This document shows, in pieces, positions 1-64,000 of a stretch of DNA of 64,000 bases. Position 1 is the first letter of the stretch; each line of letters begins with the position of its first letter. The notes beneath the pieces were generated by a model. It was not told where the DNA came from. It worked only from the letters and a program-made list of their open reading frames with translations, and did no database searches. The stretch comes from Escherichia coli O127:H6 str. E2348/69. Its GTDB lineage: Bacteria > Pseudomonadota > Gammaproteobacteria > Enterobacterales > Enterobacteriaceae. A program made the position numbers and the translations under genes. The stretch is from the NCBI RefSeq assembly GCF_000026545.1, contig NC_011601.1. One strand, 5' to 3'.

Positions 1-206
1 AAGAAGAATAGTGCTCATAACGACCTACGTTAATTACCTCATTGACGGCATGAAGTGTATCAAAATGAAATGAACAGGATATGTGCGACCACTCACAAAT
101 TAACTTTCAATACTTTCCATGGCATCGTCACCACAATTAAATACCTTTAAGTATCAACAAGTTAAAGTATGAAAATCAGCATAAACCCTGATTTTTGTCA
201 AAAAAA

Positions 207-551
207 ATGACGGGGATAACCATATTTTATGGCGATAACATCATTCGTTATGTGGTTAATACAAAAAAGGGGCTGAGACTATATTTCAAGCAATTACCGG
301 ATAATTACCAGGCAAAATTTGAGTTAAATTTAATGAGTAAGTTCTCAAATTTTATTATAAACAAACCATTTTCAGCGATAAATAATGCGGCACGTCACAT
401 TTTTTCACGCTATTTGTTGGAGAACAAACATTTATTTTATCAATATCTTAAAATTTCGAATACAGGTATTGATCATCTCGAACAATTGATTAACGTCAAC
501 CTTTTCTCTTCTGACAGAATGTCATTTTGTGAATGCAATCGTTTTCCATAA
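207..551 (+). CDS. Hypothetical protein, about 114 aa from ATG at 207 (118 aa if TTG at 195); Asn/Ile/Phe/Lys-rich, in an AT-rich segment; function unknown
   Basis: Open frame in the ORF track; no recognisable family; AT-rich codon composition unlike neighbouring core genes; no obvious strong RBS. Confidence 0.3.
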   Translation: MTGITIFYGDNIIRYVVNTKKGLRLYFKQLPDNYQAKFELNLMSKFSNFIINKPFSAINNAARHIFSRYLLENKHLFYQYLKISNTGIDHLEQLINVNLFSSDRMSFCECNRFP

Positions 552-1069
552 ATTCTTCTCCCCTCATAGGCAACGAATAGCATTTTGTGTTGAGGATCAC
601 AAAACGAATAATTGCTGGTCGCCGCGATAAGGTCAGACGAAGTCAACAAGGAGGATTTTCGCTGTGCTTTACATCAGCGTAGGCCATAGAATGTTGCTTC
701 GTTGACTGTAATGCCGGGTAAATGAGCATTTTTTGATAGTGCGAAAGAACCCTGCGAGGAAAATAAGCATCTATTATTGTTTGTCATGATGACAAGGCAG
801 GCATCAATGAAAGGCTTCTCAATTGCACATATTTTTCACTCTTCAATGCACGCAGTGGTTAACAATCACAATAGAAATATTGATTATTGGACGGTAAAAA
901 TTTAGGTTATAACGCCCAAATGATTCAACGATCGGACAATACCTGCGAACTTACAATTAATGAGAGAAATATATGTATAATTACGACCTTTTAAATGCAA
1001 TATAGACTTAATAACTTCTTACAAAGTCTGTTATTAATACCGTAGATATTCATCTTACCCTGGGCACCA

Positions 1070-1099
1070 AAAGCAAAAACCCGCCGAAGCGGGTTTTTA
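1070..1099 (-). terminator. Rho-independent terminator of rnpB (GC hairpin cccgccgaagcggg followed by a U-run on the minus-strand transcript)
   Basis: Hairpin plus A-run on the plus strand immediately 3' of the RNase P RNA end. Confidence 0.7.
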
Positions 1100-1107
1100 C
1101 GTAAATC

Positions 1108-1484
<377 letters not shown>

Positions 1485-1491
1485 GGCGCGC

Positions 1492-1520
1492 AGTATAGAG
1501 GGTTTGCGCGCCCTTGTCAC
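1492..1520 (-). promoter_or_regulatory. rnpB promoter: -35 GTGACA, 17-bp spacer, -10 TATACT, GC-rich discriminator GCGCGCC before +1 G
   Basis: Hexamers read directly on the minus strand upstream of the mature 5' end; overlaps the 3' end of garK. Confidence 0.55.
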
Positions 1521-2662
1521 CCCGCGTTGCGCATTCCAATCGCCAGTGTCGCGGCGATATTACGTGAAGCACGGCAGATATTGTCATAAGCTCCGCGGAG
1601 TGCTTCGTCTAACGTACCAATGCTGGTCAGTACGCTGAAGACCGCATCAATGCCATGCTGATGTACAACGCCAACATCATTGGTCAGGCTACCCGCAATG
1701 CCAATCACCGGTTTATGGTACTTCTTCGCCACGTTTGCGACACCAATCGGTACCTTGCCGTGAATACTCTGGCTATCAATACGCCCTTCACCAGTGATCA
1801 CCAGCGTACAATCGTGAATATGTTCCTCCAGATTCAGCGCCGTAGTGACGATTTCAATACCACTTTTCAGTTCTGCACCAAGAAACGCCATCAGCGCCGC
1901 GCCCATACCGCCCGCAGCTCCTGCGCCGGGGACATCTTTCACATCAACATGCAGCGCTTTTTTAATGACATCGGCATAGTGAGAGAGGTTATTATCCAGC
2001 TCGACAATCATCGCCTCACAGGCTCCCTTTTGTGGGCCAAAGATGCGCGAAGCACCACTGTCGCCGACTAATGGGTTGGTGACATCACAAGCGACGCGGA
2101 TGACACAATCTTTTAAGCGCGGATCGAGACCGGAAATATCAATATCATTCAGAGTATTAAGACTACCGCCGCCAAAACCAATTTCATTGCCGTTGGCATC
2201 GCATAATTTCGCCCCCAGCGCCTGTACCATGCCTGCGCCGCCGTCGTTGGTGGCGCTGCCGCCAATGCCGATAATAATGTTTGTCGCACCGCTCTCCAGC
2301 GCCTGCAGGATTAACTCACCAGTACCGCGTGAAGTGGTCACGAGTGGATCGCGTTTTTTCGCAGGTACCAGTTCCAGCCCACTGGCCGCCGCCATTTCGA
2401 TAAACGCGGTTTTGCCATCGCCGGAGATCCCCCAACTGGCATTCACTTTCTCGCCCAGCGGCCCTGTAACCCAGGCGTGACGTTCAGCCCCCTGGGTGGC
2501 TGCAATCATCGCTTCCACCGTTCCTTCACCACCGTCGGCAACCGGAACAGAAACATACTGTGCATCAGGAAAAATTTCCCGAAATCCTTTTTCTATCGCC
2601 TGCGCAACCTCGCTGGCAGATAAACTTTCTTTATAAGAGTCTGGGGCGATTACGATTTTCAT
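1517..2662 (-). CDS. garK: Glycerate 2-kinase (381 aa)
   Basis: Translation from MKIVIAPDSYKESL matches recalled GarK; the track ORF (408 aa) has a 27-codon upstream extension that I reject. Confidence 0.9.
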   Translation of the reverse strand: MKIVIAPDSYKESLSASEVAQAIEKGFREIFPDAQYVSVPVADGGEGTVEAMIAATQGAERHAWVTGPLGEKVNASWGISGDGKTAFIEMAAASGLELVPAKKRDPLVTTSRGTGELILQALESGATNIIIGIGGSATNDGGAGMVQALGAKLCDANGNEIGFGGGSLNTLNDIDISGLDPRLKDCVIRVACDVTNPLVGDSGASRIFGPQKGACEAMIVELDNNLSHYADVIKKALHVDVKDVPGAGAAGGMGAALMAFLGAELKSGIEIVTTALNLEEHIHDCTLVITGEGRIDSQSIHGKVPIGVANVAKKYHKPVIGIAGSLTNDVGVVHQHGIDAVFSVLTSIGTLDEALRGAYDNICRASRNIAATLAIGMRNAG

Positions 2663-2758
2663 ACCTATGCCTGTTACCACATGACGCCGGAGGGCGTTTC
2701 TCTTATTCGGCCTGGATTCCAGGCCCGGATTGCAATACGCCATCCGGGCACGACGTCA

Positions 2759-3643
2759 TTAGCGAGTAACTTCGACTTTCGCCAGTTTTTCGTAGTAGCA
2801 CGCCAGGGCGCTATGATCCGCCGTTCCTAAACCATCTGCACGCAGTGCCTGCATCATCTCCATAACCGCAGCTGTGAGCGGCAGTTGCGCGCCGACGCCG
2901 TGAGAAGTATCCAGCGCATTCGCCAGATCCTTAATATGCAGATCAATACGGAAGCCCGGTTTGAAGTTGCGGTCCATCACCATCGGCGCTTTGGCATCCA
3001 GCACGGTACTGCCCGCCAGCCCACCGCGAATTGCCTGATACACCAGATCCGGGTTAACGCCCGCTTTGGTTGCCAACGTTAACGCTTCTGACATCGCAGC
3101 AATATTCAGCGCCACAATGACCTGATTTGCCAGTTTGGTGACGTTACCTGCACCGATTTCCCCGGTATGCACCACGGAACCCGCCATCGCTTTCATCAAA
3201 TCATAGTATTTGTCGAAAATAGCCTTGTCGCCGCCCACCATCACTGACAGCGTACCGTCGATGGCTTTCGGTTCACCGCCGCTCACCGGGGCGTCCAGCA
3301 TATCAATGCCTTTCGCTTTCAGCGCTTCGCTGATTTCACGGCTTGCCAGCGGTGCGATAGAACTCATATCAATCAATACCGTACCTGGCTTCGCGCCTTC
3401 AATAATGCCATTCTCACCCAGCGCCACCTCTTTCACATGAGGGGAGTTTGGCAGCATGGTTATGATGACGTCGCACTGTTCAGCGATCGCTTTAGCCGTA
3501 GAGGCTGTTTCTGCACCTGCAGCAATCACGTCAGCGATAGCTTCTGGGTTACGGTCAGCAACCACCAGCGAGTAACCTGCTTTCAAAAGGTTTTTACTCA
3601 TTGGTTTACCCATAATCCCAAGGCCAATAAAACCAACTTTCAT
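2759..3643 (-). CDS. garR: 2-hydroxy-3-oxopropionate (tartronate semialdehyde) reductase (294 aa)
   Basis: Translation MKVGFIGLGIMGKPMSKNLLKAGY with a Rossmann GxGxxG motif; start chosen at the internal Met to give the recalled 294 aa. Confidence 0.88.
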   Translation of the reverse strand: MKVGFIGLGIMGKPMSKNLLKAGYSLVVADRNPEAIADVIAAGAETASTAKAIAEQCDVIITMLPNSPHVKEVALGENGIIEGAKPGTVLIDMSSIAPLASREISEALKAKGIDMLDAPVSGGEPKAIDGTLSVMVGGDKAIFDKYYDLMKAMAGSVVHTGEIGAGNVTKLANQVIVALNIAAMSEALTLATKAGVNPDLVYQAIRGGLAGSTVLDAKAPMVMDRNFKPGFRIDLHIKDLANALDTSHGVGAQLPLTAAVMEMMQALRADGLGTADHSALACYYEKLAKVEVTR

Positions 3644-3678
3644 AGTCATATCAATCATCTCTCTTATTGCGGTGGTGG

Positions 3679-4449
3679 TTATTTTTTAAAGGTATCAGCC
3701 AGTTTCTGAGTGGCAGAGCGGAAGACGCCGAGATCGCTGCCGACGGCCACAAACGTCGCGCCCCATTCCAGATAACGACGCGCATCAGCCTCGACTGGTG
3801 CGAGGATGCCGCTGGGTTTGCCGTGCGCGCTGGCACGGTTAAAAATGTGCTGAATTGCTTTTTGTACATCCGGGTGCGAGGCATTGCCGAGATGGCCTAA
3901 TGCCGCAGCCAGATCGCTGGGGCCGACGAAGATGCCGTCTACACCTTCGGTAGCGGCAATAGCATCGACGTTATCTACGCCCTGCTGACTTTCTATCTGG
4001 ACCAGAATAGTGATGTTCTTGTTCGACTGAGCGAAATAATCCGCCACGGTGCCAAACATATTGGCGCGGTGAGAAACGGAGACGCCGCGAATGCCTTCCG
4101 GTGGGTAACGAGTTGATGCCACCGCCTGCTCTGCTTCCTCTTTTGTTTCTACAAAAGGAATCAGGAAGTTATAGAAACCGATATCCAGAAGACGCTTAAT
4201 AATTACCGGCTCGTTGGTCGGCACTCGCACTACTGGCGCGCTGGCGCTGCCTTTCAGGGCCATTAACTGCGGAATAAACGTGGAGATATCGTTTGGCGCA
4301 TGTTCACCATCCAGCACCAGCCAGTCAAACCCAGCCAAACCAAGAACTTCAGTGCTAATCGGGTTAGAGAGAGCTGACCAGCAACCAATTTGTACCTGTT
4401 TCGCAGCCAGTGCGGCTTTGAATTTATTCGGGAAAACATCGTTATTCAT
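3679..4449 (-). CDS. garL: 5-keto-4-deoxy-D-glucarate (2-dehydro-3-deoxyglucarate) aldolase (256 aa)
   Basis: Translation and length match recalled GarL; position in the garPLRK operon. Confidence 0.92.
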
Positions 4450-4464
4450 CGCTTATACCTTTGC

Positions 4465-5799
4465 TTATTTCTGCAATTCCATACGTTTAATGTCGCCGAC
4501 TACGAAGAGGTAGCAGACCATCGCCATCAGCGCTGAACATCCCACAAAAACCAGTGCTGCATTGAAGGAGTGCAGTTCACTTACCAGGTAGCCAATCACC
4601 AGTGGAGTGACAATGGAGGCAACATTGCCAAAGACGTTAAAGACGCCGCCGCAGAGGCCAACAATCTCTTTCGGCGCGGTGTCAGAAATCACTGGCCAGC
4701 CCAGCGCACCAAATCCTTTGCCAAAGAAAGCCAGCGCCATCAGCATGACCACCAGCGTGGTGTTGTTGGTGTAGTTACATAAGATGATGGTGGAAGCCAG
4801 CAACATTCCCAGCACAATCGGTAGCTTACGTGCCAGGGTCAGGGACAAACCGCGTTTGATCAGATAATCCGAGAAGACACCTCCCAGCACGCCGCCCGCA
4901 AAGCCACACAGTGCCGGAATCGAGGCGACCAGACCCACTTTCAGAATCGACATGCCTTTTTCCTGCACCAGATAAATTGGGAACCAGGTGAGGAAGAACC
5001 AGGTGATGGTGTTGATAAAATATTGTCCGAAAAATACGCCCAGCATCATGCGGTTAGAGAGCAATTGCTTGATGTAATGCAGTTTGGGACCGCTTGCTGC
5101 CGCACTGCCCGGCTTTTTGTGGTCCATATCGACCACCGCGCCATTTTCTGAGATAAACTTCAGCTCTTCCGCAGACATACGTGGGTGATCTGTCGGGTTA
5201 TGAATCAACTTGATCCACAGCGCCGTCAGCACAAAACCAATCACCCCCATAACGGTGAAGACGTGCTCCCAGCCCCAGGCGAAAGTCAGCCAGCCAAGCA
5301 GCGGCGAAAAGAGCGCCAGCGAGAAATATTGCGCCGAGTTAAAGATGGCGGAGGCAGTACCACGTTCTTTCGTCGGGAACCAGGCGGCGACAATACGGGC
5401 GTTCGCCGGGAATGATGGCGCTTCCGAGAATCCCAGCATAAAGCGCATAAAGAACATGGAGATCCCTGCCCAGGCCAGCGGGAACATATCAACAAAGCCT
5501 TGCAGGAAGGTGAACAGCGACCAGAAAAAGAGGCTGTAGGTGTAAACTTTTTTCGAGCCAAACTTATCAAGCAGCCAGCCGCCGGGAATTTGCATCAGCA
5601 GGTAGGCCCAGCCAAAAGCGGAGAAGATGTAACCCATCGAAACCGCACTTAACTGCAACTCTTTTGCCACTTCGGTACCAGCAATAGACAGCGTTGCACG
5701 ATCGGCGTAGTTAACGGCGGTAACAATAAAAATAATCAGTAATATTAAATAGCGGGTATGCACGCCTTTCTTTTTTTCGTCAACGGTGTCCAACATCAT
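4465..5799 (-). CDS. garP: Galactarate/glucarate/glycerate MFS transporter (444 aa)
   Basis: Multi-pass membrane protein translation; length and operon position match GarP. Confidence 0.9.
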   Translation of the reverse strand: MMLDTVDEKKKGVHTRYLILLIIFIVTAVNYADRATLSIAGTEVAKELQLSAVSMGYIFSAFGWAYLLMQIPGGWLLDKFGSKKVYTYSLFFWSLFTFLQGFVDMFPLAWAGISMFFMRFMLGFSEAPSFPANARIVAAWFPTKERGTASAIFNSAQYFSLALFSPLLGWLTFAWGWEHVFTVMGVIGFVLTALWIKLIHNPTDHPRMSAEELKFISENGAVVDMDHKKPGSAAASGPKLHYIKQLLSNRMMLGVFFGQYFINTITWFFLTWFPIYLVQEKGMSILKVGLVASIPALCGFAGGVLGGVFSDYLIKRGLSLTLARKLPIVLGMLLASTIILCNYTNNTTLVVMLMALAFFGKGFGALGWPVISDTAPKEIVGLCGGVFNVFGNVASIVTPLVIGYLVSELHSFNAALVFVGCSALMAMVCYLFVVGDIKRMELQK

Positions 5800-6173
5800 T
5801 TTATTTACCTCGGGTACTTATGCTGATTTTTATTATTATGGGGAAGGTGTTATTTATGAGTTTCATTTATGCCGTTACGACAATGAACTCGGGAATTAGT
5901 ATAAGCAGCGCGATAATAATAATCATTGTGCAAATGCTAATTTAATTAGTACTATTTAAATATTATTTTGAGCATATGCACATAAGGTTGCGCGCTAAAG
6001 CACAGATTTGCGCTTTACCTTGCCGGGCGGCACTGTAATCCCTGAAATGATTGACATTGATCACATTTCTTCATTTAAACTCCTGACATTCTTATTTCAC
6101 CCAATGAAGTTATTTATTTTTAAATGAGACCAGGTCCTCATTTTAATAGTCCCTGGCTGGAGAATATTGCACA
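5800..6173. promoter_or_regulatory. Divergent garP / garD control region (AT-rich, 374 bp)
   Basis: Long AT-rich intergenic region between divergently transcribed garPLRK and garD; individual sites not resolved by eye. Confidence 0.4.
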
Positions 6174-7745
6174 ATGGCCAACATCGAAATCAGACAAGAA
6201 ACGCCAACTGCGTTTTATATAAAAGTTCACGACACAGATAATGTGGCAATTATTGTTAATGATAATGGCCTGAAAGCAGGAACGCGTTTTCCGGATGGGC
6301 TGGAATTAATTGAACATATTCCCCAGGGGCATAAAGTCGCATTGCTGGACATTCCGGCTAATGGTGAAATTATTCGTTATGGCGAGGTGATTGGTTACGC
6401 CGTGCGCGCAATCTCACGCGGAAGCTGGATCGACGAATCAATGGTTGTACTACCGGAAGCGCCGCCGTTACATACGCTGCCACTGGCAACCAAAGTCCCG
6501 GAACCCTTACCGCCGCTGGAAGGATACACCTTTGAGGGCTATCGCAATGCCGATGGCAGCGTGGGCACCAAAAACCTGCTCGGCATCACCACCAGCGTCC
6601 ACTGTGTGGCAGGCGTGGTGGACTACGTAGTAAAAATCATTGAACGCGATCTGCTACCGAAATACCCGAACGTCGATGGCGTGGTGGGGCTGAATCATTT
6701 GTACGGTTGTGGCGTGGCGATTAACGCACCCGCGGCAGTTGTACCTATTCGTACCATTCACAATATTTCGCTGAACCCTAACTTTGGCGGCGAAGTAATG
6801 GTGATTGGTCTGGGTTGTGAAAAGTTGCAGCCTGAACGCCTACTGACTGGAACGGATGATGTGCAAGCTATTCCAGTAGAAAGCGCCAGCATTGTCAGTT
6901 TGCAGGATGAAAAGCATGTCGGTTTTCAGTCCATGGTCGAGGATATTTTGCAGGTCGCCGAACGCCATTTGCACAAGCTGAATCAACGGCAGCGAGAAAC
7001 CTGTCCGGCTTCAGAACTGGTTGTCGGCATGCAGTGCGGTGGCAGCGATGCGTTTTCTGGCGTAACGGCAAACCCGGCGGTTGGGTATGCGTCTGATCTA
7101 TTGGTGCGCTGCGGCGCAACGGTGATGTTCTCAGAAGTCACAGAAGTGCGTGACGCGATCCATCTGCTGACACCACGCGCAGTGAACGAAGAGGTCGGCA
7201 AACGGCTGCTGGAGGAGATGGAGTGGTACGATAACTATCTCAATATGGGAAAAACCGACCGCAGCGCCAACCCTTCGCCGGGGAACAAGAAAGGCGGTCT
7301 GGCAAATGTGGTGGAGAAGGCACTCGGCTCCATTGCTAAATCGGGTAAAAGTGCAATTGTTGAAGTGCTGTCGCCCGGCCAACGCCCGACTAAACGCGGA
7401 TTAATTTACGCCGCGACGCCAGCCAGCGATTTTGTCTGTGGCACGCAACAGGTGGCTTCGGGTATCACCGTGCAAGTGTTTACGACCGGTCGTGGTACGC
7501 CGTACGGCCTGATGGCGGTACCCGTCATTAAAATGGCGACCCGCACCGAGCTGGCGAACCGCTGGTTTGATTTAATGGATATTAACGCGGGCACTATCGC
7601 TACCGGCGAAGAAACCATTGAAGAAGTGGGCTGGAAGTTGTTCCACTTTATTCTCGACGTCGCCAGCGGGAAGAAGAAAACCTTCTCGGATCAATGGGGA
7701 CTGCATAACCAGCTGGCGGTGTTTAACCCGGCACCGGTGACCTGA
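6174..7745 (+). CDS. garD: Galactarate dehydratase (523 aa)
   Basis: Translation and length match recalled GarD. Confidence 0.92.
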
Positions 7746-7760
7746 TAATTCAATTCGTAT

Positions 7761-7791
7761 TATGCCCGATAGCACACGTTTATCGGGCATA
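7761..7791. terminator. Perfect 10-bp inverted repeat (atgcccgata / tatcgggcat, 9-nt loop) between convergent garD and agaR; probable bidirectional terminator
   Basis: Read directly from the sequence; sits in the 51-bp garD-agaR intergenic gap. Confidence 0.5.
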
Positions 7792-7796
7792 TTGAG

Positions 7797-8621
7797 TCAC
7801 AGCGAAGACGCGTGATCCCCGACCAGAATCACTTCAACTCCAGCCTTTCGCAGTCCTTCCAGACTATCCGCAGGAATGCCTTCATCAACAATGATCATGT
7901 CGATACGTTGAGTATCAATGATCTTATGTAAACTGGAACGATTGAACTTACTGGAATCGGTGACCACGATGATCCGTTCCGCAACTTCGCACATCCGACG
8001 GTTTAAACGGGCTTCATCTTCATTATGCGTGCTGACGCCGCGCTCCAGATCGATCGCATCTACACCAAGAAACAGCATATCGAAGTGGTAATTTTGCAGC
8101 GATTGCTCAGCCTGATCACCGTAAAAAGATTGCGACTGACGGCGCAAATGCCCCCCGGTCATCAGCAGCTCAACGCCTTCCGCTTCCAGCAACGCATTAG
8201 CCACGTTCATACCGTTGGTCATCGCAATTACGTCAGTGTGCTTGCGCATCAGACAAGCAATCTCAAAAGTGGTGGTCCCGGAGTCGAGGATCACCCGATG
8301 ACCAGGCTGAATCAACTCAACGGCAGCTTTCGCAACGCTGCGTTTCATCGCGGTGTTCAGCGCGCTTTTATCTTCCACTGATGGCTCGACTGACGGCGTT
8401 GTGCTATCGCAGATCAACGCGCCACCATAGGCACGCACAGCGATCCCCTGCTTTTCCAGAAACGCCAGATCGTTGCGGATCGTCACAGTAGATACACCAT
8501 ACAACGCCGATAGATCATTAACTTGCACACTTCCTTGCTGGCGCAGGCGTTGAATGATCTGCTCTCGTCGCTCACTGGTGCCTGTCACTCGCTTCTCGCC
8601 TGAAGCGTCGGTATTACTCAT
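7797..8621 (-). CDS. agaR: DeoR-family repressor of the aga regulon
   Basis: Translation shows an N-terminal HTH and a DeoR-type C-terminal domain; sits divergent from kbaZ; the ORF is 274 aa and the precise start is uncertain. Confidence 0.88.
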
Positions 8622-8869
8622 AGTAAGTCCTTTCGTAAAACTTTCGTTTCATTTCGTTTTGCCTATTAACGCCTTTCTATTAAGCAAATGCAAGCCCACC
8701 TTACCCATTGGCGCAAGCTACTCTCGTTTCAGTGGCTTTCATTATGTTTCTTTTGTGAATCAGATCAGAAAACTATTATCTTTCGTTTTATTTTTATCTC
8801 ACCATGACGCAGTATCAACTGAAACAAAACGAAAGATTAATATCGCAGTAATCTGAACTGGAGAGGAAA
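8622..8869. promoter_or_regulatory. agaR / kbaZ divergent promoter region with repeated CTTTCGTTT-type motifs (candidate AgaR operators)
   Basis: Motifs seen at about 8631-8662, 8714-8722, 8779-8800 and inverted at 8822-8838; consistent with published AgaR operator repeats. Confidence 0.5.
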
Positions 8870-10150
8870 GTGAAACATCTGACAGAAATGGTGAGACAGC
8901 ACAAAGCGGGCAAAACAAATGGGATTTATGCCGTTTGTTCCGCACATCCGCTGGTGCTGGAAGCTGCAATCCGCTACGCCAGTGCAAACCAAACGCCGTT
9001 ACTGATTGAAGCAACCTCCAATCAGGTGGACCAGTTCGGCGGTTATACCGGAATGACGCCCGCCGATTTTCGCGGCTTTGTTTGTCAGCTCGCCGACTCG
9101 TTGAATTTCCCGCAGGATGCGCTGATTCTGGGTGGTGACCATCTGGGGCCAAACCGCTGGCAAAACCTGCCTGCCGCTCAGGCAATGGCCAATGCCGATG
9201 ATTTGATTAAAAGCTACGTGGCGGCAGGATTCAAAAAAATTCACCTTGATTGCAGCATGTCCTGTCAGGACGATCCGATTCCCTTAACTGATGACATCGT
9301 GGCTGAACGCGCCGCCCGTCTGGCGAAAGTGGCGGAAGAAACCTGTCTTGAACACTTTGGCGAAGCCGATCTGGAGTATGTCATTGGTACCGAAGTGCCG
9401 GTGCCTGGCGGCGCGCATGAAACCTTAAGCGAGCTGGCGGTCACCACGCCGGATGCCGCCCGCGCCACGCTGGAAGCCCATCGTCACGCTTTTGAAAAGC
9501 AGGGTCTGAATGCCATCTGGCCACGCATTATTGCCCTGGTGGTTCAACCCGGCGTCGAATTCGATCACACCAACGTTATTGATTATCAGCCCGCCAAAGC
9601 GACCGCCTTAAGCCAGATGGTCGAAAACTACGAAACGCTGATTTTCGAAGCGCACTCTACCGATTATCAAACACCGCAATCGCTGCGCCAGCTGGTGATT
9701 GACCACTTTGCCATTCTGAAAGTTGGCCCGGCGCTGACCTTTGCTCTGCGTGAAGCTCTGTTCTCTCTGGCGGCGATTGAAGAAGAACTGGTGCCAGCAA
9801 AAGCCTGTTCTGGTCTGCGTCAGGTGCTGGAAAACGTGATGCTCGACCGCCCGGAATACTGGCAAAGCCACTACCACGGTGACGGCAACGCGCGTCGTCT
9901 GGCGCGTGGTTATAGCTACTCGGATCGCGTGCGCTATTACTGGCCGGACAGCCAGATTGATGACGCTTTCGCTCATCTGGTTCGTAATCTGGCGGATTCA
10001 CCAATTCCGCTGCCGCTGATCAGTCAGTATCTGCCGCTGCAGTACGTGAAAGTTCGCTCCGGCGAGCTGCAGCCAACGCCACGGGAACTCATTATCAACC
10101 ATATTCAGGACATCCTGGCGCAGTACCACACAGCCTGTGAAGGCCAATAA
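8870..10150 (+). CDS. kbaZ: Tagatose-6-phosphate kinase-like / tagatose-bisphosphate aldolase non-catalytic subunit (426 aa, GTG start)
   Basis: Translation [27 protein letters not shown]; GGAGAGGA RBS upstream of the GTG. Confidence 0.88.
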
Positions 10151-10172
10151 GCAAAACAAAGAGGAACACGCT

Positions 10173-10646
10173 ATGCCAAATATTGTTTTAAGTCGGATTG
10201 ATGAACGCTTGATTCACGGTCAGGTCGGCGTTCAGTGGGTCGGATTTGCGGGGGCAAATCTGGTGCTGGTAGCCAACGATGAGGTTGCCGAAGATCCGGT
10301 ACAACAAAACCTGATGGAAATGGTACTGGCAGAAGGGATCGCCGTACGTTTCTGGACGCTGCAAAAAGTCATCGACAACATTCATCGCGCCGCCGATCGA
10401 CAGAAAATCCTGCTGGTTTGTAAAACACCGGCCGATTTCCTGACGCTGGTGAAAGGTGGCGTTCCGGTGAATCGCATTAACGTTGGCAATATGCACTACG
10501 CCAATGGCAAGCAACAAATCGCCAAAACGGTTTCTGTGGATGCGGGTGATATCGCAGCATTTAACGACCTGAAAGCCGCTGGGGTGGAATGCTTCGTTCA
10601 GGGCGTCCCGACAGAGCCTGCTGTGGACCTCTTTAAATTACTTTGA
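10173..10646 (+). CDS. agaV: PTS N-acetylgalactosamine-specific IIB component (157 aa)
   Basis: Translation MPNIVLSRIDERLIHGQVG (mannose-family IIB); AGAGGA RBS; the upstream 12-codon extension in the track is rejected. Confidence 0.88.
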   Translation: MPNIVLSRIDERLIHGQVGVQWVGFAGANLVLVANDEVAEDPVQQNLMEMVLAEGIAVRFWTLQKVIDNIHRAADRQKILLVCKTPADFLTLVKGGVPVNRINVGNMHYANGKQQIAKTVSVDAGDIAAFNDLKAAGVECFVQGVPTEPAVDLFKLL

Positions 10647-10656
10647 GGGATTCATC

Positions 10657-11442
10657 ATGGAAATCAGTCTGTTGCAGGCATTTGCGTTGGGCATTATCGC
10701 CTTTATCGCTGGCCTGGATATGTTTAACGGCTTAACCCATATGCACCGCCCGGTGGTCCTCGGCCCGTTGGTCGGACTGGTACTTGGCGATCTGCATACC
10801 GGTATTTTAACCGGCGGTACGCTGGAACTGGTGTGGATGGGGCTGGCCCCGCTGGCAGGCGCACAACCGCCTAACGTGATTATCGGTACTATCGTCGGCA
10901 CGGCGTTTGCCATTACTACTGGCGTGAAACCCGATGTCGCGGTCGGTGTCGCCGTACCTTTCGCTGTCGCAGTACAGATGGGGATTACCTTCCTGTTCTC
11001 GGTGATGTCCGGCGTGATGTCCCGATGCGACCGGATGGCGGAGAACGCCGATACTCGCGGCATTGAACGCGTGAACTATCTGGCACTGCTGGCACTCGGC
11101 ACTTTCTATTTTCTCTGCGCTTTCCTGCCTATCTACTTCGGCGCGGAACATGCAAAAACCATCATTGATGTCCTGCCGCAACGATTAATCGACGGCCTCG
11201 GCGTCGCGGGCGGCATCATGCCAGCAATCGGTTTTGCCGTGCTGCTGAAAATCATGATGAAAAACGTCTACATCCCCTACTTCATCCTGGGCTTTGTTGC
11301 CGCAGCCTGGCTCAAGTTACCGGTGCTGGCTATTGCTGCCGCTGCGCTGGCGATGGCGATGGCGCTCATCGACCTGCTGCGTAAATCTCCTGAACCGACT
11401 CAACCTGCGGCACAGAAAGAGGAATTTGAAGATGGCATCTAA
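10657..11442 (+). CDS. agaW: PTS N-acetylgalactosamine-specific IIC component, full length (261 aa)
   Basis: Polytopic mannose-family IIC translation; uninterrupted frame. Confidence 0.85.
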   Translation: MEISLLQAFALGIIAFIAGLDMFNGLTHMHRPVVLGPLVGLVLGDLHTGILTGGTLELVWMGLAPLAGAQPPNVIIGTIVGTAFAITTGVKPDVAVGVAVPFAVAVQMGITFLFSVMSGVMSRCDRMAENADTRGIERVNYLALLALGTFYFLCAFLPIYFGAEHAKTIIDVLPQRLIDGLGVAGGIMPAIGFAVLLKIMMKNVYIPYFILGFVAAAWLKLPVLAIAAAALAMAMALIDLLRKSPEPTQPAAQKEEFEDGI

Positions 11443-12310
11443 TCAAACCACCCTGCCGAACGTCAGCGAAAATGAAGAAACACTGCTGACTGGCGTCAAT
11501 GAAAACGTGTATGAAGATCAGAGCATTGGCGCGGAGCTGACGAAAAAAGATATCAACCGCGTCGCCTGGCGTTCCATGTTGTTACAGGCTTCTTTCAACT
11601 ACGAACGTATGCAGGCTTCCGGCTGGCTGTACGGCCTGCTGCCAGCACTGAAAAAGATCCACACTAATAAACGCGACCTGGCGCGCGCTATGAAGGGGCA
11701 TATGGGTTTCTTCAATACCCATCCGTTTCTGGTGACGTTTGTTATCGGCATTATCCTTGCGATGGAGCGTTCTAAGCAGGACGTTAACAGTATTCAGAGC
11801 ACCAAAATTGCCGTCGGTGCGCCGCTCGGCGGGATTGGCGATGCGATGTTCTGGCTAACGCTACTGCCGATTTGTGGCGGGATTGGTGCAAGCCTCGCGC
11901 TACAAGGCTCTATTCTTGGCGCTGTCGTCTTTATTGTGCTGTTCAACGTGGTACACCTGGGGCTGCGTTTTGGTCTGGCGCATTATGCTTACCGCATGGG
12001 CGTGGCGGCGATTCCACTCATTAAAGCGAATACCAAAAAAGTCGGCCATGCTGCGTCTATCGTTGGGATGACGGTAATCGGCGCGCTGGTGGCAACCTAT
12101 GTTCGTTTAAGCACCACGCTGGAAATCACAGCGGGCGACGCAGTGGTTAAGTTACAGGCTGATGTTATCGACAAACTGATGCCTGCCTTCTTACCGCTGG
12201 TCTACACCCTGACCATGTTCTGGCTGGTACGCCGCGGCTGGAGTCCGCTGCGCCTGATTGCAGTGACCGTGGTTCTCGGCATCGTCGGTAAATTCTGCCA
12301 TTTCCTTTAA
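11432..12310 (+). CDS. agaE: PTS N-acetylgalactosamine-specific IID component (292 aa)
   Basis: Translation from MASNQTTLPNVSENEE; the ATG overlaps the agaW stop by 11 nt (translational coupling). Confidence 0.85.
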   Translation: MASNQTTLPNVSENEETLLTGVNENVYEDQSIGAELTKKDINRVAWRSMLLQASFNYERMQASGWLYGLLPALKKIHTNKRDLARAMKGHMGFFNTHPFLVTFVIGIILAMERSKQDVNSIQSTKIAVGAPLGGIGDAMFWLTLLPICGGIGASLALQGSILGAVVFIVLFNVVHLGLRFGLAHYAYRMGVAAIPLIKANTKKVGHAASIVGMTVIGALVATYVRLSTTLEITAGDAVVKLQADVIDKLMPAFLPLVYTLTMFWLVRRGWSPLRLIAVTVVLGIVGKFCHFL

Positions 12311-12327
12311 ATACAATGAGGTATTAG

Positions 12328-12762
12328 ATGTTAAGTATTATTTTGACAGGGCATGGCGGATTTGCCAGCGGCATGGAAAAAGCAATGAAGCAAATTCTCG
12401 GTGAGCAATCGCAGTTTATCGCCATCGATTTTCCGGAAACCTCAAGCACCGCGCTGCTTACATCGCAGCTTGAAGAGGCCATCGTCCAACTGGATTGTGA
12501 AGACGGCATTGTTTTTCTGACGGATTTGCTGGGCGGCACGCCGTTTCGCGTAGCTTCAACGCTGGCGATGCAAAAACCGGGCTGTGAAGTGATCACAGGG
12601 ACCAATTTACAACTGCTACTGGAGATGGTGCTGGAACGCGAAGGGTTAAGCGGTGAAGAGTTTCGTGTGCAGGCGCTGGAGTGTGGACACCGTGGGCTAA
12701 CCAGTCTGGTGGACGAACTTGGTCGCTGCCATGAGGAATGTCCGGTCGAGGAAGGAATATGA
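12328..12762 (+). CDS. agaF: PTS IIA component of the aga system (144 aa)
   Basis: Mannose-family IIA translation (MLSIILTGHGGFASG). Confidence 0.85.
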   Translation: MLSIILTGHGGFASGMEKAMKQILGEQSQFIAIDFPETSSTALLTSQLEEAIVQLDCEDGIVFLTDLLGGTPFRVASTLAMQKPGCEVITGTNLQLLLEMVLEREGLSGEEFRVQALECGHRGLTSLVDELGRCHEECPVEEGI

Positions 12763-13892
12763 CACACGTTCTGCGCGCCAGAAGGCTGCTGACTGAAGAG
12801 GGATGGTTCGATAACCATCAGTTGCGTATTGCTGACGGTGTAATCGCAGCAATCGAACCGATTCCAGTGGGCGTGACTGAACGCGATGCGGAACTGCTCT
12901 GCCCCGCTTACATCGACACCCATGTACACGGTGGTGCGGGCGTTGATGTAATGGATGACGCGCCGGATGCGCTCGACAAGCTGGCAATGCACAAAGCACG
13001 CGAAGGTGTCGGCAGTTGGTTACCGACCACCGTAACCGCGCCGCTTAATACCATTCATGCGGCGCTGGAACGTATTGCTCAACGTTGCCAACGCGGCGGA
13101 CCTGGTGCTCAAATACTGGGGAGTTATCTCGAAGGACCGTACTTCACGCCGCAGAATAAAGGCGCGCATCCGCCGGAGCTGTTTCGCGAGCTGGAAATTG
13201 CCGAGCTGGATCAATTGATTGCCGTTTCTCAGCACACCTTGCGCGTGGTGGCGCTGGCACCGGAAAAAGAAGGGGCATTGCAGGCCATCCGCCATCTTAA
13301 ACAGCAAAACGTAAGGGTGATGCTGGGGCATAGCGCGGCGACCTGGCAACAAACCCGCGCCGCGTTTGATGCTGGTGCCGACGGCCTGGTGCATTGCTAT
13401 AACGGGATGACAGGTTTACATCACCGCGAACCGGGAATGGTTGGCGCGGGATTAACGGACAAGCGCGCCTGGCTGGAACTGATAGCCGATGGTCATCATG
13501 TGCATCCGGCGGCGATGTCGCTGTGTTGTTGCTGTGCGAAAGAGAGAATCGTGCTGATCACCGACGCGATGCAGGCAGCCGGGATGCCGGATGGTCGCTA
13601 TACGTTATGTGGCGAAGAAGTGCAGATGCACGGTGGCGTTGTCCGTACCGCGTCCGGTGGGCTGGCGGGCAGTACGCTGTCTGTCGATGCGGCAGTGCGC
13701 AACATGGTCGAGTTGACGGGCGTAACGCCTGCGGAAGCCATCCATATGGCGTCGCTGCATCCGGCGCGTATGCTGGGTGTTGATGATGTTCTGGGATCGC
13801 TTAAACCGGGCAAACGCGCCAGCGTCGTTGCGCTGGATAGCGGGCTGCATGTGCAACAAATCTGGATTCAGGGTCAATTAGCTTCGTTTTGA
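12759..13892 (+). CDS. agaA: N-acetylgalactosamine-6-phosphate deacetylase, full length (377 aa)
   Basis: Translation from MTHVLRARRLLTEEGW, NagA-like amidohydrolase; ATGA overlap with the agaF stop. Confidence 0.85.
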   Translation: MTHVLRARRLLTEEGWFDNHQLRIADGVIAAIEPIPVGVTERDAELLCPAYIDTHVHGGAGVDVMDDAPDALDKLAMHKAREGVGSWLPTTVTAPLNTIHAALERIAQRCQRGGPGAQILGSYLEGPYFTPQNKGAHPPELFRELEIAELDQLIAVSQHTLRVVALAPEKEGALQAIRHLKQQNVRVMLGHSAATWQQTRAAFDAGADGLVHCYNGMTGLHHREPGMVGAGLTDKRAWLELIADGHHVHPAAMSLCCCCAKERIVLITDAMQAAGMPDGRYTLCGEEVQMHGGVVRTASGGLAGSTLSVDAAVRNMVELTGVTPAEAIHMASLHPARMLGVDDVLGSLKPGKRASVVALDSGLHVQQIWIQGQLASF

Positions 13893-14039
13893 TGGTTTGC
13901 TCCTTTATTGGGCCTTCACTTCCCCCGTAAGACCTTTCTTTTTCTTTCGTTGTGCTCTGTGCAGGGTATCGGATGCGACGCTGACGCGTCTTCTTTGACC
14001 TACGGTACGCCGCATCCGGCAATCGGTGCACATAGCGAC

Positions 14040-14240
14040 GTCATCACGCAATCCTTTAATCTTCCCTTGTCTTTTCTTTCAATGATCACAAATTTCGGTT
14101 TATTTCTTTTTTCTCCGTTGAACTTTCAGTTTCTTTTCTATAGATTTTAATCAACGAAAGAAATCACCAAGTGAAATGAAACGAAAGGCAAGCGAAAGCG
14201 ACAACGCCGACGTCAAGTTCATCAGACTAAGGATTGAGTT
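14040..14240. promoter_or_regulatory. agaS promoter region with repeated TTTCGGTTT / TTTCAGTTT / CGAAAG motifs (candidate AgaR operators)
   Basis: Same motif family as in the agaR-kbaZ region, clustered immediately upstream of agaS. Confidence 0.45.
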
Positions 14241-15395
14241 ATGCCAGAAAATTACACCCCTGCTGCTGCCGCAACCGGTACATGGACTGAAGAAGAGATC
14301 CGCCATCAGCCTCGCGCATGGATCCGTTCACTCACCAACATCGACGCGCTACGTTCCGCGCTCAATAACTTCCTTGAACCGTTACTGCGCAAAGAGAATC
14401 TGCAAATCATCCTGACCGGAGCCGGAACCTCGGCATTTATCGGCGACATCATCGCGCCGTGGCTCGCCAGCCATACCGGTAAAAACTTCAGCGCCGTACC
14501 AACCACCGATCTGGTCACCAATCCAATGGACTACCTGCACCCAGCTCATCCGCTACTGTTGATCTCCTTCGGTCGATCCGGCAACAGCCCGGAAAGCGTC
14601 GCCGCCGTGGAACTGGCAAATCAATTTGTACCAGAATGCTATCACCTGCCGATCACCTGCAACGAAGCGGGCGCTCTTTACCAAAACGCGATCAACAGCG
14701 ACAACGCGTTTGCCCTGCTGATGCCCGCAGAAACGCACGATCGCGGCTTCGCGATGACCAGCAGCATTACCACCATGATGGCCAGCTGCCTCGCGGTTTT
14801 CGCACCTGAGATGATCAACAGCCAAACCTTCCGCGACGTGGCGGATCGTTGCCAGGCGATCCTGACCTCACTGGGCGATTTCAGCGAAGGTGTGTTTGGT
14901 TACGCACCGTGGAAACGGATCGTTTATCTCGGCAGCGGTGGCTTACAGGGCGCAGCACGCGAGTCGGCGCTGAAAGTACTGGAACTGACAGCGGGTAAAC
15001 TGGCGGCCTTCTATGATTCCCCGACCGGATTCCGTCATGGCCCGAAATCGCTGGTCGATAACGAAACGCTGGTGGTGGTATTTGTCTCCAGCCACCCTTA
15101 CACCCGTCAGTATGATCTTGATCTGCTGGCAGAACTCCGCCGCGATAACCAGGCAATGCGCGTAATCGCCATCGCCGCGGAAAGCAACGACGTTATTGCC
15201 GCCGGTCCACATATCATCCTGCCGCCGTCCCGTCACTTTATCGACGTTGAGCAGGCATTTTGCTTCCTGATGTACGCCCAGACATTTGCACTGATGCAGT
15301 CGCTGCACATGGGTAATACGCCGGATACCCCATCAGCCAGTGGCACCGTTAACCGCGTGGTGCAAGGCGTAATCATTCATCCGTGGCAGGCATAA
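14241..15395 (+). CDS. agaS: Galactosamine-6-phosphate deaminase/isomerase, SIS-domain protein (384 aa)
   Basis: Translation and length match recalled AgaS. Confidence 0.9.
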   Translation: MPENYTPAAAATGTWTEEEIRHQPRAWIRSLTNIDALRSALNNFLEPLLRKENLQIILTGAGTSAFIGDIIAPWLASHTGKNFSAVPTTDLVTNPMDYLHPAHPLLLISFGRSGNSPESVAAVELANQFVPECYHLPITCNEAGALYQNAINSDNAFALLMPAETHDRGFAMTSSITTMMASCLAVFAPEMINSQTFRDVADRCQAILTSLGDFSEGVFGYAPWKRIVYLGSGGLQGAARESALKVLELTAGKLAAFYDSPTGFRHGPKSLVDNETLVVVFVSSHPYTRQYDLDLLAELRRDNQAMRVIAIAAESNDVIAAGPHIILPPSRHFIDVEQAFCFLMYAQTFALMQSLHMGNTPDTPSASGTVNRVVQGVIIHPWQA

Positions 15396-16268
<873 letters not shown>

Positions 16269-16434
16269 TCATTAGTTTTTTATGATTTATCCCAATGTAC
16301 TTCCCGATTAATATCGGGGAGTGCCTTAATGGTAAAGGAGATAACTAAACCTTAATAAATACATCAGTAAAATATCGCAACAATAATATATTTAAAAAAA
16401 TTATATTATTCAACTTTATGGTGAGGATCACACA

Positions 16435-16911
16435 ATGAGCAGTCCAAATATTCTCTTAACCCGTATTGATAACCGTCTGGTTCACGGTCAGGTTGGCGTG
16501 ACCTGGACATCCACCATCGGTGCAAATCTGCTGGTAGTCGTGGATGATGTTGTCGCTAACGATGATATTCAACAGAAATTAATGGGTATTACCGCGGAAA
16601 CCTACGGCTTTGGCATTCGTTTCTTTACTATCGAAAAAACCATTAACGTCATCGGCAAAGCTGCACCGCATCAGAAGATCTTCCTGATTTGCCGCACGCC
16701 ACAAACGGTACGTAAATTGGTAGAAGGTGGCATTGACCTGAAAGATGTCAACATCGGCAATATGCATTTCTCGGAAGGGAAAAAGCAAATCAGCAGTAAA
16801 GTTTATGTCGATGACCAGGATCTCACGGACTTACGTTTTATTAAACAACGTGGCGTGAATGTTTTCATTCAGGACGTCCCTGGCGATCAAAAAGAACAAA
16901 TCCCTGACTAA
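16435..16911 (+). CDS. agaB: PTS galactosamine-specific IIB component (158 aa)
   Basis: Mannose-family IIB translation, paralogous to agaV. Confidence 0.9.
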   Translation: MSSPNILLTRIDNRLVHGQVGVTWTSTIGANLLVVVDDVVANDDIQQKLMGITAETYGFGIRFFTIEKTINVIGKAAPHQKIFLICRTPQTVRKLVEGGIDLKDVNIGNMHFSEGKKQISSKVYVDDQDLTDLRFIKQRGVNVFIQDVPGDQKEQIPD

Positions 16912-16949
16912 ATCTAAAATCGCCTTAATATTGGTTTGAGGTAATAAAA

Positions 16950-17753
16950 ATGCATGAAATAACCCTACTCCAGGGATTATCCCTGGCGGCGTTAGTTTTC
17001 GTTCTGGGGATTGATTTTTGGCTGGAAGCCTTATTTTTATTCCGCCCGATAATCGTTTGTACCCTTACAGGTGCTATTCTCGGTGATATTCAGACTGGCT
17101 TAATTACCGGTGGCCTGACAGAGTTGGCTTTCGCCGGATTAACCCCTGCAGGTGGTGTTCAGCCGCCCAACCCTATTATGGCGGGTCTGATGACCACCGT
17201 CATTGCATGGTCTACGGGCGTTGATGCCAAAACGGCAATTGGTCTTGGCCTGCCGTTTAGTTTGTTAATGCAGTACGTCATTCTGTTCTTCTATTCCGCT
17301 TTCTCATTATTTATGACCAAAGCCGATAAATGCGCGAAAGAGGCGGATACGGCAGCGTTTTCCCGACTTAACTGGACAACGATGCTCATCGTTGCTTCAG
17401 CGTATGCGGTGATTGCTTTCCTCTGTACTTACCTGGCACAGGGGGCGATGCAGGCGCTGGTGAAAGCGATGCCCGCCTGGCTGACCCACGGCTTTGAAGT
17501 GGCTGGCGGTATTCTGCCTGCCGTTGGTTTTGGCTTGCTGCTGCGCGTAATGTTCAAAGCGCAATATATCCCTTACCTGATCGCCGGTTTCCTGTTCGTT
17601 TGCTACATCCAGGTCAGCAACCTGTTGCCGGTTGCCGTGTTGGGCGCAGGCTTTGCGGTGTATGAGTTTTTCAATGCGAAATCCCGGCAGCAAGCGCAAC
17701 CGCAGCCCGTTGCCAGTAAAAATGAAGAAGAGGACTACAGCAATGGGATCTGA
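16950..17753 (+). CDS. agaC: PTS galactosamine-specific IIC component (267 aa)
   Basis: Polytopic IIC translation. Confidence 0.9.
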   Translation: MHEITLLQGLSLAALVFVLGIDFWLEALFLFRPIIVCTLTGAILGDIQTGLITGGLTELAFAGLTPAGGVQPPNPIMAGLMTTVIAWSTGVDAKTAIGLGLPFSLLMQYVILFFYSAFSLFMTKADKCAKEADTAAFSRLNWTTMLIVASAYAVIAFLCTYLAQGAMQALVKAMPAWLTHGFEVAGGILPAVGFGLLLRVMFKAQYIPYLIAGFLFVCYIQVSNLLPVAVLGAGFAVYEFFNAKSRQQAQPQPVASKNEEEDYSNGI

Positions 17754-18534
17754 AATCAGTAAAAAAGATATCACCCGTCTGGGCTTTCGTTCGTCACTGC
17801 TACAAGCAAGCTTTAACTACGAAAGGATGCAGGCGGGCGGTTTTACCTGGGCGATGTTGCCGATCCTGAAAAAGATTTATAAGGACGACAAACCGGGCCT
17901 AAGCGCGGCGATGAAAGATAACCTCGAATTTATTAATACCCACCCTAATCTGGTCGGATTCCTGATGGGGTTATTAATTTCGATGGAAGAAAAAGGAGAA
18001 AACCGCGACACCATTAAAGGCCTCAAAGTGGCGCTGTTTGGCCCAATCGCCGGGATTGGCGATGCGATTTTCTGGTTTACCTTGTTGCCAATTATGGCGG
18101 GGATTTGCTCATCGTTTGCCAGTCAGGGGAACCTGTTGGGGCCGATTCTATTTTTCGCCGTTTACCTGCTTATCTTCTTCCTGCGCGTCGGCTGGACCCA
18201 CGTCGGTTATTCAGTCGGCGTGAAGGCGATCGATAAAGTGCGAGAGAACTCGCAGATGATTGCTCGTTCGGCAACCATCCTCGGGATCACGGTAATCGGC
18301 GGGCTGATCGCTTCGTATGTGCATATTAACGTGGTGACATCGTTTGCCATCGACAGTACCCACAGCGTCGCGCTGCAGCAGGATTTCTTCGATAAAGTCT
18401 TCCCGAACATTTTACCGATGGCCTACACCCTGTTGATGTATTACTTCCTGCGGGTGAAAAAAGCGCATCCGGTGCTGTTAATCGGCGTGACTTTTGTGCT
18501 CTCTATTGTTTGTTCTGCATTCGGCATTTTGTAA
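17743..18534 (+). CDS. agaD: PTS galactosamine-specific IID component (263 aa)
   Basis: Translation from MGSEISKKDITRLGFRS; overlaps the agaC stop by 11 nt. Confidence 0.88.
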   Translation: MGSEISKKDITRLGFRSSLLQASFNYERMQAGGFTWAMLPILKKIYKDDKPGLSAAMKDNLEFINTHPNLVGFLMGLLISMEEKGENRDTIKGLKVALFGPIAGIGDAIFWFTLLPIMAGICSSFASQGNLLGPILFFAVYLLIFFLRVGWTHVGYSVGVKAIDKVRENSQMIARSATILGITVIGGLIASYVHINVVTSFAIDSTHSVALQQDFFDKVFPNILPMAYTLLMYYFLRVKKAHPVLLIGVTFVLSIVCSAFGIL

Positions 18535-19302
18535 ATGGAACGAGGCACTGCGTCTGGTGGTGCCTCTTTACTAAAGGAATTTCATCCTGTGCAACCCCTT
18601 CAACAAGTTGAAAACTATACGGCGTTAAGTGAACGTGCCAGCGAATATTTATTGGCCGTGATCCGTAGCAAACCGGATGCCGTGATTTGCCTGGCGACCG
18701 GAGCCACGCCATTACTGACGTATCATTATCTGGTAGAAAAAATCCAGCAGCAGCAGGTTGATGTCAGCCAGCTCACCTTCGTCAAGCTCGACGAATGGGT
18801 GGATCTGCCATTAACGATGCCTGGTACCTGCGAAACTTTCCTTCAACAGCATATCGTGCAGCCGCTGGGGCTACGTGAAGACCAGCTCATCAGCTTTCAC
18901 TCCGAAGAGATAAATGAGACAGAGTGCGAACGGGTAACGAACCTGATTGCGCGCAAAGGCGGTCTGGATTTATGCGTTCTCGGATTGGGGAAAAACGGTC
19001 ATCTTGGGCTGAACGAACCGGGAGAAATCCTGCAACCGGCCTGCCATATCAGTCAACTTGATGCCAGAACACAGCAACATGAGATGTTAAAAACCGCGGA
19101 CCGTCCCGTGACTCGTGGGATCACCTTAGGCCTGAAGGATATTCTCAATGCCAGCGAAGTTTTGTTACTGGTGACTGGCGAAGGAAAACAGGATGCGACA
19201 GAACGTTTTCTCACGGCTAAAGTCTCCACCGCTATCCCGGCTTCATTTTTATGGCTGCATAACTATTTCACATGCATGATTGATGAAATGTGTCGTCGTT
19301 AA
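18535..19302 (+). CDS. agaI: Putative galactosamine-6-phosphate deaminase/isomerase, NagB-like (255 aa)
   Basis: NagB/6-phosphogluconolactonase-like translation; ATG directly abuts the agaD stop. Confidence 0.85.
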   Translation: MERGTASGGASLLKEFHPVQPLQQVENYTALSERASEYLLAVIRSKPDAVICLATGATPLLTYHYLVEKIQQQQVDVSQLTFVKLDEWVDLPLTMPGTCETFLQQHIVQPLGLREDQLISFHSEEINETECERVTNLIARKGGLDLCVLGLGKNGHLGLNEPGEILQPACHISQLDARTQQHEMLKTADRPVTRGITLGLKDILNASEVLLLVTGEGKQDATERFLTAKVSTAIPASFLWLHNYFTCMIDEMCRR

Positions 19303-19351
19303 CTCGCCAGGTAAAGGTGTTGTAGCGCTATTCCTGCTGCGACGCCTGTAA

Positions 19352-20215
19352 TCACTCTCCCTGCTGCTCCAGCGCATACTTATACAGCGCATTTTTCTTC
19401 ACGCCGTGAATTTCTGCGGCCAGCGCTGCCGCTTTTTTCAGCGGCAGTTCTGCCTGTAGCAGCGCCAGCGTGCGCAGGGCATCAGCAGGCAGGTCATCTT
19501 CCTGCGCTTTATGGCCTTCGACAATCAGCACCATTTCGCCTTTGCGACGGTTTTCATCTTCTTTTACCCACGCCAGCAGCTCGCCAACGGACGCGCCGTG
19601 AATGGTTTCCCAGGTTTTGGTTAGCTCACGCGCCAGAACCACGTAACGGGATTCGCCTAATACCGCAACGATATCTTCCAGGCTATCTAACAGACGGTGG
19701 GTAGATTCATAAAAAATCAGCGTGCGCGGCTCCGCTTCAATAGCTTTTAGCGCATCACGGCGGCCTTTTGATTTGGCAGGTAAAAAGCCTTCATAACAAA
19801 AACGATCGGATGGTAAACCCGCGGCGCTTAACGCAGTGATAGCAGCACACGGCCCTGGTAGCGGCACCACGCGAATCCCCGCTTCACGACAGGTACGCAC
19901 CAGATGGTAGCCAGGATCGTTAATTAGCGGCGTTCCGGCATCGGAAACCAGCGCAATGTTTTGCCCCTCTTGCAGCTTCGCCAGCAGCGTTTCGGCTTTT
20001 TGTTGTTCGTTATGGTCGTGCAGCGCAAACAACCGGGCATTAATCCCAAAATGTTGCAGCAATAAACCGGTGTGACGCGTATCCTCGGCGGCAATCAGAT
20101 CAACGGCCTGTAATACCTCTAATGCACGCTGGGTGATATCCGCCAGATTGCCGATTGGCGTCGGTACAATGTAAAGCTGCCCCTGAGAATTATCCGCCGA
20201 TTGGTGTTGTTTCAT
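19352..20215 (-). CDS. rsmI: 16S rRNA C1402 2'-O-methyltransferase
   Basis: Translation and length (287 aa) match recalled RsmI (YraL). Confidence 0.9.
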
Positions 20216-20279
20216 TGTGTCGTCCGTATTGCCGATTTAATATTGAGCATTGCGTAAAAAAAATATCACTGGATACATT

Positions 20280-22316
20280 ATGGTACCCTCAACATTTTCT
20301 CGTTTGAAAGCCGCGCGTTGTCTGCCTGTTGTTTTGGCAGCCCTGATTTTCGCCGGTTGTGGCACCCATACTCCCGATCAGTCCACTGCTTATATGCAGG
20401 GCACGGCGCAGGCTGATTCTGCCTTTTACCTGCAACAGATGCAGCAAAGTTCTGATGATACCAGGATCAACTGGCAATTACTCGCCATTCGTGCACTGGT
20501 GAAAGAAGGTAAAACCGGGCAGGCGGTTGAGTTGTTTAACCAACTACCGCAAGAACTGAATGATACTCAGCGTCGCGAGAAAACACTGCTGGCGGCAGAG
20601 ATTAAACTGGCGCAGAAAGATTTTGCTGGCGCGCAAAACTTGCTGGCGAAAATCACACCTGCCGATTTAGAACAAAACCAGCAAGCCCGTTACTGGCAGG
20701 CAAAAATCGATGCCAGCCAGGGGCGTCCTTCTATTGATTTACTGCGTGCGTTAATTGCTCAGGAACCGCTGCTCGGTGCGAAAGAAAAGCAGCAGAATAT
20801 TGACGCCACATGGCAGGCGCTCTCCTCCATGACTCAGGAGCAGGCGAATACGCTGGTGATCAACGCCGACGAAAATATTCTGCAAGGCTGGCTGGATTTG
20901 CAGCGCGTCTGGTTTGATAACCGTAACGATCCTGACATGATGAAAGCTGGCATCGCCGACTGGCAGAAACGTTATCCGAACAACCCGGGCGCGAAAATGC
21001 TGCCAACGCAGTTGGTTAACGTAAAAGCGTTTAAACCCGCATCGACCAACAAAATCGCCCTGCTGTTGCCACTGAATGGCCAGGCAGCGGTATTTGGTCG
21101 CACTATTCAGCAAGGCTTTGAAGCGGCGAAAAATATCGGCACTCAGCCAGTGGCGGCTCAGGTAGCTGCCGCACCTGCCGCAGACGTAGCAGAACAACCT
21201 CAGCCGCAAACCGTGGATGGCGTTGCCAGCCCGGCACAAGCCTCGGTTAGCGATCTGACCGGTGAACAACCTGCGGCCCAGCCGGTGCCTGTAAGCGCCC
21301 CGGCGGCAACCACCGCAGCGGTAAGCGCACCTGCGAATCCATCCGCAGAGCTGAAAATCTACGATACATCATCACAACCACTTAGCCAGATCTTAAGCCA
21401 GGTTCAACAGGATGGCGCGAGTATTGTGGTCGGTCCGTTGCTGAAAAATAACGTTGAAGAGTTGCTGAAGAGCAACACCCCGCTGAACGTGCTGGCACTG
21501 AACCAGCCGGAGAACATCGAAAACCGTGTCAATATTTGTTACTTCGCGCTTTCACCGGAAGACGAAGCGCGCGATGCAGCGCGTCATATTCGTGACCAGG
21601 GTAAACAAGCGCCGCTGGTGCTGATCCCACGCAGTTCATTGGGCGACCGCGTAGCCAATGCGTTTGCGCAAGAGTGGCAGAAACTGGGCGGCGGCACCGT
21701 TCTGCAACAAAAATTTGGTTCCACCAGCGAATTACGCGCGGGTGTTAACGGCGGTTCTGGTATTGCTTTAACGGGTAGCCCGATTACTCCCAGAGCGACA
21801 ACCGACTCCGGCATGACGACCAACAATCCAACGCTGCAAACCACGCCAACCGATGACCAGTTCACCAATAATGGCGGTCGTGTCGATGCGGTGTACATTG
21901 TGGCAACGCCGGGTGAAATCGCTTTTATCAAACCGATGATCGCCATGCGTAACGGTAGCCAGAGCGGTGCAACGCTGTACGCCAGTTCCCGCAGCGCACA
22001 AGGCACCGCAGGCCCGGATTTCCGTCTGGAGATGGAAGGCTTGCAGTATAGCGAAATCCCGATGCTGGCAGGCGGTAATCTGCCGTTAATGCAGCAGGCG
22101 CTCAGCGCGGTGAACAACGATTATTCTCTGGCTCGCATGTATGCGATGGGCGTCGATGCCTGGTCGTTGGCAAATCATTTCTCACAAATGCGCCAGGTTC
22201 AGGGTTTTGAAATCAACGGTAATACCGGAAGCCTGACGGCAAACCCGGATTGCGTGATTAACAGGAAGTTATCATGGCTACAGTACCAACAAGGTCAGGT
22301 AGTCCCCGCCAGTTAA
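20280..22316 (+). CDS. lpoA: Outer-membrane lipoprotein activator of PBP1a (678 aa)
   Basis: Translation from [28 protein letters not shown] (lipobox); the 10-codon upstream extension is rejected. Confidence 0.9.
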
Positions 22317-22669
22317 CCACCAAACAGACCGGCGATGCGTGGGAAGCACAAGCGCGTCGCTGGCTGGAAGGCAAAGGACTACGGTTTATCGCCGCTAACG
22401 TGAACGAGCGTGGCGGCGAGATCGATCTGATAATGCGTGAAGGCCGGACCACCATTTTTATCGAGGTGCGTTACCGCCGCTCTGCGCTTTATGGCGGCGC
22501 GGCAGCCAGTGTGACCCGCAGCAAACAACACAAATTATTACAGACTGCCCGCTTGTGGCTCGCGCGTCATAATGGGAGTTTTGATACTGTGGATTGCCGG
22601 TTCGATGTGGTAGCCTTCACCGGGAATGAGGTTGAGTGGATTAAGGATGCCTTTAATGACCACTCATAA
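22274..22669 (+). CDS. yraN: UPF0102 family protein YraN (131 aa)
   Basis: Translation; overlaps the 3' end of lpoA by 43 nt. Confidence 0.85.
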
Positions 22670-22688
22670 TTAAGGTTTAAGGATTAGC

Positions 22689-23279
22689 GTGCAAGAAAGA
22701 ATTAAAGCTTGCTTCACTGAAAGCATTCAAACTCAAATTGCGGCGGCAGAGGCGCTTCCGGATGCCATCTCCCGTGCAGCCATGACGCTGGTTCAGTCTC
22801 TGCTCAATGGCAACAAAATCCTCTGTTGTGGTAATGGAACTTCCGCTGCCAATGCACAGCATTTTGCTGCCAGCATGATCAACCGTTTCGAAACGGAGCG
22901 GCCCAGCTTACCTGCCATTGCACTAAATACTGATAATGTTGTCTTAACGGCGATTGCCAACGATCGCTTACATGATGAAGTGTATGCAAAACAGGTGCGG
23001 GCGCTGGGTCATGCGGGAGATGTATTGTTAGCCATTTCCACCCGTGGCAACAGCCGCGATATTGTAAAAGCGGTAGAAGCTGCCGTTACGCGTGATATGA
23101 CCATTGTGGCATTAACCGGCTATGACGGCGGTGAACTTGCAGGTTTGTTAGGGCCACAGGATGTGGAGATCCGCATTCCTTCGCATCGTAGTGCTCGCAT
23201 TCAGGAAATGCATATGCTGACGGTAAATTGCCTGTGCGATCTGATCGATAACACGCTTTTCCCTCACCAGGATGTTTAA
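22689..23279 (+). CDS. diaA: DnaA initiator-associating protein, SIS domain (196 aa, GTG start)
   Basis: Translation [16 protein letters not shown]. Confidence 0.9.
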
Positions 23280-23288
23280 GGAGAATAC

Positions 23289-23864
23289 ATGAAGGCATTA
23301 TCGCCAATCGCAGTCCTTCTTTCCGCGCTGCTGTTGCAAGGTTGTGTTGCCGCTGCCGTAGTGGGTACCGCTGCTGTAGGTACCAAAGCCGCAACTGACC
23401 CACGCAGTGTCGGCACCCAGGTGGACGATGGTACCCTGGAAGTGCGCGTGAACAGCGCATTGTCGAAAGACGAACAAATTAAGAAAGAAGCGCGCATTAA
23501 TGTAACGGCCTATCAGGGCAAAGTGCTACTGGTTGGGCAGTCACCAAACGCTGAACTTTCGGCTCGCGCCAAACAGATTGCTATGGGCGTAGACGGTGCC
23601 AACGAAGTGTATAACGAGATTCGTCAGGGCCAGCCGATTGGTCTGGGCGAAGCGTCTAACGATACGTGGATCACCACCAAAGTACGTTCGCAGCTGTTAA
23701 CCAGCGACCTGGTGAAATCGTCCAACGTGAAAGTGACCACCGAAAACGGTGAAGTGTTCCTGATGGGGCTGGTGACTGAACGTGAAGCGAAAGCGGCGGC
23801 AGATATTGCCAGCCGGGTAAGCGGCGTGAAGCGGGTAACTACGGCGTTTACGTTTATTAAATAG
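23289..23864 (+). CDS. dolP: Outer-membrane lipoprotein with dual BON domains (191 aa)
   Basis: Translation MKALSPIAVLLSALLLQGC (lipobox); also known as YraP. Confidence 0.9.
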   Translation: MKALSPIAVLLSALLLQGCVAAAVVGTAAVGTKAATDPRSVGTQVDDGTLEVRVNSALSKDEQIKKEARINVTAYQGKVLLVGQSPNAELSARAKQIAMGVDGANEVYNEIRQGQPIGLGEASNDTWITTKVRSQLLTSDLVKSSNVKVTTENGEVFLMGLVTEREAKAAADIASRVSGVKRVTTAFTFIK

Positions 23865-23877
23865 CAGCCCTTGTAAT

Positions 23878-23961
23878 GCCTGATGCGACGCTTGCAGCGT
23901 CTTATCAGGCCTACAACGATGCAAACCGTAGGTCGGATAAGGCGTTTACGCCGCATCCGAC
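23878..23961. repeat. REP/BIME element (two inverted REP units)
   Basis: gcctgatgcgacgcttgcagcgtcttatcaggcctac followed by an inverted copy gtaggtcggataaggcgtttacgccgcatccgaca. Confidence 0.8.
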
Positions 23962-23976
23962 ATGTTTTCCCTCAAA

Positions 23977-25023
23977 TCAAACCAACAGCGCCAGCCCGCC
24001 GACAATCACACCAGACACTGCCACCATCGCCCCCGTCAGCCATAAGGCTTTCGCCGGAAACGCTTTACGCAACATTATCAGCGACGGCAAACTCACCGCC
24101 GGGAGCGTCATCAACAATGCCAGCGCCGGAGCGGTTCCCATACCTGCCAGCATCATCGTTTGTACAATCGGAATTTCTGCTGCCGTGGGAATGACAAACA
24201 AGCATCCCGCTACCGCTACCGCCATCGCCACCACCCACATCAGGCTGTTATCGACAGCACCATCGGCATGGGGGAATAACCAGACGCGAGCGGCACCCAA
24301 CACCAGTACTGCAAGGATGTAAACCGGGATCGTACTCCAGAAAAGCGTCCATAGCGCCCTGCCCCAGCGGCTAAAAAAACCGCCCTGTGATTCCGGTATG
24401 TCAATTTCGACCGGTGCCTGCGTTTGCGGTGTTTCACGCACCCATTTTTGCACCAGCGTCGCAATCAGCAACACCATCACCAGCCCCGCCACCAGACGAA
24501 TCGCCGCAAAACCCCAGCCGAGGACGAACCCCATAAACACCAGCGTCGCCGGGTTTAACAACGGATTCCCCATCCAGAATGCCAGCGCACCGCCCATCGA
24601 CACCTGTTGGCGACGCATTCCCGCCGCGACCGGAGCCGCACAGCAGGTACACATCATGCCCGGCAGAGAAAACAGCGTTCCCAGCAACGTGCCGCGAAAG
24701 CGCGATTGCCCAAGCGTACGCAACAACCAGTCACGCGGGATCAGCACCTGAATCAACGAACCGAGGATCACCCCCAGCACCGCCGCTTTCCATACCGCGA
24801 GAAAATAGATCATCGCGTAATCCAACGCCGCCTGCCACGGATTAGCATCTGCCTGCGCAAGGATAGATTTACCGATACTGTGGGTTTCGGCAGCAGTAAA
24901 CGCTTTGCCGTAGTAAGGTTGCCATTTCACATACCAGAGACCGGCAATGACAACGAGAAAGAAAAGCGCGGGTTTCCACCACTGAATGGGCGTTGCCGCC
25001 TGAGATGAAGACTGACCAGTCAT
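23977..25023 (-). CDS. yraQ: Putative inner-membrane permease YraQ (about 346 aa)
   Basis: Polytopic translation; gene order. Confidence 0.85.
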   Translation of the reverse strand: MTGQSSSQAATPIQWWKPALFFLVVIAGLWYVKWQPYYGKAFTAAETHSIGKSILAQADANPWQAALDYAMIYFLAVWKAAVLGVILGSLIQVLIPRDWLLRTLGQSRFRGTLLGTLFSLPGMMCTCCAAPVAAGMRRQQVSMGGALAFWMGNPLLNPATLVFMGFVLGWGFAAIRLVAGLVMVLLIATLVQKWVRETPQTQAPVEIDIPESQGGFFSRWGRALWTLFWSTIPVYILAVLVLGAARVWLFPHADGAVDNSLMWVVAMAVAVAGCLFVIPTAAEIPIVQTMMLAGMGTAPALALLMTLPAVSLPSLIMLRKAFPAKALWLTGAMVAVSGVIVGGLALLV

Positions 25024-25095
25024 AGCATTCCCCAGGAATAAGTTATGATAATTGAGCGCGTGAATATTACGCTCACTATCAATTCTTGGGAATAA

Positions 25096-25731
<636 letters not shown>

Positions 25732-25772
25732 ATTGCCTCCCCCCGGTATGTGTACTCATGTTTAACTATAGG

Positions 25773-26195
25773 TTACCGTTGCCAGACCAGTTTTTTACCA
25801 AAGCCCAGCGTGTTGTCGGTGAATTTGATTTCATCGAGCCGGATTTCCCATACCGGGGCCGACAGCATTCTGGCAACCGGAAAGCGACGATTGTACGCCT
25901 TGCGTGCGAGGTCGCTTTCCTCGCCTTCCAGTCTGCGGATCTCACCTTTAAACTGCACGCCGCGAATTAACGCTACCGTTTTCGGCTGACCGTTTACCGT
26001 TCCGGCAATTGCCGCCTGCGGCCCGCTCATCTGCGCATGACGCGTTTTTTCTTCCGTCAAAATGTAGAAGGCGACTTTCTGCGCATCAAAAAGATAAAAA
26101 GCATTGGCGCACCACAGTTCCCCTTCCTGCTGCACACACCAGGTGACAACATGTTGTTTTGCCAGCCAACGGCTGATGGCGGTGAGTGTTTCCAT
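25773..26195 (-). CDS. yhbP: UPF0306 family protein YhbP (140 aa here)
   Basis: Translation [28 protein letters not shown]; may be slightly shorter than the K-12 protein (unverified). Confidence 0.8.
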
Positions 26196-26245
26196 TGCTG
26201 TTCTCTTTTATACTGTGGGCCTGACCTTAACATGCGACGCAGACG

Positions 26246-26548
26246 ATGACACCCTGGTTTCTTTACTTGATCCGTACCGCCGACAATAAGCTTTATACCG
26301 GGATCACCACGGATGTCGAACGCCGCTATCAGCAGCACCAAAGCGGCAAAGGGGCGAAAGCACTGCGCGGGAAGGGAGAACTAACGCTGGCGTTTTCCGC
26401 ACCAGTGGGCAATCGTTCGCTGGCGTTACGGGCAGAATATCGCGTTAAGCAACTGACCAAACGGCAAAAAGAGCGTCTGGTAGCGGAAGGTGCAGTGTTT
26501 GCAGAACTGTTGAACAGCCTGCAAACCCCGGAGATTAAAAGCGATTGA
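26246..26548 (+). CDS. yhbQ: GIY-YIG nuclease superfamily protein YhbQ (100 aa)
   Basis: Translation [31 protein letters not shown]. Confidence 0.9.
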
Positions 26549-27038
26549 AGTGCTCGTGATACTCAACCAGACCAGTTACACCGTTCAGCGCGTCATCCGC
26601 TAAACGATGTACCTGGAAGGCACTTTCAGTGCCCGGCCAGCGGCAACGCAGATCGTGATGTGCCGCCAGTTCAAAGCCGAAACGGCTGTAAAGCGCCGGA
26701 TCGCCCAGCGTCACCACTGCGGCATAGCCGAACTCATTAAGCGAATCGAGTCCTTCATAGACCAGTTGGCGTGCCAGCCCCTGTCCACGGTATTTTTCAT
26801 CTACCGCCAACGGTGCCATGCCGACCCATTGCAGGTCTTCGCCCTGCACATCAACCGGACTAAATGCCACATAGCCAATGACCTGACCTTCGTCATCTGT
26901 CGCCACCAGCCCCAGCGTCAGAAAGCCATCTTCACGCAGATCGTGAACCAGCTTCGCTTCCGCATCACTTTCGAATGAACGACGCAGCAGGGCATCAATA
27001 CCCGGCGCATCAATGGGAATTTCTACTCGAATTAGCAT
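26535..27038 (-). CDS. yhbS: GNAT-family N-acetyltransferase YhbS (167 aa)
   Basis: Translation; 3' end overlaps yhbQ convergently by 14 nt. Confidence 0.88.
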
Positions 27039-27556
27039 GGTTCACCTACCGATGTCTGTTTGGTTTCAGGCGCGGTTTTCATTCCCGCCTCAACAAAATC
27101 CGCCAGTTGCAGCAGCATCATGCGTAAGGCTTTCGGCATTTGCTCCAGTTCAATGGCGTCCATCAGGTTTTTCACATACAGCCCCAGCTCCGTATCGCCT
27201 TCAATCACCAGCCGACGCTGGAAGAAGAGCGTATCCGGATCTTGTTTACGCGCCGCAATCATCAGCAGATCGCTGGCGTCGGCACTAAAACTCACATCAG
27301 CTTGCGCGTTCTGGCTAACGACCAGTTTGCCATTCACCACCGAGGTAAACCATTGCAGGTCAATATCACGCACATGAATACTTAACCAGCGGCCTTCGAG
27401 AAACTCCAGCTCGCCATCATCCAGCGCCTGACGGAATTGCCAGCTTAAGACCTGCTCTAGAACCTGGCGTTTTAGCGCAAATGGCGTCAGTTTTACCGGT
27501 ACACTCAACAGAGATGGCCCCAAATGCACAATACGGGAACGCAGTTTATCCAACAC
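27032..27556 (-). CDS. ubiT: SCP2-domain protein, anaerobic ubiquinone biosynthesis accessory factor (about 174 aa from GTG; ORF open to 27580)
   Basis: Translation ...LDKLRSRIVHLGPSLLSVPVKLTPFALKRQ; start ambiguous between ATG at 27580 and GTG at 27556. Confidence 0.8.
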   Translation of the reverse strand: MLDKLRSRIVHLGPSLLSVPVKLTPFALKRQVLEQVLSWQFRQALDDGELEFLEGRWLSIHVRDIDLQWFTSVVNGKLVVSQNAQADVSFSADASDLLMIAARKQDPDTLFFQRRLVIEGDTELGLYVKNLMDAIELEQMPKALRMMLLQLADFVEAGMKTAPETKQTSVGEPC

Positions 27557-27764
27557 GAGTTTTACTCCCTGTTTCAACAATCATCCTATTTTGCCATATC
27601 AGAAAAATAACATAGCGGTATAAATCAACAATTCCATATGAAATTGCTGCTACCACCAATACAACTTTAACTGCCTTAAATCAAAAATTGTCGCTGCAAG
27701 GTTAACTAAAATCCCAGTTCGTTAACATTTTTGCGTTTTGATAGCGCACCCTTCAGGAAAAATT

Positions 27765-28760
27765 ATGGAGCTGCTCTGCCCTGCCGGAAATCTCCCGGCG
27801 CTTAAGGCGGCCATCGAAAACGGCGCAGATGCTGTTTATATCGGGCTAAAAGATGATACCAATGCCCGTCACTTCGCCGGCCTTAACTTTACCGAGAAAA
27901 AATTGCAGGAAGCGGTGAGTTTTGTCCATCAACATCGCCGCAAACTTCACATCGCGATTAACACTTTTGCGCATCCGGACGGTTACGCCCGCTGGCAGCG
28001 CGCCGTGGATATGGCGGCGCAGCTGGGTGCCGACGCGCTGATCCTCGCCGACCTCGCCATGCTGGAGTACGCCGCCGAGCGTTACCCGCATATTGAACGT
28101 CACGTATCGGTGCAGGCTTCGGCGACCAATGAAGAGGCGATTAACTTTTATCATCGCCATTTTGACGTTGCCCGCGTGGTGCTGCCGCGCGTGTTGTCGA
28201 TTCATCAGGTGAAACAACTGGCACGGGTCACACCTGTACCACTGGAAGTCTTTGCTTTCGGCAGCCTGTGCATTATGTCGGAAGGTCGTTGCTATCTGTC
28301 GTCGTATTTGACGGGTGAGTCGCCCAACACTGTGGGCGCGTGTTCTCCGGCCCGTTTCGTGCGCTGGCAGCAAACGCCGCAGGGGCTGGAATCCCGCCTG
28401 AACGAAGTGCTGATCGACCGTTATCAGGACGGCGAAAACGCAGGTTATCCGACGCTATGTAAAGGGCGTTATCTGGTGGACGGCGAGCGCTATCACGCGC
28501 TGGAAGAACCAACCAGTCTCAATACCCTGGAACTGCTGCCGGAGTTAATGGCGGCGAATATTGCTTCGGTGAAAATTGAAGGCCGCCAGCGTAGCCCGGC
28601 GTATGTCAGCCAGGTGGCGAAAGTCTGGCGTCAGGCTATCGACCGTTGTAAGGCCGATCCGCAAAACTTCGTACCGCAAAGCGCGTGGATGGAGACGCTC
28701 GGGTCGATGTCCGAAGGCACGCAAACTACCCTTGGCGCGTATCACCGTAAATGGCAGTGA
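27765..28760 (+). CDS. ubiU: U32-family protein required for O2-independent ubiquinone biosynthesis (331 aa)
   Basis: Translation from MELLCPAGNLPALKAAIENGADAVYIG; also known as YhbU. Confidence 0.88.
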   Translation: MELLCPAGNLPALKAAIENGADAVYIGLKDDTNARHFAGLNFTEKKLQEAVSFVHQHRRKLHIAINTFAHPDGYARWQRAVDMAAQLGADALILADLAMLEYAAERYPHIERHVSVQASATNEEAINFYHRHFDVARVVLPRVLSIHQVKQLARVTPVPLEVFAFGSLCIMSEGRCYLSSYLTGESPNTVGACSPARFVRWQQTPQGLESRLNEVLIDRYQDGENAGYPTLCKGRYLVDGERYHALEEPTSLNTLELLPELMAANIASVKIEGRQRSPAYVSQVAKVWRQAIDRCKADPQNFVPQSAWMETLGSMSEGTQTTLGAYHRKWQ

Positions 28761-28768
28761 GAAAAGCA

Positions 28769-29647
28769 ATGAAATATTCTTTAGGGCCGGTGCTATGGTA
28801 CTGGCCAAAAGAGACGCTGGAAGACTTTTATCAGCAGGCCGCCGCCAGCAGCGCAGACGTGATTTATCTTGGTGAAGCGGTCTGTAGCAAACGCCGGGCA
28901 ACCAAAGTTGGCGACTGGCTGGAGATGGCAAAATCGCTCGCCGGAAGTGGCAAGCAGATTGTGCTCTCCACGCTGGCGCTGGTGCAGGCATCCTCCGAAC
29001 TGGGCGAACTGAAACGCTATGTTGAGAACGGTGAGTTTCTGATTGAAGCCAGCGATCTCGGCGTGGTGAATATGTGCGCTGAACGCAAACTGCCGTTCGT
29101 CGCCGGGCACGCGCTGAACTGCTACAACGCGGTGACGCTGAAAATATTGCTCAAACAGGGCATGATGCGCTGGTGTATGCCGGTGGAGCTTTCCCGCGAC
29201 TGGCTGGTGAATCTGCTTAATCAGTGCGATGAGTTGGGCATTCGCAACCAGTTTGAAGTGGAAGTCCTGAGCTACGGTCATCTACCTCTGGCCTACTCCG
29301 CCCGCTGCTTTACCGCGCGTTCGGAAGACCGCCCGAAAGATGAGTGTGAAACCTGCTGCATTAAATATCCGAACGGGCGCAACGTACTGTCGCAGGAAAA
29401 CCAACAAGTGTTTGTACTCAACGGCATTCAGACCATGAGCGGCTACGTTTACAACCTCGGTAACGAGCTGGCATCCATGCAGGGGCTGGTCGATGTGGTC
29501 CGCCTGTCACCGCAGGGTACTGACACTTTCGCAATGCTCGATGCCTTCCGCGCTAATGAAAATGGCGCTGCGCCACTACCGTTAACGGCAAACAGCGATT
29601 GTAACGGCTACTGGCGGCGACTGGCCGGGCTGGAGCTGCAAGCGTAA
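28769..29647 (+). CDS. ubiV: U32-family protein, partner of UbiU (292 aa)
   Basis: Translation from MKYSLGPVLWYWPKETLEDFY; also known as YhbV. Confidence 0.88.
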   Translation: MKYSLGPVLWYWPKETLEDFYQQAAASSADVIYLGEAVCSKRRATKVGDWLEMAKSLAGSGKQIVLSTLALVQASSELGELKRYVENGEFLIEASDLGVVNMCAERKLPFVAGHALNCYNAVTLKILLKQGMMRWCMPVELSRDWLVNLLNQCDELGIRNQFEVEVLSYGHLPLAYSARCFTARSEDRPKDECETCCIKYPNGRNVLSQENQQVFVLNGIQTMSGYVYNLGNELASMQGLVDVVRLSPQGTDTFAMLDAFRANENGAAPLPLTANSDCNGYWRRLAGLELQA

Positions 29648-29727
29648 GTATATAGCTCACTTTGTTAACAACTTTAACTACTCTTTAATGCAGTATTAAA
29701 GATTAATCGGTAACAAAGTGAGCTGTT

Positions 29728-30735
29728 ATGACTGATAAAACCATTGCGTTTTCGCTACTCGATCTGGCCCCCATCCCCGAAGGTTCTTCAGCGCGGGAAG
29801 CGTTCTCCCACTCTCTCGACCTCGCCCGTCTGGCTGAAAAGCGCGGCTATCATCGCTACTGGCTGGCAGAACACCACAATATGACCGGCATTGCCAGTGC
29901 TGCAACGTCGGTGTTAATTGGCTATCTGGCGGCGAATACCACCACGCTGCATCTGGGGTCTGGCGGCGTGATGTTGCCTAACCACTCACCGTTGGTGATC
30001 GCCGAACAATTCGGCACGCTCAATACGCTCTATCCGGGGCGAATCGATTTGGGGCTGGGCCGCGCGCCGGGTAGCGATCAGCGAACCATGATGGCGCTGC
30101 GTCGTCATATGAGCGGCGATATTGATAATTTCCCCCGCGATGTCGCGGAACTGGTGGACTGGTTTGACGCCCGCGATCCCAATCCGCATGTGCGCCCAGT
30201 ACCAGGCTATGGCGAGAAAATCCCCGTGTGGTTGTTAGGATCCAGCCTTTACAGCGCGCAACTGGCGGCGCAGCTTGGTCTGCCGTTTGCGTTTGCCTCA
30301 CACTTCGCGCCGGATATGTTGTTCCAGGCGCTGCATCTTTATCGCAGCAACTTCAAACCGTCGGCACGGTTGGAGAAACCGTATGCGATGGTGTGCATCA
30401 ATATTATCGCCGCCGACAGCAACCGCGATGCTGAATTCCTGTTTACCTCAATGCAGCAAGCCTTTGTGAAGCTGCGCCGCGGCGAAACCGGGCAACTGCC
30501 GCCACCGATTCAAAATATGGATCAGTTCTGGTCGCCGTCCGAACAGTATGGTGTGCAGCAGGCGCTGAGTATGTCGCTGGTGGGCGATAAAGCGAAAGTG
30601 CGTCATGGCTTGCAGTCGATCCTGCGCGAAACCGACGCCGATGAGATTATGGTTAACGGGCAGATTTTCGACCACCAGGCACGCCTGCATTCGTTTGAGC
30701 TGGCGATGGATGTGAAGGAAGAGTTGTTGGGGTAG
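29728..30735 (+). CDS. yhbW: Luciferase-like (LLM-class) monooxygenase YhbW (335 aa)
   Basis: Translation and length. Confidence 0.88.
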
Positions 30736-30745
30736 TGTGTTTTAA

Positions 30746-30849
30746 CGTAGGAAGCCTTATCCGAGATGGCAACGCTGTCCTACGTAGGCCTGATAAGCGA
30801 AGCGCATCAGGCATTGTGTAGGCAGCAGAAATGTCGGATAAGGCACCGC
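30746..30849. repeat. REP/BIME cluster between yhbW and mtr
   Basis: gtaggcctgataagcgaagcgcatcaggc and flanking degenerate REP units. Confidence 0.7.
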
Positions 30850-30852
30850 TGA

Positions 30853-32097
30853 TTACTGATACACCGGCAGCACATTAAAGCTCGATAAGATATGGACCAG
30901 TGCGTTGCCAACGCCAAATACCAGAATCAGCATAATCATCGGCTTGCCGCCCCATACACGGAATTTCGGGCTACCAAAGCGTTTACGCGATGCGCGGGCC
31001 AACAGCGCCGGAACAATTGCCGCCCAGATGGTAGCCGCTAAGCCAGCATAACCAATGGCGTACAGGAATCCGTTAGGAAACAGCAGGCCACCCACAACAG
31101 GCGGGGCAAAGGTCAGCAACGCTGTTTTCAAACGGCCCATAGCCGAGTCGTCAAAACCAAACAGGTCTGCCAGATAGTCAAACAGGCCCAGCGTTACGCC
31201 GAGGAACGAACTCGCTACCGCAAAGTTTGAGAACACGACCAGTAGAAGATCCAGACTACGGCTGTTCAGTACGCCGCTTAACGCCTGTACCAGCACATCA
31301 ATATTACCGCCCTTCTCGGCGATACCGATAAACTCCGGACGCGGGATGTTACCCATCGTCGCCAGCAACCAGATGGTATACAGCGCCAGCGCCATCAGCG
31401 TACCATACACCAGGCATTTCACGATGGTTTTCGGATCTTTGCCGTAATACTTCATCAGGCTCGGTACGTTACCGTGATAACCAAACGATGCCAGACAGAA
31501 CGGCAGCGTCATCAACAGATACGGTGCATAAGACGCATTGCTTTCGGCGACGTTGAACAATGTCGCAGGCTGCACATGCCCCAGCAGGCTACCGAAGGTG
31601 AGGAAGAAGGTAATGACTTTCGCCCCCAGCACAATCGCTGTCATGCGACTGACGGCTTTGGTGCTCAACCACACCACAAACGCCACCAACAGTGCAAAAC
31701 CAAAACCCGCTGCCCGTGCCGGGACGTTCAATGACATCTCTGCGAAGGTATGATGCAGAATCGAACCGCTGGCAGAAATATAGGCGTAAGTCAGGATGTA
31801 GAGCACAAAGGCAATGGAAATGCCGTTGACCACGTTCCAGCCTTTGCCCAGCAAATCTTTGGTGATGGTGTCAAAGCTCGAACCGATTCGGTAATTCAGG
31901 TTAGCTTCCAGAATCATCAAGCCGGAATGCAGCATACAGAACCAGGTGAAAATCAGCGCCGCCATTGACCAGAAGAACCACGCCCCGGACATGACCACTG
32001 GCAGAGAAAACATCCCTGCGCCAATAATGGTGCCGCCGATAATCACCACGCCGCCAAGCAGCGACGGTGACGTTTGGGTGGTGGTTAGTGTTGCCAT
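30853..32097 (-). CDS. mtr: Tryptophan-specific permease (414 aa)
   Basis: Translation and length match recalled Mtr. Confidence 0.92.
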
Positions 32098-32175
32098 GAG
32101 GGCTTCTCTCCAGTGAAAAATAGTGCGACTGCGTTGTTATGCATTGCACTGTACCAGTACATGAGTACAAAAAAC
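32098..32175 (-). promoter_or_regulatory. mtr promoter region; GTACTCATGTACTGGTACAG resembles TrpR/TyrR-type operator sequence
   Basis: Palindromic GTAC-rich motif immediately upstream of mtr; mtr is known to be TrpR/TyrR regulated; exact boxes not resolved. Confidence 0.35.
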
Positions 32176-32208
32176 AGAAAAAAAGCCCCGATGGGTAAAA
32201 TCGGGGCT
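32176..32208 (-). terminator. Rho-independent terminator downstream of deaD (gccccgat...atcggggc plus U-run)
   Basis: Hairpin and T-run on the minus-strand transcript. Confidence 0.7.
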
Positions 32209-32250
32209 GTATATATTATTTTACAGATTGTGTTCGCTGTTCAGCGATGA

Positions 32251-34140
32251 TTACGCATCACCACCGAAACGACGACGACCGGTAGAGTCATCACGACGCG
32301 GTGCGCGGCCTTCACGACGTTCGCCGCTAAAACGACGCCCATCACCACGCCCCCCTTCACGGCGTTCACCGCTGAAGTTACGACCGCCTTCACGACGTTC
32401 GCCACCGAAACCACGACCACCGCCACGACGCTCACCGCCAGTATGCGGCTGTGCATCGCCCAGTAACTGCATGTTCATCGGCTTGTTGAGAATGCGAGTA
32501 CGCGTAAAGTGTTGCAGCACTTCACCCGGCATACCTTTCGGCAGTTCGATGGTGGAGTGAGAAGCAAACAGCTTGATGTTACCGATGTAACGGCTGCTGA
32601 TGTCGCCTTCGTTAGCAATCGCGCCAACGATATGACGAACTTCAACACCATCATCGCGGCCCACTTCAATACGGTACAACTGCATATCGCCAACATCACG
32701 ACGTTCGCGACGCGGACGATCTTCACGGTCGCCACGCGGGCCACGGTCGTTACGATCGCGCGGACCACGGTCATCACGGTCACGGAATTCACGTTTCGGA
32801 CGCATCGGCGCATCTGGCGGAACAATCAGAGTACGTTCACCCTGTGCCATTTTCAGTAGTGCGGCTGCCAGAGTTTCGAGATCCAGCTCTTCACCTTCGG
32901 CAGTCGGCTGAATTTTGCTCAGCAGTGCACGGTATTGATCCAGATCGCTGCTTTCCAGCTGCTGCTGTACTTTAGCGGCAAATTTTTCCAGACGACGTTT
33001 GCCCAGCAGTTCTGCGTTCGGCAGTTCTACTTCCGGAATGGTCAGCTTCATGGTGCGTTCGATGTTGCGCAGCAGACGACGCTCACGGTTCTCAACGAAC
33101 AGCAGTGCACGACCAGCACGACCTGCACGACCGGTACGACCGATACGGTGAACGTAAGACTCAGAATCCATCGGGATATCGTAGTTAACCACCAGGCTGA
33201 TACGCTCAACGTCCAGGCCACGGGCTGCAACGTCGGTCGCAATCAGGATGTCCAGACGACCATCTTTCAGGCGTTCCAGTGTCTGCTCACGCAGCGCCTG
33301 GTTCATGTCACCGTTCAGCGCGGCGCTGTTGTAGCCGTTACGCTCAAGAGCTTCTGCCACTTCCAGAGTCGCGTTTTTGGTACGAACGAAGATAATCGCC
33401 GCATCAAAATCTTCCGCTTCCAGGAAACGTACCAGTGCTTCGTTTTTACGCATACCCCAGACAGTCCAGTAGCTCTGGCTGATGTCAGGACGGGTAGTCA
33501 CGCTGGACTGAATGCGCACTTCCTGCGGCTCTTTCATAAAGCGGCGGGTAATGCGACGAATCGCTTCCGGCATGGTTGCAGAGAACAGAGCGGTCTGATG
33601 ACCTTCCGGGATCTGCGCCATAATGGTTTCAACGTCTTCGATGAAGCCCATGCGCAGCATTTCGTCAGCTTCATCCAGAACCAGACCGCTCAGTTTAGAG
33701 AGGTCCAGAGTGCCACGTTTCAGGTGGTCCAGCAGACGGCCCGGAGTACCGACAACGATCTGCGGCCCCTGACGCAGGGCGCGTAATTGCACGTCATAAC
33801 GTTGGCCGCCGTACAGGGCAACCACGTTTACGCCGCGCATGTGTTTAGAGAAATCCGTCATTGCTTCAGCAACCTGTACCGCCAGTTCGCGGGTCGGTGC
33901 CAGCACCAGAATCTGTGGTGCTTTCAGCTCAGGATCAAGATTCTGCAGCAGAGGTAAAGAGAATGCTGCAGTTTTTCCGCTCCCCGTCTGGGCCATACCC
34001 AGAACGTCGCGGCCATTCAGCAGATGTGGAATACACTCTGCCTGAATTGGAGATGGTTTTTCGTAACCCAGATCGTTAAGGGCTTCAAGGATAGGAGCCT
34101 TCAGGCCCAGATCTGCAAAAGTGGTTTCGAATTCAGCCAT
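32251..34140 (-). CDS. deaD: Cold-shock DEAD-box ATP-dependent RNA helicase (629 aa) with Arg/Gly-rich C-terminal tail
   Basis: Translation from [33 protein letters not shown]; DEAD and SAT motifs present; the 22-codon upstream extension is rejected. Confidence 0.92.
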
Positions 34141-34319
34141 GTAGTACGTGTGCCTCAAAATTAATGGCGGCCAGTCTACATAACTCATCATGAAATTGAT
34201 CAGCAATTTTCATTGAAAAGTGTGAACCGGCTCAAAGTAGGTGTATTAACGAACAACAACGCCCTCACCCGTTAAGGTGATGGCAATCAAAAAAGATTAC
34301 GGGCTGATGTGTACGTCAG
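34141..34319 (-). promoter_or_regulatory. Long deaD 5' untranslated leader
   Basis: 179-nt non-coding gap between the nlpI stop and the deaD start on the same strand; deaD is known to have a long leader. Confidence 0.4.
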
Positions 34320-35204
34320 CTATTGCTGGTCCGATTCTGCCAGGTCATCTTGGTCCTGGCCCAGGAGCGATAATTCCAACAATGCGTATCGGTGCTCAAC
34401 AAAGTTATGAACGTTGTTGGCAACCGCCAGTTTGAACAGTGCCGTGGCGCTGTCCAAATCCCCCAGACTTAGGTAGTACTTACCTAAATAGAAGTTGGTT
34501 TCACTGAGATGCTCAGCGAGCGAGGTGTTATCCGTTGCGTCCGCCTTGAGCCTTTCCATTAACGTTTGTTCGCTAATGTTGCCCAGGTAGAACTCGACAA
34601 TGTTCCATCCCCACTGTTCCTTATCCGATTTTTCGAAGTGCTGTTTCAACACTTCTTTAGCCTGCTTCTCATCGAGCTTCTGCTCGGCGAGATAAAGCCA
34701 CAGACTACGGAAAGGATCATTGGGATCGTCTTGATAAAACGCCAGCAGATCATCTTGCGCTAACTTGTCACGACCGCCGTAATATAATGCGATCCCGCGA
34801 TTCAAGTGCGCGTAGTTGTAAGTTGGATCAAGCTCAAGTACAGAATCAAACGCTTCATAGGCAGCATCAAAATTGCCTGCCTGCGTTAAATATATGCCTA
34901 AGTAATTGAATACTTCAGGCATATCCGGTCGGATTGCCAGCGCTTGCGAAAAATCGTTACGCGCTAATGCCCTCAGACCGAGACTATCATACAACACTCC
35001 GCGCTCATATAAAAGCTGTGCGCGTTCGTCATCGGTTAAAGCCCGACTGGCAAGGATCTGTTCCATACGTGCCAGAATCACTTCCTGCTGTAAAGTCGGT
35101 TGCAATGGTACCGCGAGGACTTCACTTTTACGCCAGGAAGTATTACTGCATCCTGCAAGCGTAAGTGCTGTCGCAACGAAACACCAGCGCAAAAAAGGCT
35201 TCAT
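34320..35204 (-). CDS. nlpI: TPR-repeat outer-membrane lipoprotein (294 aa)
   Basis: Translation [20 protein letters not shown] (lipobox). Confidence 0.92.
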
Positions 35205-35312
35205 TTCCCACTCCCGAAGACCACGGTTGAATGAACGTCCTGTTCCCGGTTGCTAACAAGGCGTCCTGCCCGGTTAAAAGCCCCCCGCCGCAGCGGAGGG
35301 CAAATGGCAACC

Positions 35313-37448
35313 TTACTCGCCCTGTTCAGCAGCCGGAGCTTCCAGTGCTGCAGCAGGTTGAGACTGCTCAGTCGCTTCTTTAATGCTCAGACGGATACGG
35401 CCCTGGCGATCAACTTCCAGCACTTTCACCGGTACTTCCTGACCCATCTGCAGGTAATCGGTCACTTTCTCAACGCGTTTATCAGCGATTTGAGAGATGT
35501 GGACCAGACCTTCTTTACCGCCACCAATGGCAACAAATGCGCCAAAGTCAACGATACGGGTCACTTTACCATTGTAGACGCGGCCCACTTCGATTTCTGC
35601 AGTGATCTCTTCGATACGACGAATCGCGTGTTTCGCTTTCTCGCCGTCGGTCGCTGCGATCTTCACAGTACCGTCATCTTCAATTTCGATGGTGGTGCCG
35701 GTTTCTTCGGTCAGAGCACGGATTACAGAACCGCCTTTACCGATAACATCTTTGATCTTGTCCGGGTTGATCTTGATGGTATGGATACGCGGTGCGAACT
35801 CAGAGATATCGCCACGCGGCGCGTTGATCGCCTGTTCCATTACCCCCAGTATATGCAGACGCGCACCTTTAGCCTGGTTCAGTGCAACCTGCATGATCTC
35901 TTTGGTGATACCTTCAATTTTGATATCCATCTGCAATGCAGAGATACCGTCACGGGAACCCGCAACTTTGAAGTCCATATCGCCCAGGTGATCTTCGTCG
36001 CCCAAAATGTCAGACAGTACAACGTAGTTGTCGCCTTCTTTCACCAGACCCATTGCGATACCCGCAACGGCGGCTTTGATTGGCACACCTGCGTCCATCA
36101 GCGCCAGAGACGCGCCGCACACGGAAGCCATAGAAGAGGAACCGTTGGATTCGGTGATTTCAGACACAACACGTACGGTGTACGGGAATTTGTCCATATC
36201 CGGCATTACTGCCAGCACGCCGCGCTTCGCCAGACGACCGTGACCAATTTCACGACGCTTCGGAGAACCGACCATGCCGGTTTCGCCTACGGAGTACGGA
36301 GGGAAGTTATAGTGGAACAGGAAGGTATCAGTACGTTCGCCCATCAGTTCATCAAGAACCTGCGCGTCACGAGCGGTACCCAGCGTTGCGGTAACCAGCG
36401 CCTGCGTTTCACCACGGGTGAACAGCGCAGAACCGTGAGTACGCGGCAGCACGCCAGTACGCACATCCAGACCACGGATCATATCTTTTTCACGACCGTC
36501 GATACGCGGTTCGCCTGCCAGTACGCGGCTACGAACAACGTTTTTCTCAATAGCGTGCAGAATTTCACCCAGTTCGTTTTCGTCCAGGGTTTCATCTTCA
36601 GCAAGCAGCGTCGCGATAGTTTCAGATTTGATGACATCAACCTGCGCATAACGCTCTTGTTTGTCGGTGATGCGGTAAGCATCGCTCAGACGAGCTTCAG
36701 CCAGTGCAGCAACGCGCGCGTTCAGCGCTTCGTTTACCGGCTCCGGCTGCCAGTCCCAACGCGGTTTACCGGCTTCTTTCACCAGTTCATTGATGTTCTG
36801 AATAACAACCTGCTGTTGTTCATGACCGAACACCACTGCGCCCAGCATTTGGTCTTCGCTCAGCAGTTCAGCTTCAGATTCAACCATCAGCACGGCAGCT
36901 TCTGTACCGGCAACAACCAGGTCCAGTTTGCTCTCTTTCAGTTCGTCCTGAGTCGGGTTCAGTACGTACTGGTCATTGATGTAACCTACACGGGCAGCAC
37001 CATTCGGGCCATTGAACGGAATACCAGACAGAGACAGTGCTGCGGAAGCACCAATCATCGCGACGATATCCGGGTTAACCTGCGGGTTAACAGAAACCAC
37101 GGTGGCGATAACCTGAACTTCGTTGACGAAGCCTTCCGGGAACAGCGGGCGAATCGGGCGGTCAATCAGACGCGCGATCAGGGTTTCGCCTTCGCTTGGG
37201 CGGCCTTCACGACGGAAGAAGCTACCCGGGATACGACCAGCAGCGTAGGTACGCTCCTGATAGTTAACGGTCAGCGGGAAGAAGTCCTGACCTGGTTTGG
37301 CTTTTTTCTGACCAACAACGGTAACAAATACCGCGGTGTCATCCATGCTAACCATAACAGCGGCAGTAGCCTGACGAGCCATCATGCCGGTTTCCAGAGT
37401 CACGGTGTGTTGGCCGTACTGGAATTTACGAACGATCGGATTAAGCAA
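35313..37448 (-). CDS. pnp: Polynucleotide phosphorylase (711 aa) with UUG start codon
   Basis: Translation (M)[20 protein letters not shown]; TTG at 37446-37448 gives the canonical 711-aa product. Confidence 0.92.
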
Positions 37449-37479
37449 TGTAATATCCTTTCTCTTTCTTAGACAGTAC

Positions 37480-37680
37480 CTTACGGTACTGGTGTTAATA
37501 CCCGATCTTCTGCGCATCCTCGCGACTAATGACAACCCTAACCCAGCTCTATGTGGGTAAAGCCTCTCATTAGCCGCGCGAACCTCTGCAACGGAAGATC
37601 ATTCATAGCAACAATACATTAGTTTCCAGTGAATTGCTGCCGTCAGCTTGAAAAAAGGGGCCACTCAGGCCCCCTTTTCT
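37480..37680 (+). ncRNA. sraG: Candidate SraG (PsrO) small RNA in the rpsO-pnp intergenic region
   Basis: Placed from recalled K-12 location (plus strand between pnp and rpsO); ends not determinable by eye; the bidirectional hairpin at 37657-37674 could serve as its terminator. Confidence 0.3.
37650..37680. terminator. rpsO terminator (ggggccactcaggccccc hairpin with A-run and T-run on either side)
   Basis: Perfect GC hairpin just downstream of the rpsO stop. Confidence 0.8.
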
Positions 37681-37694
37681 GAAACTCGCAAGAA

Positions 37695-38060
<366 letters not shown>

Positions 38061-38112
38061 TTAAGCGGCAGTATTCTACTCGTAGCGACCTGTTATCGCA
38101 AGACGGTTAACA

Positions 38113-39057
38113 TTACGCCGGGTATTCAACCACCAGGCGACGAGGCGCAACGCGGCCTTCATCGTCAATTTCGCCCATACCGATAAACTTGCCGTTCTCA
38201 CCCTCTGTAACGCGAACCAGTCCTTCCAGCGGCGCACCGGATGTACGAACTGGGTTACCATTTTTGAAGTAAACAGAAGACGTTAACGGAAGATTCACCA
38301 CCGGGTAGTCCGAAGCTGGACTGTCCATTGGCATCAGTAATGGATCAAGTAACTCCGCAGCCGGAATATCCTGCTGTTCGGCTTGCTCAACCAGTTCACG
38401 CAGATGTTCCAGGGTCACCATCCGTTCAACCGGATATTTACTTACCGCCAGACGACGCAAGTAAATAACATGCGCGCCACAACCGAGTTTTTCGCCGAGA
38501 TCGTCAATGATAGTGCGGATATAAGTGCCTTTTGAGCAGTGAATTTCCAGCTCCAGCTCATTGCCTTCATGGCGAATAAACAGCAATTCATAAACGGTAA
38601 TCGGGCGCGCTTCACGCGGAACTTCAATGCCCTGACGCGCGTATTCGTACAGTTTTTTGCCCTGATATTTCAGTGCTGAATACATCGAAGGGATCTGTTC
38701 GATATCGCCACGGAAGGTATCCAGCGCCGCCGCCAGTTGCTCTGCACTAAAGGTTACCGGACGTTCTTCAACGATTTGTCCGTCGGCATCAGAAGTATCG
38801 GTACGCTGTCCAAGACGCGCAATGACCCGATAGCGTTTGTCGGAGTCCAGCAGATACTGGGAAAACTTCGTCGCTTCCCCGAGGCAAATTGGCAACATGC
38901 CGGTCGCCAGCGGGTCCAGCGCACCGGTATGCCCGGCACGGTTGGCGTTATAAATCCGTTTCACTTTTTGCAGCGCATCGTTGCTGGACATCCCCTGCGG
39001 TTTATCCAGCAACAAAACGCCGTTAATGTCGCGACCGCGACGACGAGGACGACTCAT
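38113..39057 (-). CDS. truB: tRNA pseudouridine-55 synthase (314 aa)
   Basis: Translation and length. Confidence 0.92.
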
Positions 39058-39458
39058 TAGCCCTCCTTGCTGTCGTCCGGGTTAACACGACGTTCTTCGT
39101 CATGTTTGACCACGCTGGTCACCAGGTTTGACATGCGCATCCCTTCAACCAGAGAGTTGTCGTAGAAGAAGGTCAGTTCCGGCACGATACGCAGGCGCAT
39201 CGCTTTCCCCAGCAGGCTGCGGATGAAACCAGAAGCTTCCTGCAACGCTTTGATGCCCGCTTTAACCGCGTCTTCATCTTTGTCGTTGAGGAACGTCACA
39301 TATACTTTGGCATACGCCAGGTCGCGAGACATTTCGACACCGGAAACGGTGGTCATCATGCCCAGACGAGGATCTTTAATTTCACGCTGCAGGATGAGAG
39401 CGATCTCTTTTTGCATTTCCTGCGCTACGCGCTGCGGGCGACCAAATTCTTTCGCCAT
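39057..39458 (-). CDS. rbfA: Ribosome-binding factor A (133 aa)
   Basis: Translation from [23 protein letters not shown]; the upstream extension is rejected. Confidence 0.9.
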
Positions 39459-39473
39459 AATAAATTCTCCTGA

Positions 39474-39500
39474 CAAAAAAGGGGCTGTTAGCCCCTTTTT
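39474..39500 (-). terminator. Hairpin plus U-run between infB and rbfA (internal attenuator/terminator-like structure)
   Basis: ggggctgttagcccc flanked by A- and T-runs. Confidence 0.4.
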
Positions 39501-39535
39501 AAAATTAATTTCAGGTGGAAGGGCTGTTCACGTTG

Positions 39536-39604
39536 GCCTGATAAGACGCGCCAGCGTCGCATCAGGCAATCCATGCAGGATGCGACATAAACGCCTTATC
39601 CTGC
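39536..39604. repeat. REP/BIME element between infB and rbfA
   Basis: gcctgataagacgcgccagcgtcgcatcaggc plus a second REP-like unit. Confidence 0.75.
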
Positions 39605-39621
39605 ATGGAACCCTAAAAACC

Positions 39622-42294
39622 TTAAGCGATGGTACGTTGGATCTCGATGATTTCGAATACTTCGATCACATCGCCAGTGCGGACATCGTTGTAGTTCTTA
39701 ACGCCGATACCACATTCCATACCGTTACGGACTTCGTTAACGTCATCTTTGAAGCGTCGCAGGGACTCCAGCTCGCCTTCGTAGATAACCACGTTGTCGC
39801 GCAGAACGCGGATCGGGTTGTGACGTTTAACCACACCTTCGGTAACCATACAACCTGCGATGGCACCAAATTTCGGTGATTTGAACACGTCACGAACTTC
39901 CGCCAGACCGATAATCTGCTGTTTCAGTTCCGGAGACAGCATACCGCTCATCGCCGCTTTCACTTCGTCGATCAGGTTATAGATGACGGAGTAGTAACGC
40001 AGATCCAGGCTTTCCGCTTCAATCACTTTACGTGCAGAGGCATCAGCACGTACGTTGAAGCCAACCAGGATGGCGTTGGACGCCGCAGCCAGGGTAGCGT
40101 CGGTTTCGGTGATACCACCTACGCCAGAACCGATGATCTTCACTTTAACTTCGTCAGTAGACAGTTTCAGCAAGGAGTCGGAAATTGCTTCCACAGAACC
40201 CTGTACGTCTGCCTTCAGGACGATATTCACTTCGTGAACTTCGCCTTCGGTCATGTTGGCGAACATGTTCTCGAGTTTAGATTTCTGCTGACGCGCCAGT
40301 TTAACTTCGCGGAATTTACCCTGACGATAGAGTGCAACTTCACGCGCTTTCTTCTCGTCACGTACGACGGTAACTTCATCACCCGCAGCCGGTACGCCGG
40401 ACAGGCCGAGGATTTCCACCGGAATGGACGGACCCGCTTCCAGCACTTCCTGACCCAGTTCGTTACGCATTGCACGAACACGACCGTATTCGAAGCCACA
40501 CAGAACGATATCGCCCTTGTGCAGAGTACCTTCACGTACCAGAACGGTAGCAACCGGACCACGACCTTTATCGAGGAAGGATTCGATAACCGCACCGCTC
40601 GCCATACCTTTACGTACCGCTTTCAGCTCCAGAACTTCCGCCTGCAGCAGGATAGCATCCAGCAGTTCATCAATACCGGTACCCGCTTTTGCAGATACGT
40701 GTACGAACTGGCTTTCGCCGCCCCACTCTTCTGGCAGGATGCCGTACTGGGAGAGTTCGTTCTTAACGCGATCCGGATCGGCTTCTGGTTTATCGATTTT
40801 GTTCACAGCAACCACCACCGGAACACCCGCCGCTTTCGCGTGCTGGATAGCTTCGATGGTCTGCGGCATTACACCGTCGTCTGCAGCAACAACCAGGACT
40901 ACGATGTCCGTTGCCTGCGCACCACGTGCACGCATTGAAGTAAACGCGGCGTGCCCCGGGGTGTCCAAGAAGGTGATCATGCCGTTTTCAGTTTCAACGT
41001 GGTATGCACCAATGTGCTGGGTAATGCCGCCCGCTTCGCCAGAGGCCACTTTCGTTGAACGAATGTAGTCCAGCAGAGAGGTTTTACCGTGGTCAACGTG
41101 ACCCATGATGGTCACAACCGGCGCGCGCGGTTCAGCCGCAGCACCCGTGTCACGGTCGCTCATTACCGCCTCTTCCAGCTCGTTTTCACGACGCAGGATA
41201 ACTTTGTGGCCCATCTCTTCAGCAACCAGCTGTGCGGTTTCCTGATCGATAACCTGGTTGATGGTTGCCATTGCGCCCAGTTTCATCATCGCTTTGATGA
41301 CCTGAGAGCCTTTAACCGCCATCTTGTTCGCCAGTTCGCCAACGGTGATGGTTTCGCCGATCACAACGTCACGGTTAACGGCCTGAGCTGGCTTCTGGAA
41401 GCCTTGCTGCAGCGAAGAGCCTTTACGTTTTCCGCCCTTACCGCCACGTACTGCTGCGCGAGCTTCTTCACGATCAGCTTTTGATTCAGCGTGTTTGTTG
41501 CCTTTCTTCGGACGCGCTGCTTTCGCGTTACGACCACGGCCGCGGCCGCCTTCGACTTCACGATCGCTTTCGTCTTCTGCCTGGCGAGCATGTTGAGAAG
41601 TAGTGACGTGATAATCGCTGGAATCTTCAGTCGGTTCCGCGTTATCAGTCCATTTGTTTTCTTCCGCCATACGACGTGCTTCTTCAGCAACGCGACGTGC
41701 TTCTTCTTCGAGTTTACGACGCGCTTCTTCTTCGGCTTTACGCTTGAGCTCTGCAGCTTCCTGCTCACGGCGGGCTTTTTCAGCCTGGGCGTTTTTAGTC
41801 ATATCGTCTTGTTGATTGCTCACTTTGTCTTTTTCCGCAGCTTCACGTTTCGCTTGTTCAGCAGCTTCACGCTTAGCTTGTTCTGCGGCCTCACGTTCAG
41901 CTTTTTGTTGCGCCTCGCGTTTAGCCGATTCTTCTGCCTCACGACGGGCTTGCTCTTCCGCTTCACGCTGCGCTTGCTCTTCCGCTGCAAGGCGCTCAGC
42001 CTCTTGCGGATCGCGTTTCACAAAGGTGCGTTTCTTGCGGACTTCGATTTGTACCGATTTGCTTTTTCCACCGGTACCAGGAATGTTAAGGGTGCTGCGT
42101 GTTTTACGTTGCAGCGTCAATTTGTCCGGGCCTGAATTTTTCTGATTCAGGTGGTCAATCAAAGTCTGTTTCTCTTGTGCAGACACAGAGTCGTCAGCAG
42201 ACTTCCGGATACCTGCATCAGCAAATTGCTGTACCAGGCGTTCCACGGAGGTCTGTCGCTCTGCGGCCAGCGTTTTAATCGTTACATCTGTCAT
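39622..42294 (-). CDS. infB: Translation initiation factor IF-2 (890 aa)
   Basis: Translation [20 protein letters not shown]... with GTP-binding motifs; repetitive Glu/Ala/Lys/Arg N-terminal region. Confidence 0.95.
41800..41823 (-). other. Internal in-frame initiation codons of infB: GUG at codon 158 (IF2-beta) and AUG at codon 165 (IF2-gamma)
   Basis: Codon positions counted from the translation (V158, M165); function assigned from established knowledge of IF2 isoforms. Confidence 0.5.
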
Positions 42295-42318
42295 GCTGTT
42301 CCTTCCTGCTACAGTTTA

Positions 42319-43806
<1,488 letters not shown>

Positions 43807-43833
43807 CGCGGGCTTTTCACCTCATCCAGACTA

Positions 43834-44298
43834 TTAAAAGTGGGGAACCAGGTTCGCCTTCTGGATATTACTCAGCGCGAACACTTCATCTTTACCTTCG
43901 ACGGTAACTGTGATCATTTCACCGTCTACCGCTTTGATAACGCCCTGCCATTTACGACGGTTTTGTACCGCCATACGGAGAACCAGAGTCACCTCTTCTC
44001 CGACAAAACGGGCGTAGTGTTCAGCCGTGAACAGTGGGCGATCGAGACCCGGTGAGGAGACTTCCAGGTTATAAGCAACGGTGATGGGGTCTTCAACATC
44101 CAGCACAGCACTTACCTGGTGGCTCACATCAGCACAATCATCAACATTGATGCCATCTTCACTATCAATATAGATGCGCAGTGTGGATGTGCGACCGCGA
44201 ATAAATTCGATGCCAACCAGTTCAAAACCCAGGGCCTCAACTGGCGCAGTAATCATCTCTGTTAATTTTTGCTCTAATGTGGACAAGCCCACCCCCAA
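43834..44298 (-). CDS. rimP: Ribosome maturation factor RimP (ORF 154 aa; true start possibly the TTG at codon 5, giving 150 aa)
   Basis: Translation ...[27 protein letters not shown]. Confidence 0.88.
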
Positions 44299-44344
44299 GA
44301 CATAAAAAAAGGGCCTAAAGCCCAGTTATTCTGTAGTCAGATAA

Positions 44345-44370
44345 CAAAAAACCCCGATAAATCGGGGCTT
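44345..44370 (-). terminator. Hairpin plus U-run between metY and rimP (partial terminator/attenuator of the metY-nusA operon)
   Basis: ccccgataaatcgggg hairpin with flanking A-run and T-run. Confidence 0.5.
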
Positions 44371-44492
44371 TATATAACTGAACCCTATAACCGCAACTGC
44401 GGTCTGGAGCACTTTCCAGAAGGATTTTTTCAAATCCCACTACGAAGGCCGAAGTCTTCACAGTATATTTGAAAAAGGACTCTAAGGGAAAG

Positions 44493-44569
<77 letters not shown>

Positions 44570-44830
44570 CCTGAAACATGGCAAATTCTACTCGTTTTGG
44601 GTAAAAAATGCAAATACTGCTGGGATTTGGTGTACCGAGACGGGACGTAAAATCTGCAGGCATTATAGTGATCCACGCCACATTTTGTCAACGTTTATTG
44701 CTAATCACGTGAATGAATATCCAGTTCACTTTCATTTGTTGAATACTTTTACCTTCTCCTGCTTTCCCTTAAGCGCATTATTTTACAAAAAACACACTAA
44801 ACTCTTCCTGTCTCCGATAAAAGATGATTA

Positions 44831-44866
44831 AATGAAAACTCATTTATTTTGCATAAAAATTCAGTG
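44831..44866 (+). promoter_or_regulatory. Two adjacent ARG boxes (ArgR operator) upstream of argG
   Basis: aaTGAAaactCATTtatt and tTGCATaaaaATTCAgt resemble the ARG-box consensus TGAAT-N4-ATTCA; about 50 bp upstream of the argG ATG. Confidence 0.5.
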
Positions 44867-44901
44867 AGAGCAGAAATCCAGGCTCATCATCAGTTAATTA
44901 A

Positions 44902-46260
<1,359 letters not shown>

Positions 46261-46267
46261 TTCGACA

Positions 46268-47893
46268 TCAACCCTGCCCTTCAGGGGTGGGGTTACCTTG
46301 ATTATCCTCTGTAAACTCCTTTCTGAGCATCACATAATCGAAAACATCATGGTTTGCATCCACAACCCGTGAGTCTCCTTTATAGTGTGCAATCACTTCC
46401 TCAAGCGTTTGCGGCTGTTCCGGCTTTGTTACCCCCATCCACGCATTAATAAGGTAATTATTGTAAGCTGTCGAAAAGATGTTGTTTTCCGTTGTGCGAT
46501 CCACGCCATCCCCAAGAACGGGGCTATACCAGATAAACATCGGGACATGATATGCCTGCTGGCTAGCCTCCCTGCCTCCATGAAAATAGACGTTCTTCTT
46601 CGTAGGGTCGCGTTCCAGGCCGTGGTCGGCAAAATACATGACCGAGGCGCGGCGATCTTTTAATAATTCAAAAACCTGACCTAGCAAACTATCTGTGTAA
46701 TGAATGGAGTTGTCATAGCAGGCATCCTGATCGTCCTGCGGTTGAAACACGGCGCTGGATTGCGGATAGGCGCTACAAGCCGGTTCATGGCTTCCATTTA
46801 AATGAAGAACAATCAGTTTCTTTTGCTGCGTCTTTTGCTGTAACGCTTGCGATAAATGCGGCAACAACAATTCATCAAATCCTCTGACATAGACTGTTTC
46901 CATGGCGCGCATGGCGATACTGGTAACTGCTGTACCATTCTCCCGAAAAGCGGATTGCGAGCTTAGCCAGAAAGTCTGAAATCCTGCTTGATTAGCCATA
47001 TTAATAATGTTGTCCGGGTAATTATGAATGTCATGACTCAAAACAGAATCAGCAGTTAAAGAAAGGGGAACCGACAGCGCAGTGTAAGGTGCACCGCTTA
47101 TTGCTTGATTAAACAGTTTGATCTGTTTTCTTTGTGCTTCGACTTGCGGTGTCGTAGAGCGTGTATATCCATACAAAGACATATTGTCGACACGTACAGA
47201 CTCCCCCACAATCAACACGTAGGTATCAATACCTGTATCCCTGACTGATAATTGAAAATACGGCACCGTGTTTGCAATTGAGAGTAATCTTTGATGCTCT
47301 TTCGCTGCTAAAGCAAAATAATTGAGATTGAAAAACGGTGTATAGGTAGCAAATCGCGACGCTAGTATATATGGACTGAACGCTTTTTTATTTTTTGCAT
47401 CTTTATAAGCAAATTGACAAGCGGAAAATAAACTGCCCGAAATGACAATCAGCAATAATATTCCTGTCACTTTTTTCGTCGGCAAGGAAACATCATATTT
47501 TATTATTACTGCCAAAAAAAGAAGGGATAAAAAGGCAAAAGCACATAGATAAGGGATATACATCCCCAGCATTTTGACAACTTCATCCGGATCACTCTGC
47601 AGCACACTAATCGCAAATCCATCATTGAAAGTTGTACCAAAGGTACACCATGAATAGAGGCTAATACTCATGTCTGCCGCTGTCAGTAACACAAATGGTG
47701 TGGCAACAAGCAGGCGAAGCGGAAGGGATGATATACGTTTAACAACCAGGATGGTCAGAACGAAAAACAGCAATCGCTGAACCATATGCGCTCCGGAAGA
47801 GGCGACTAAGTTCGTAATACCAAAAACAATAACACAAAGATACAACAACCAATGAGATTTAAAACTTCTAACAAATTTGTTGAATACTGTCAT
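46268..47893 (-). CDS. yhbX: Putative inner-membrane phosphoethanolamine-transferase/sulfatase-family protein (541 aa; ORF open to 47917)
   Basis: N-terminal transmembrane segments plus a sulfatase-like domain in the translation. Confidence 0.85.
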   Translation of the reverse strand: MTVFNKFVRSFKSHWLLYLCVIVFGITNLVASSGAHMVQRLLFFVLTILVVKRISSLPLRLLVATPFVLLTAADMSISLYSWCTFGTTFNDGFAISVLQSDPDEVVKMLGMYIPYLCAFAFLSLLFLAVIIKYDVSLPTKKVTGILLLIVISGSLFSACQFAYKDAKNKKAFSPYILASRFATYTPFFNLNYFALAAKEHQRLLSIANTVPYFQLSVRDTGIDTYVLIVGESVRVDNMSLYGYTRSTTPQVEAQRKQIKLFNQAISGAPYTALSVPLSLTADSVLSHDIHNYPDNIINMANQAGFQTFWLSSQSAFRENGTAVTSIAMRAMETVYVRGFDELLLPHLSQALQQKTQQKKLIVLHLNGSHEPACSAYPQSSAVFQPQDDQDACYDNSIHYTDSLLGQVFELLKDRRASVMYFADHGLERDPTKKNVYFHGGREASQQAYHVPMFIWYSPVLGDGVDRTTENNIFSTAYNNYLINAWMGVTKPEQPQTLEEVIAHYKGDSRVVDANHDVFDYVMLRKEFTEDNQGNPTPEGQG

Positions 47894-48312
47894 CCAGAAA
47901 TCCAAGTTCACAACCAATATAAATAATTATCAACAATGTTCAATTTTATATCAGACATGTTTTTCAACTCTGATCCATATCAGACCGAAACACTGTTAGT
48001 TTTTTCTTTTTAAATGATGCGGCCATTGTTCTCAGTAATTAAATAACATTATCAATGCGTCTCTAAACATTACGCAGAACGTAGCCATCAGTAGTTATAC
48101 TGACAGGAGCAGGATGGTTTATCGAGAAGTAAACATATCCGTATTCGTACCGGAACTGGAGTTGACACAATAAAGTGCCAATTATGTCAGCAGAAGGAAA
48201 AAGTTTATAACTAAGGCGTACCGGCACCATCGTTTCAAAGTACCAGCTACGAGTAAAGCAACTGGACGAGATACAGATACCTGACAACCATTCCTCAGAC
48301 CAGGACCAAAAC

Positions 48313-48337
48313 GAAAAAAGACGCTTTTCAGCGTCTC
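48313..48337 (-). terminator. Rho-independent terminator of the secG-leuU operon
   Basis: agacgcttttcagcgtct hairpin followed by a U-run on the minus-strand transcript. Confidence 0.75.
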
Positions 48338-48349
48338 TTTTCTGGAATT

Positions 48350-48436
48350 TGGTACCGAGGACGGGACTTGAACCCGTAAGCCCTATTGGGCACTACCACC
48401 TCAAGGTAGCGTGTCTACCAATTCCACCACCTCGGC
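48350..48436 (-). tRNA. leuU: tRNA-Leu (GAG), 87 nt
   Basis: Reverse complement reads GCCGAGGTGGTGGAATTGGTAGACACGCTACCTTGAGGTGGTAGTGCCCAATAGGGCTTACGGGTTCAAGTCCCGTCCTCGGTACCA. Confidence 0.95.
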
Positions 48437-48450
48437 ACGGATACTACTTT

Positions 48451-48783
48451 TTAGTTCGGGATATCGCTGGTCGGCTTAGCCGGAGCAGCTGGCTGAGTTT
48501 GTTCGGTTTTCGCCGGCGCACTCAGGTTTTCCCATTCGCTACCTTTATTGGTTTTATTGCTATTGATGTTACCCAGCACCAGACTGATGATGAAGAATAA
48601 CGTTGCCAGCAGCGCCGTCATGCGGGTCATGAAGTTACCAGAACCACTTGAACCAAACAGCGTAGCGGAAGCGCCTGCTCCGAAGGAGGCTCCCATATCA
48701 GCGCCTTTACCTTGCTGCAGCATGATCAGACCAACAAGGCCAATTGCCACAATAAGGAAAACTACTAAAAGAGCTTCGTACAT
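48451..48783 (-). CDS. secG: Protein-export membrane protein SecG (110 aa)
   Basis: Translation from MYEALLVVFLIVAIGLVGLIMLQQGKG; the upstream extension is rejected. Confidence 0.92.
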   Translation of the reverse strand: MYEALLVVFLIVAIGLVGLIMLQQGKGADMGASFGAGASATLFGSSGSGNFMTRMTALLATLFFIISLVLGNINSNKTNKGSEWENLSAPAKTEQTQPAAPAKPTSDIPN

Positions 48784-49010
48784 AATTAACCTGTTCCTTG
48801 CGGAGTTGCCGCGTACCAATGCTTCAACCAATAAAGCGGGAGTTTTTAATCTTTCCCACTGAAGCGGGTGTGAATACTAACCAAAGCGAATGACCTTCGC
48901 AAGGGCAATTTTATTGCATTGTATCAACTGCGGAAAAAAACAGCAAAACCGATGTGTTCGCTGAGAAAAAAGGCGACAATCGCCGCCTTTTTAGCCAGTT
49001 ATCTAACGCT

Positions 49011-50348
49011 TTAAACGGCTTTTACTGCATCGGCGATGCGGTGTGCAAATTCAGTCACCTGCGCTTCGTCTTCGCCTTCCACCATCACGCGAATTAACGG
49101 TTCGGTGCCGGATTTACGCAACAGCACACGTCCACGGCTACCCAGCGCCGCTTCAACTTCTGCGGTCACAGCTTTGACTGATTCATGCTCCAGCGGATCG
49201 CCGCTACCTGCGGTGTAACGCACGTTTACCAGGATTTGCGGGAACATTTTCATGCCGCTGCAAAGGTCGTGCAGGCTCATATGATTACGCGCCATCGCCG
49301 CCAGCACCTGCAAACCAGCAACGATGCCGTCACCGGTAGTGGTTTTATCCAGCAGGATCACATGACCGGAATTCTCTGCACCGATACGCCAGCCTTTCTC
49401 CTGCATTTTTTCCAGTACGTAGCGGTCACCCACTTTCGCGCGCGCAAATGGAATTCCTAACTGTTTCAGCGCCAGTTCAAGCCCCATGTTGCTCATCAAT
49501 GTACCCACAGCGCCACCACGCAGCTGGCCCTGACGAAGACCTTCACGCGCGATGATATACATAATCTGGTCGCCATCGACTTTATTGCCTTCATGGTCAA
49601 CCATAATCACGCGATCGCCGTCGCCGTCGAAGGCAATACCGAGATCCGCTTTTTCAGCCAGCACACGAGCCTGGAGCGCGCGAACGTCGGTAGCCCCCAC
49701 TTCGGCATTGATGTTTACACCGTTCGGCTCACAACCGATAGCGATAACGTTCGCTCCCAGTTCACGCAGCACGTTCGGCGCGATGTGATAAGTCGCACCG
49801 TTTGCACAATCCACCACAATCTTCAGTTCACTGAGGCTAAGTTCGTTTGGGAACGTGGCTTTGCAAAACTCGATATAGCGACCCGCAGCATCAACGATAC
49901 GGCTGGCTTTACCCAGTTCTGCCGAATCAACACAGCTGATCTCTTTTTCCATTTCCGCTTCGATGGCCTCTTCTACTGCATCCGGTAGTTTGGTGCCGTC
50001 GATAGAGAAAAATTTAATGCCATTATCGTAGAACGGGTTATGCGATGCAGATATCACAATTCCGGCCTCTGCGCGGAAGGTACGCGTCAGATAAGCCACG
50101 GCCGGTGTTGGCATCGGACCAGTGAAGAGTGCGGAAAGGCCCGCAGCCGCCAGACCCGCTTCCAGTGCTGACTCCAGCATGTAGCCAGAAATACGCGTGT
50201 CTTTACCAATGATGATCTTACGGGAGCCGTGGCGCGCCAGCACTTTACCCGCGGCCCAACCCAGCTTAAGCACAAAATCAGGGGTGATCGGCGCATCCCC
50301 TACACGACCACGAATCCCATCGGTACCGAAATATTTACGATTACTCAT
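49011..50348 (-). CDS. glmM: Phosphoglucosamine mutase (445 aa)
   Basis: Translation [17 protein letters not shown] with the phosphoserine motif [10 protein letters not shown]. Confidence 0.95.
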
Positions 50349-51189
50349 AGCGTTTGTTTTCCTTTGCAGACAGAGTGGCTTCCACCACCCGCATCGCTTC
50401 TACGGTTTCTTTGACGTCATGAACACGAATGATGTGCGCGCCTTGCATAGCGGCAATGACCGCACAAGCCAGACTACCGCTCAGACGCTCGGACGGCCCC
50501 ACGTTCAGCAGCTGCCCAATCATCGATTTTCGTGACATACCCACCAACAGCGGCAGGTTGAAATGGTGAAATTCAGCCAGGCGCGCCAGTAATGAATAGT
50601 TATGGGAGAGATTTTTACCGAAACCGAATCCGGGGTCGAGCAACAATTTCTCTTTTGCGATACCCGCCTGCTCGCAACGTGCTATTTGCTCAATAAAGTA
50701 GCGATTCACTTCTGCAAAGACATCGTCATACTTCGGGGCTTCCTGCATGGTCTTTGGATTTCCCTGCATATGCATCAGACAAACCGGTAAACCGGTTTCT
50801 GCAGCTGCCTCCAGAGCCCCTGGTTCGGAAAGGGAGCGGATATCGTTAATAATGTGAGCGCCAACTTTCGCTGACTCACGGATGACTTCTGGTTTGGATG
50901 TATCGACCGAGATCCAGACTTCGAAGCGTTGAGCAATTGCCTCAACCACAGGAATAACACGTTGCAACTCTTCTTCAACGCTAACTTCCGCCGCTCCTGG
51001 GCGCGTGGACTCGCCACCAACGTCAATGATCGTCGCGCCAGCGTTGATCATCAGATTCGCATGTTTCACCGCATCTATCAGCGAGTTATGCGTACCGCCA
51101 TCCGAAAAGGAATCAGGCGTGACGTTGAGGATCCCCATTACGTGAGGATGGCTAAGGTCCAGTGAAGTGCCCTGGGCAAAGAGTTTCAT
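50341..51189 (-). CDS. folP: Dihydropteroate synthase (282 aa)
   Basis: Translation from [32 protein letters not shown]; 8-nt overlap with the glmM start. Confidence 0.92.
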
Positions 51190-51278
51190 GGTGTTATCCC
51201 TGGTATGAATTGATAAGAAAAAACCCCGGAGCACGCCCCGGGGTTTTCGGTACAAATACAGTCATCTGATGCGGGAAC

Positions 51279-53213
51279 TTATTTGTCGCCTAACTGCTCT
51301 GACATGGTGTTACCCGGGTTCGGCGTACGCGGTTCATCAACCGGACGAGGAGCCTTTGGACTACCATTGTCGCCAGAATTGTTAGAAGCGCCTGGTTCTT
51401 CCCAGCCCGCTGGCGGACGTACATCGCGACGTGCCATCAGGTCATCAATCTGCGGTGCGTCGATAGTCTCATATTTCATGAGAGCATCTTTCATCGCATG
51501 CAGAATATCCATATTGTCGGTCAGAAGCTGACGCGCACGATTATAGTTACGCTCAATCAGTGCTTTCACTTCCTGGTCGATGATACGTGCAGTTTCATCG
51601 GACATATGTTTCGCTTTCGCTACGCTACGGCCGAGGAACACTTCACCTTCTTCTTCCGCGTACAGCAGTGGACCCAATTTCTCAGAGAAGCCCCACTGAG
51701 TCACCATGTTACGTGCCAGGTTGGTCGCAACTTTAATATCGTTGGACGCACCGGTAGAAACATGTTCCGGCCCGTAGATGATCTCTTCTGCCAGACGACC
51801 ACCGTACAGCGTAGAAATCTGGCTTTCCAGTTTCTGACGGCTGGCGCTGATTGCGTCGCCCTCAGGCAAGAAGAAAGTCACACCCAGCGCACGACCGCGT
51901 GGGATAATCGTCACTTTGTGCACCGGATCGTGTTCCGGCACCAGGCGACCGATAATTGCGTGACCCGCTTCGTGGTAAGCCGTCGATTCTTTCTGCGCTT
52001 CCGTCATCACCATGGAGCGACGTTCCGCACCCATCATGATTTTGTCTTTCGCTTTCTCGAACTCAACCATCGACACAACGCGTTTGTTGCCACGAGCAGC
52101 GAACAGTGCCGCTTCGTTCACCAGGTTCGCCAGGTCAGCACCGGAGAAACCAGGAGTACCACGGGCAATGATTGCCGCGTCGATATCGGGTGCCAATGGT
52201 ACGCGACGCATGTGAACCTTCAGGATCTGCTCACGACCGCGAACATCTGGCAAGCCAACCACAACCTGACGGTCGAAACGGCCAGGACGCAGCAGCGCTG
52301 GGTCGAGAACGTCCGGACGGTTAGTCGCGGCGATAACGATGATACCTTCGTTACCTTCGAAGCCATCCATCTCAACCAGCATCTGGTTCAGAGTCTGTTC
52401 ACGTTCATCGTGACCACCGCCCAGACCTGCGCCACGCTGGCGGCCTACGGCGTCGATTTCATCGATAAAGATGATGCACGGTGCCGCTTTCTTCGCCTGT
52501 TCGAACATGTCACGAACACGGGATGCACCCACACCGACGAACATTTCTACGAAGTCAGAACCGGAGATAGTAAAGAACGGAACTTTCGCTTCGCCTGCAA
52601 TCGCTTTCGCCAGCAGCGTTTTACCGGTACCCGGAGGACCGACCATCAGGACGCCTTTCGGGATCTTACCGCCGAGTTTCTGGAAGCGGCTCGGCTCGCG
52701 CAGATACTCAACCAGTTCAGCAACTTCTTCTTTTGCTTCGTCGCAGCCCGCAACGTCAGCAAAGGTCGTTTTGATCTGATCTTCAGTCAGCATGCGCGCT
52801 TTGCTCTTACCAAACGACATGGCACCTTTGCCACCGCCGCCCTGCATTTGACGCATGAAGAAGATCCAGACACCAATCAGCAACAACATCGGGAACCAGG
52901 AGATGAAGATAGAAGCCAGCAGGCTTGGTTCTTCAGGCGGTTCACCGACAACCTTGACGTTCTTGGTCAACAGGTTATCCAGTAATTTCGGATCCTGAAC
53001 CGGAATGTAAGTGGTATAACGGTTACTATCTTTCTTGGTAACGTTGATTTCACGTCCGTTGATACGCGCTTCACGAACCTGGTCGTTATTGACCTCTTGT
53101 AGGAAGGTAGAGTAATCCACCTTACGGCCATTAGACTCGCTGGGCCCAAAGCTCTGGAATACTGACATCAGCACAACGGCAATGACCAGCCAGAGTATTA
53201 GGTTTTTCGCCAT
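51279..53213 (-). CDS. ftsH: ATP-dependent zinc metalloprotease FtsH (644 aa)
   Basis: Translation from [22 protein letters not shown] with AAA Walker motifs and HEAGH zinc site. Confidence 0.95.
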
Positions 53214-53312
53214 GTCACTCAAGGGATTAACCTCTTATTACAACTGTGTTAAAAACAGCGTCAGGATACTCTATATCCAGCATCTTTCAAACTTTCGTCT
53301 GAAATCTCCCGG

Positions 53313-53942
53313 TTAGGGTTTACGCCCGGTCGCTACAATATACACTTCCCGCGAACGTGCACGAGAAGAGTCCGGCTTACGAACTTTGACCTTCGTAAAC
53401 AGGGAGCGAATTTCCCTTAGATACTCATCGAAACCTTCGCCCTGGAACACCTTCACTACAAAACTGCCACCTGGCGCTAATACATCACGACACATTTCTA
53501 GCGCCAGTTCCACCAGATACATGGCACGGGGGATATCCACCGCCGGTGTTCCGCTCATGTTTGGTGCCATATCGGACATGACAACCTGGACTTTGCTGTC
53601 GCCAACGCGCTCCAGCAGTGCTTTCATCACCAGTTCATCACGAAAATCGCCCTGAAGAAAGTCCACACCAACGATAGGATCCATAGGTAAAAGATCGCAA
53701 GCGATGATGCGGCCTTTGCCGCCAATTTGGGTGACCACATATTGTGACCAACCACCCGGAGCAGCACCAAGGTCGACAACCGTCATTCCCGGTTTAAAGA
53801 GTTTGTCACTTTGCTGTATTTCATCAAGTTTAAACCAGGCACGGGAACGTAACCCCTTTTTCTGTGCCTGTTGAACATATTTATCGCTAAAGTGTTCCTG
53901 AAGCCAGCGGCTGGAGCTGGCAGAACGCTTCTTACCTGTCAT
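53313..53942 (-). CDS. rlmE: 23S rRNA U2552 2'-O-ribose methyltransferase (209 aa)
   Basis: Translation [41 protein letters not shown]. Confidence 0.93.
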
Positions 53943-54067
53943 TTAACTTTCCCATGGGGATAACTCATCGTAACCAATTGCGTAAATTTTTACGCGCCTA
54001 TTTGGTGATATATGGGAGATGGCGGTAGAATGACCCGTTTTCAATCCCAACGTAAGCAAAAAATACG

Positions 54068-54361
54068 ATGAATCTGAGTACTAAACAAAAACAGCACCTG
54101 AAAGGTCTGGCACATCCGCTCAAGCCAGTTGTTCTGCTTGGCAGTAATGGTTTGACCGAAGGGGTGCTGGCCGAGATTGAACAAGCGTTAGAGCACCATG
54201 AACTCATCAAGGTGAAAATCGCCACCGAAGATCGCGAAACTAAAACCTTGATCGTGGAAGCTATCGTGCGCGAAACCGGCGCCTGTAATGTACAGGTCAT
54301 CGGTAAAACGCTGGTGCTTTATCGCCCAACTAAAGAACGTAAAATCTCGCTGCCACGCTAA
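54068..54361 (+). CDS. yhbY: CRM-domain RNA-binding protein YhbY (97 aa)
   Basis: Translation MNLSTKQKQHLKGLAHPLKPVVLLGSNGLTEGVLAEIEQALEHHELIKVK. Confidence 0.92.
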   Translation: MNLSTKQKQHLKGLAHPLKPVVLLGSNGLTEGVLAEIEQALEHHELIKVKIATEDRETKTLIVEAIVRETGACNVQVIGKTLVLYRPTKERKISLPR

Positions 54362-54448
54362 GATTATCCTAAAGTTACACACATTTGCTGTGTAAAACGA
54401 GGGGTTTTCCGCAGGCAGGAGAGCAAAATGCCACGCTCTGTTCGTTGA

Positions 54449-54475
54449 TAAAAGGCCGCATAGCGGCCTTTTTCC
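54449..54475. terminator. Bidirectional terminator between convergent yhbY and greA
   Basis: aggccgcatagcggcct hairpin flanked by AAA and TTTTT. Confidence 0.75.
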
Positions 54476-54516
54476 TTTCTTTACAATACATCAACATCTT
54501 GAGTATTGGGTAATTC

Positions 54517-54993
<477 letters not shown>

Positions 54994-55240
54994 TTGTTAT
55001 ACCTCTTGAATATTCCTGATGGGGCAAGTCTTCACCCACCCCGGCTGTTCGGCCTGCCCGGCATAACTCCTCACCGGGACCAGAAGCAAAAAAATACCGA
55101 CCCGGGTACAAGTCCCAGGTCAGCTACAATTCACATTTTGATAGTCATTTTACCCTGAAGTTCCCGAAGGGTCATCGTTTACTTTATAGGGCGTTGCGCC
55201 GTAGTATGACGGCTCGATTCCAGGTTGTTAGCGCGAGATT

Positions 55241-56674
55241 ATGCGATTTTCCAGATTTATCATCGGATTGACCAGCTGTATAGCGTTCAGTGTTCAGGCC
55301 GCAAATGTTGATGAGTACATTACTCAACTCCCCGCTGGTGCCAACCTTGCCCTGATGGTGCAAAAAGTCGGCGCGTCGGCCCCCGCTATTGATTACCACA
55401 GTCAGCAGATGGCGCTGCCCGCCAGTACGCAGAAAGTGATTACTGCACTGGCGGCGTTGATTCAACTCGGCCCCGATTTTCGTTTTACCACGACGCTTGA
55501 AACCAAAGGCAATGTGGAAAACGGCGTACTTAAGGGTGACTTAGTGGCGCGATTTGGTGCCGATCCGACGTTAAGACGTCAGGATATTCGCAATATGGTC
55601 GCGACTTTGAAAAAATCTGGCGTCAACCAAATCGATGGCAATGTGTTGATAGATACCTCCATTTTCGCCAGCCACGATAAAGCCCCCGGCTGGCCATGGA
55701 ATGACATGACACAATGCTTTAGCGCTCCGCCTGCCGCCGCCATAGTTGACCGCAACTGTTTCTCCGTCTCGCTCTACAGTGCCCCAAAACCTGGTGATAT
55801 GGCTTTTATACGCGTGGCATCTTATTACCCCGTTACGATGTTCAGCCAGGTACGCACCCTCCCCCGTGGTTCTGCCGAAGCGCAATACTGCGAGCTGGAT
55901 GTGGTGCTAGGCGACCTGAACCGCTTTACGCTGACCGGATGCCTGCCACAACGTTCTGAGCCGCTCCCGTTGGCTTTTGCCGTGCAGGATGGAGCCAGCT
56001 ATGCCGGTGCAATTCTGAAAGATGAGTTAAAACAGGCAGGTATCACCTGGAGCGGAACACTGCTGCGCCAGACTCAGGTTAACGAACCTGGAACGGTAGT
56101 TGCCAGTAAACAGTCGGCCCCGCTGCACGATCTGCTTAAGATTATGCTGAAAAAGTCGGACAACATGATCGCCGATACGGTTTTCCGCATGATAGGCCAT
56201 GCGCGCTTCAATGTGCCTGGAACATGGCGGGCCGGGTCGGACGCCGTGCGTCAGATCCTGCGCCAGCAAGCCGGTGTCGATATTGGAAACACCATTATTG
56301 CCGATGGTTCAGGGCTTTCGCGGCATAACCTGATTGCCCCCGCCACCATGATGCAGGTGCTGCAATACATTGCCCAACACGACAATGAACTTAACTTTAT
56401 CTCCATGCTGCCGCTGGCGGGCTATGACGGCTCTTTGCAGTACCGTGCAGGTCTGCATCAGGCGGGCGTGGATGGAAAAGTCTCAGCGAAAACCGGTTCG
56501 TTGCAGGGGGTATATAACCTGGCGGGATTCATTACCACAGCGAGCGGGCAACGAATGGCGTTTGTGCAATATCTTTCTGGCTATGCAGTAGAACCGGCGG
56601 ATCAGCGTAATCGCCGTATTCCGTTGGTACGTTTTGAAAGCCGTTTGTATAAAGATATTTACCAGAACAATTAG
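55241..56674 (+). CDS. dacB: D-alanyl-D-alanine carboxypeptidase/endopeptidase PBP4 (477 aa)
   Basis: Translation with signal peptide and the STQK active-site motif. Confidence 0.93.
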   Translation: MRFSRFIIGLTSCIAFSVQAANVDEYITQLPAGANLALMVQKVGASAPAIDYHSQQMALPASTQKVITALAALIQLGPDFRFTTTLETKGNVENGVLKGDLVARFGADPTLRRQDIRNMVATLKKSGVNQIDGNVLIDTSIFASHDKAPGWPWNDMTQCFSAPPAAAIVDRNCFSVSLYSAPKPGDMAFIRVASYYPVTMFSQVRTLPRGSAEAQYCELDVVLGDLNRFTLTGCLPQRSEPLPLAFAVQDGASYAGAILKDELKQAGITWSGTLLRQTQVNEPGTVVASKQSAPLHDLLKIMLKKSDNMIADTVFRMIGHARFNVPGTWRAGSDAVRQILRQQAGVDIGNTIIADGSGLSRHNLIAPATMMQVLQYIAQHDNELNFISMLPLAGYDGSLQYRAGLHQAGVDGKVSAKTGSLQGVYNLAGFITTASGQRMAFVQYLSGYAVEPADQRNRRIPLVRFESRLYKDIYQNN

Positions 56675-56683
56675 TCTAAAGAG

Positions 56684-56709
56684 AAACCCCGGCACATGGC
56701 CGGGGTTTT
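56684..56709. terminator. Bidirectional terminator between convergent dacB and obgE
   Basis: ccccggcacatggccgggg hairpin with A-run and T-run flanks. Confidence 0.75.
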
Positions 56710-56714
56710 GCTGA

Positions 56715-57902
<1,188 letters not shown>

Positions 57903-58868
57903 TCATTCGCCTGCGCGGGGTTGCGATACCACCGTTGTATGCTTACGTAATCCGCCCCAAATACGATGACCAATGGCGGAATACATCGCGCCCGCAACCA
58001 CGACAAACGCACCGAGATAACCTAAAAGGTTTAACATCGGTCTGGCGAAGAAATCGGGCCAGGCCAGTGATAAAAGATCTGAAAAAAACAGCGTAAACAG
58101 TGGGGTGAGCGTGATGATCGCGCTCACCTGCGCTGCCTGCCAGCGAGCCATCGCTTCCGCCAGGGCGCCATATCCTACCAATGTATTCAGTCCGCAAAAA
58201 ATTAAACATGCGAGCTGCCAGTGGCTAAGCTGCGCTATCACTCCAGGATCTGCCAGAGGGAAGAGCGCAATTGTACATAAAGTGTACAGTAAAAACAGGA
58301 TCTGCGGTGAGGCCAGCCGACGCAATAAAACCTTTTGCGCCACGCCATAACTCACCCAAACCGTCGCCGCACCGACCCCAAAGATAACTCCCCAGGTGTA
58401 ATCGGTGAGCTTTGTAAATATCTCGACCAGACTGGTGTTAAAAAACATCACCAGGCCGCTCAGGAGCATCAATGCCCCTACAACCTGAGTGCTGCGCATT
58501 TTCTCTTTCAGGATAAATACGCTGGCAACCATCATGCCAACTGGCGAGAGTTGCCCAATCACCTGCGAAGCGGTCGGACTCAGGTATTGCAAGGATGAGC
58601 TGAACAGGATGAAGTTCCCAAACAGCCCGGCGGTCGCCACTGCCAACAAAATCAACCAGCGTGGCTTACGAAACACGCGTAATGGCGGCAACCTCTTCTT
58701 CACCGCAAGAATGGCACCAAGGCCAATACTCGCCATCAAGAAACGGTAAAACACGATTGTCGGAGGTTCCATCACCTCCAGCACCTGCTTCATTGCGATT
58801 GGCAACGCCCCCCAGCAAATTGCTGTGGTGAGCGCCAAAAGAATGCCAATGCCTGCCTGCTGCTTCAT
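57903..58868 (-). CDS. yhbE: EamA/DMT-family inner-membrane transporter YhbE (321 aa)
   Basis: Polytopic translation; gene order. Confidence 0.88.
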   Translation of the reverse strand: MKQQAGIGILLALTTAICWGALPIAMKQVLEVMEPPTIVFYRFLMASIGLGAILAVKKRLPPLRVFRKPRWLILLAVATAGLFGNFILFSSSLQYLSPTASQVIGQLSPVGMMVASVFILKEKMRSTQVVGALMLLSGLVMFFNTSLVEIFTKLTDYTWGVIFGVGAATVWVSYGVAQKVLLRRLASPQILFLLYTLCTIALFPLADPGVIAQLSHWQLACLIFCGLNTLVGYGALAEAMARWQAAQVSAIITLTPLFTLFFSDLLSLAWPDFFARPMLNLLGYLGAFVVVAGAMYSAIGHRIWGGLRKHTTVVSQPRAGE

Positions 58869-58938
58869 ACCGTATTCCCTGCAAAGCGCATTTGCGAATT
58901 AACGTCGCACCATGCGCATTTTTACCGGTTATCGAATG

Positions 58939-58967
58939 TAAAAAGCCCCGCAACGTGTTGCGGGGCT
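58939..58967 (-). terminator. Rho-independent terminator downstream of rpmA
   Basis: gccccgcaacgtgttgcggggc hairpin followed by a U-run on the minus-strand transcript. Confidence 0.8.
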
Positions 58968-58994
58968 TTCATCCGTTACCGGGACGCGAAAAAC

Positions 58995-59620
<626 letters not shown>

Positions 59621-59842
59621 TCAGAGTGCGCTATAAATATTCACAATAGGGCGCGAATATTACGCAAAACGCACGCCTTTGACAAGTGCTACAGTCAATA
59701 CACGAAGAAAAAAAACACAACTTGTACGGTAACGTTTATCTGTGCCATTTTTTCAGTACAATCACCCTATATTCCTAACCATAAACCCTAAGTTGCCTTT
59801 GTTCACAGTAAGGTAATCGGGGCGAAAAGCCCGGCTTTTGCG

Positions 59843-60814
59843 ATGAATTTAGAAAAAATCAATGAGTTAACCGCGCAAGATATGGCGGGTGTTAATGCGG
59901 CAATCCTTGAGCAGCTTAATTCCGACGTCCAACTGATCAATCAGTTAGGCTATTACATCGTCAGCGGCGGCGGTAAACGTATTCGTCCGATGATTGCTGT
60001 ACTGGCTGCACGAGCTATTGGCTATGAGGGAAATGCGCATGTCACCATTGCTGCCCTGATCGAGTTTATCCACACGGCGACTCTGCTACACGACGACGTT
60101 GTGGATGAATCAGATATGCGCAGGGGTAAAGCTACCGCCAACGCCGCATTTGGCAATGCCGCCAGCGTGCTGGTAGGCGATTTTATTTATACCCGCGCGT
60201 TCCAGATGATGACCAGCCTCGGTTCACTCAAAGTGCTGGAAGTCATGTCAGAAGCCGTAAACGTCATCGCAGAAGGTGAAGTTCTGCAACTGATGAACGT
60301 TAACGATCCGGACATCACTGAAGAAAACTACATGCGCGTTATCTACAGCAAGACTGCGCGTCTGTTTGAGGCTGCCGCGCAGTGTTCCGGGATTCTGGCT
60401 GGCTGTACGCCGGAGGAGGAGAAAGGCTTGCAGGATTATGGGCGCTATCTCGGCACTGCTTTCCAGTTGATCGACGATTTACTCGATTACAATGCCGATG
60501 GCGAACAGCTAGGTAAAAACGTCGGCGACGATCTGAACGAAGGTAAACCGACGCTGCCGCTGCTGCATGCGATGCATCATGGCACACCAGAACAGGCACA
60601 AATGATTCGTACCGCCATCGAACAGGGTAACGGTCGCCATCTTCTGGAACCGGTTCTGGAAGCAATGAACGCTTGTGGCTCTCTTGAATGGACGCGTCAG
60701 CGTGCCGAGGAAGAAGCAGACAAAGCCATCGCAGCGTTACAGGTGCTCCCGGACACCCCGTGGAGAGAAGCACTTATCGGCCTCGCGCACATCGCTGTTC
60801 AACGCGATCGTTAA
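59843..60814 (+). CDS. ispB: Octaprenyl diphosphate synthase (323 aa)
   Basis: Translation with the two polyprenyl synthase DDxxD motifs. Confidence 0.93.
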   Translation: MNLEKINELTAQDMAGVNAAILEQLNSDVQLINQLGYYIVSGGGKRIRPMIAVLAARAIGYEGNAHVTIAALIEFIHTATLLHDDVVDESDMRRGKATANAAFGNAASVLVGDFIYTRAFQMMTSLGSLKVLEVMSEAVNVIAEGEVLQLMNVNDPDITEENYMRVIYSKTARLFEAAAQCSGILAGCTPEEEKGLQDYGRYLGTAFQLIDDLLDYNADGEQLGKNVGDDLNEGKPTLPLLHAMHHGTPEQAQMIRTAIEQGNGRHLLEPVLEAMNACGSLEWTRQRAEEEADKAIAALQVLPDTPWREALIGLAHIAVQRDR

Positions 60815-61047
60815 TCCCCTCCCCTCATCCCGCGCAGTGCGCGGGATGATTCCAGTAAATTCCATAAAAACACTTACTCAGCTCTATAACTCCTGAAAAA
60901 CAGGGCCGTGTATCTTTATATATTCTGAATATTCACACTCTTTACAGGAACTTTTTAGAGCAATAGGCCATCAGGAGTATAGTGATGCTCGACAGAAACA
61001 GAAGAAGTGTTCTGAATGAAAGCGACTAACTTAAGGAGTGAGGAAAG

Positions 61048-61326
61048 ATGGAAAGTAATTTCATTGACTGGCATCCCGCTGACATCATTGCAGGTTTGCG
61101 CAAGAAGGGAACGTCAATGGCGGCGGAGTCTCGCAGAAATGGTTTGAGTTCCTCAACGCTGGCGAACGCATTATCACGCCCATGGCCGAAAGGAGAGATG
61201 ATTATTGCGAAAGCCCTGGGAACTGACCCCTGGGTTATCTGGCCATCACGCTACCATGATCCGCAGACCCATGAGTTTATCGACAGAACGCAGTTGATGC
61301 GTAGCTACACTAAACCGAAAAAATGA
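61048..61326 (+). CDS. sfsB: Ner-like DNA-binding transcriptional regulator (92 aa)
   Basis: Translation MESNFIDWHPADIIAGLRKKGTSMAAESRRNGLSSSTLANAL; also known as nlp. Confidence 0.9.
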   Translation: MESNFIDWHPADIIAGLRKKGTSMAAESRRNGLSSSTLANALSRPWPKGEMIIAKALGTDPWVIWPSRYHDPQTHEFIDRTQLMRSYTKPKK

Positions 61327-61337
61327 GTGGTCTGGCG

Positions 61338-61358
61338 GTAGCCCCGCGAACGGGGCTG
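61338..61358. terminator. Hairpin between convergent sfsB and murA (agccccgcgaacggggct)
   Basis: GC hairpin seen in sequence; no strong U-run. Confidence 0.4.
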
Positions 61359-61373
61359 CCAGCTCTCAGACAA

Positions 61374-62633
<1,260 letters not shown>

Positions 62634-62687
62634 TTAGTTTGTTCTCAGTTAACAATTCATATCCGCTACCGGCGAATCGCCCATAGC

Positions 62688-62942
62688 TCAAAAGCCGTTC
62701 AGTTTGCGATCGCGCGCCCACTCCGCAGGGGTATACGCTTTGATCGACACAGCATGAATGCGGTTATCCGCAATATATTCCATCAGCGGGCCATAGACCG
62801 TCTGCTGTTTTTTAACCCGACTCATGCCGTCAAACAACTCACCCACGGCAATAACCTGAAAGTGGCTGCCATCGCCGGAAACGTGGACTTCCTGGAGGGA
62901 GAGAGCGTTCATCAACACGCTCTGAATTTCATTATTTTCCAT
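62688..62942 (-). CDS. ibaG: BolA-family acid-stress protein (84 aa)
   Basis: Translation from [30 protein letters not shown]; also known as yrbA. Confidence 0.9.
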
Positions 62943-63101
62943 GGGATCTTCAATCATCAGTTAATAAATCAGCGAAACATCTTAGAGCAAAGTTGCGCTG
63001 GCATAAATAAGCAAAAAGCCTCGCTGATAAATCAGACAAGGCTCGACTTGCAGGCAGGTTTGCCGGACAGGCGGTTAACGCCATATCCGGCCTGAAAAAA
63101 T

Positions 63102-63394
63102 TTAACGAGGCAGAACATCAGCAGGCAAATTATACAATTTCGCCAGGGTATACACTTTGTCGTTGACCCCCTGAAGCGTCACATTGTTGCCCTGCTTTTT
63201 CGCCAGATCGATAAGATGGAGCAGCAGTGCCAGTCCCCCCGTATCCACGCGAGACACACGGCTAAGATCGATGCTGGTAATCCCCTTCACCGCTTCCTCA
63301 CGTATTTCCCAAAGCGGTAGCAGAACGTCCTGATCCAGCTCTCCGGATAACGCCAGCGTGTCACCCGTCTGCATCCAGCTCAGTGACTCGCTCA

Positions 63395-63395
<1 letters not shown>
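63102..63395 (-). CDS. mlaB: STAS-domain component of the Mla phospholipid transport system (97 aa)
   Basis: Translation from MSESLSWMQTGDTLALSGELDQDVLL; the 32-codon upstream extension is rejected. Confidence 0.9.

Positions 63396-64000
<605 letters not shown>

What the first reader, a model, noticed from the sequence alone, without database searches (positions are those of the whole stretch)
35250..37472. 740-codon stop-free antisense frame across pnp, with similar frames opposite nusA, ftsH and argG
The plus strand opposite pnp is open for 740 codons. Comparable antisense frames sit opposite nusA (489 codons), ftsH (495) and argG (357). This is best explained by codon bias in highly expressed genes depleting the reverse complements of TAA/TAG/TGA, not by real genes. 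It is recorded because the pnp case is unusually long.
Basis: inference. Interest (0 to 1): 0.15.

Follow-up and report, generated by a model that had tools for sequence, protein, structure and literature searches.

The report
Codon-bias shadow frame opposite pnp
The 740-codon open frame on the strand opposite the E. coli pnp gene is real, but it is a by-product of pnp's strongly biased codon choice and shows no sign of being a gene, so it is ordinary.

Summary
The window is E. coli E2348/69. Opposite pnp (35313-37448, minus strand) the plus strand is stop-free for 745 codons, with an ORF of 740 aa at 35250-37472.

The frame is codon-aligned with pnp, so its stops could only come from sense TTA, CTA or TCA codons. 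pnp has 53 Leu and 31 Ser codons and none of those three. Non-preferred Leu/Ser codons that make no antisense stop (CTC, TCG, AGT) are also absent, which points to ordinary selection for preferred codons.

- **Probability:** with ribosomal-protein codon usage from the same genome, an open frame has P about 0.06. A fit on codon bias gives 0.01-0.02.
- **Other genes:** rpoB (1062 codons) and dnaK (686) carry comparable runs.
- **Not conserved:** 1614 of 5426 complete E. coli genomes, including a K-12 derivative, carry CTA at Leu242, which puts a TAG in the frame. In 67 gammaproteobacterial loci the number of stops follows local codon usage (r = 0.97).
- **No constraint:** pnp's synonymous divergence matches infB and deaD. 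The antisense product changes about once per synonymous SNP.
- **No gene signals:** there is no Pfam hit, no promoter-like site and no confident fold.

Translation data could not be checked.

The parts
35250..37472 (+). Antisense ORF of 740 aa (TTG start; stop-free stretch 35235..37469 = 745 codons), codon-aligned with pnp. It is a shadow ORF and not a gene.
35313..37448 (-). pnp CDS (polyribonucleotide nucleotidyltransferase, 711 aa). It has 53 Leu and 31 Ser codons and no TTA, CTA or TCA. Codon adaptation measured without Leu/Ser is 0.72, within the ribosomal-protein range.
36723..36725 (+). Polymorphic codon. Here it is CAG (sense CTG, Leu242). In a K-12 derivative (MT102) and strain M1 it is TAG (sense CTA), which splits the frame into 496 + 248 codons. 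The TAG allele is present in 1614 of 5426 complete E. coli genomes and the CAG allele in 3785.
35280..35306 (+). Mirror image of the pnp terminator hairpin (35280-35301). Its 3' arm holds an SD-like GGAGGG (35295-35300), three bases before the first in-frame ATG (35304). The motif is paired in the predicted hairpin.
37507..37678 (+). SraG sRNA, the only documented antisense transcript at this locus. The published start site is 42 nt upstream of the old 5' end, about 37465 by my mapping. That is at the ORF's stop codon, and the transcript runs away from the ORF.
   Evidence: PMC5029454
42151..43620 (+). Shadow ORF of 489 aa opposite nusA (stop-free 494 codons). nusA has 2 TTA/CTA/TCA codons.
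51498..52985 (+). Shadow ORF of 495 aa opposite ftsH (stop-free 560 codons).
44890..45963 (-). Shadow ORF of 357 aa opposite argG (stop-free 378 codons). argG is on the plus strand at 44917..46260.

Best explanation
The frame is a codon-bias shadow ORF. pnp is highly expressed and under translational selection, so it uses almost only preferred Leu and Ser codons (CTG; TCT, TCC, AGC). In the codon-aligned antisense frame a stop can arise only opposite TTA, CTA or TCA. This allele of pnp has none of those, so the opposite strand is open across the whole gene. It runs on to the first chance stops in the flanks. Nothing selects for the open frame itself. It is most likely not expressed as a protein, and if it is translated at all the product is evolving without constraint. 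Shown here: the frame geometry, the codon counts, the control codons, the polymorphism, the lack of conservation across genera and the lack of synonymous constraint. Inferred: that translational selection is the cause of the bias, and that no protein is made.
For: The frame is codon-aligned and pnp has 0 of 84 Leu+Ser codons as TTA/CTA/TCA. All other long antisense frames in the window are in the same frame, and their host genes have low TTA/CTA/TCA fractions of 0.03-0.07. Control codons that make no antisense stop are equally absent: CTC 0 against 3.9 expected, TCG 0 against 1.9, AGT 0 against 1.5. pnp's codon adaptation is in the ribosomal-protein range. In 11 related Enterobacteriaceae, pnp has 0.29 times the stop-making codons and 0.47 times the control non-preferred codons of infB+nusA+deaD, so it is simply more biased overall. 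Across 67 loci the number of antisense stops in pnp (0 to 56) follows the expectation from neighbouring genes, with r = 0.97 and slope 1.01, and only 4 are fully open. About 30% of complete E. coli genomes carry a TAG in the frame through a synonymous CTG>CTA change. In 9 strains, 19-51 of the 21-54 SNPs within the CDS are at sense third positions. They change 20-51 of 740 antisense residues against 2-4 of 711 PNPase residues. Antisense-frame dN/dS is 1.9-4.0, the same as for the antisense frames of infB, nusA and deaD. pnp dS and its profile along the gene match infB and deaD. There is no Pfam hit and no promoter-like site on the plus strand between 34600 and 37800. Only 18 sporadically called relatives exist among 5.8 billion protein clusters, with names such as 'Spidroin 1' and 'NAD-specific glutamate dehydrogenase'. 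The amino-acid composition lies outside the range of real proteins in the sample, at a distance of 0.263 against a maximum of 0.205, and resembles other antisense translations. The AlphaFold2 single-sequence model has mean pLDDT 29.5 with no residue at or above 50. rpoB and dnaK carry runs of 1062 and 686 codons.
Against: Even under high-expression codon usage, P(no stop) is only 0.01-0.06. In close relatives the stop-making codons are somewhat more depleted than the control codons (0.29 against 0.47). That difference rests on small counts from related lineages. An SD-like GGAGGG lies three bases before an in-frame ATG at 35304. No ribosome-profiling or proteomic data could be inspected, so translation is not excluded. 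Mir et al. (PMC3454372) argue that bacterial genomes hold more long frame -1 ORFs than their model predicts.
Confidence: 0.95

Rival explanations
1. A real overlapping antisense gene: the plus strand encodes a functional protein of about 720-740 aa, translated from its own mRNA and embedded opposite pnp.
For: The frame is long and covers the whole gene. GGAGGG lies three bases before ATG 35304. P is 9e-6 under average codon usage. Antisense overlapping genes have been claimed in E. coli and P. aeruginosa (PMC9927249, PMC7103648, PMC8850804; titles and abstracts as listed).
Against: A stop is present in about 30% of complete E. coli genomes, including a K-12 derivative. The frame is interrupted in nearly all other genera. 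The product evolves at the synonymous rate of pnp and pnp shows no excess synonymous constraint. No promoter-like site was found, and the SD-like motif is buried in the terminator hairpin. There is no domain, no confident fold and the composition is aberrant. The supplementary text held for a Ribo-seq screen for embedded antisense genes in E. coli has no occurrence of 'pnp' or 'polyribonucleotide' and no ORF of this length. Several of those tables are truncated.
Confidence: 0.01
2. Low-level, non-adaptive (pervasive) translation of parts of the frame from spurious antisense transcripts. This would yield unstable products with no selected function, and possibly raw material for de novo gene birth.
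For: An open frame with many in-frame start codons offers no barrier to ribosomes if antisense RNA exists. An SD-like motif precedes an ATG. Nothing at this locus was measured: no expression data for the plus strand were available.
Against: No promoter-like site was found. The known antisense transcript SraG starts at the end of the frame and runs away from it. No translation data were available. Even if true, this does not alter the cause of the open frame.
Confidence: 0.04
3. Direct selection against TTA/CTA/TCA in pnp for a reason other than codon preference or an antisense protein, for example RNA structure or RNase sites connected with pnp autoregulation.
For: Stop-making codons are slightly more depleted than control codons in close relatives, 0.29 against 0.47.
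Against: The synonymous-diversity profile is flat with no constrained block. The CTA allele is common in E. coli. These three are the least preferred Leu/Ser codons and are expected to fall fastest as bias rises. In the reference set they make up 0.029 of Leu codons and 0.038 of Ser codons.
Confidence: 0.01

Closest known systems
Frame -1 'shadow' or antiparallel ORFs caused by codon bias (Merino et al. 1994 and Silke 1997, as cited in PMC3454372; Moshensky & Alexeevski, bioRxiv 10.1101/724807)
   Same: The frame is codon-aligned on the antisense strand, and its stops lie opposite the Leu codons TTA and CTA and the Ser codon TCA. It sits opposite a constantly and highly expressed gene. The preprint names dnaA, dnaK and rpoB as such cases and gives the same formula for P(no stop).
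   Different: Nothing essential differs. pnp is not named in the main text of that preprint and no searched paper describes an antisense gene or ORF in pnp, so this is one more instance.
Antisense ORF of dnaK, annotated as 'NAD-specific glutamate dehydrogenase' (Pfam PF10712)
   Same: It is an antisense frame of more than 1.8 kb across a highly conserved, highly expressed gene, and gene callers sometimes predict it. One database relative of the pnp antisense translation carries the same borrowed name. In E. coli, dnaK has no TTA/CTA/TCA and a 686-codon run. The preprint finds no negative selection on those translations.
   Different: The dnaK case is spread over 282 of 929 genomes and once became a Pfam family. 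The pnp case is open only in Escherichia, Citrobacter and a few relatives, and it has no Pfam family.
Experimentally supported antisense overlapping genes (for example pop opposite ompA in EHEC, 603 bp, PMC7103648; olg1 and olg2 in P. aeruginosa, 957 and 1536 nt, PMC8850804)
   Same: These are long ORFs embedded antisense in an annotated gene.
   Different: Those papers report transcription, ribosome footprints and, for P. aeruginosa, purifying selection (abstracts). Here conservation and purifying selection were tested and not met, and expression is untested.

Membership tests
Codon-bias shadow ORF (frame -1) | The ORF lies in the codon-aligned antisense frame, so its stops correspond to sense TTA/CTA/TCA | tested here: met
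   Frame arithmetic and codon counts. The longest run in that frame is 712 codons across pnp (711 sense codons plus the stop), against 137 and 78 in the other two antisense frames.
Codon-bias shadow ORF (frame -1) | The host gene is strongly codon-biased and lacks those three codons | tested here: met
   0 of 84 Leu+Ser codons. Codon adaptation without Leu/Ser is 0.72, within the ribosomal-protein range.
Codon-bias shadow ORF (frame -1) | The depletion is not specific to stop-making codons | tested here: met
   CTC, TCG and AGT are all 0, against 3.9, 1.9 and 1.5 expected. In relatives the control codons are at 0.47 times the comparators.
Codon-bias shadow ORF (frame -1) | Openness follows codon usage across species and not phylogeny-independent conservation | tested here: met
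   Across 67 loci r = 0.97 and slope = 1.01, with 0 to 56 stops.
Codon-bias shadow ORF (frame -1) | The antisense product evolves without purifying selection | tested here: met
   Antisense dN/dS is 1.9-4.0, as for control antisense frames. Antisense identity to Citrobacter is 75% against 96.6% for PNPase.
Functional antisense overlapping gene | An intact ORF is maintained within the species and its relatives | tested here: not met
   A TAG is present in 1614 of 5426 E. coli genomes, and there are 1-2 stops in Enterobacter, Kluyvera, Siccibacter and Pluralibacter.
Functional antisense overlapping gene | Excess synonymous constraint on the host gene, or purifying selection on the overlapping product | tested here: not met
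   pnp dS and its profile match infB and deaD.
Functional antisense overlapping gene | Own promoter and accessible ribosome-binding site | tested here: inconclusive
   No plus-strand promoter-like site was found. The GGAGGG before ATG 35304 is paired in the terminator-mirror hairpin. Consensus scans are weak evidence either way.
Functional antisense overlapping gene | Evidence of translation (Ribo-seq or mass spectrometry) | not testable with these tools
   No raw data were available. The supplements of three E. coli initiation-profiling preprints were either not held or did not mention pnp. The supplements of the E. coli overlapping-gene screen contain no occurrence of 'pnp' or 'polyribonucleotide'.

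The most novel reading that the evidence does not exclude
In the roughly 70% of E. coli strains with the CTG allele at Leu242, which leaves that site open, occasional antisense transcripts might be translated from ATG 35304. That would give a lineage-restricted and very young polypeptide, a candidate proto-gene riding on pnp's codon bias. This has not been selected for yet, but it could be measured.
Probability: 0.02. Interest if true: 0.45.

Novelty: already known. Interest (0 to 1): 0.04.

Why it matters
It matters mainly as a caution. Such frames can be mistaken for genes, and a few database entries do predict a protein from this one. They also pass 'stop-avoidance' tests that assume one codon usage for the whole genome (here P = 9e-6). 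The locus makes a clean worked example. A control with non-stop-making rare codons, a population polymorphism and cross-species codon-usage tracking together settle the question without experiments.

Tried and rejected
- **Pfam:** scans of all four antisense translations gave no hits.
- **Promoter and terminator scan of 34600-37800:** it found nothing on the plus strand upstream of the ORF.
- **Protein database search:** only 18 sporadic gene-caller products were found, none with a Pfam domain over the matched part of the query (one weak hit, P0017, carries ubiquitin-type domains) or a credible name.
- **AlphaFold2 single sequence:** mean pLDDT was 29.5. This is uninformative on its own because orphan proteins also score low without an alignment. 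No fold search was run for that reason.
- **Published translation evidence:** supplements of two initiation-profiling preprints are not held, and a third has no pnp entry. The supplements of the E. coli antisense overlapping-gene screen contain no 'pnp', no 'polyribonucleotide' and no ORF of 2223 or 2169 bp, but some tables are truncated and list ORFs by coordinate.
- **Literature:** a search for an antisense gene in pnp found nothing relevant.
- **SraG as carrier transcript:** rejected, because it starts at the ORF's stop and runs the other way.
- **Specific avoidance of antisense stops:** the 0.29 against 0.47 depletion in close relatives was considered as a sign of this. It was rejected as weak, because the counts are small, the lineages are related, and these are the least preferred codons.

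Full report
**Identity of the window.** The pnp region is 100% identical to E. coli E2348/69, NZ_CP059840.2. The RefSeq annotation of that record, transferred to window coordinates, validated as intact CDSs on the window sequence. pnp occupies 35313..37448 on the minus strand (711 aa). Nothing is annotated on the opposite strand.

**The observation.** The ORF listing reports 35250..37472 (+), 740 aa, TTG start. The stop-free stretch is 35235..37469, 745 codons.
- 489 aa at 42151..43620 (+), opposite nusA.
- 495 aa at 51498..52985 (+), opposite ftsH.
- 357 aa at 44890..45963 (-), opposite argG, which is on the plus strand here.

infB and deaD carry further runs of 352 and 308 codons.

**Geometry.** The frame is codon-aligned with pnp: sense position 3 pairs with antisense position 1. 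Antisense TAA, TAG and TGA can therefore only lie opposite sense TTA, CTA and TCA. pnp has 53 Leu and 31 Ser codons and none of these three. The other two antisense frames of pnp contain 23 and 36 stops. Every long antisense run in the window is in this same frame, and its length follows the host gene's TTA/CTA/TCA count.

**Is it more than chance?** The answer depends on the null model.
- With the average codon usage of 100 non-ribosomal genes of this genome, 10.8 stops are expected and P(none) is 9e-6.
- I fetched the str-S10-spc-alpha region of the same genome as a high-expression reference of 30 genes. In that set TTA+CTA make up 0.029 of Leu codons and TCA 0.038 of Ser codons. This gives P(none) of about 0.06 for pnp.
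- A binomial fit of the stop-making fraction on codon adaptation, computed without Leu and Ser, gives 3.8-4.4 expected stops and P = 0.012-0.021.

pnp's adaptation value of 0.72 is in the ribosomal-protein range. It is above infB, nusA, deaD and ftsH.

**The internal control.** This is the most telling result. pnp's Leu codons are 47 CTG, 3 CTT and 2 TTG. Its Ser codons are 17 TCT, 6 TCC and 8 AGC. The non-preferred codons CTC, TCG and AGT, which make no antisense stop, are also absent, against 3.9, 1.9 and 1.5 expected. The selection is therefore for preferred codons and not against antisense stops.

**How unusual the length is.** I located rpoB and dnaK by searching with back-translated protein segments. 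Antisense stop-free runs in E. coli are 1062 codons for rpoB, 686 for dnaK, 539 for fusA, 530 for rpoC and 442/412 for tufA/tufB. The pnp frame is one of a class and is not the longest.

**Variation within E. coli.** Nine strains were sampled across the identity range. Their pnp genes differ from the window at 21-54 sites within the CDS, of which 19-51 are at sense third positions. PNPase changes at 2-4 of 711 residues, while the antisense translation changes at 20-51 of 740.

Strains MT102 (a K-12 derivative) and M1 carry CTA instead of CTG at Leu242. This is a TAG at window 36723-36725 and splits the frame into 496 + 248 codons. I searched with allele-specific 35-mers that cannot seed a match unless the SNP base matches. 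They found the CTA allele in 1614 of 5426 complete genomes and the CTG allele in 3785. A silent change that destroys the frame is thus carried by about 30% of sequenced E. coli.

**Variation across species.** Eighty pnp loci from other gammaproteobacteria were fetched.
- The frame is fully open only in E. albertii, Citrobacter werkmanii, Pseudescherichia vulneris and Escherichia sp. ESNIH1.
- It has 1-2 stops in the other close Enterobacteriaceae sampled (two Enterobacter isolates, Kluyvera, Siccibacter, Pluralibacter and an unnamed isolate).
- It has 3 to 56 stops further out. Two GC-rich Aeromonas species have a single stop.

Across 67 loci with comparators, the observed count follows the expectation from infB+nusA+deaD of the same genome, with r = 0.97 and slope 1.01. 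In the 11 closest species pnp has 0.29 times the stop-making codons and 0.47 times the control non-preferred codons of those comparators. It is more biased overall, with at most a weak extra deficit that rests on small and phylogenetically related counts.

**Synonymous constraint.**
- Nei-Gojobori dS of pnp against ten other Enterobacteriaceae is 0.45-0.66. The values are 0.43-0.73 for infB, 0.42-0.73 for deaD, 0.63-1.25 for nusA and 1.1-1.9 for truB.
- Synonymous diversity over 18 orthologs in 40-codon windows ranges from 0.26 to 0.46 along pnp, with no trough. The mean is 0.358, against 0.350 for infB and 0.341 for deaD.
- In the antisense frame dN/dS is 1.9-4.0, the same as for the antisense frames of infB, nusA and deaD.

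No selection preserves the antisense product.

**Gene signals.**
- There is no sigma-70-like site on the plus strand between 34600 and 37800.
- The TTG at 35250 has no obvious Shine-Dalgarno sequence. The first ATG (35304) follows GGAGGG by three bases, but that motif is the 3' arm of the mirror image of the pnp terminator hairpin.
- Rfam finds SraG at 37507..37678 (+). Its revised start site is 42 nt upstream (PMC5029454), which I map to about 37465. That is at the ORF's stop codon, and the transcript runs away from the ORF.
- The translation has no Pfam match.
- Its amino-acid composition mirrors pnp's codon usage (Phe 10.5%, Arg 10.0%, Thr 9.7%; Lys 0.9%, Pro 0.7%). It lies outside the range of real proteins in the sample and resembles other antisense translations.
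- The AlphaFold2 model has no residue with pLDDT of 50 or more.
- Among 5.8 billion protein clusters only 18 relatives exist. They are sporadic predictions with names such as 'Spidroin 1' or 'NAD-specific glutamate dehydrogenase'.

**Literature.** Long frame -1 ORFs caused by codon usage have been described since Merino et al. 1994 and Silke 1997, as cited in PMC3454372. Moshensky and Alexeevski (10.1101/724807) use the same Leu/Ser formula. They name dnaA, dnaK and rpoB as hosts and find no negative selection on the dnaK antisense 'glutamate dehydrogenase' family PF10712. No paper was found that describes an antisense gene in pnp. The supplements of a Ribo-seq screen for embedded antisense genes in E. 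coli contain no 'pnp' or 'polyribonucleotide' entry and no ORF of this length, but some of its tables are truncated.

**Verdict.** This is a known kind of by-product. The frame is polymorphic within the species and absent outside a narrow group with the same codon bias, and no selection can be detected on its product. The only untested point is whether any ribosomes ever read it. That would not change the cause of the open frame.

Noticed in passing
window 34320..35204 (-), nlpI; lowest around 34364..34604: nlpI is weakly codon-biased (11 TTA codons), yet its synonymous divergence is consistently lower than its neighbours'. dS against E. albertii is 0.043, compared with 0.207 for pnp and 0.229 for deaD. 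Synonymous diversity over 18 orthologs is 0.255 against 0.358 for pnp, and it falls to 0.15-0.18 at codons 200-280. One possible cause is an overlapping RNA signal such as the deaD leader or its promoters. This comes from memory and was not checked.
   Followed up: partly
L093 7402..11430 (rpoB) and L094 2501..4417 (dnaK), other E. coli strains: rpoB has a single TTA among 201 Leu+Ser codons and a 1062-codon antisense stop-free run. dnaK has none and a 686-codon run. These are longer than or comparable to the pnp frame.
   Followed up: yes
window 37507..37678 (+): The SraG sRNA lies between rpsO and pnp, antisense to the pnp leader. Its published promoter would lie inside the last codons of the shadow ORF (PMC5029454).
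   Followed up: partly
window 39535..39605 (-): There is an Rfam match to naRNA4 (nucleoid-associated noncoding RNA 4) between infB and rbfA, at 73.8 bits against a gathering score of 59.5.
   Followed up: no
P0012 and P0004: Database relatives of the pnp antisense translation carry propagated names: 'NAD-specific glutamate dehydrogenase' in a nematode assembly and 'Spidroin 1' in Cronobacter. These look like annotation errors built on shadow ORFs.
   Followed up: no

Follow-up and report, generated by a model that had tools for sequence, protein, structure and literature searches.

Regulatory systems related to the yhbX locus

Among class II promoters activated by FNR, the yfiD site lies at -40.5, and the sites of narG, nirB and dmsA lie at -41.5. 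Within the phosphoethanolamine-transferase family, eptA is controlled by PmrA/BasR, and eptB is controlled by sigma-E and by the MgrR small RNA. The closest known group is that of the H-NS-masked FNR targets, described as Category 7 by Myers et al. (2013, PLoS Genet; PMC3688515). This group includes hlyE and ttdR, and its members show FNR occupancy and anaerobic induction only in the absence of hns and stpA.

The yhbX gene is itself listed in Tables S7 and S11 of that paper (PMC3688515), and it resembles the other Category 7 targets in being AT-rich and in lying within an extended H-NS region. It differs from them in that the paper is silent on the site, the coordinates and the promoter anatomy of yhbX (PMC3688515), and in that the candidate site described below is weaker than consensus. 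The likeness to class II FNR promoters would consist of a TGAT-N4-ATCA inverted repeat placed over the -35 position, the lack of a -35 hexamer and the presence of a good -10 element. Unlike in those promoters, the yhbX start is a predicted one, the outer T/A of the operator is missing (CTGAT...ATCAG), and a second conserved -10-like element is found 17 bp downstream. With eptA and eptB, yhbX shares its protein family and conditional expression; in contrast to them, neither a PmrA-type direct repeat nor a sigma-E promoter was seen in the gap upstream of yhbX, and there was no hint of control by a small RNA.

The gap is most likely an ordinary H-NS-silenced regulatory region. Our main reading, to which we assign a probability of roughly 0.6, is that it constitutes H-NS-silenced upstream regulatory and spacer DNA of yhbX, with an FNR-type class II core promoter. 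This amounts to a base-level proposal for the switching on of a poorly characterized gene, in which H-NS silencing would be combined with a candidate oxygen-responsive class II promoter at 47924-47983. A specialist should find nothing unexpected here, as genome-scale tables in print already list yhbX among the FNR targets masked by H-NS (PMC3688515).

Anatomy of the gap between yhbX and leuU

All coordinates refer to the window, i.e. the whole 64-kb stretch of DNA that was analyzed. The source genome is that of E. coli E2348/69, to which a 651-bp query around the gap is 100% identical. The gap and the features that border it are as follows.

46268..47893, minus strand: yhbX, a gene of the phosphoethanolamine-transferase family with 541 codons and an ATG at 47893; this is the gene served by the gap
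47894..48312, no strand: gap of 419 bp (37.9% G+C) that separates the yhbX start codon from the leuU terminator
48313..48342, minus strand: Rho-independent terminator of the secG-leuU operon, a hairpin with the end of its T-tract at about 48308
48350-48436, minus strand: leuU, tRNA-Leu(GAG)

The initial annotation had described an AT-rich stretch of about 420 bp reaching from the leuU terminator to the yhbX start, and it had placed this stretch correctly, as the length and composition given above confirm. The G+C content of the gap is below that of yhbX (43.0%) and of the window (51.7%), and it falls to a minimum of 31% over positions 47800-48099, near the yhbX start. The size of the gap is unremarkable for E. 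coli. Its sequence is single-copy, with a median of one place per genome. The K-12 annotation (NC_000913.3) has no feature in the gap, and none was annotated under the gap match in 40 records sampled from the 5,168 RefSeq complete genomes that carry the gap. According to published work, the secG-leuU operon ends at the leuU terminator, whose strength has allowed its reuse in plasmid constructs.

The product of yhbX matches the solved structures of EptC, EptA and MCR-1, and the gene is under purifying selection, with 56 synonymous SNPs out of 84 where 23.7 would be expected. The true start of yhbX is uncertain, because the Shine-Dalgarno match (tTGGAtttctgg) ahead of the ATG at 47893 is weak. 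If translation began at an in-frame TTG at 47917, the gene would be 8 codons longer, and some database entries give the protein 552 or 558 amino acids in place of the usual 541.

Several leads from published work and predictions were set aside. A predicted GalR site has coordinates outside the gap, in leuU/secG; a sigma-54 paper that mentions yhbX concerns a yhbX knockout; and the EASY-edit and ExcludonFinder papers on yhbX concern the gap between argG and yhbX.

A three-allele cassette between argG and leuU

We examined the conservation of the locus across 5,426 complete genomes, in all of which leuU and its terminator are present. In about 250 of them similarity ends exactly at the end of the terminator T-tract, near 48308, which is the right-hand edge of a variable cassette.

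46261-48308 of the window: variable interval from the argG stop to the leuU terminator (in the other alleles, 6832-8005 of locus L002 and 6131-8005 of locus L003)

Three alleles occupy this interval, which can now be recorded as a three-allele cassette in E. coli. The first consists of yhbX and the gap and is carried by approximately 5,170 genomes (about 95%). The second, found in 237 genomes, is an unrelated helix-turn-helix gene of 317 amino acids on the opposite strand. The third (AST85), found in 9 genomes, carries a yhbX-like gene with 69% protein and 70% DNA identity, and its upstream gap measures merely 235 bp. All three alleles are identical from AAAAC[G/A]AAAAAAGACGC onward.

We looked for intermediates between the two yhbX-type alleles. 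Among the best 120 protein matches to YhbX and to the divergent-allele protein none had an identity of 70-99%, and the matches listed are near-identical E. coli proteins. A protein-based scan of genome contigs returned 94 pattern matches, of which 0 were confirmed. A metagenome scan, using a pattern whose geometry had been checked on the window and on the retrieved loci, found no third allele with the three-block architecture described in the next section. A scan of genome contigs with a DNA pattern for the leuU terminator gave a single match, a contig of 1485 bp from a metagenome-assembled genome labeled 'Collinsella sp.' (JAIJJM010000762.1). This contig carries the E. coli leuU terminator and the 3' end of the tRNA exactly, and it is probably an E. 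coli contamination of the Collinsella bin. Neither of the two contig scans recovered an Escherichia genome, contrary to expectation for such a collection.

The cassette comprising yhbX and its upstream region is AT-rich and varies among strains, which is consistent with horizontal acquisition. Two traits of H-NS-silenced acquired DNA were observed, namely a G+C content below that of the window and a presence that varies among strains. We therefore regard yhbX and the gap as an AT-rich replaceable cassette that was probably acquired horizontally. Insertion sequences have entered yhbX and the gap repeatedly, and such recurrence fits a dispensable locus. IS1203 truncates yhbX in O111:H- 11128 (L007, 1-2200); in a chicken isolate, copies of IS26 interrupt yhbX and have taken the place of most of the gap (L013, 547-3860); and IS1 lies within the yhbX/gap region of a pig isolate (NT1W22, hit H24).

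The adjacent tRNA gene, the AT-rich composition and the strain-variable argG-leuU interval would also suit another interpretation, in which the gap is a decayed gene or the remnant of a mobile element that integrated beside the tRNA gene. We consider this highly unlikely. The gap has no similarity to phages; its four matches in a plasmid collection are E. coli records, three of them chromosome-sized (4.8-4.9 Mb), and no true plasmid was among them. Neither an integrase nor a direct repeat of the tRNA 3' end was found, the ORF translations tested had no similarity at the protein level, and the edge of the cassette is located at the terminator, outside the tRNA. H-NS-silenced regulatory and spacer DNA of yhbX remains our preferred reading of the gap.

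A conserved candidate promoter next to yhbX

In order to determine whether any part of the gap is conserved between the yhbX-type alleles, we compared the gap of E2348/69 with that of the divergent allele, anchoring both on the ATG; the comparison comprises these two alleles only. The whole gaps are unalignable, and the best local score is no better than that of shuffled sequences. A single ungapped stretch of 63 nt, located 27-89 bp upstream of the ATG, is common to both: it contains 37 matches, whereas dinucleotide shuffles give 27.8 +/- 1.8 and reach 37 in 0 of 1000 cases. Within it three blocks occur at equal spacing in both alleles: a palindrome, then after 19 nt TATAAAAT, and after a further 11 nt a block that contains GATAAT.

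47970..47983, minus strand: palindrome CTGATATGGATCAG with the core TGAT-N4-ATCA, 77-90 bp upstream of the ATG, a candidate operator of the CRP/FNR type
47943..47950, minus strand: TATAAAAT, predicted -10 element (TAAAAT, 47948..47943), identical in both yhbX-type alleles
47924..47931, minus strand: GATAATTA, second -10-like block (GATAAT, 47931..47926), 17 bp from the first -10

On the sense strand, E2348/69 and K-12 read CTGATATGGATCAG (47983..47970), 19 nt, TATAAAAT (47950..47943), 11 nt, GATAATTA (47931..47924), and the divergent allele reads aTGATATAGATCAG, 19 nt, TATAAAAT, 11 nt, GATATTTA. The sequences between the blocks are unrelated in the two alleles. The palindrome of AST85 (aTGATATAGATCAG) is found at nearly the same distance from the ATG with 12 of 13 bases alike, which 2 of 500 shuffles equal, and TGAT-N4-ATCA occurs just twice in the 64-kb window. 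Conservation is also high within the common allele: TATAAAAT is invariant in every aligned strain, and the 42 bp that extend from it through the palindrome show 100% identity in 4,547 of 5,176 genomes, with an identical core in K-12. One or two changes in this 42-bp core are seen in about 12% of genomes, and in one lineage ATCAG has become ATTAG, which breaks the palindrome core. Judged by these comparisons, the core at 47924-47983 (about 65 bp) is the only part of the gap with evidence of selection.

The initial annotation had suggested that the gap could hold a regulatory leader, a small RNA or a small protein. The regulatory part of this suggestion holds for just the ~90 bp next to yhbX; the other two parts were not borne out and are treated below with the distal gap. 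A promoter prediction had been proposed as a check, and the promoter scan finds a sigma-70-like site in these ~90 bp, formed by CTGATA (47954..47949) and GATAAT, with a 9/12 match.

TAAAAT has no -35 hexamer within usable distance. A start near 47936, predicted from TAAAAT, would place the center of the palindrome (47976.5) at about -40.5, a geometry that rests on the predicted -10 element because the supplements of Kim 2012 and Ettwiller 2016 contain no mapped start for yhbX. An alternative start near 47919, predicted from GATAAT, would put the palindrome at about -57.5, which is non-canonical. Compared with the FNR consensus TTGAT-N4-ATCAA, the palindrome scores 8/10 with a perfect TGAT-N4-ATCA core, which FNR sites have in common; compared with the CRP consensus TGTGA-N6-TCACA it also scores 8/10. 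In both alleles, both half-sites lack the outer T by which FNR sites differ from CRP sites.

These equal scores and the missing outer T lend some weight to the idea that the palindrome serves a regulator different from FNR, such as CRP, YeiL (the third protein of the CRP/FNR family) or a repressor of the LacI/GalR type. In a related variant the blocks would be tandem sigma-70 promoters that have no dedicated activator, as the two conserved -10-like blocks 17 bp apart, and the use of GATAAT by the promoter scan, might suggest. We regard this group of explanations as doubtful. It has to be set against the FNR peak and the anaerobic induction reported for a strain lacking hns and stpA, which were obtained in glucose medium, where CRP is inactive (PMC3688515). 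These data favor the preferred reading, in which FNR is the most likely activator at the palindrome; the start site, the operator and the identity of the activator are each deduced from the evidence presented here.

Neither the FNR-specific T nor the CRP-specific G is present in the palindrome, which contains a Dam site. A more speculative proposal, which we hold to be improbable, is that the palindrome serves as the operator of a CRP/FNR-family regulator whose site is undescribed (for example YeiL) or as a methylation-sensitive switch and that, separately, a sigma-32 transcript arises in the distal gap. If the operator were of the YeiL kind, yhbX would be the first defined target of that regulator.

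Two further features of this region were observed. The Dam GATC site in the palindrome (47972-47975) is kept in both yhbX-type alleles and has become AATC in a lineage with G47972A; methylation-sensitive binding at this candidate site is conceivable. A perfect 9-bp direct repeat, ATATCAGAC, is found at 47948-47956 and 47977-47985, at a distance of 29 bp. Its copies overlap the TATAAAAT block and the palindrome, respectively, and the repeat is not conserved in the divergent allele.

H-NS, FNR and sigma-70 occupancy in K-12

We examined the locus in published K-12 data. H-NS ChIP-chip regions at 3318628-3320878 (anaerobic) and 3318000-3320779 (aerobic) span yhbX, the gap and leuU (Myers et al. 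2013, PMC3688515). We converted coordinates by anchoring the tables on leuU, and the conversion agrees with the authors' own entry '3320105 w/i leuU'. An FNR ChIP-chip peak at yhbX is reported solely for the strain lacking hns and stpA and is absent from the wild type (0.42 to 0.70, significant); the resolution of ChIP-chip is several hundred bp, so that the peak is not assignable to the palindrome specifically (PMC3688515). Likewise, the +O2/-O2 expression ratio of yhbX is 0.46, a 2.2-fold anaerobic induction, solely in that strain (PMC3688515). The hns-deficient strain gains 196 FNR peaks, some of which may be non-specific, and many of the unmasked promoters have FNR sites near -41.5 according to the authors (PMC3688515). 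The anaerobic data include a sigma-70 ChIP-seq peak at 3319596, some 40 bp away from the ATG of yhbX (PMC3688515). Neither yhbX nor coordinates in the range of the gap appear in the table of predicted FNR sites (PMC3688515), and the supplements of a second H-NS paper have no yhbX entry.

The published occupancy of H-NS, the FNR peak and the anaerobic induction fit the following model. In K-12, an H-NS filament would coat the whole cassette and occlude a weak, activator-dependent promoter, leaving it nearly silent. The core promoter, having no -35 element, would be driven by an activator of the CRP/FNR type. With the palindrome about 40.5 bp upstream of the predicted start, the geometry would be that of class II, where an activator bound over the -35 region makes direct contact with RNA polymerase. 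On removal of H-NS, FNR could bind the palindrome and recruit RNA polymerase, and yhbX expression would then be induced under anaerobic conditions. The distal ~320 bp of the gap (47990-48312) would be a non-functional spacer, serving only as extra DNA for H-NS to bind.

Other signals are found nearby in the same data. Wild-type FNR ChIP peaks with weak motif scores (-7.16) are reported 'w/i leuU and w/i secG' (3320105) and in secG (3320479), and an IHF region around leuU/secG (window 48350-48830) is listed at 3320275-3321092 (PMC3688515). These FNR and IHF signals may reflect high transcription rather than regulatory sites.

The distal gap

We analyzed the remainder of the gap for coding sequences and RNA elements. 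Two features deserve consideration.

48063..48287, minus strand: 74-codon ORF with a TTG start, judged not to be a gene
48211..48239, minus strand: weak sigma-32-like element, tTTGAAA, 14 nt, CGCCTTAG, read from the sequence and treated as a lead only

An unannotated small protein, encoded either by the 74-codon ORF or by an ORF of 20-40 codons, appears very improbable. The 74-codon ORF had been described as lacking a ribosome-binding site; this was incorrect, as a Shine-Dalgarno-like GAGG is located five bases 5' of the TTG (ctGAGGaatggTTG). The ORF is also open in all nine diverse strains, as would be expected from their 97-100% identity, and gene callers occasionally predict parts of it. 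Its SNPs, however, follow a neutral pattern, with 6 of 15 synonymous in nine strains where random placement predicts 4.7 (P=0.31). The same test gave P<0.001 for each of the control genes: yhbX (counts given above), secG (10/10 versus 3.5) and glmM (103/105 versus 36.3). In one strain the ORF has an in-frame 6-bp deletion. It has no Pfam match, and neither a word-indexed search of 5.8 billion proteins nor an exhaustive HMMER search of 1.84 billion representatives found homologues outside E. coli; the protein matches are E. coli self-hits or fragments only. One candidate for a divergent homologue (P0199, 71% identity) was rejected as K-12 sequence fused to unrelated sequence. The ORF directly follows a strong terminator and lacks a promoter of its own, it has no counterpart in the divergent allele, and, as stated above, it is unannotated in K-12 and in the sampled records. 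As for shorter ORFs, those of 20 and 25 codons in the gap are frameshifted in another lineage.

It is also quite unlikely that the distal gap constitutes a small RNA or a long regulatory leader, for example a transcript running from the sigma-32-like element toward yhbX. A weak RpoH holoenzyme peak (3.2) was reported by Genomic SELEX in the yhbX-leuU spacer, and we infer that it maps to about 48208. K-12, which has C at 48239, reads CTTGAAA-N14-CGCCTTAG at the corresponding place, as opposed to TTTGAAA in E2348/69. The -10 part of the element is, however, a poor match to CCCCATNT. Fold z-scores were marginal, at -1.88 for the minus strand (5 of 100 shuffles fold as well) and +0.09 for the plus strand, in sequences that are 97-100% alike across strains and thus too similar for a covariation test. 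An Rfam search of 46000-50000 at E<=1 returned the tRNA and one match outside the gap, and nothing in the gap. Apart from the leuU terminator, our scan detected no terminator-like site inside the gap, no plus-strand promoter and no promoter-terminator pair, and a literature search found no published RNA from the gap. The divergent allele, with its 235-bp gap, lacks the distal region altogether. The Rfam match outside the gap is a weak one to the alpha-proteobacterial SAM riboswitch, in the secG-glmM gap (48970-49026, minus strand; 19.5 bits against a gathering threshold of 36, E=0.36), and it is almost certainly due to chance.

Across nine strains the nucleotide diversity of the gap (0.025) is the same as in the secG-glmM gap; it falls between that of the third codon positions of yhbX (0.038) and that of the first and second positions (0.007-0.009). 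Indels of 1, 2 and 6 bp occur in the gap in these strains. In K-12, a cat cassette was inserted at about 48203, inside the 74-codon ORF, as a linked marker for moving nearby ftsH alleles. In view of its absence from the divergent allele, its neutral evolution and this marker insertion, the distal ~320 bp (47990-48312) has no detectable function and is most likely spacer, and a neutral distal spacer supports the published use of this position as a marker insertion site.
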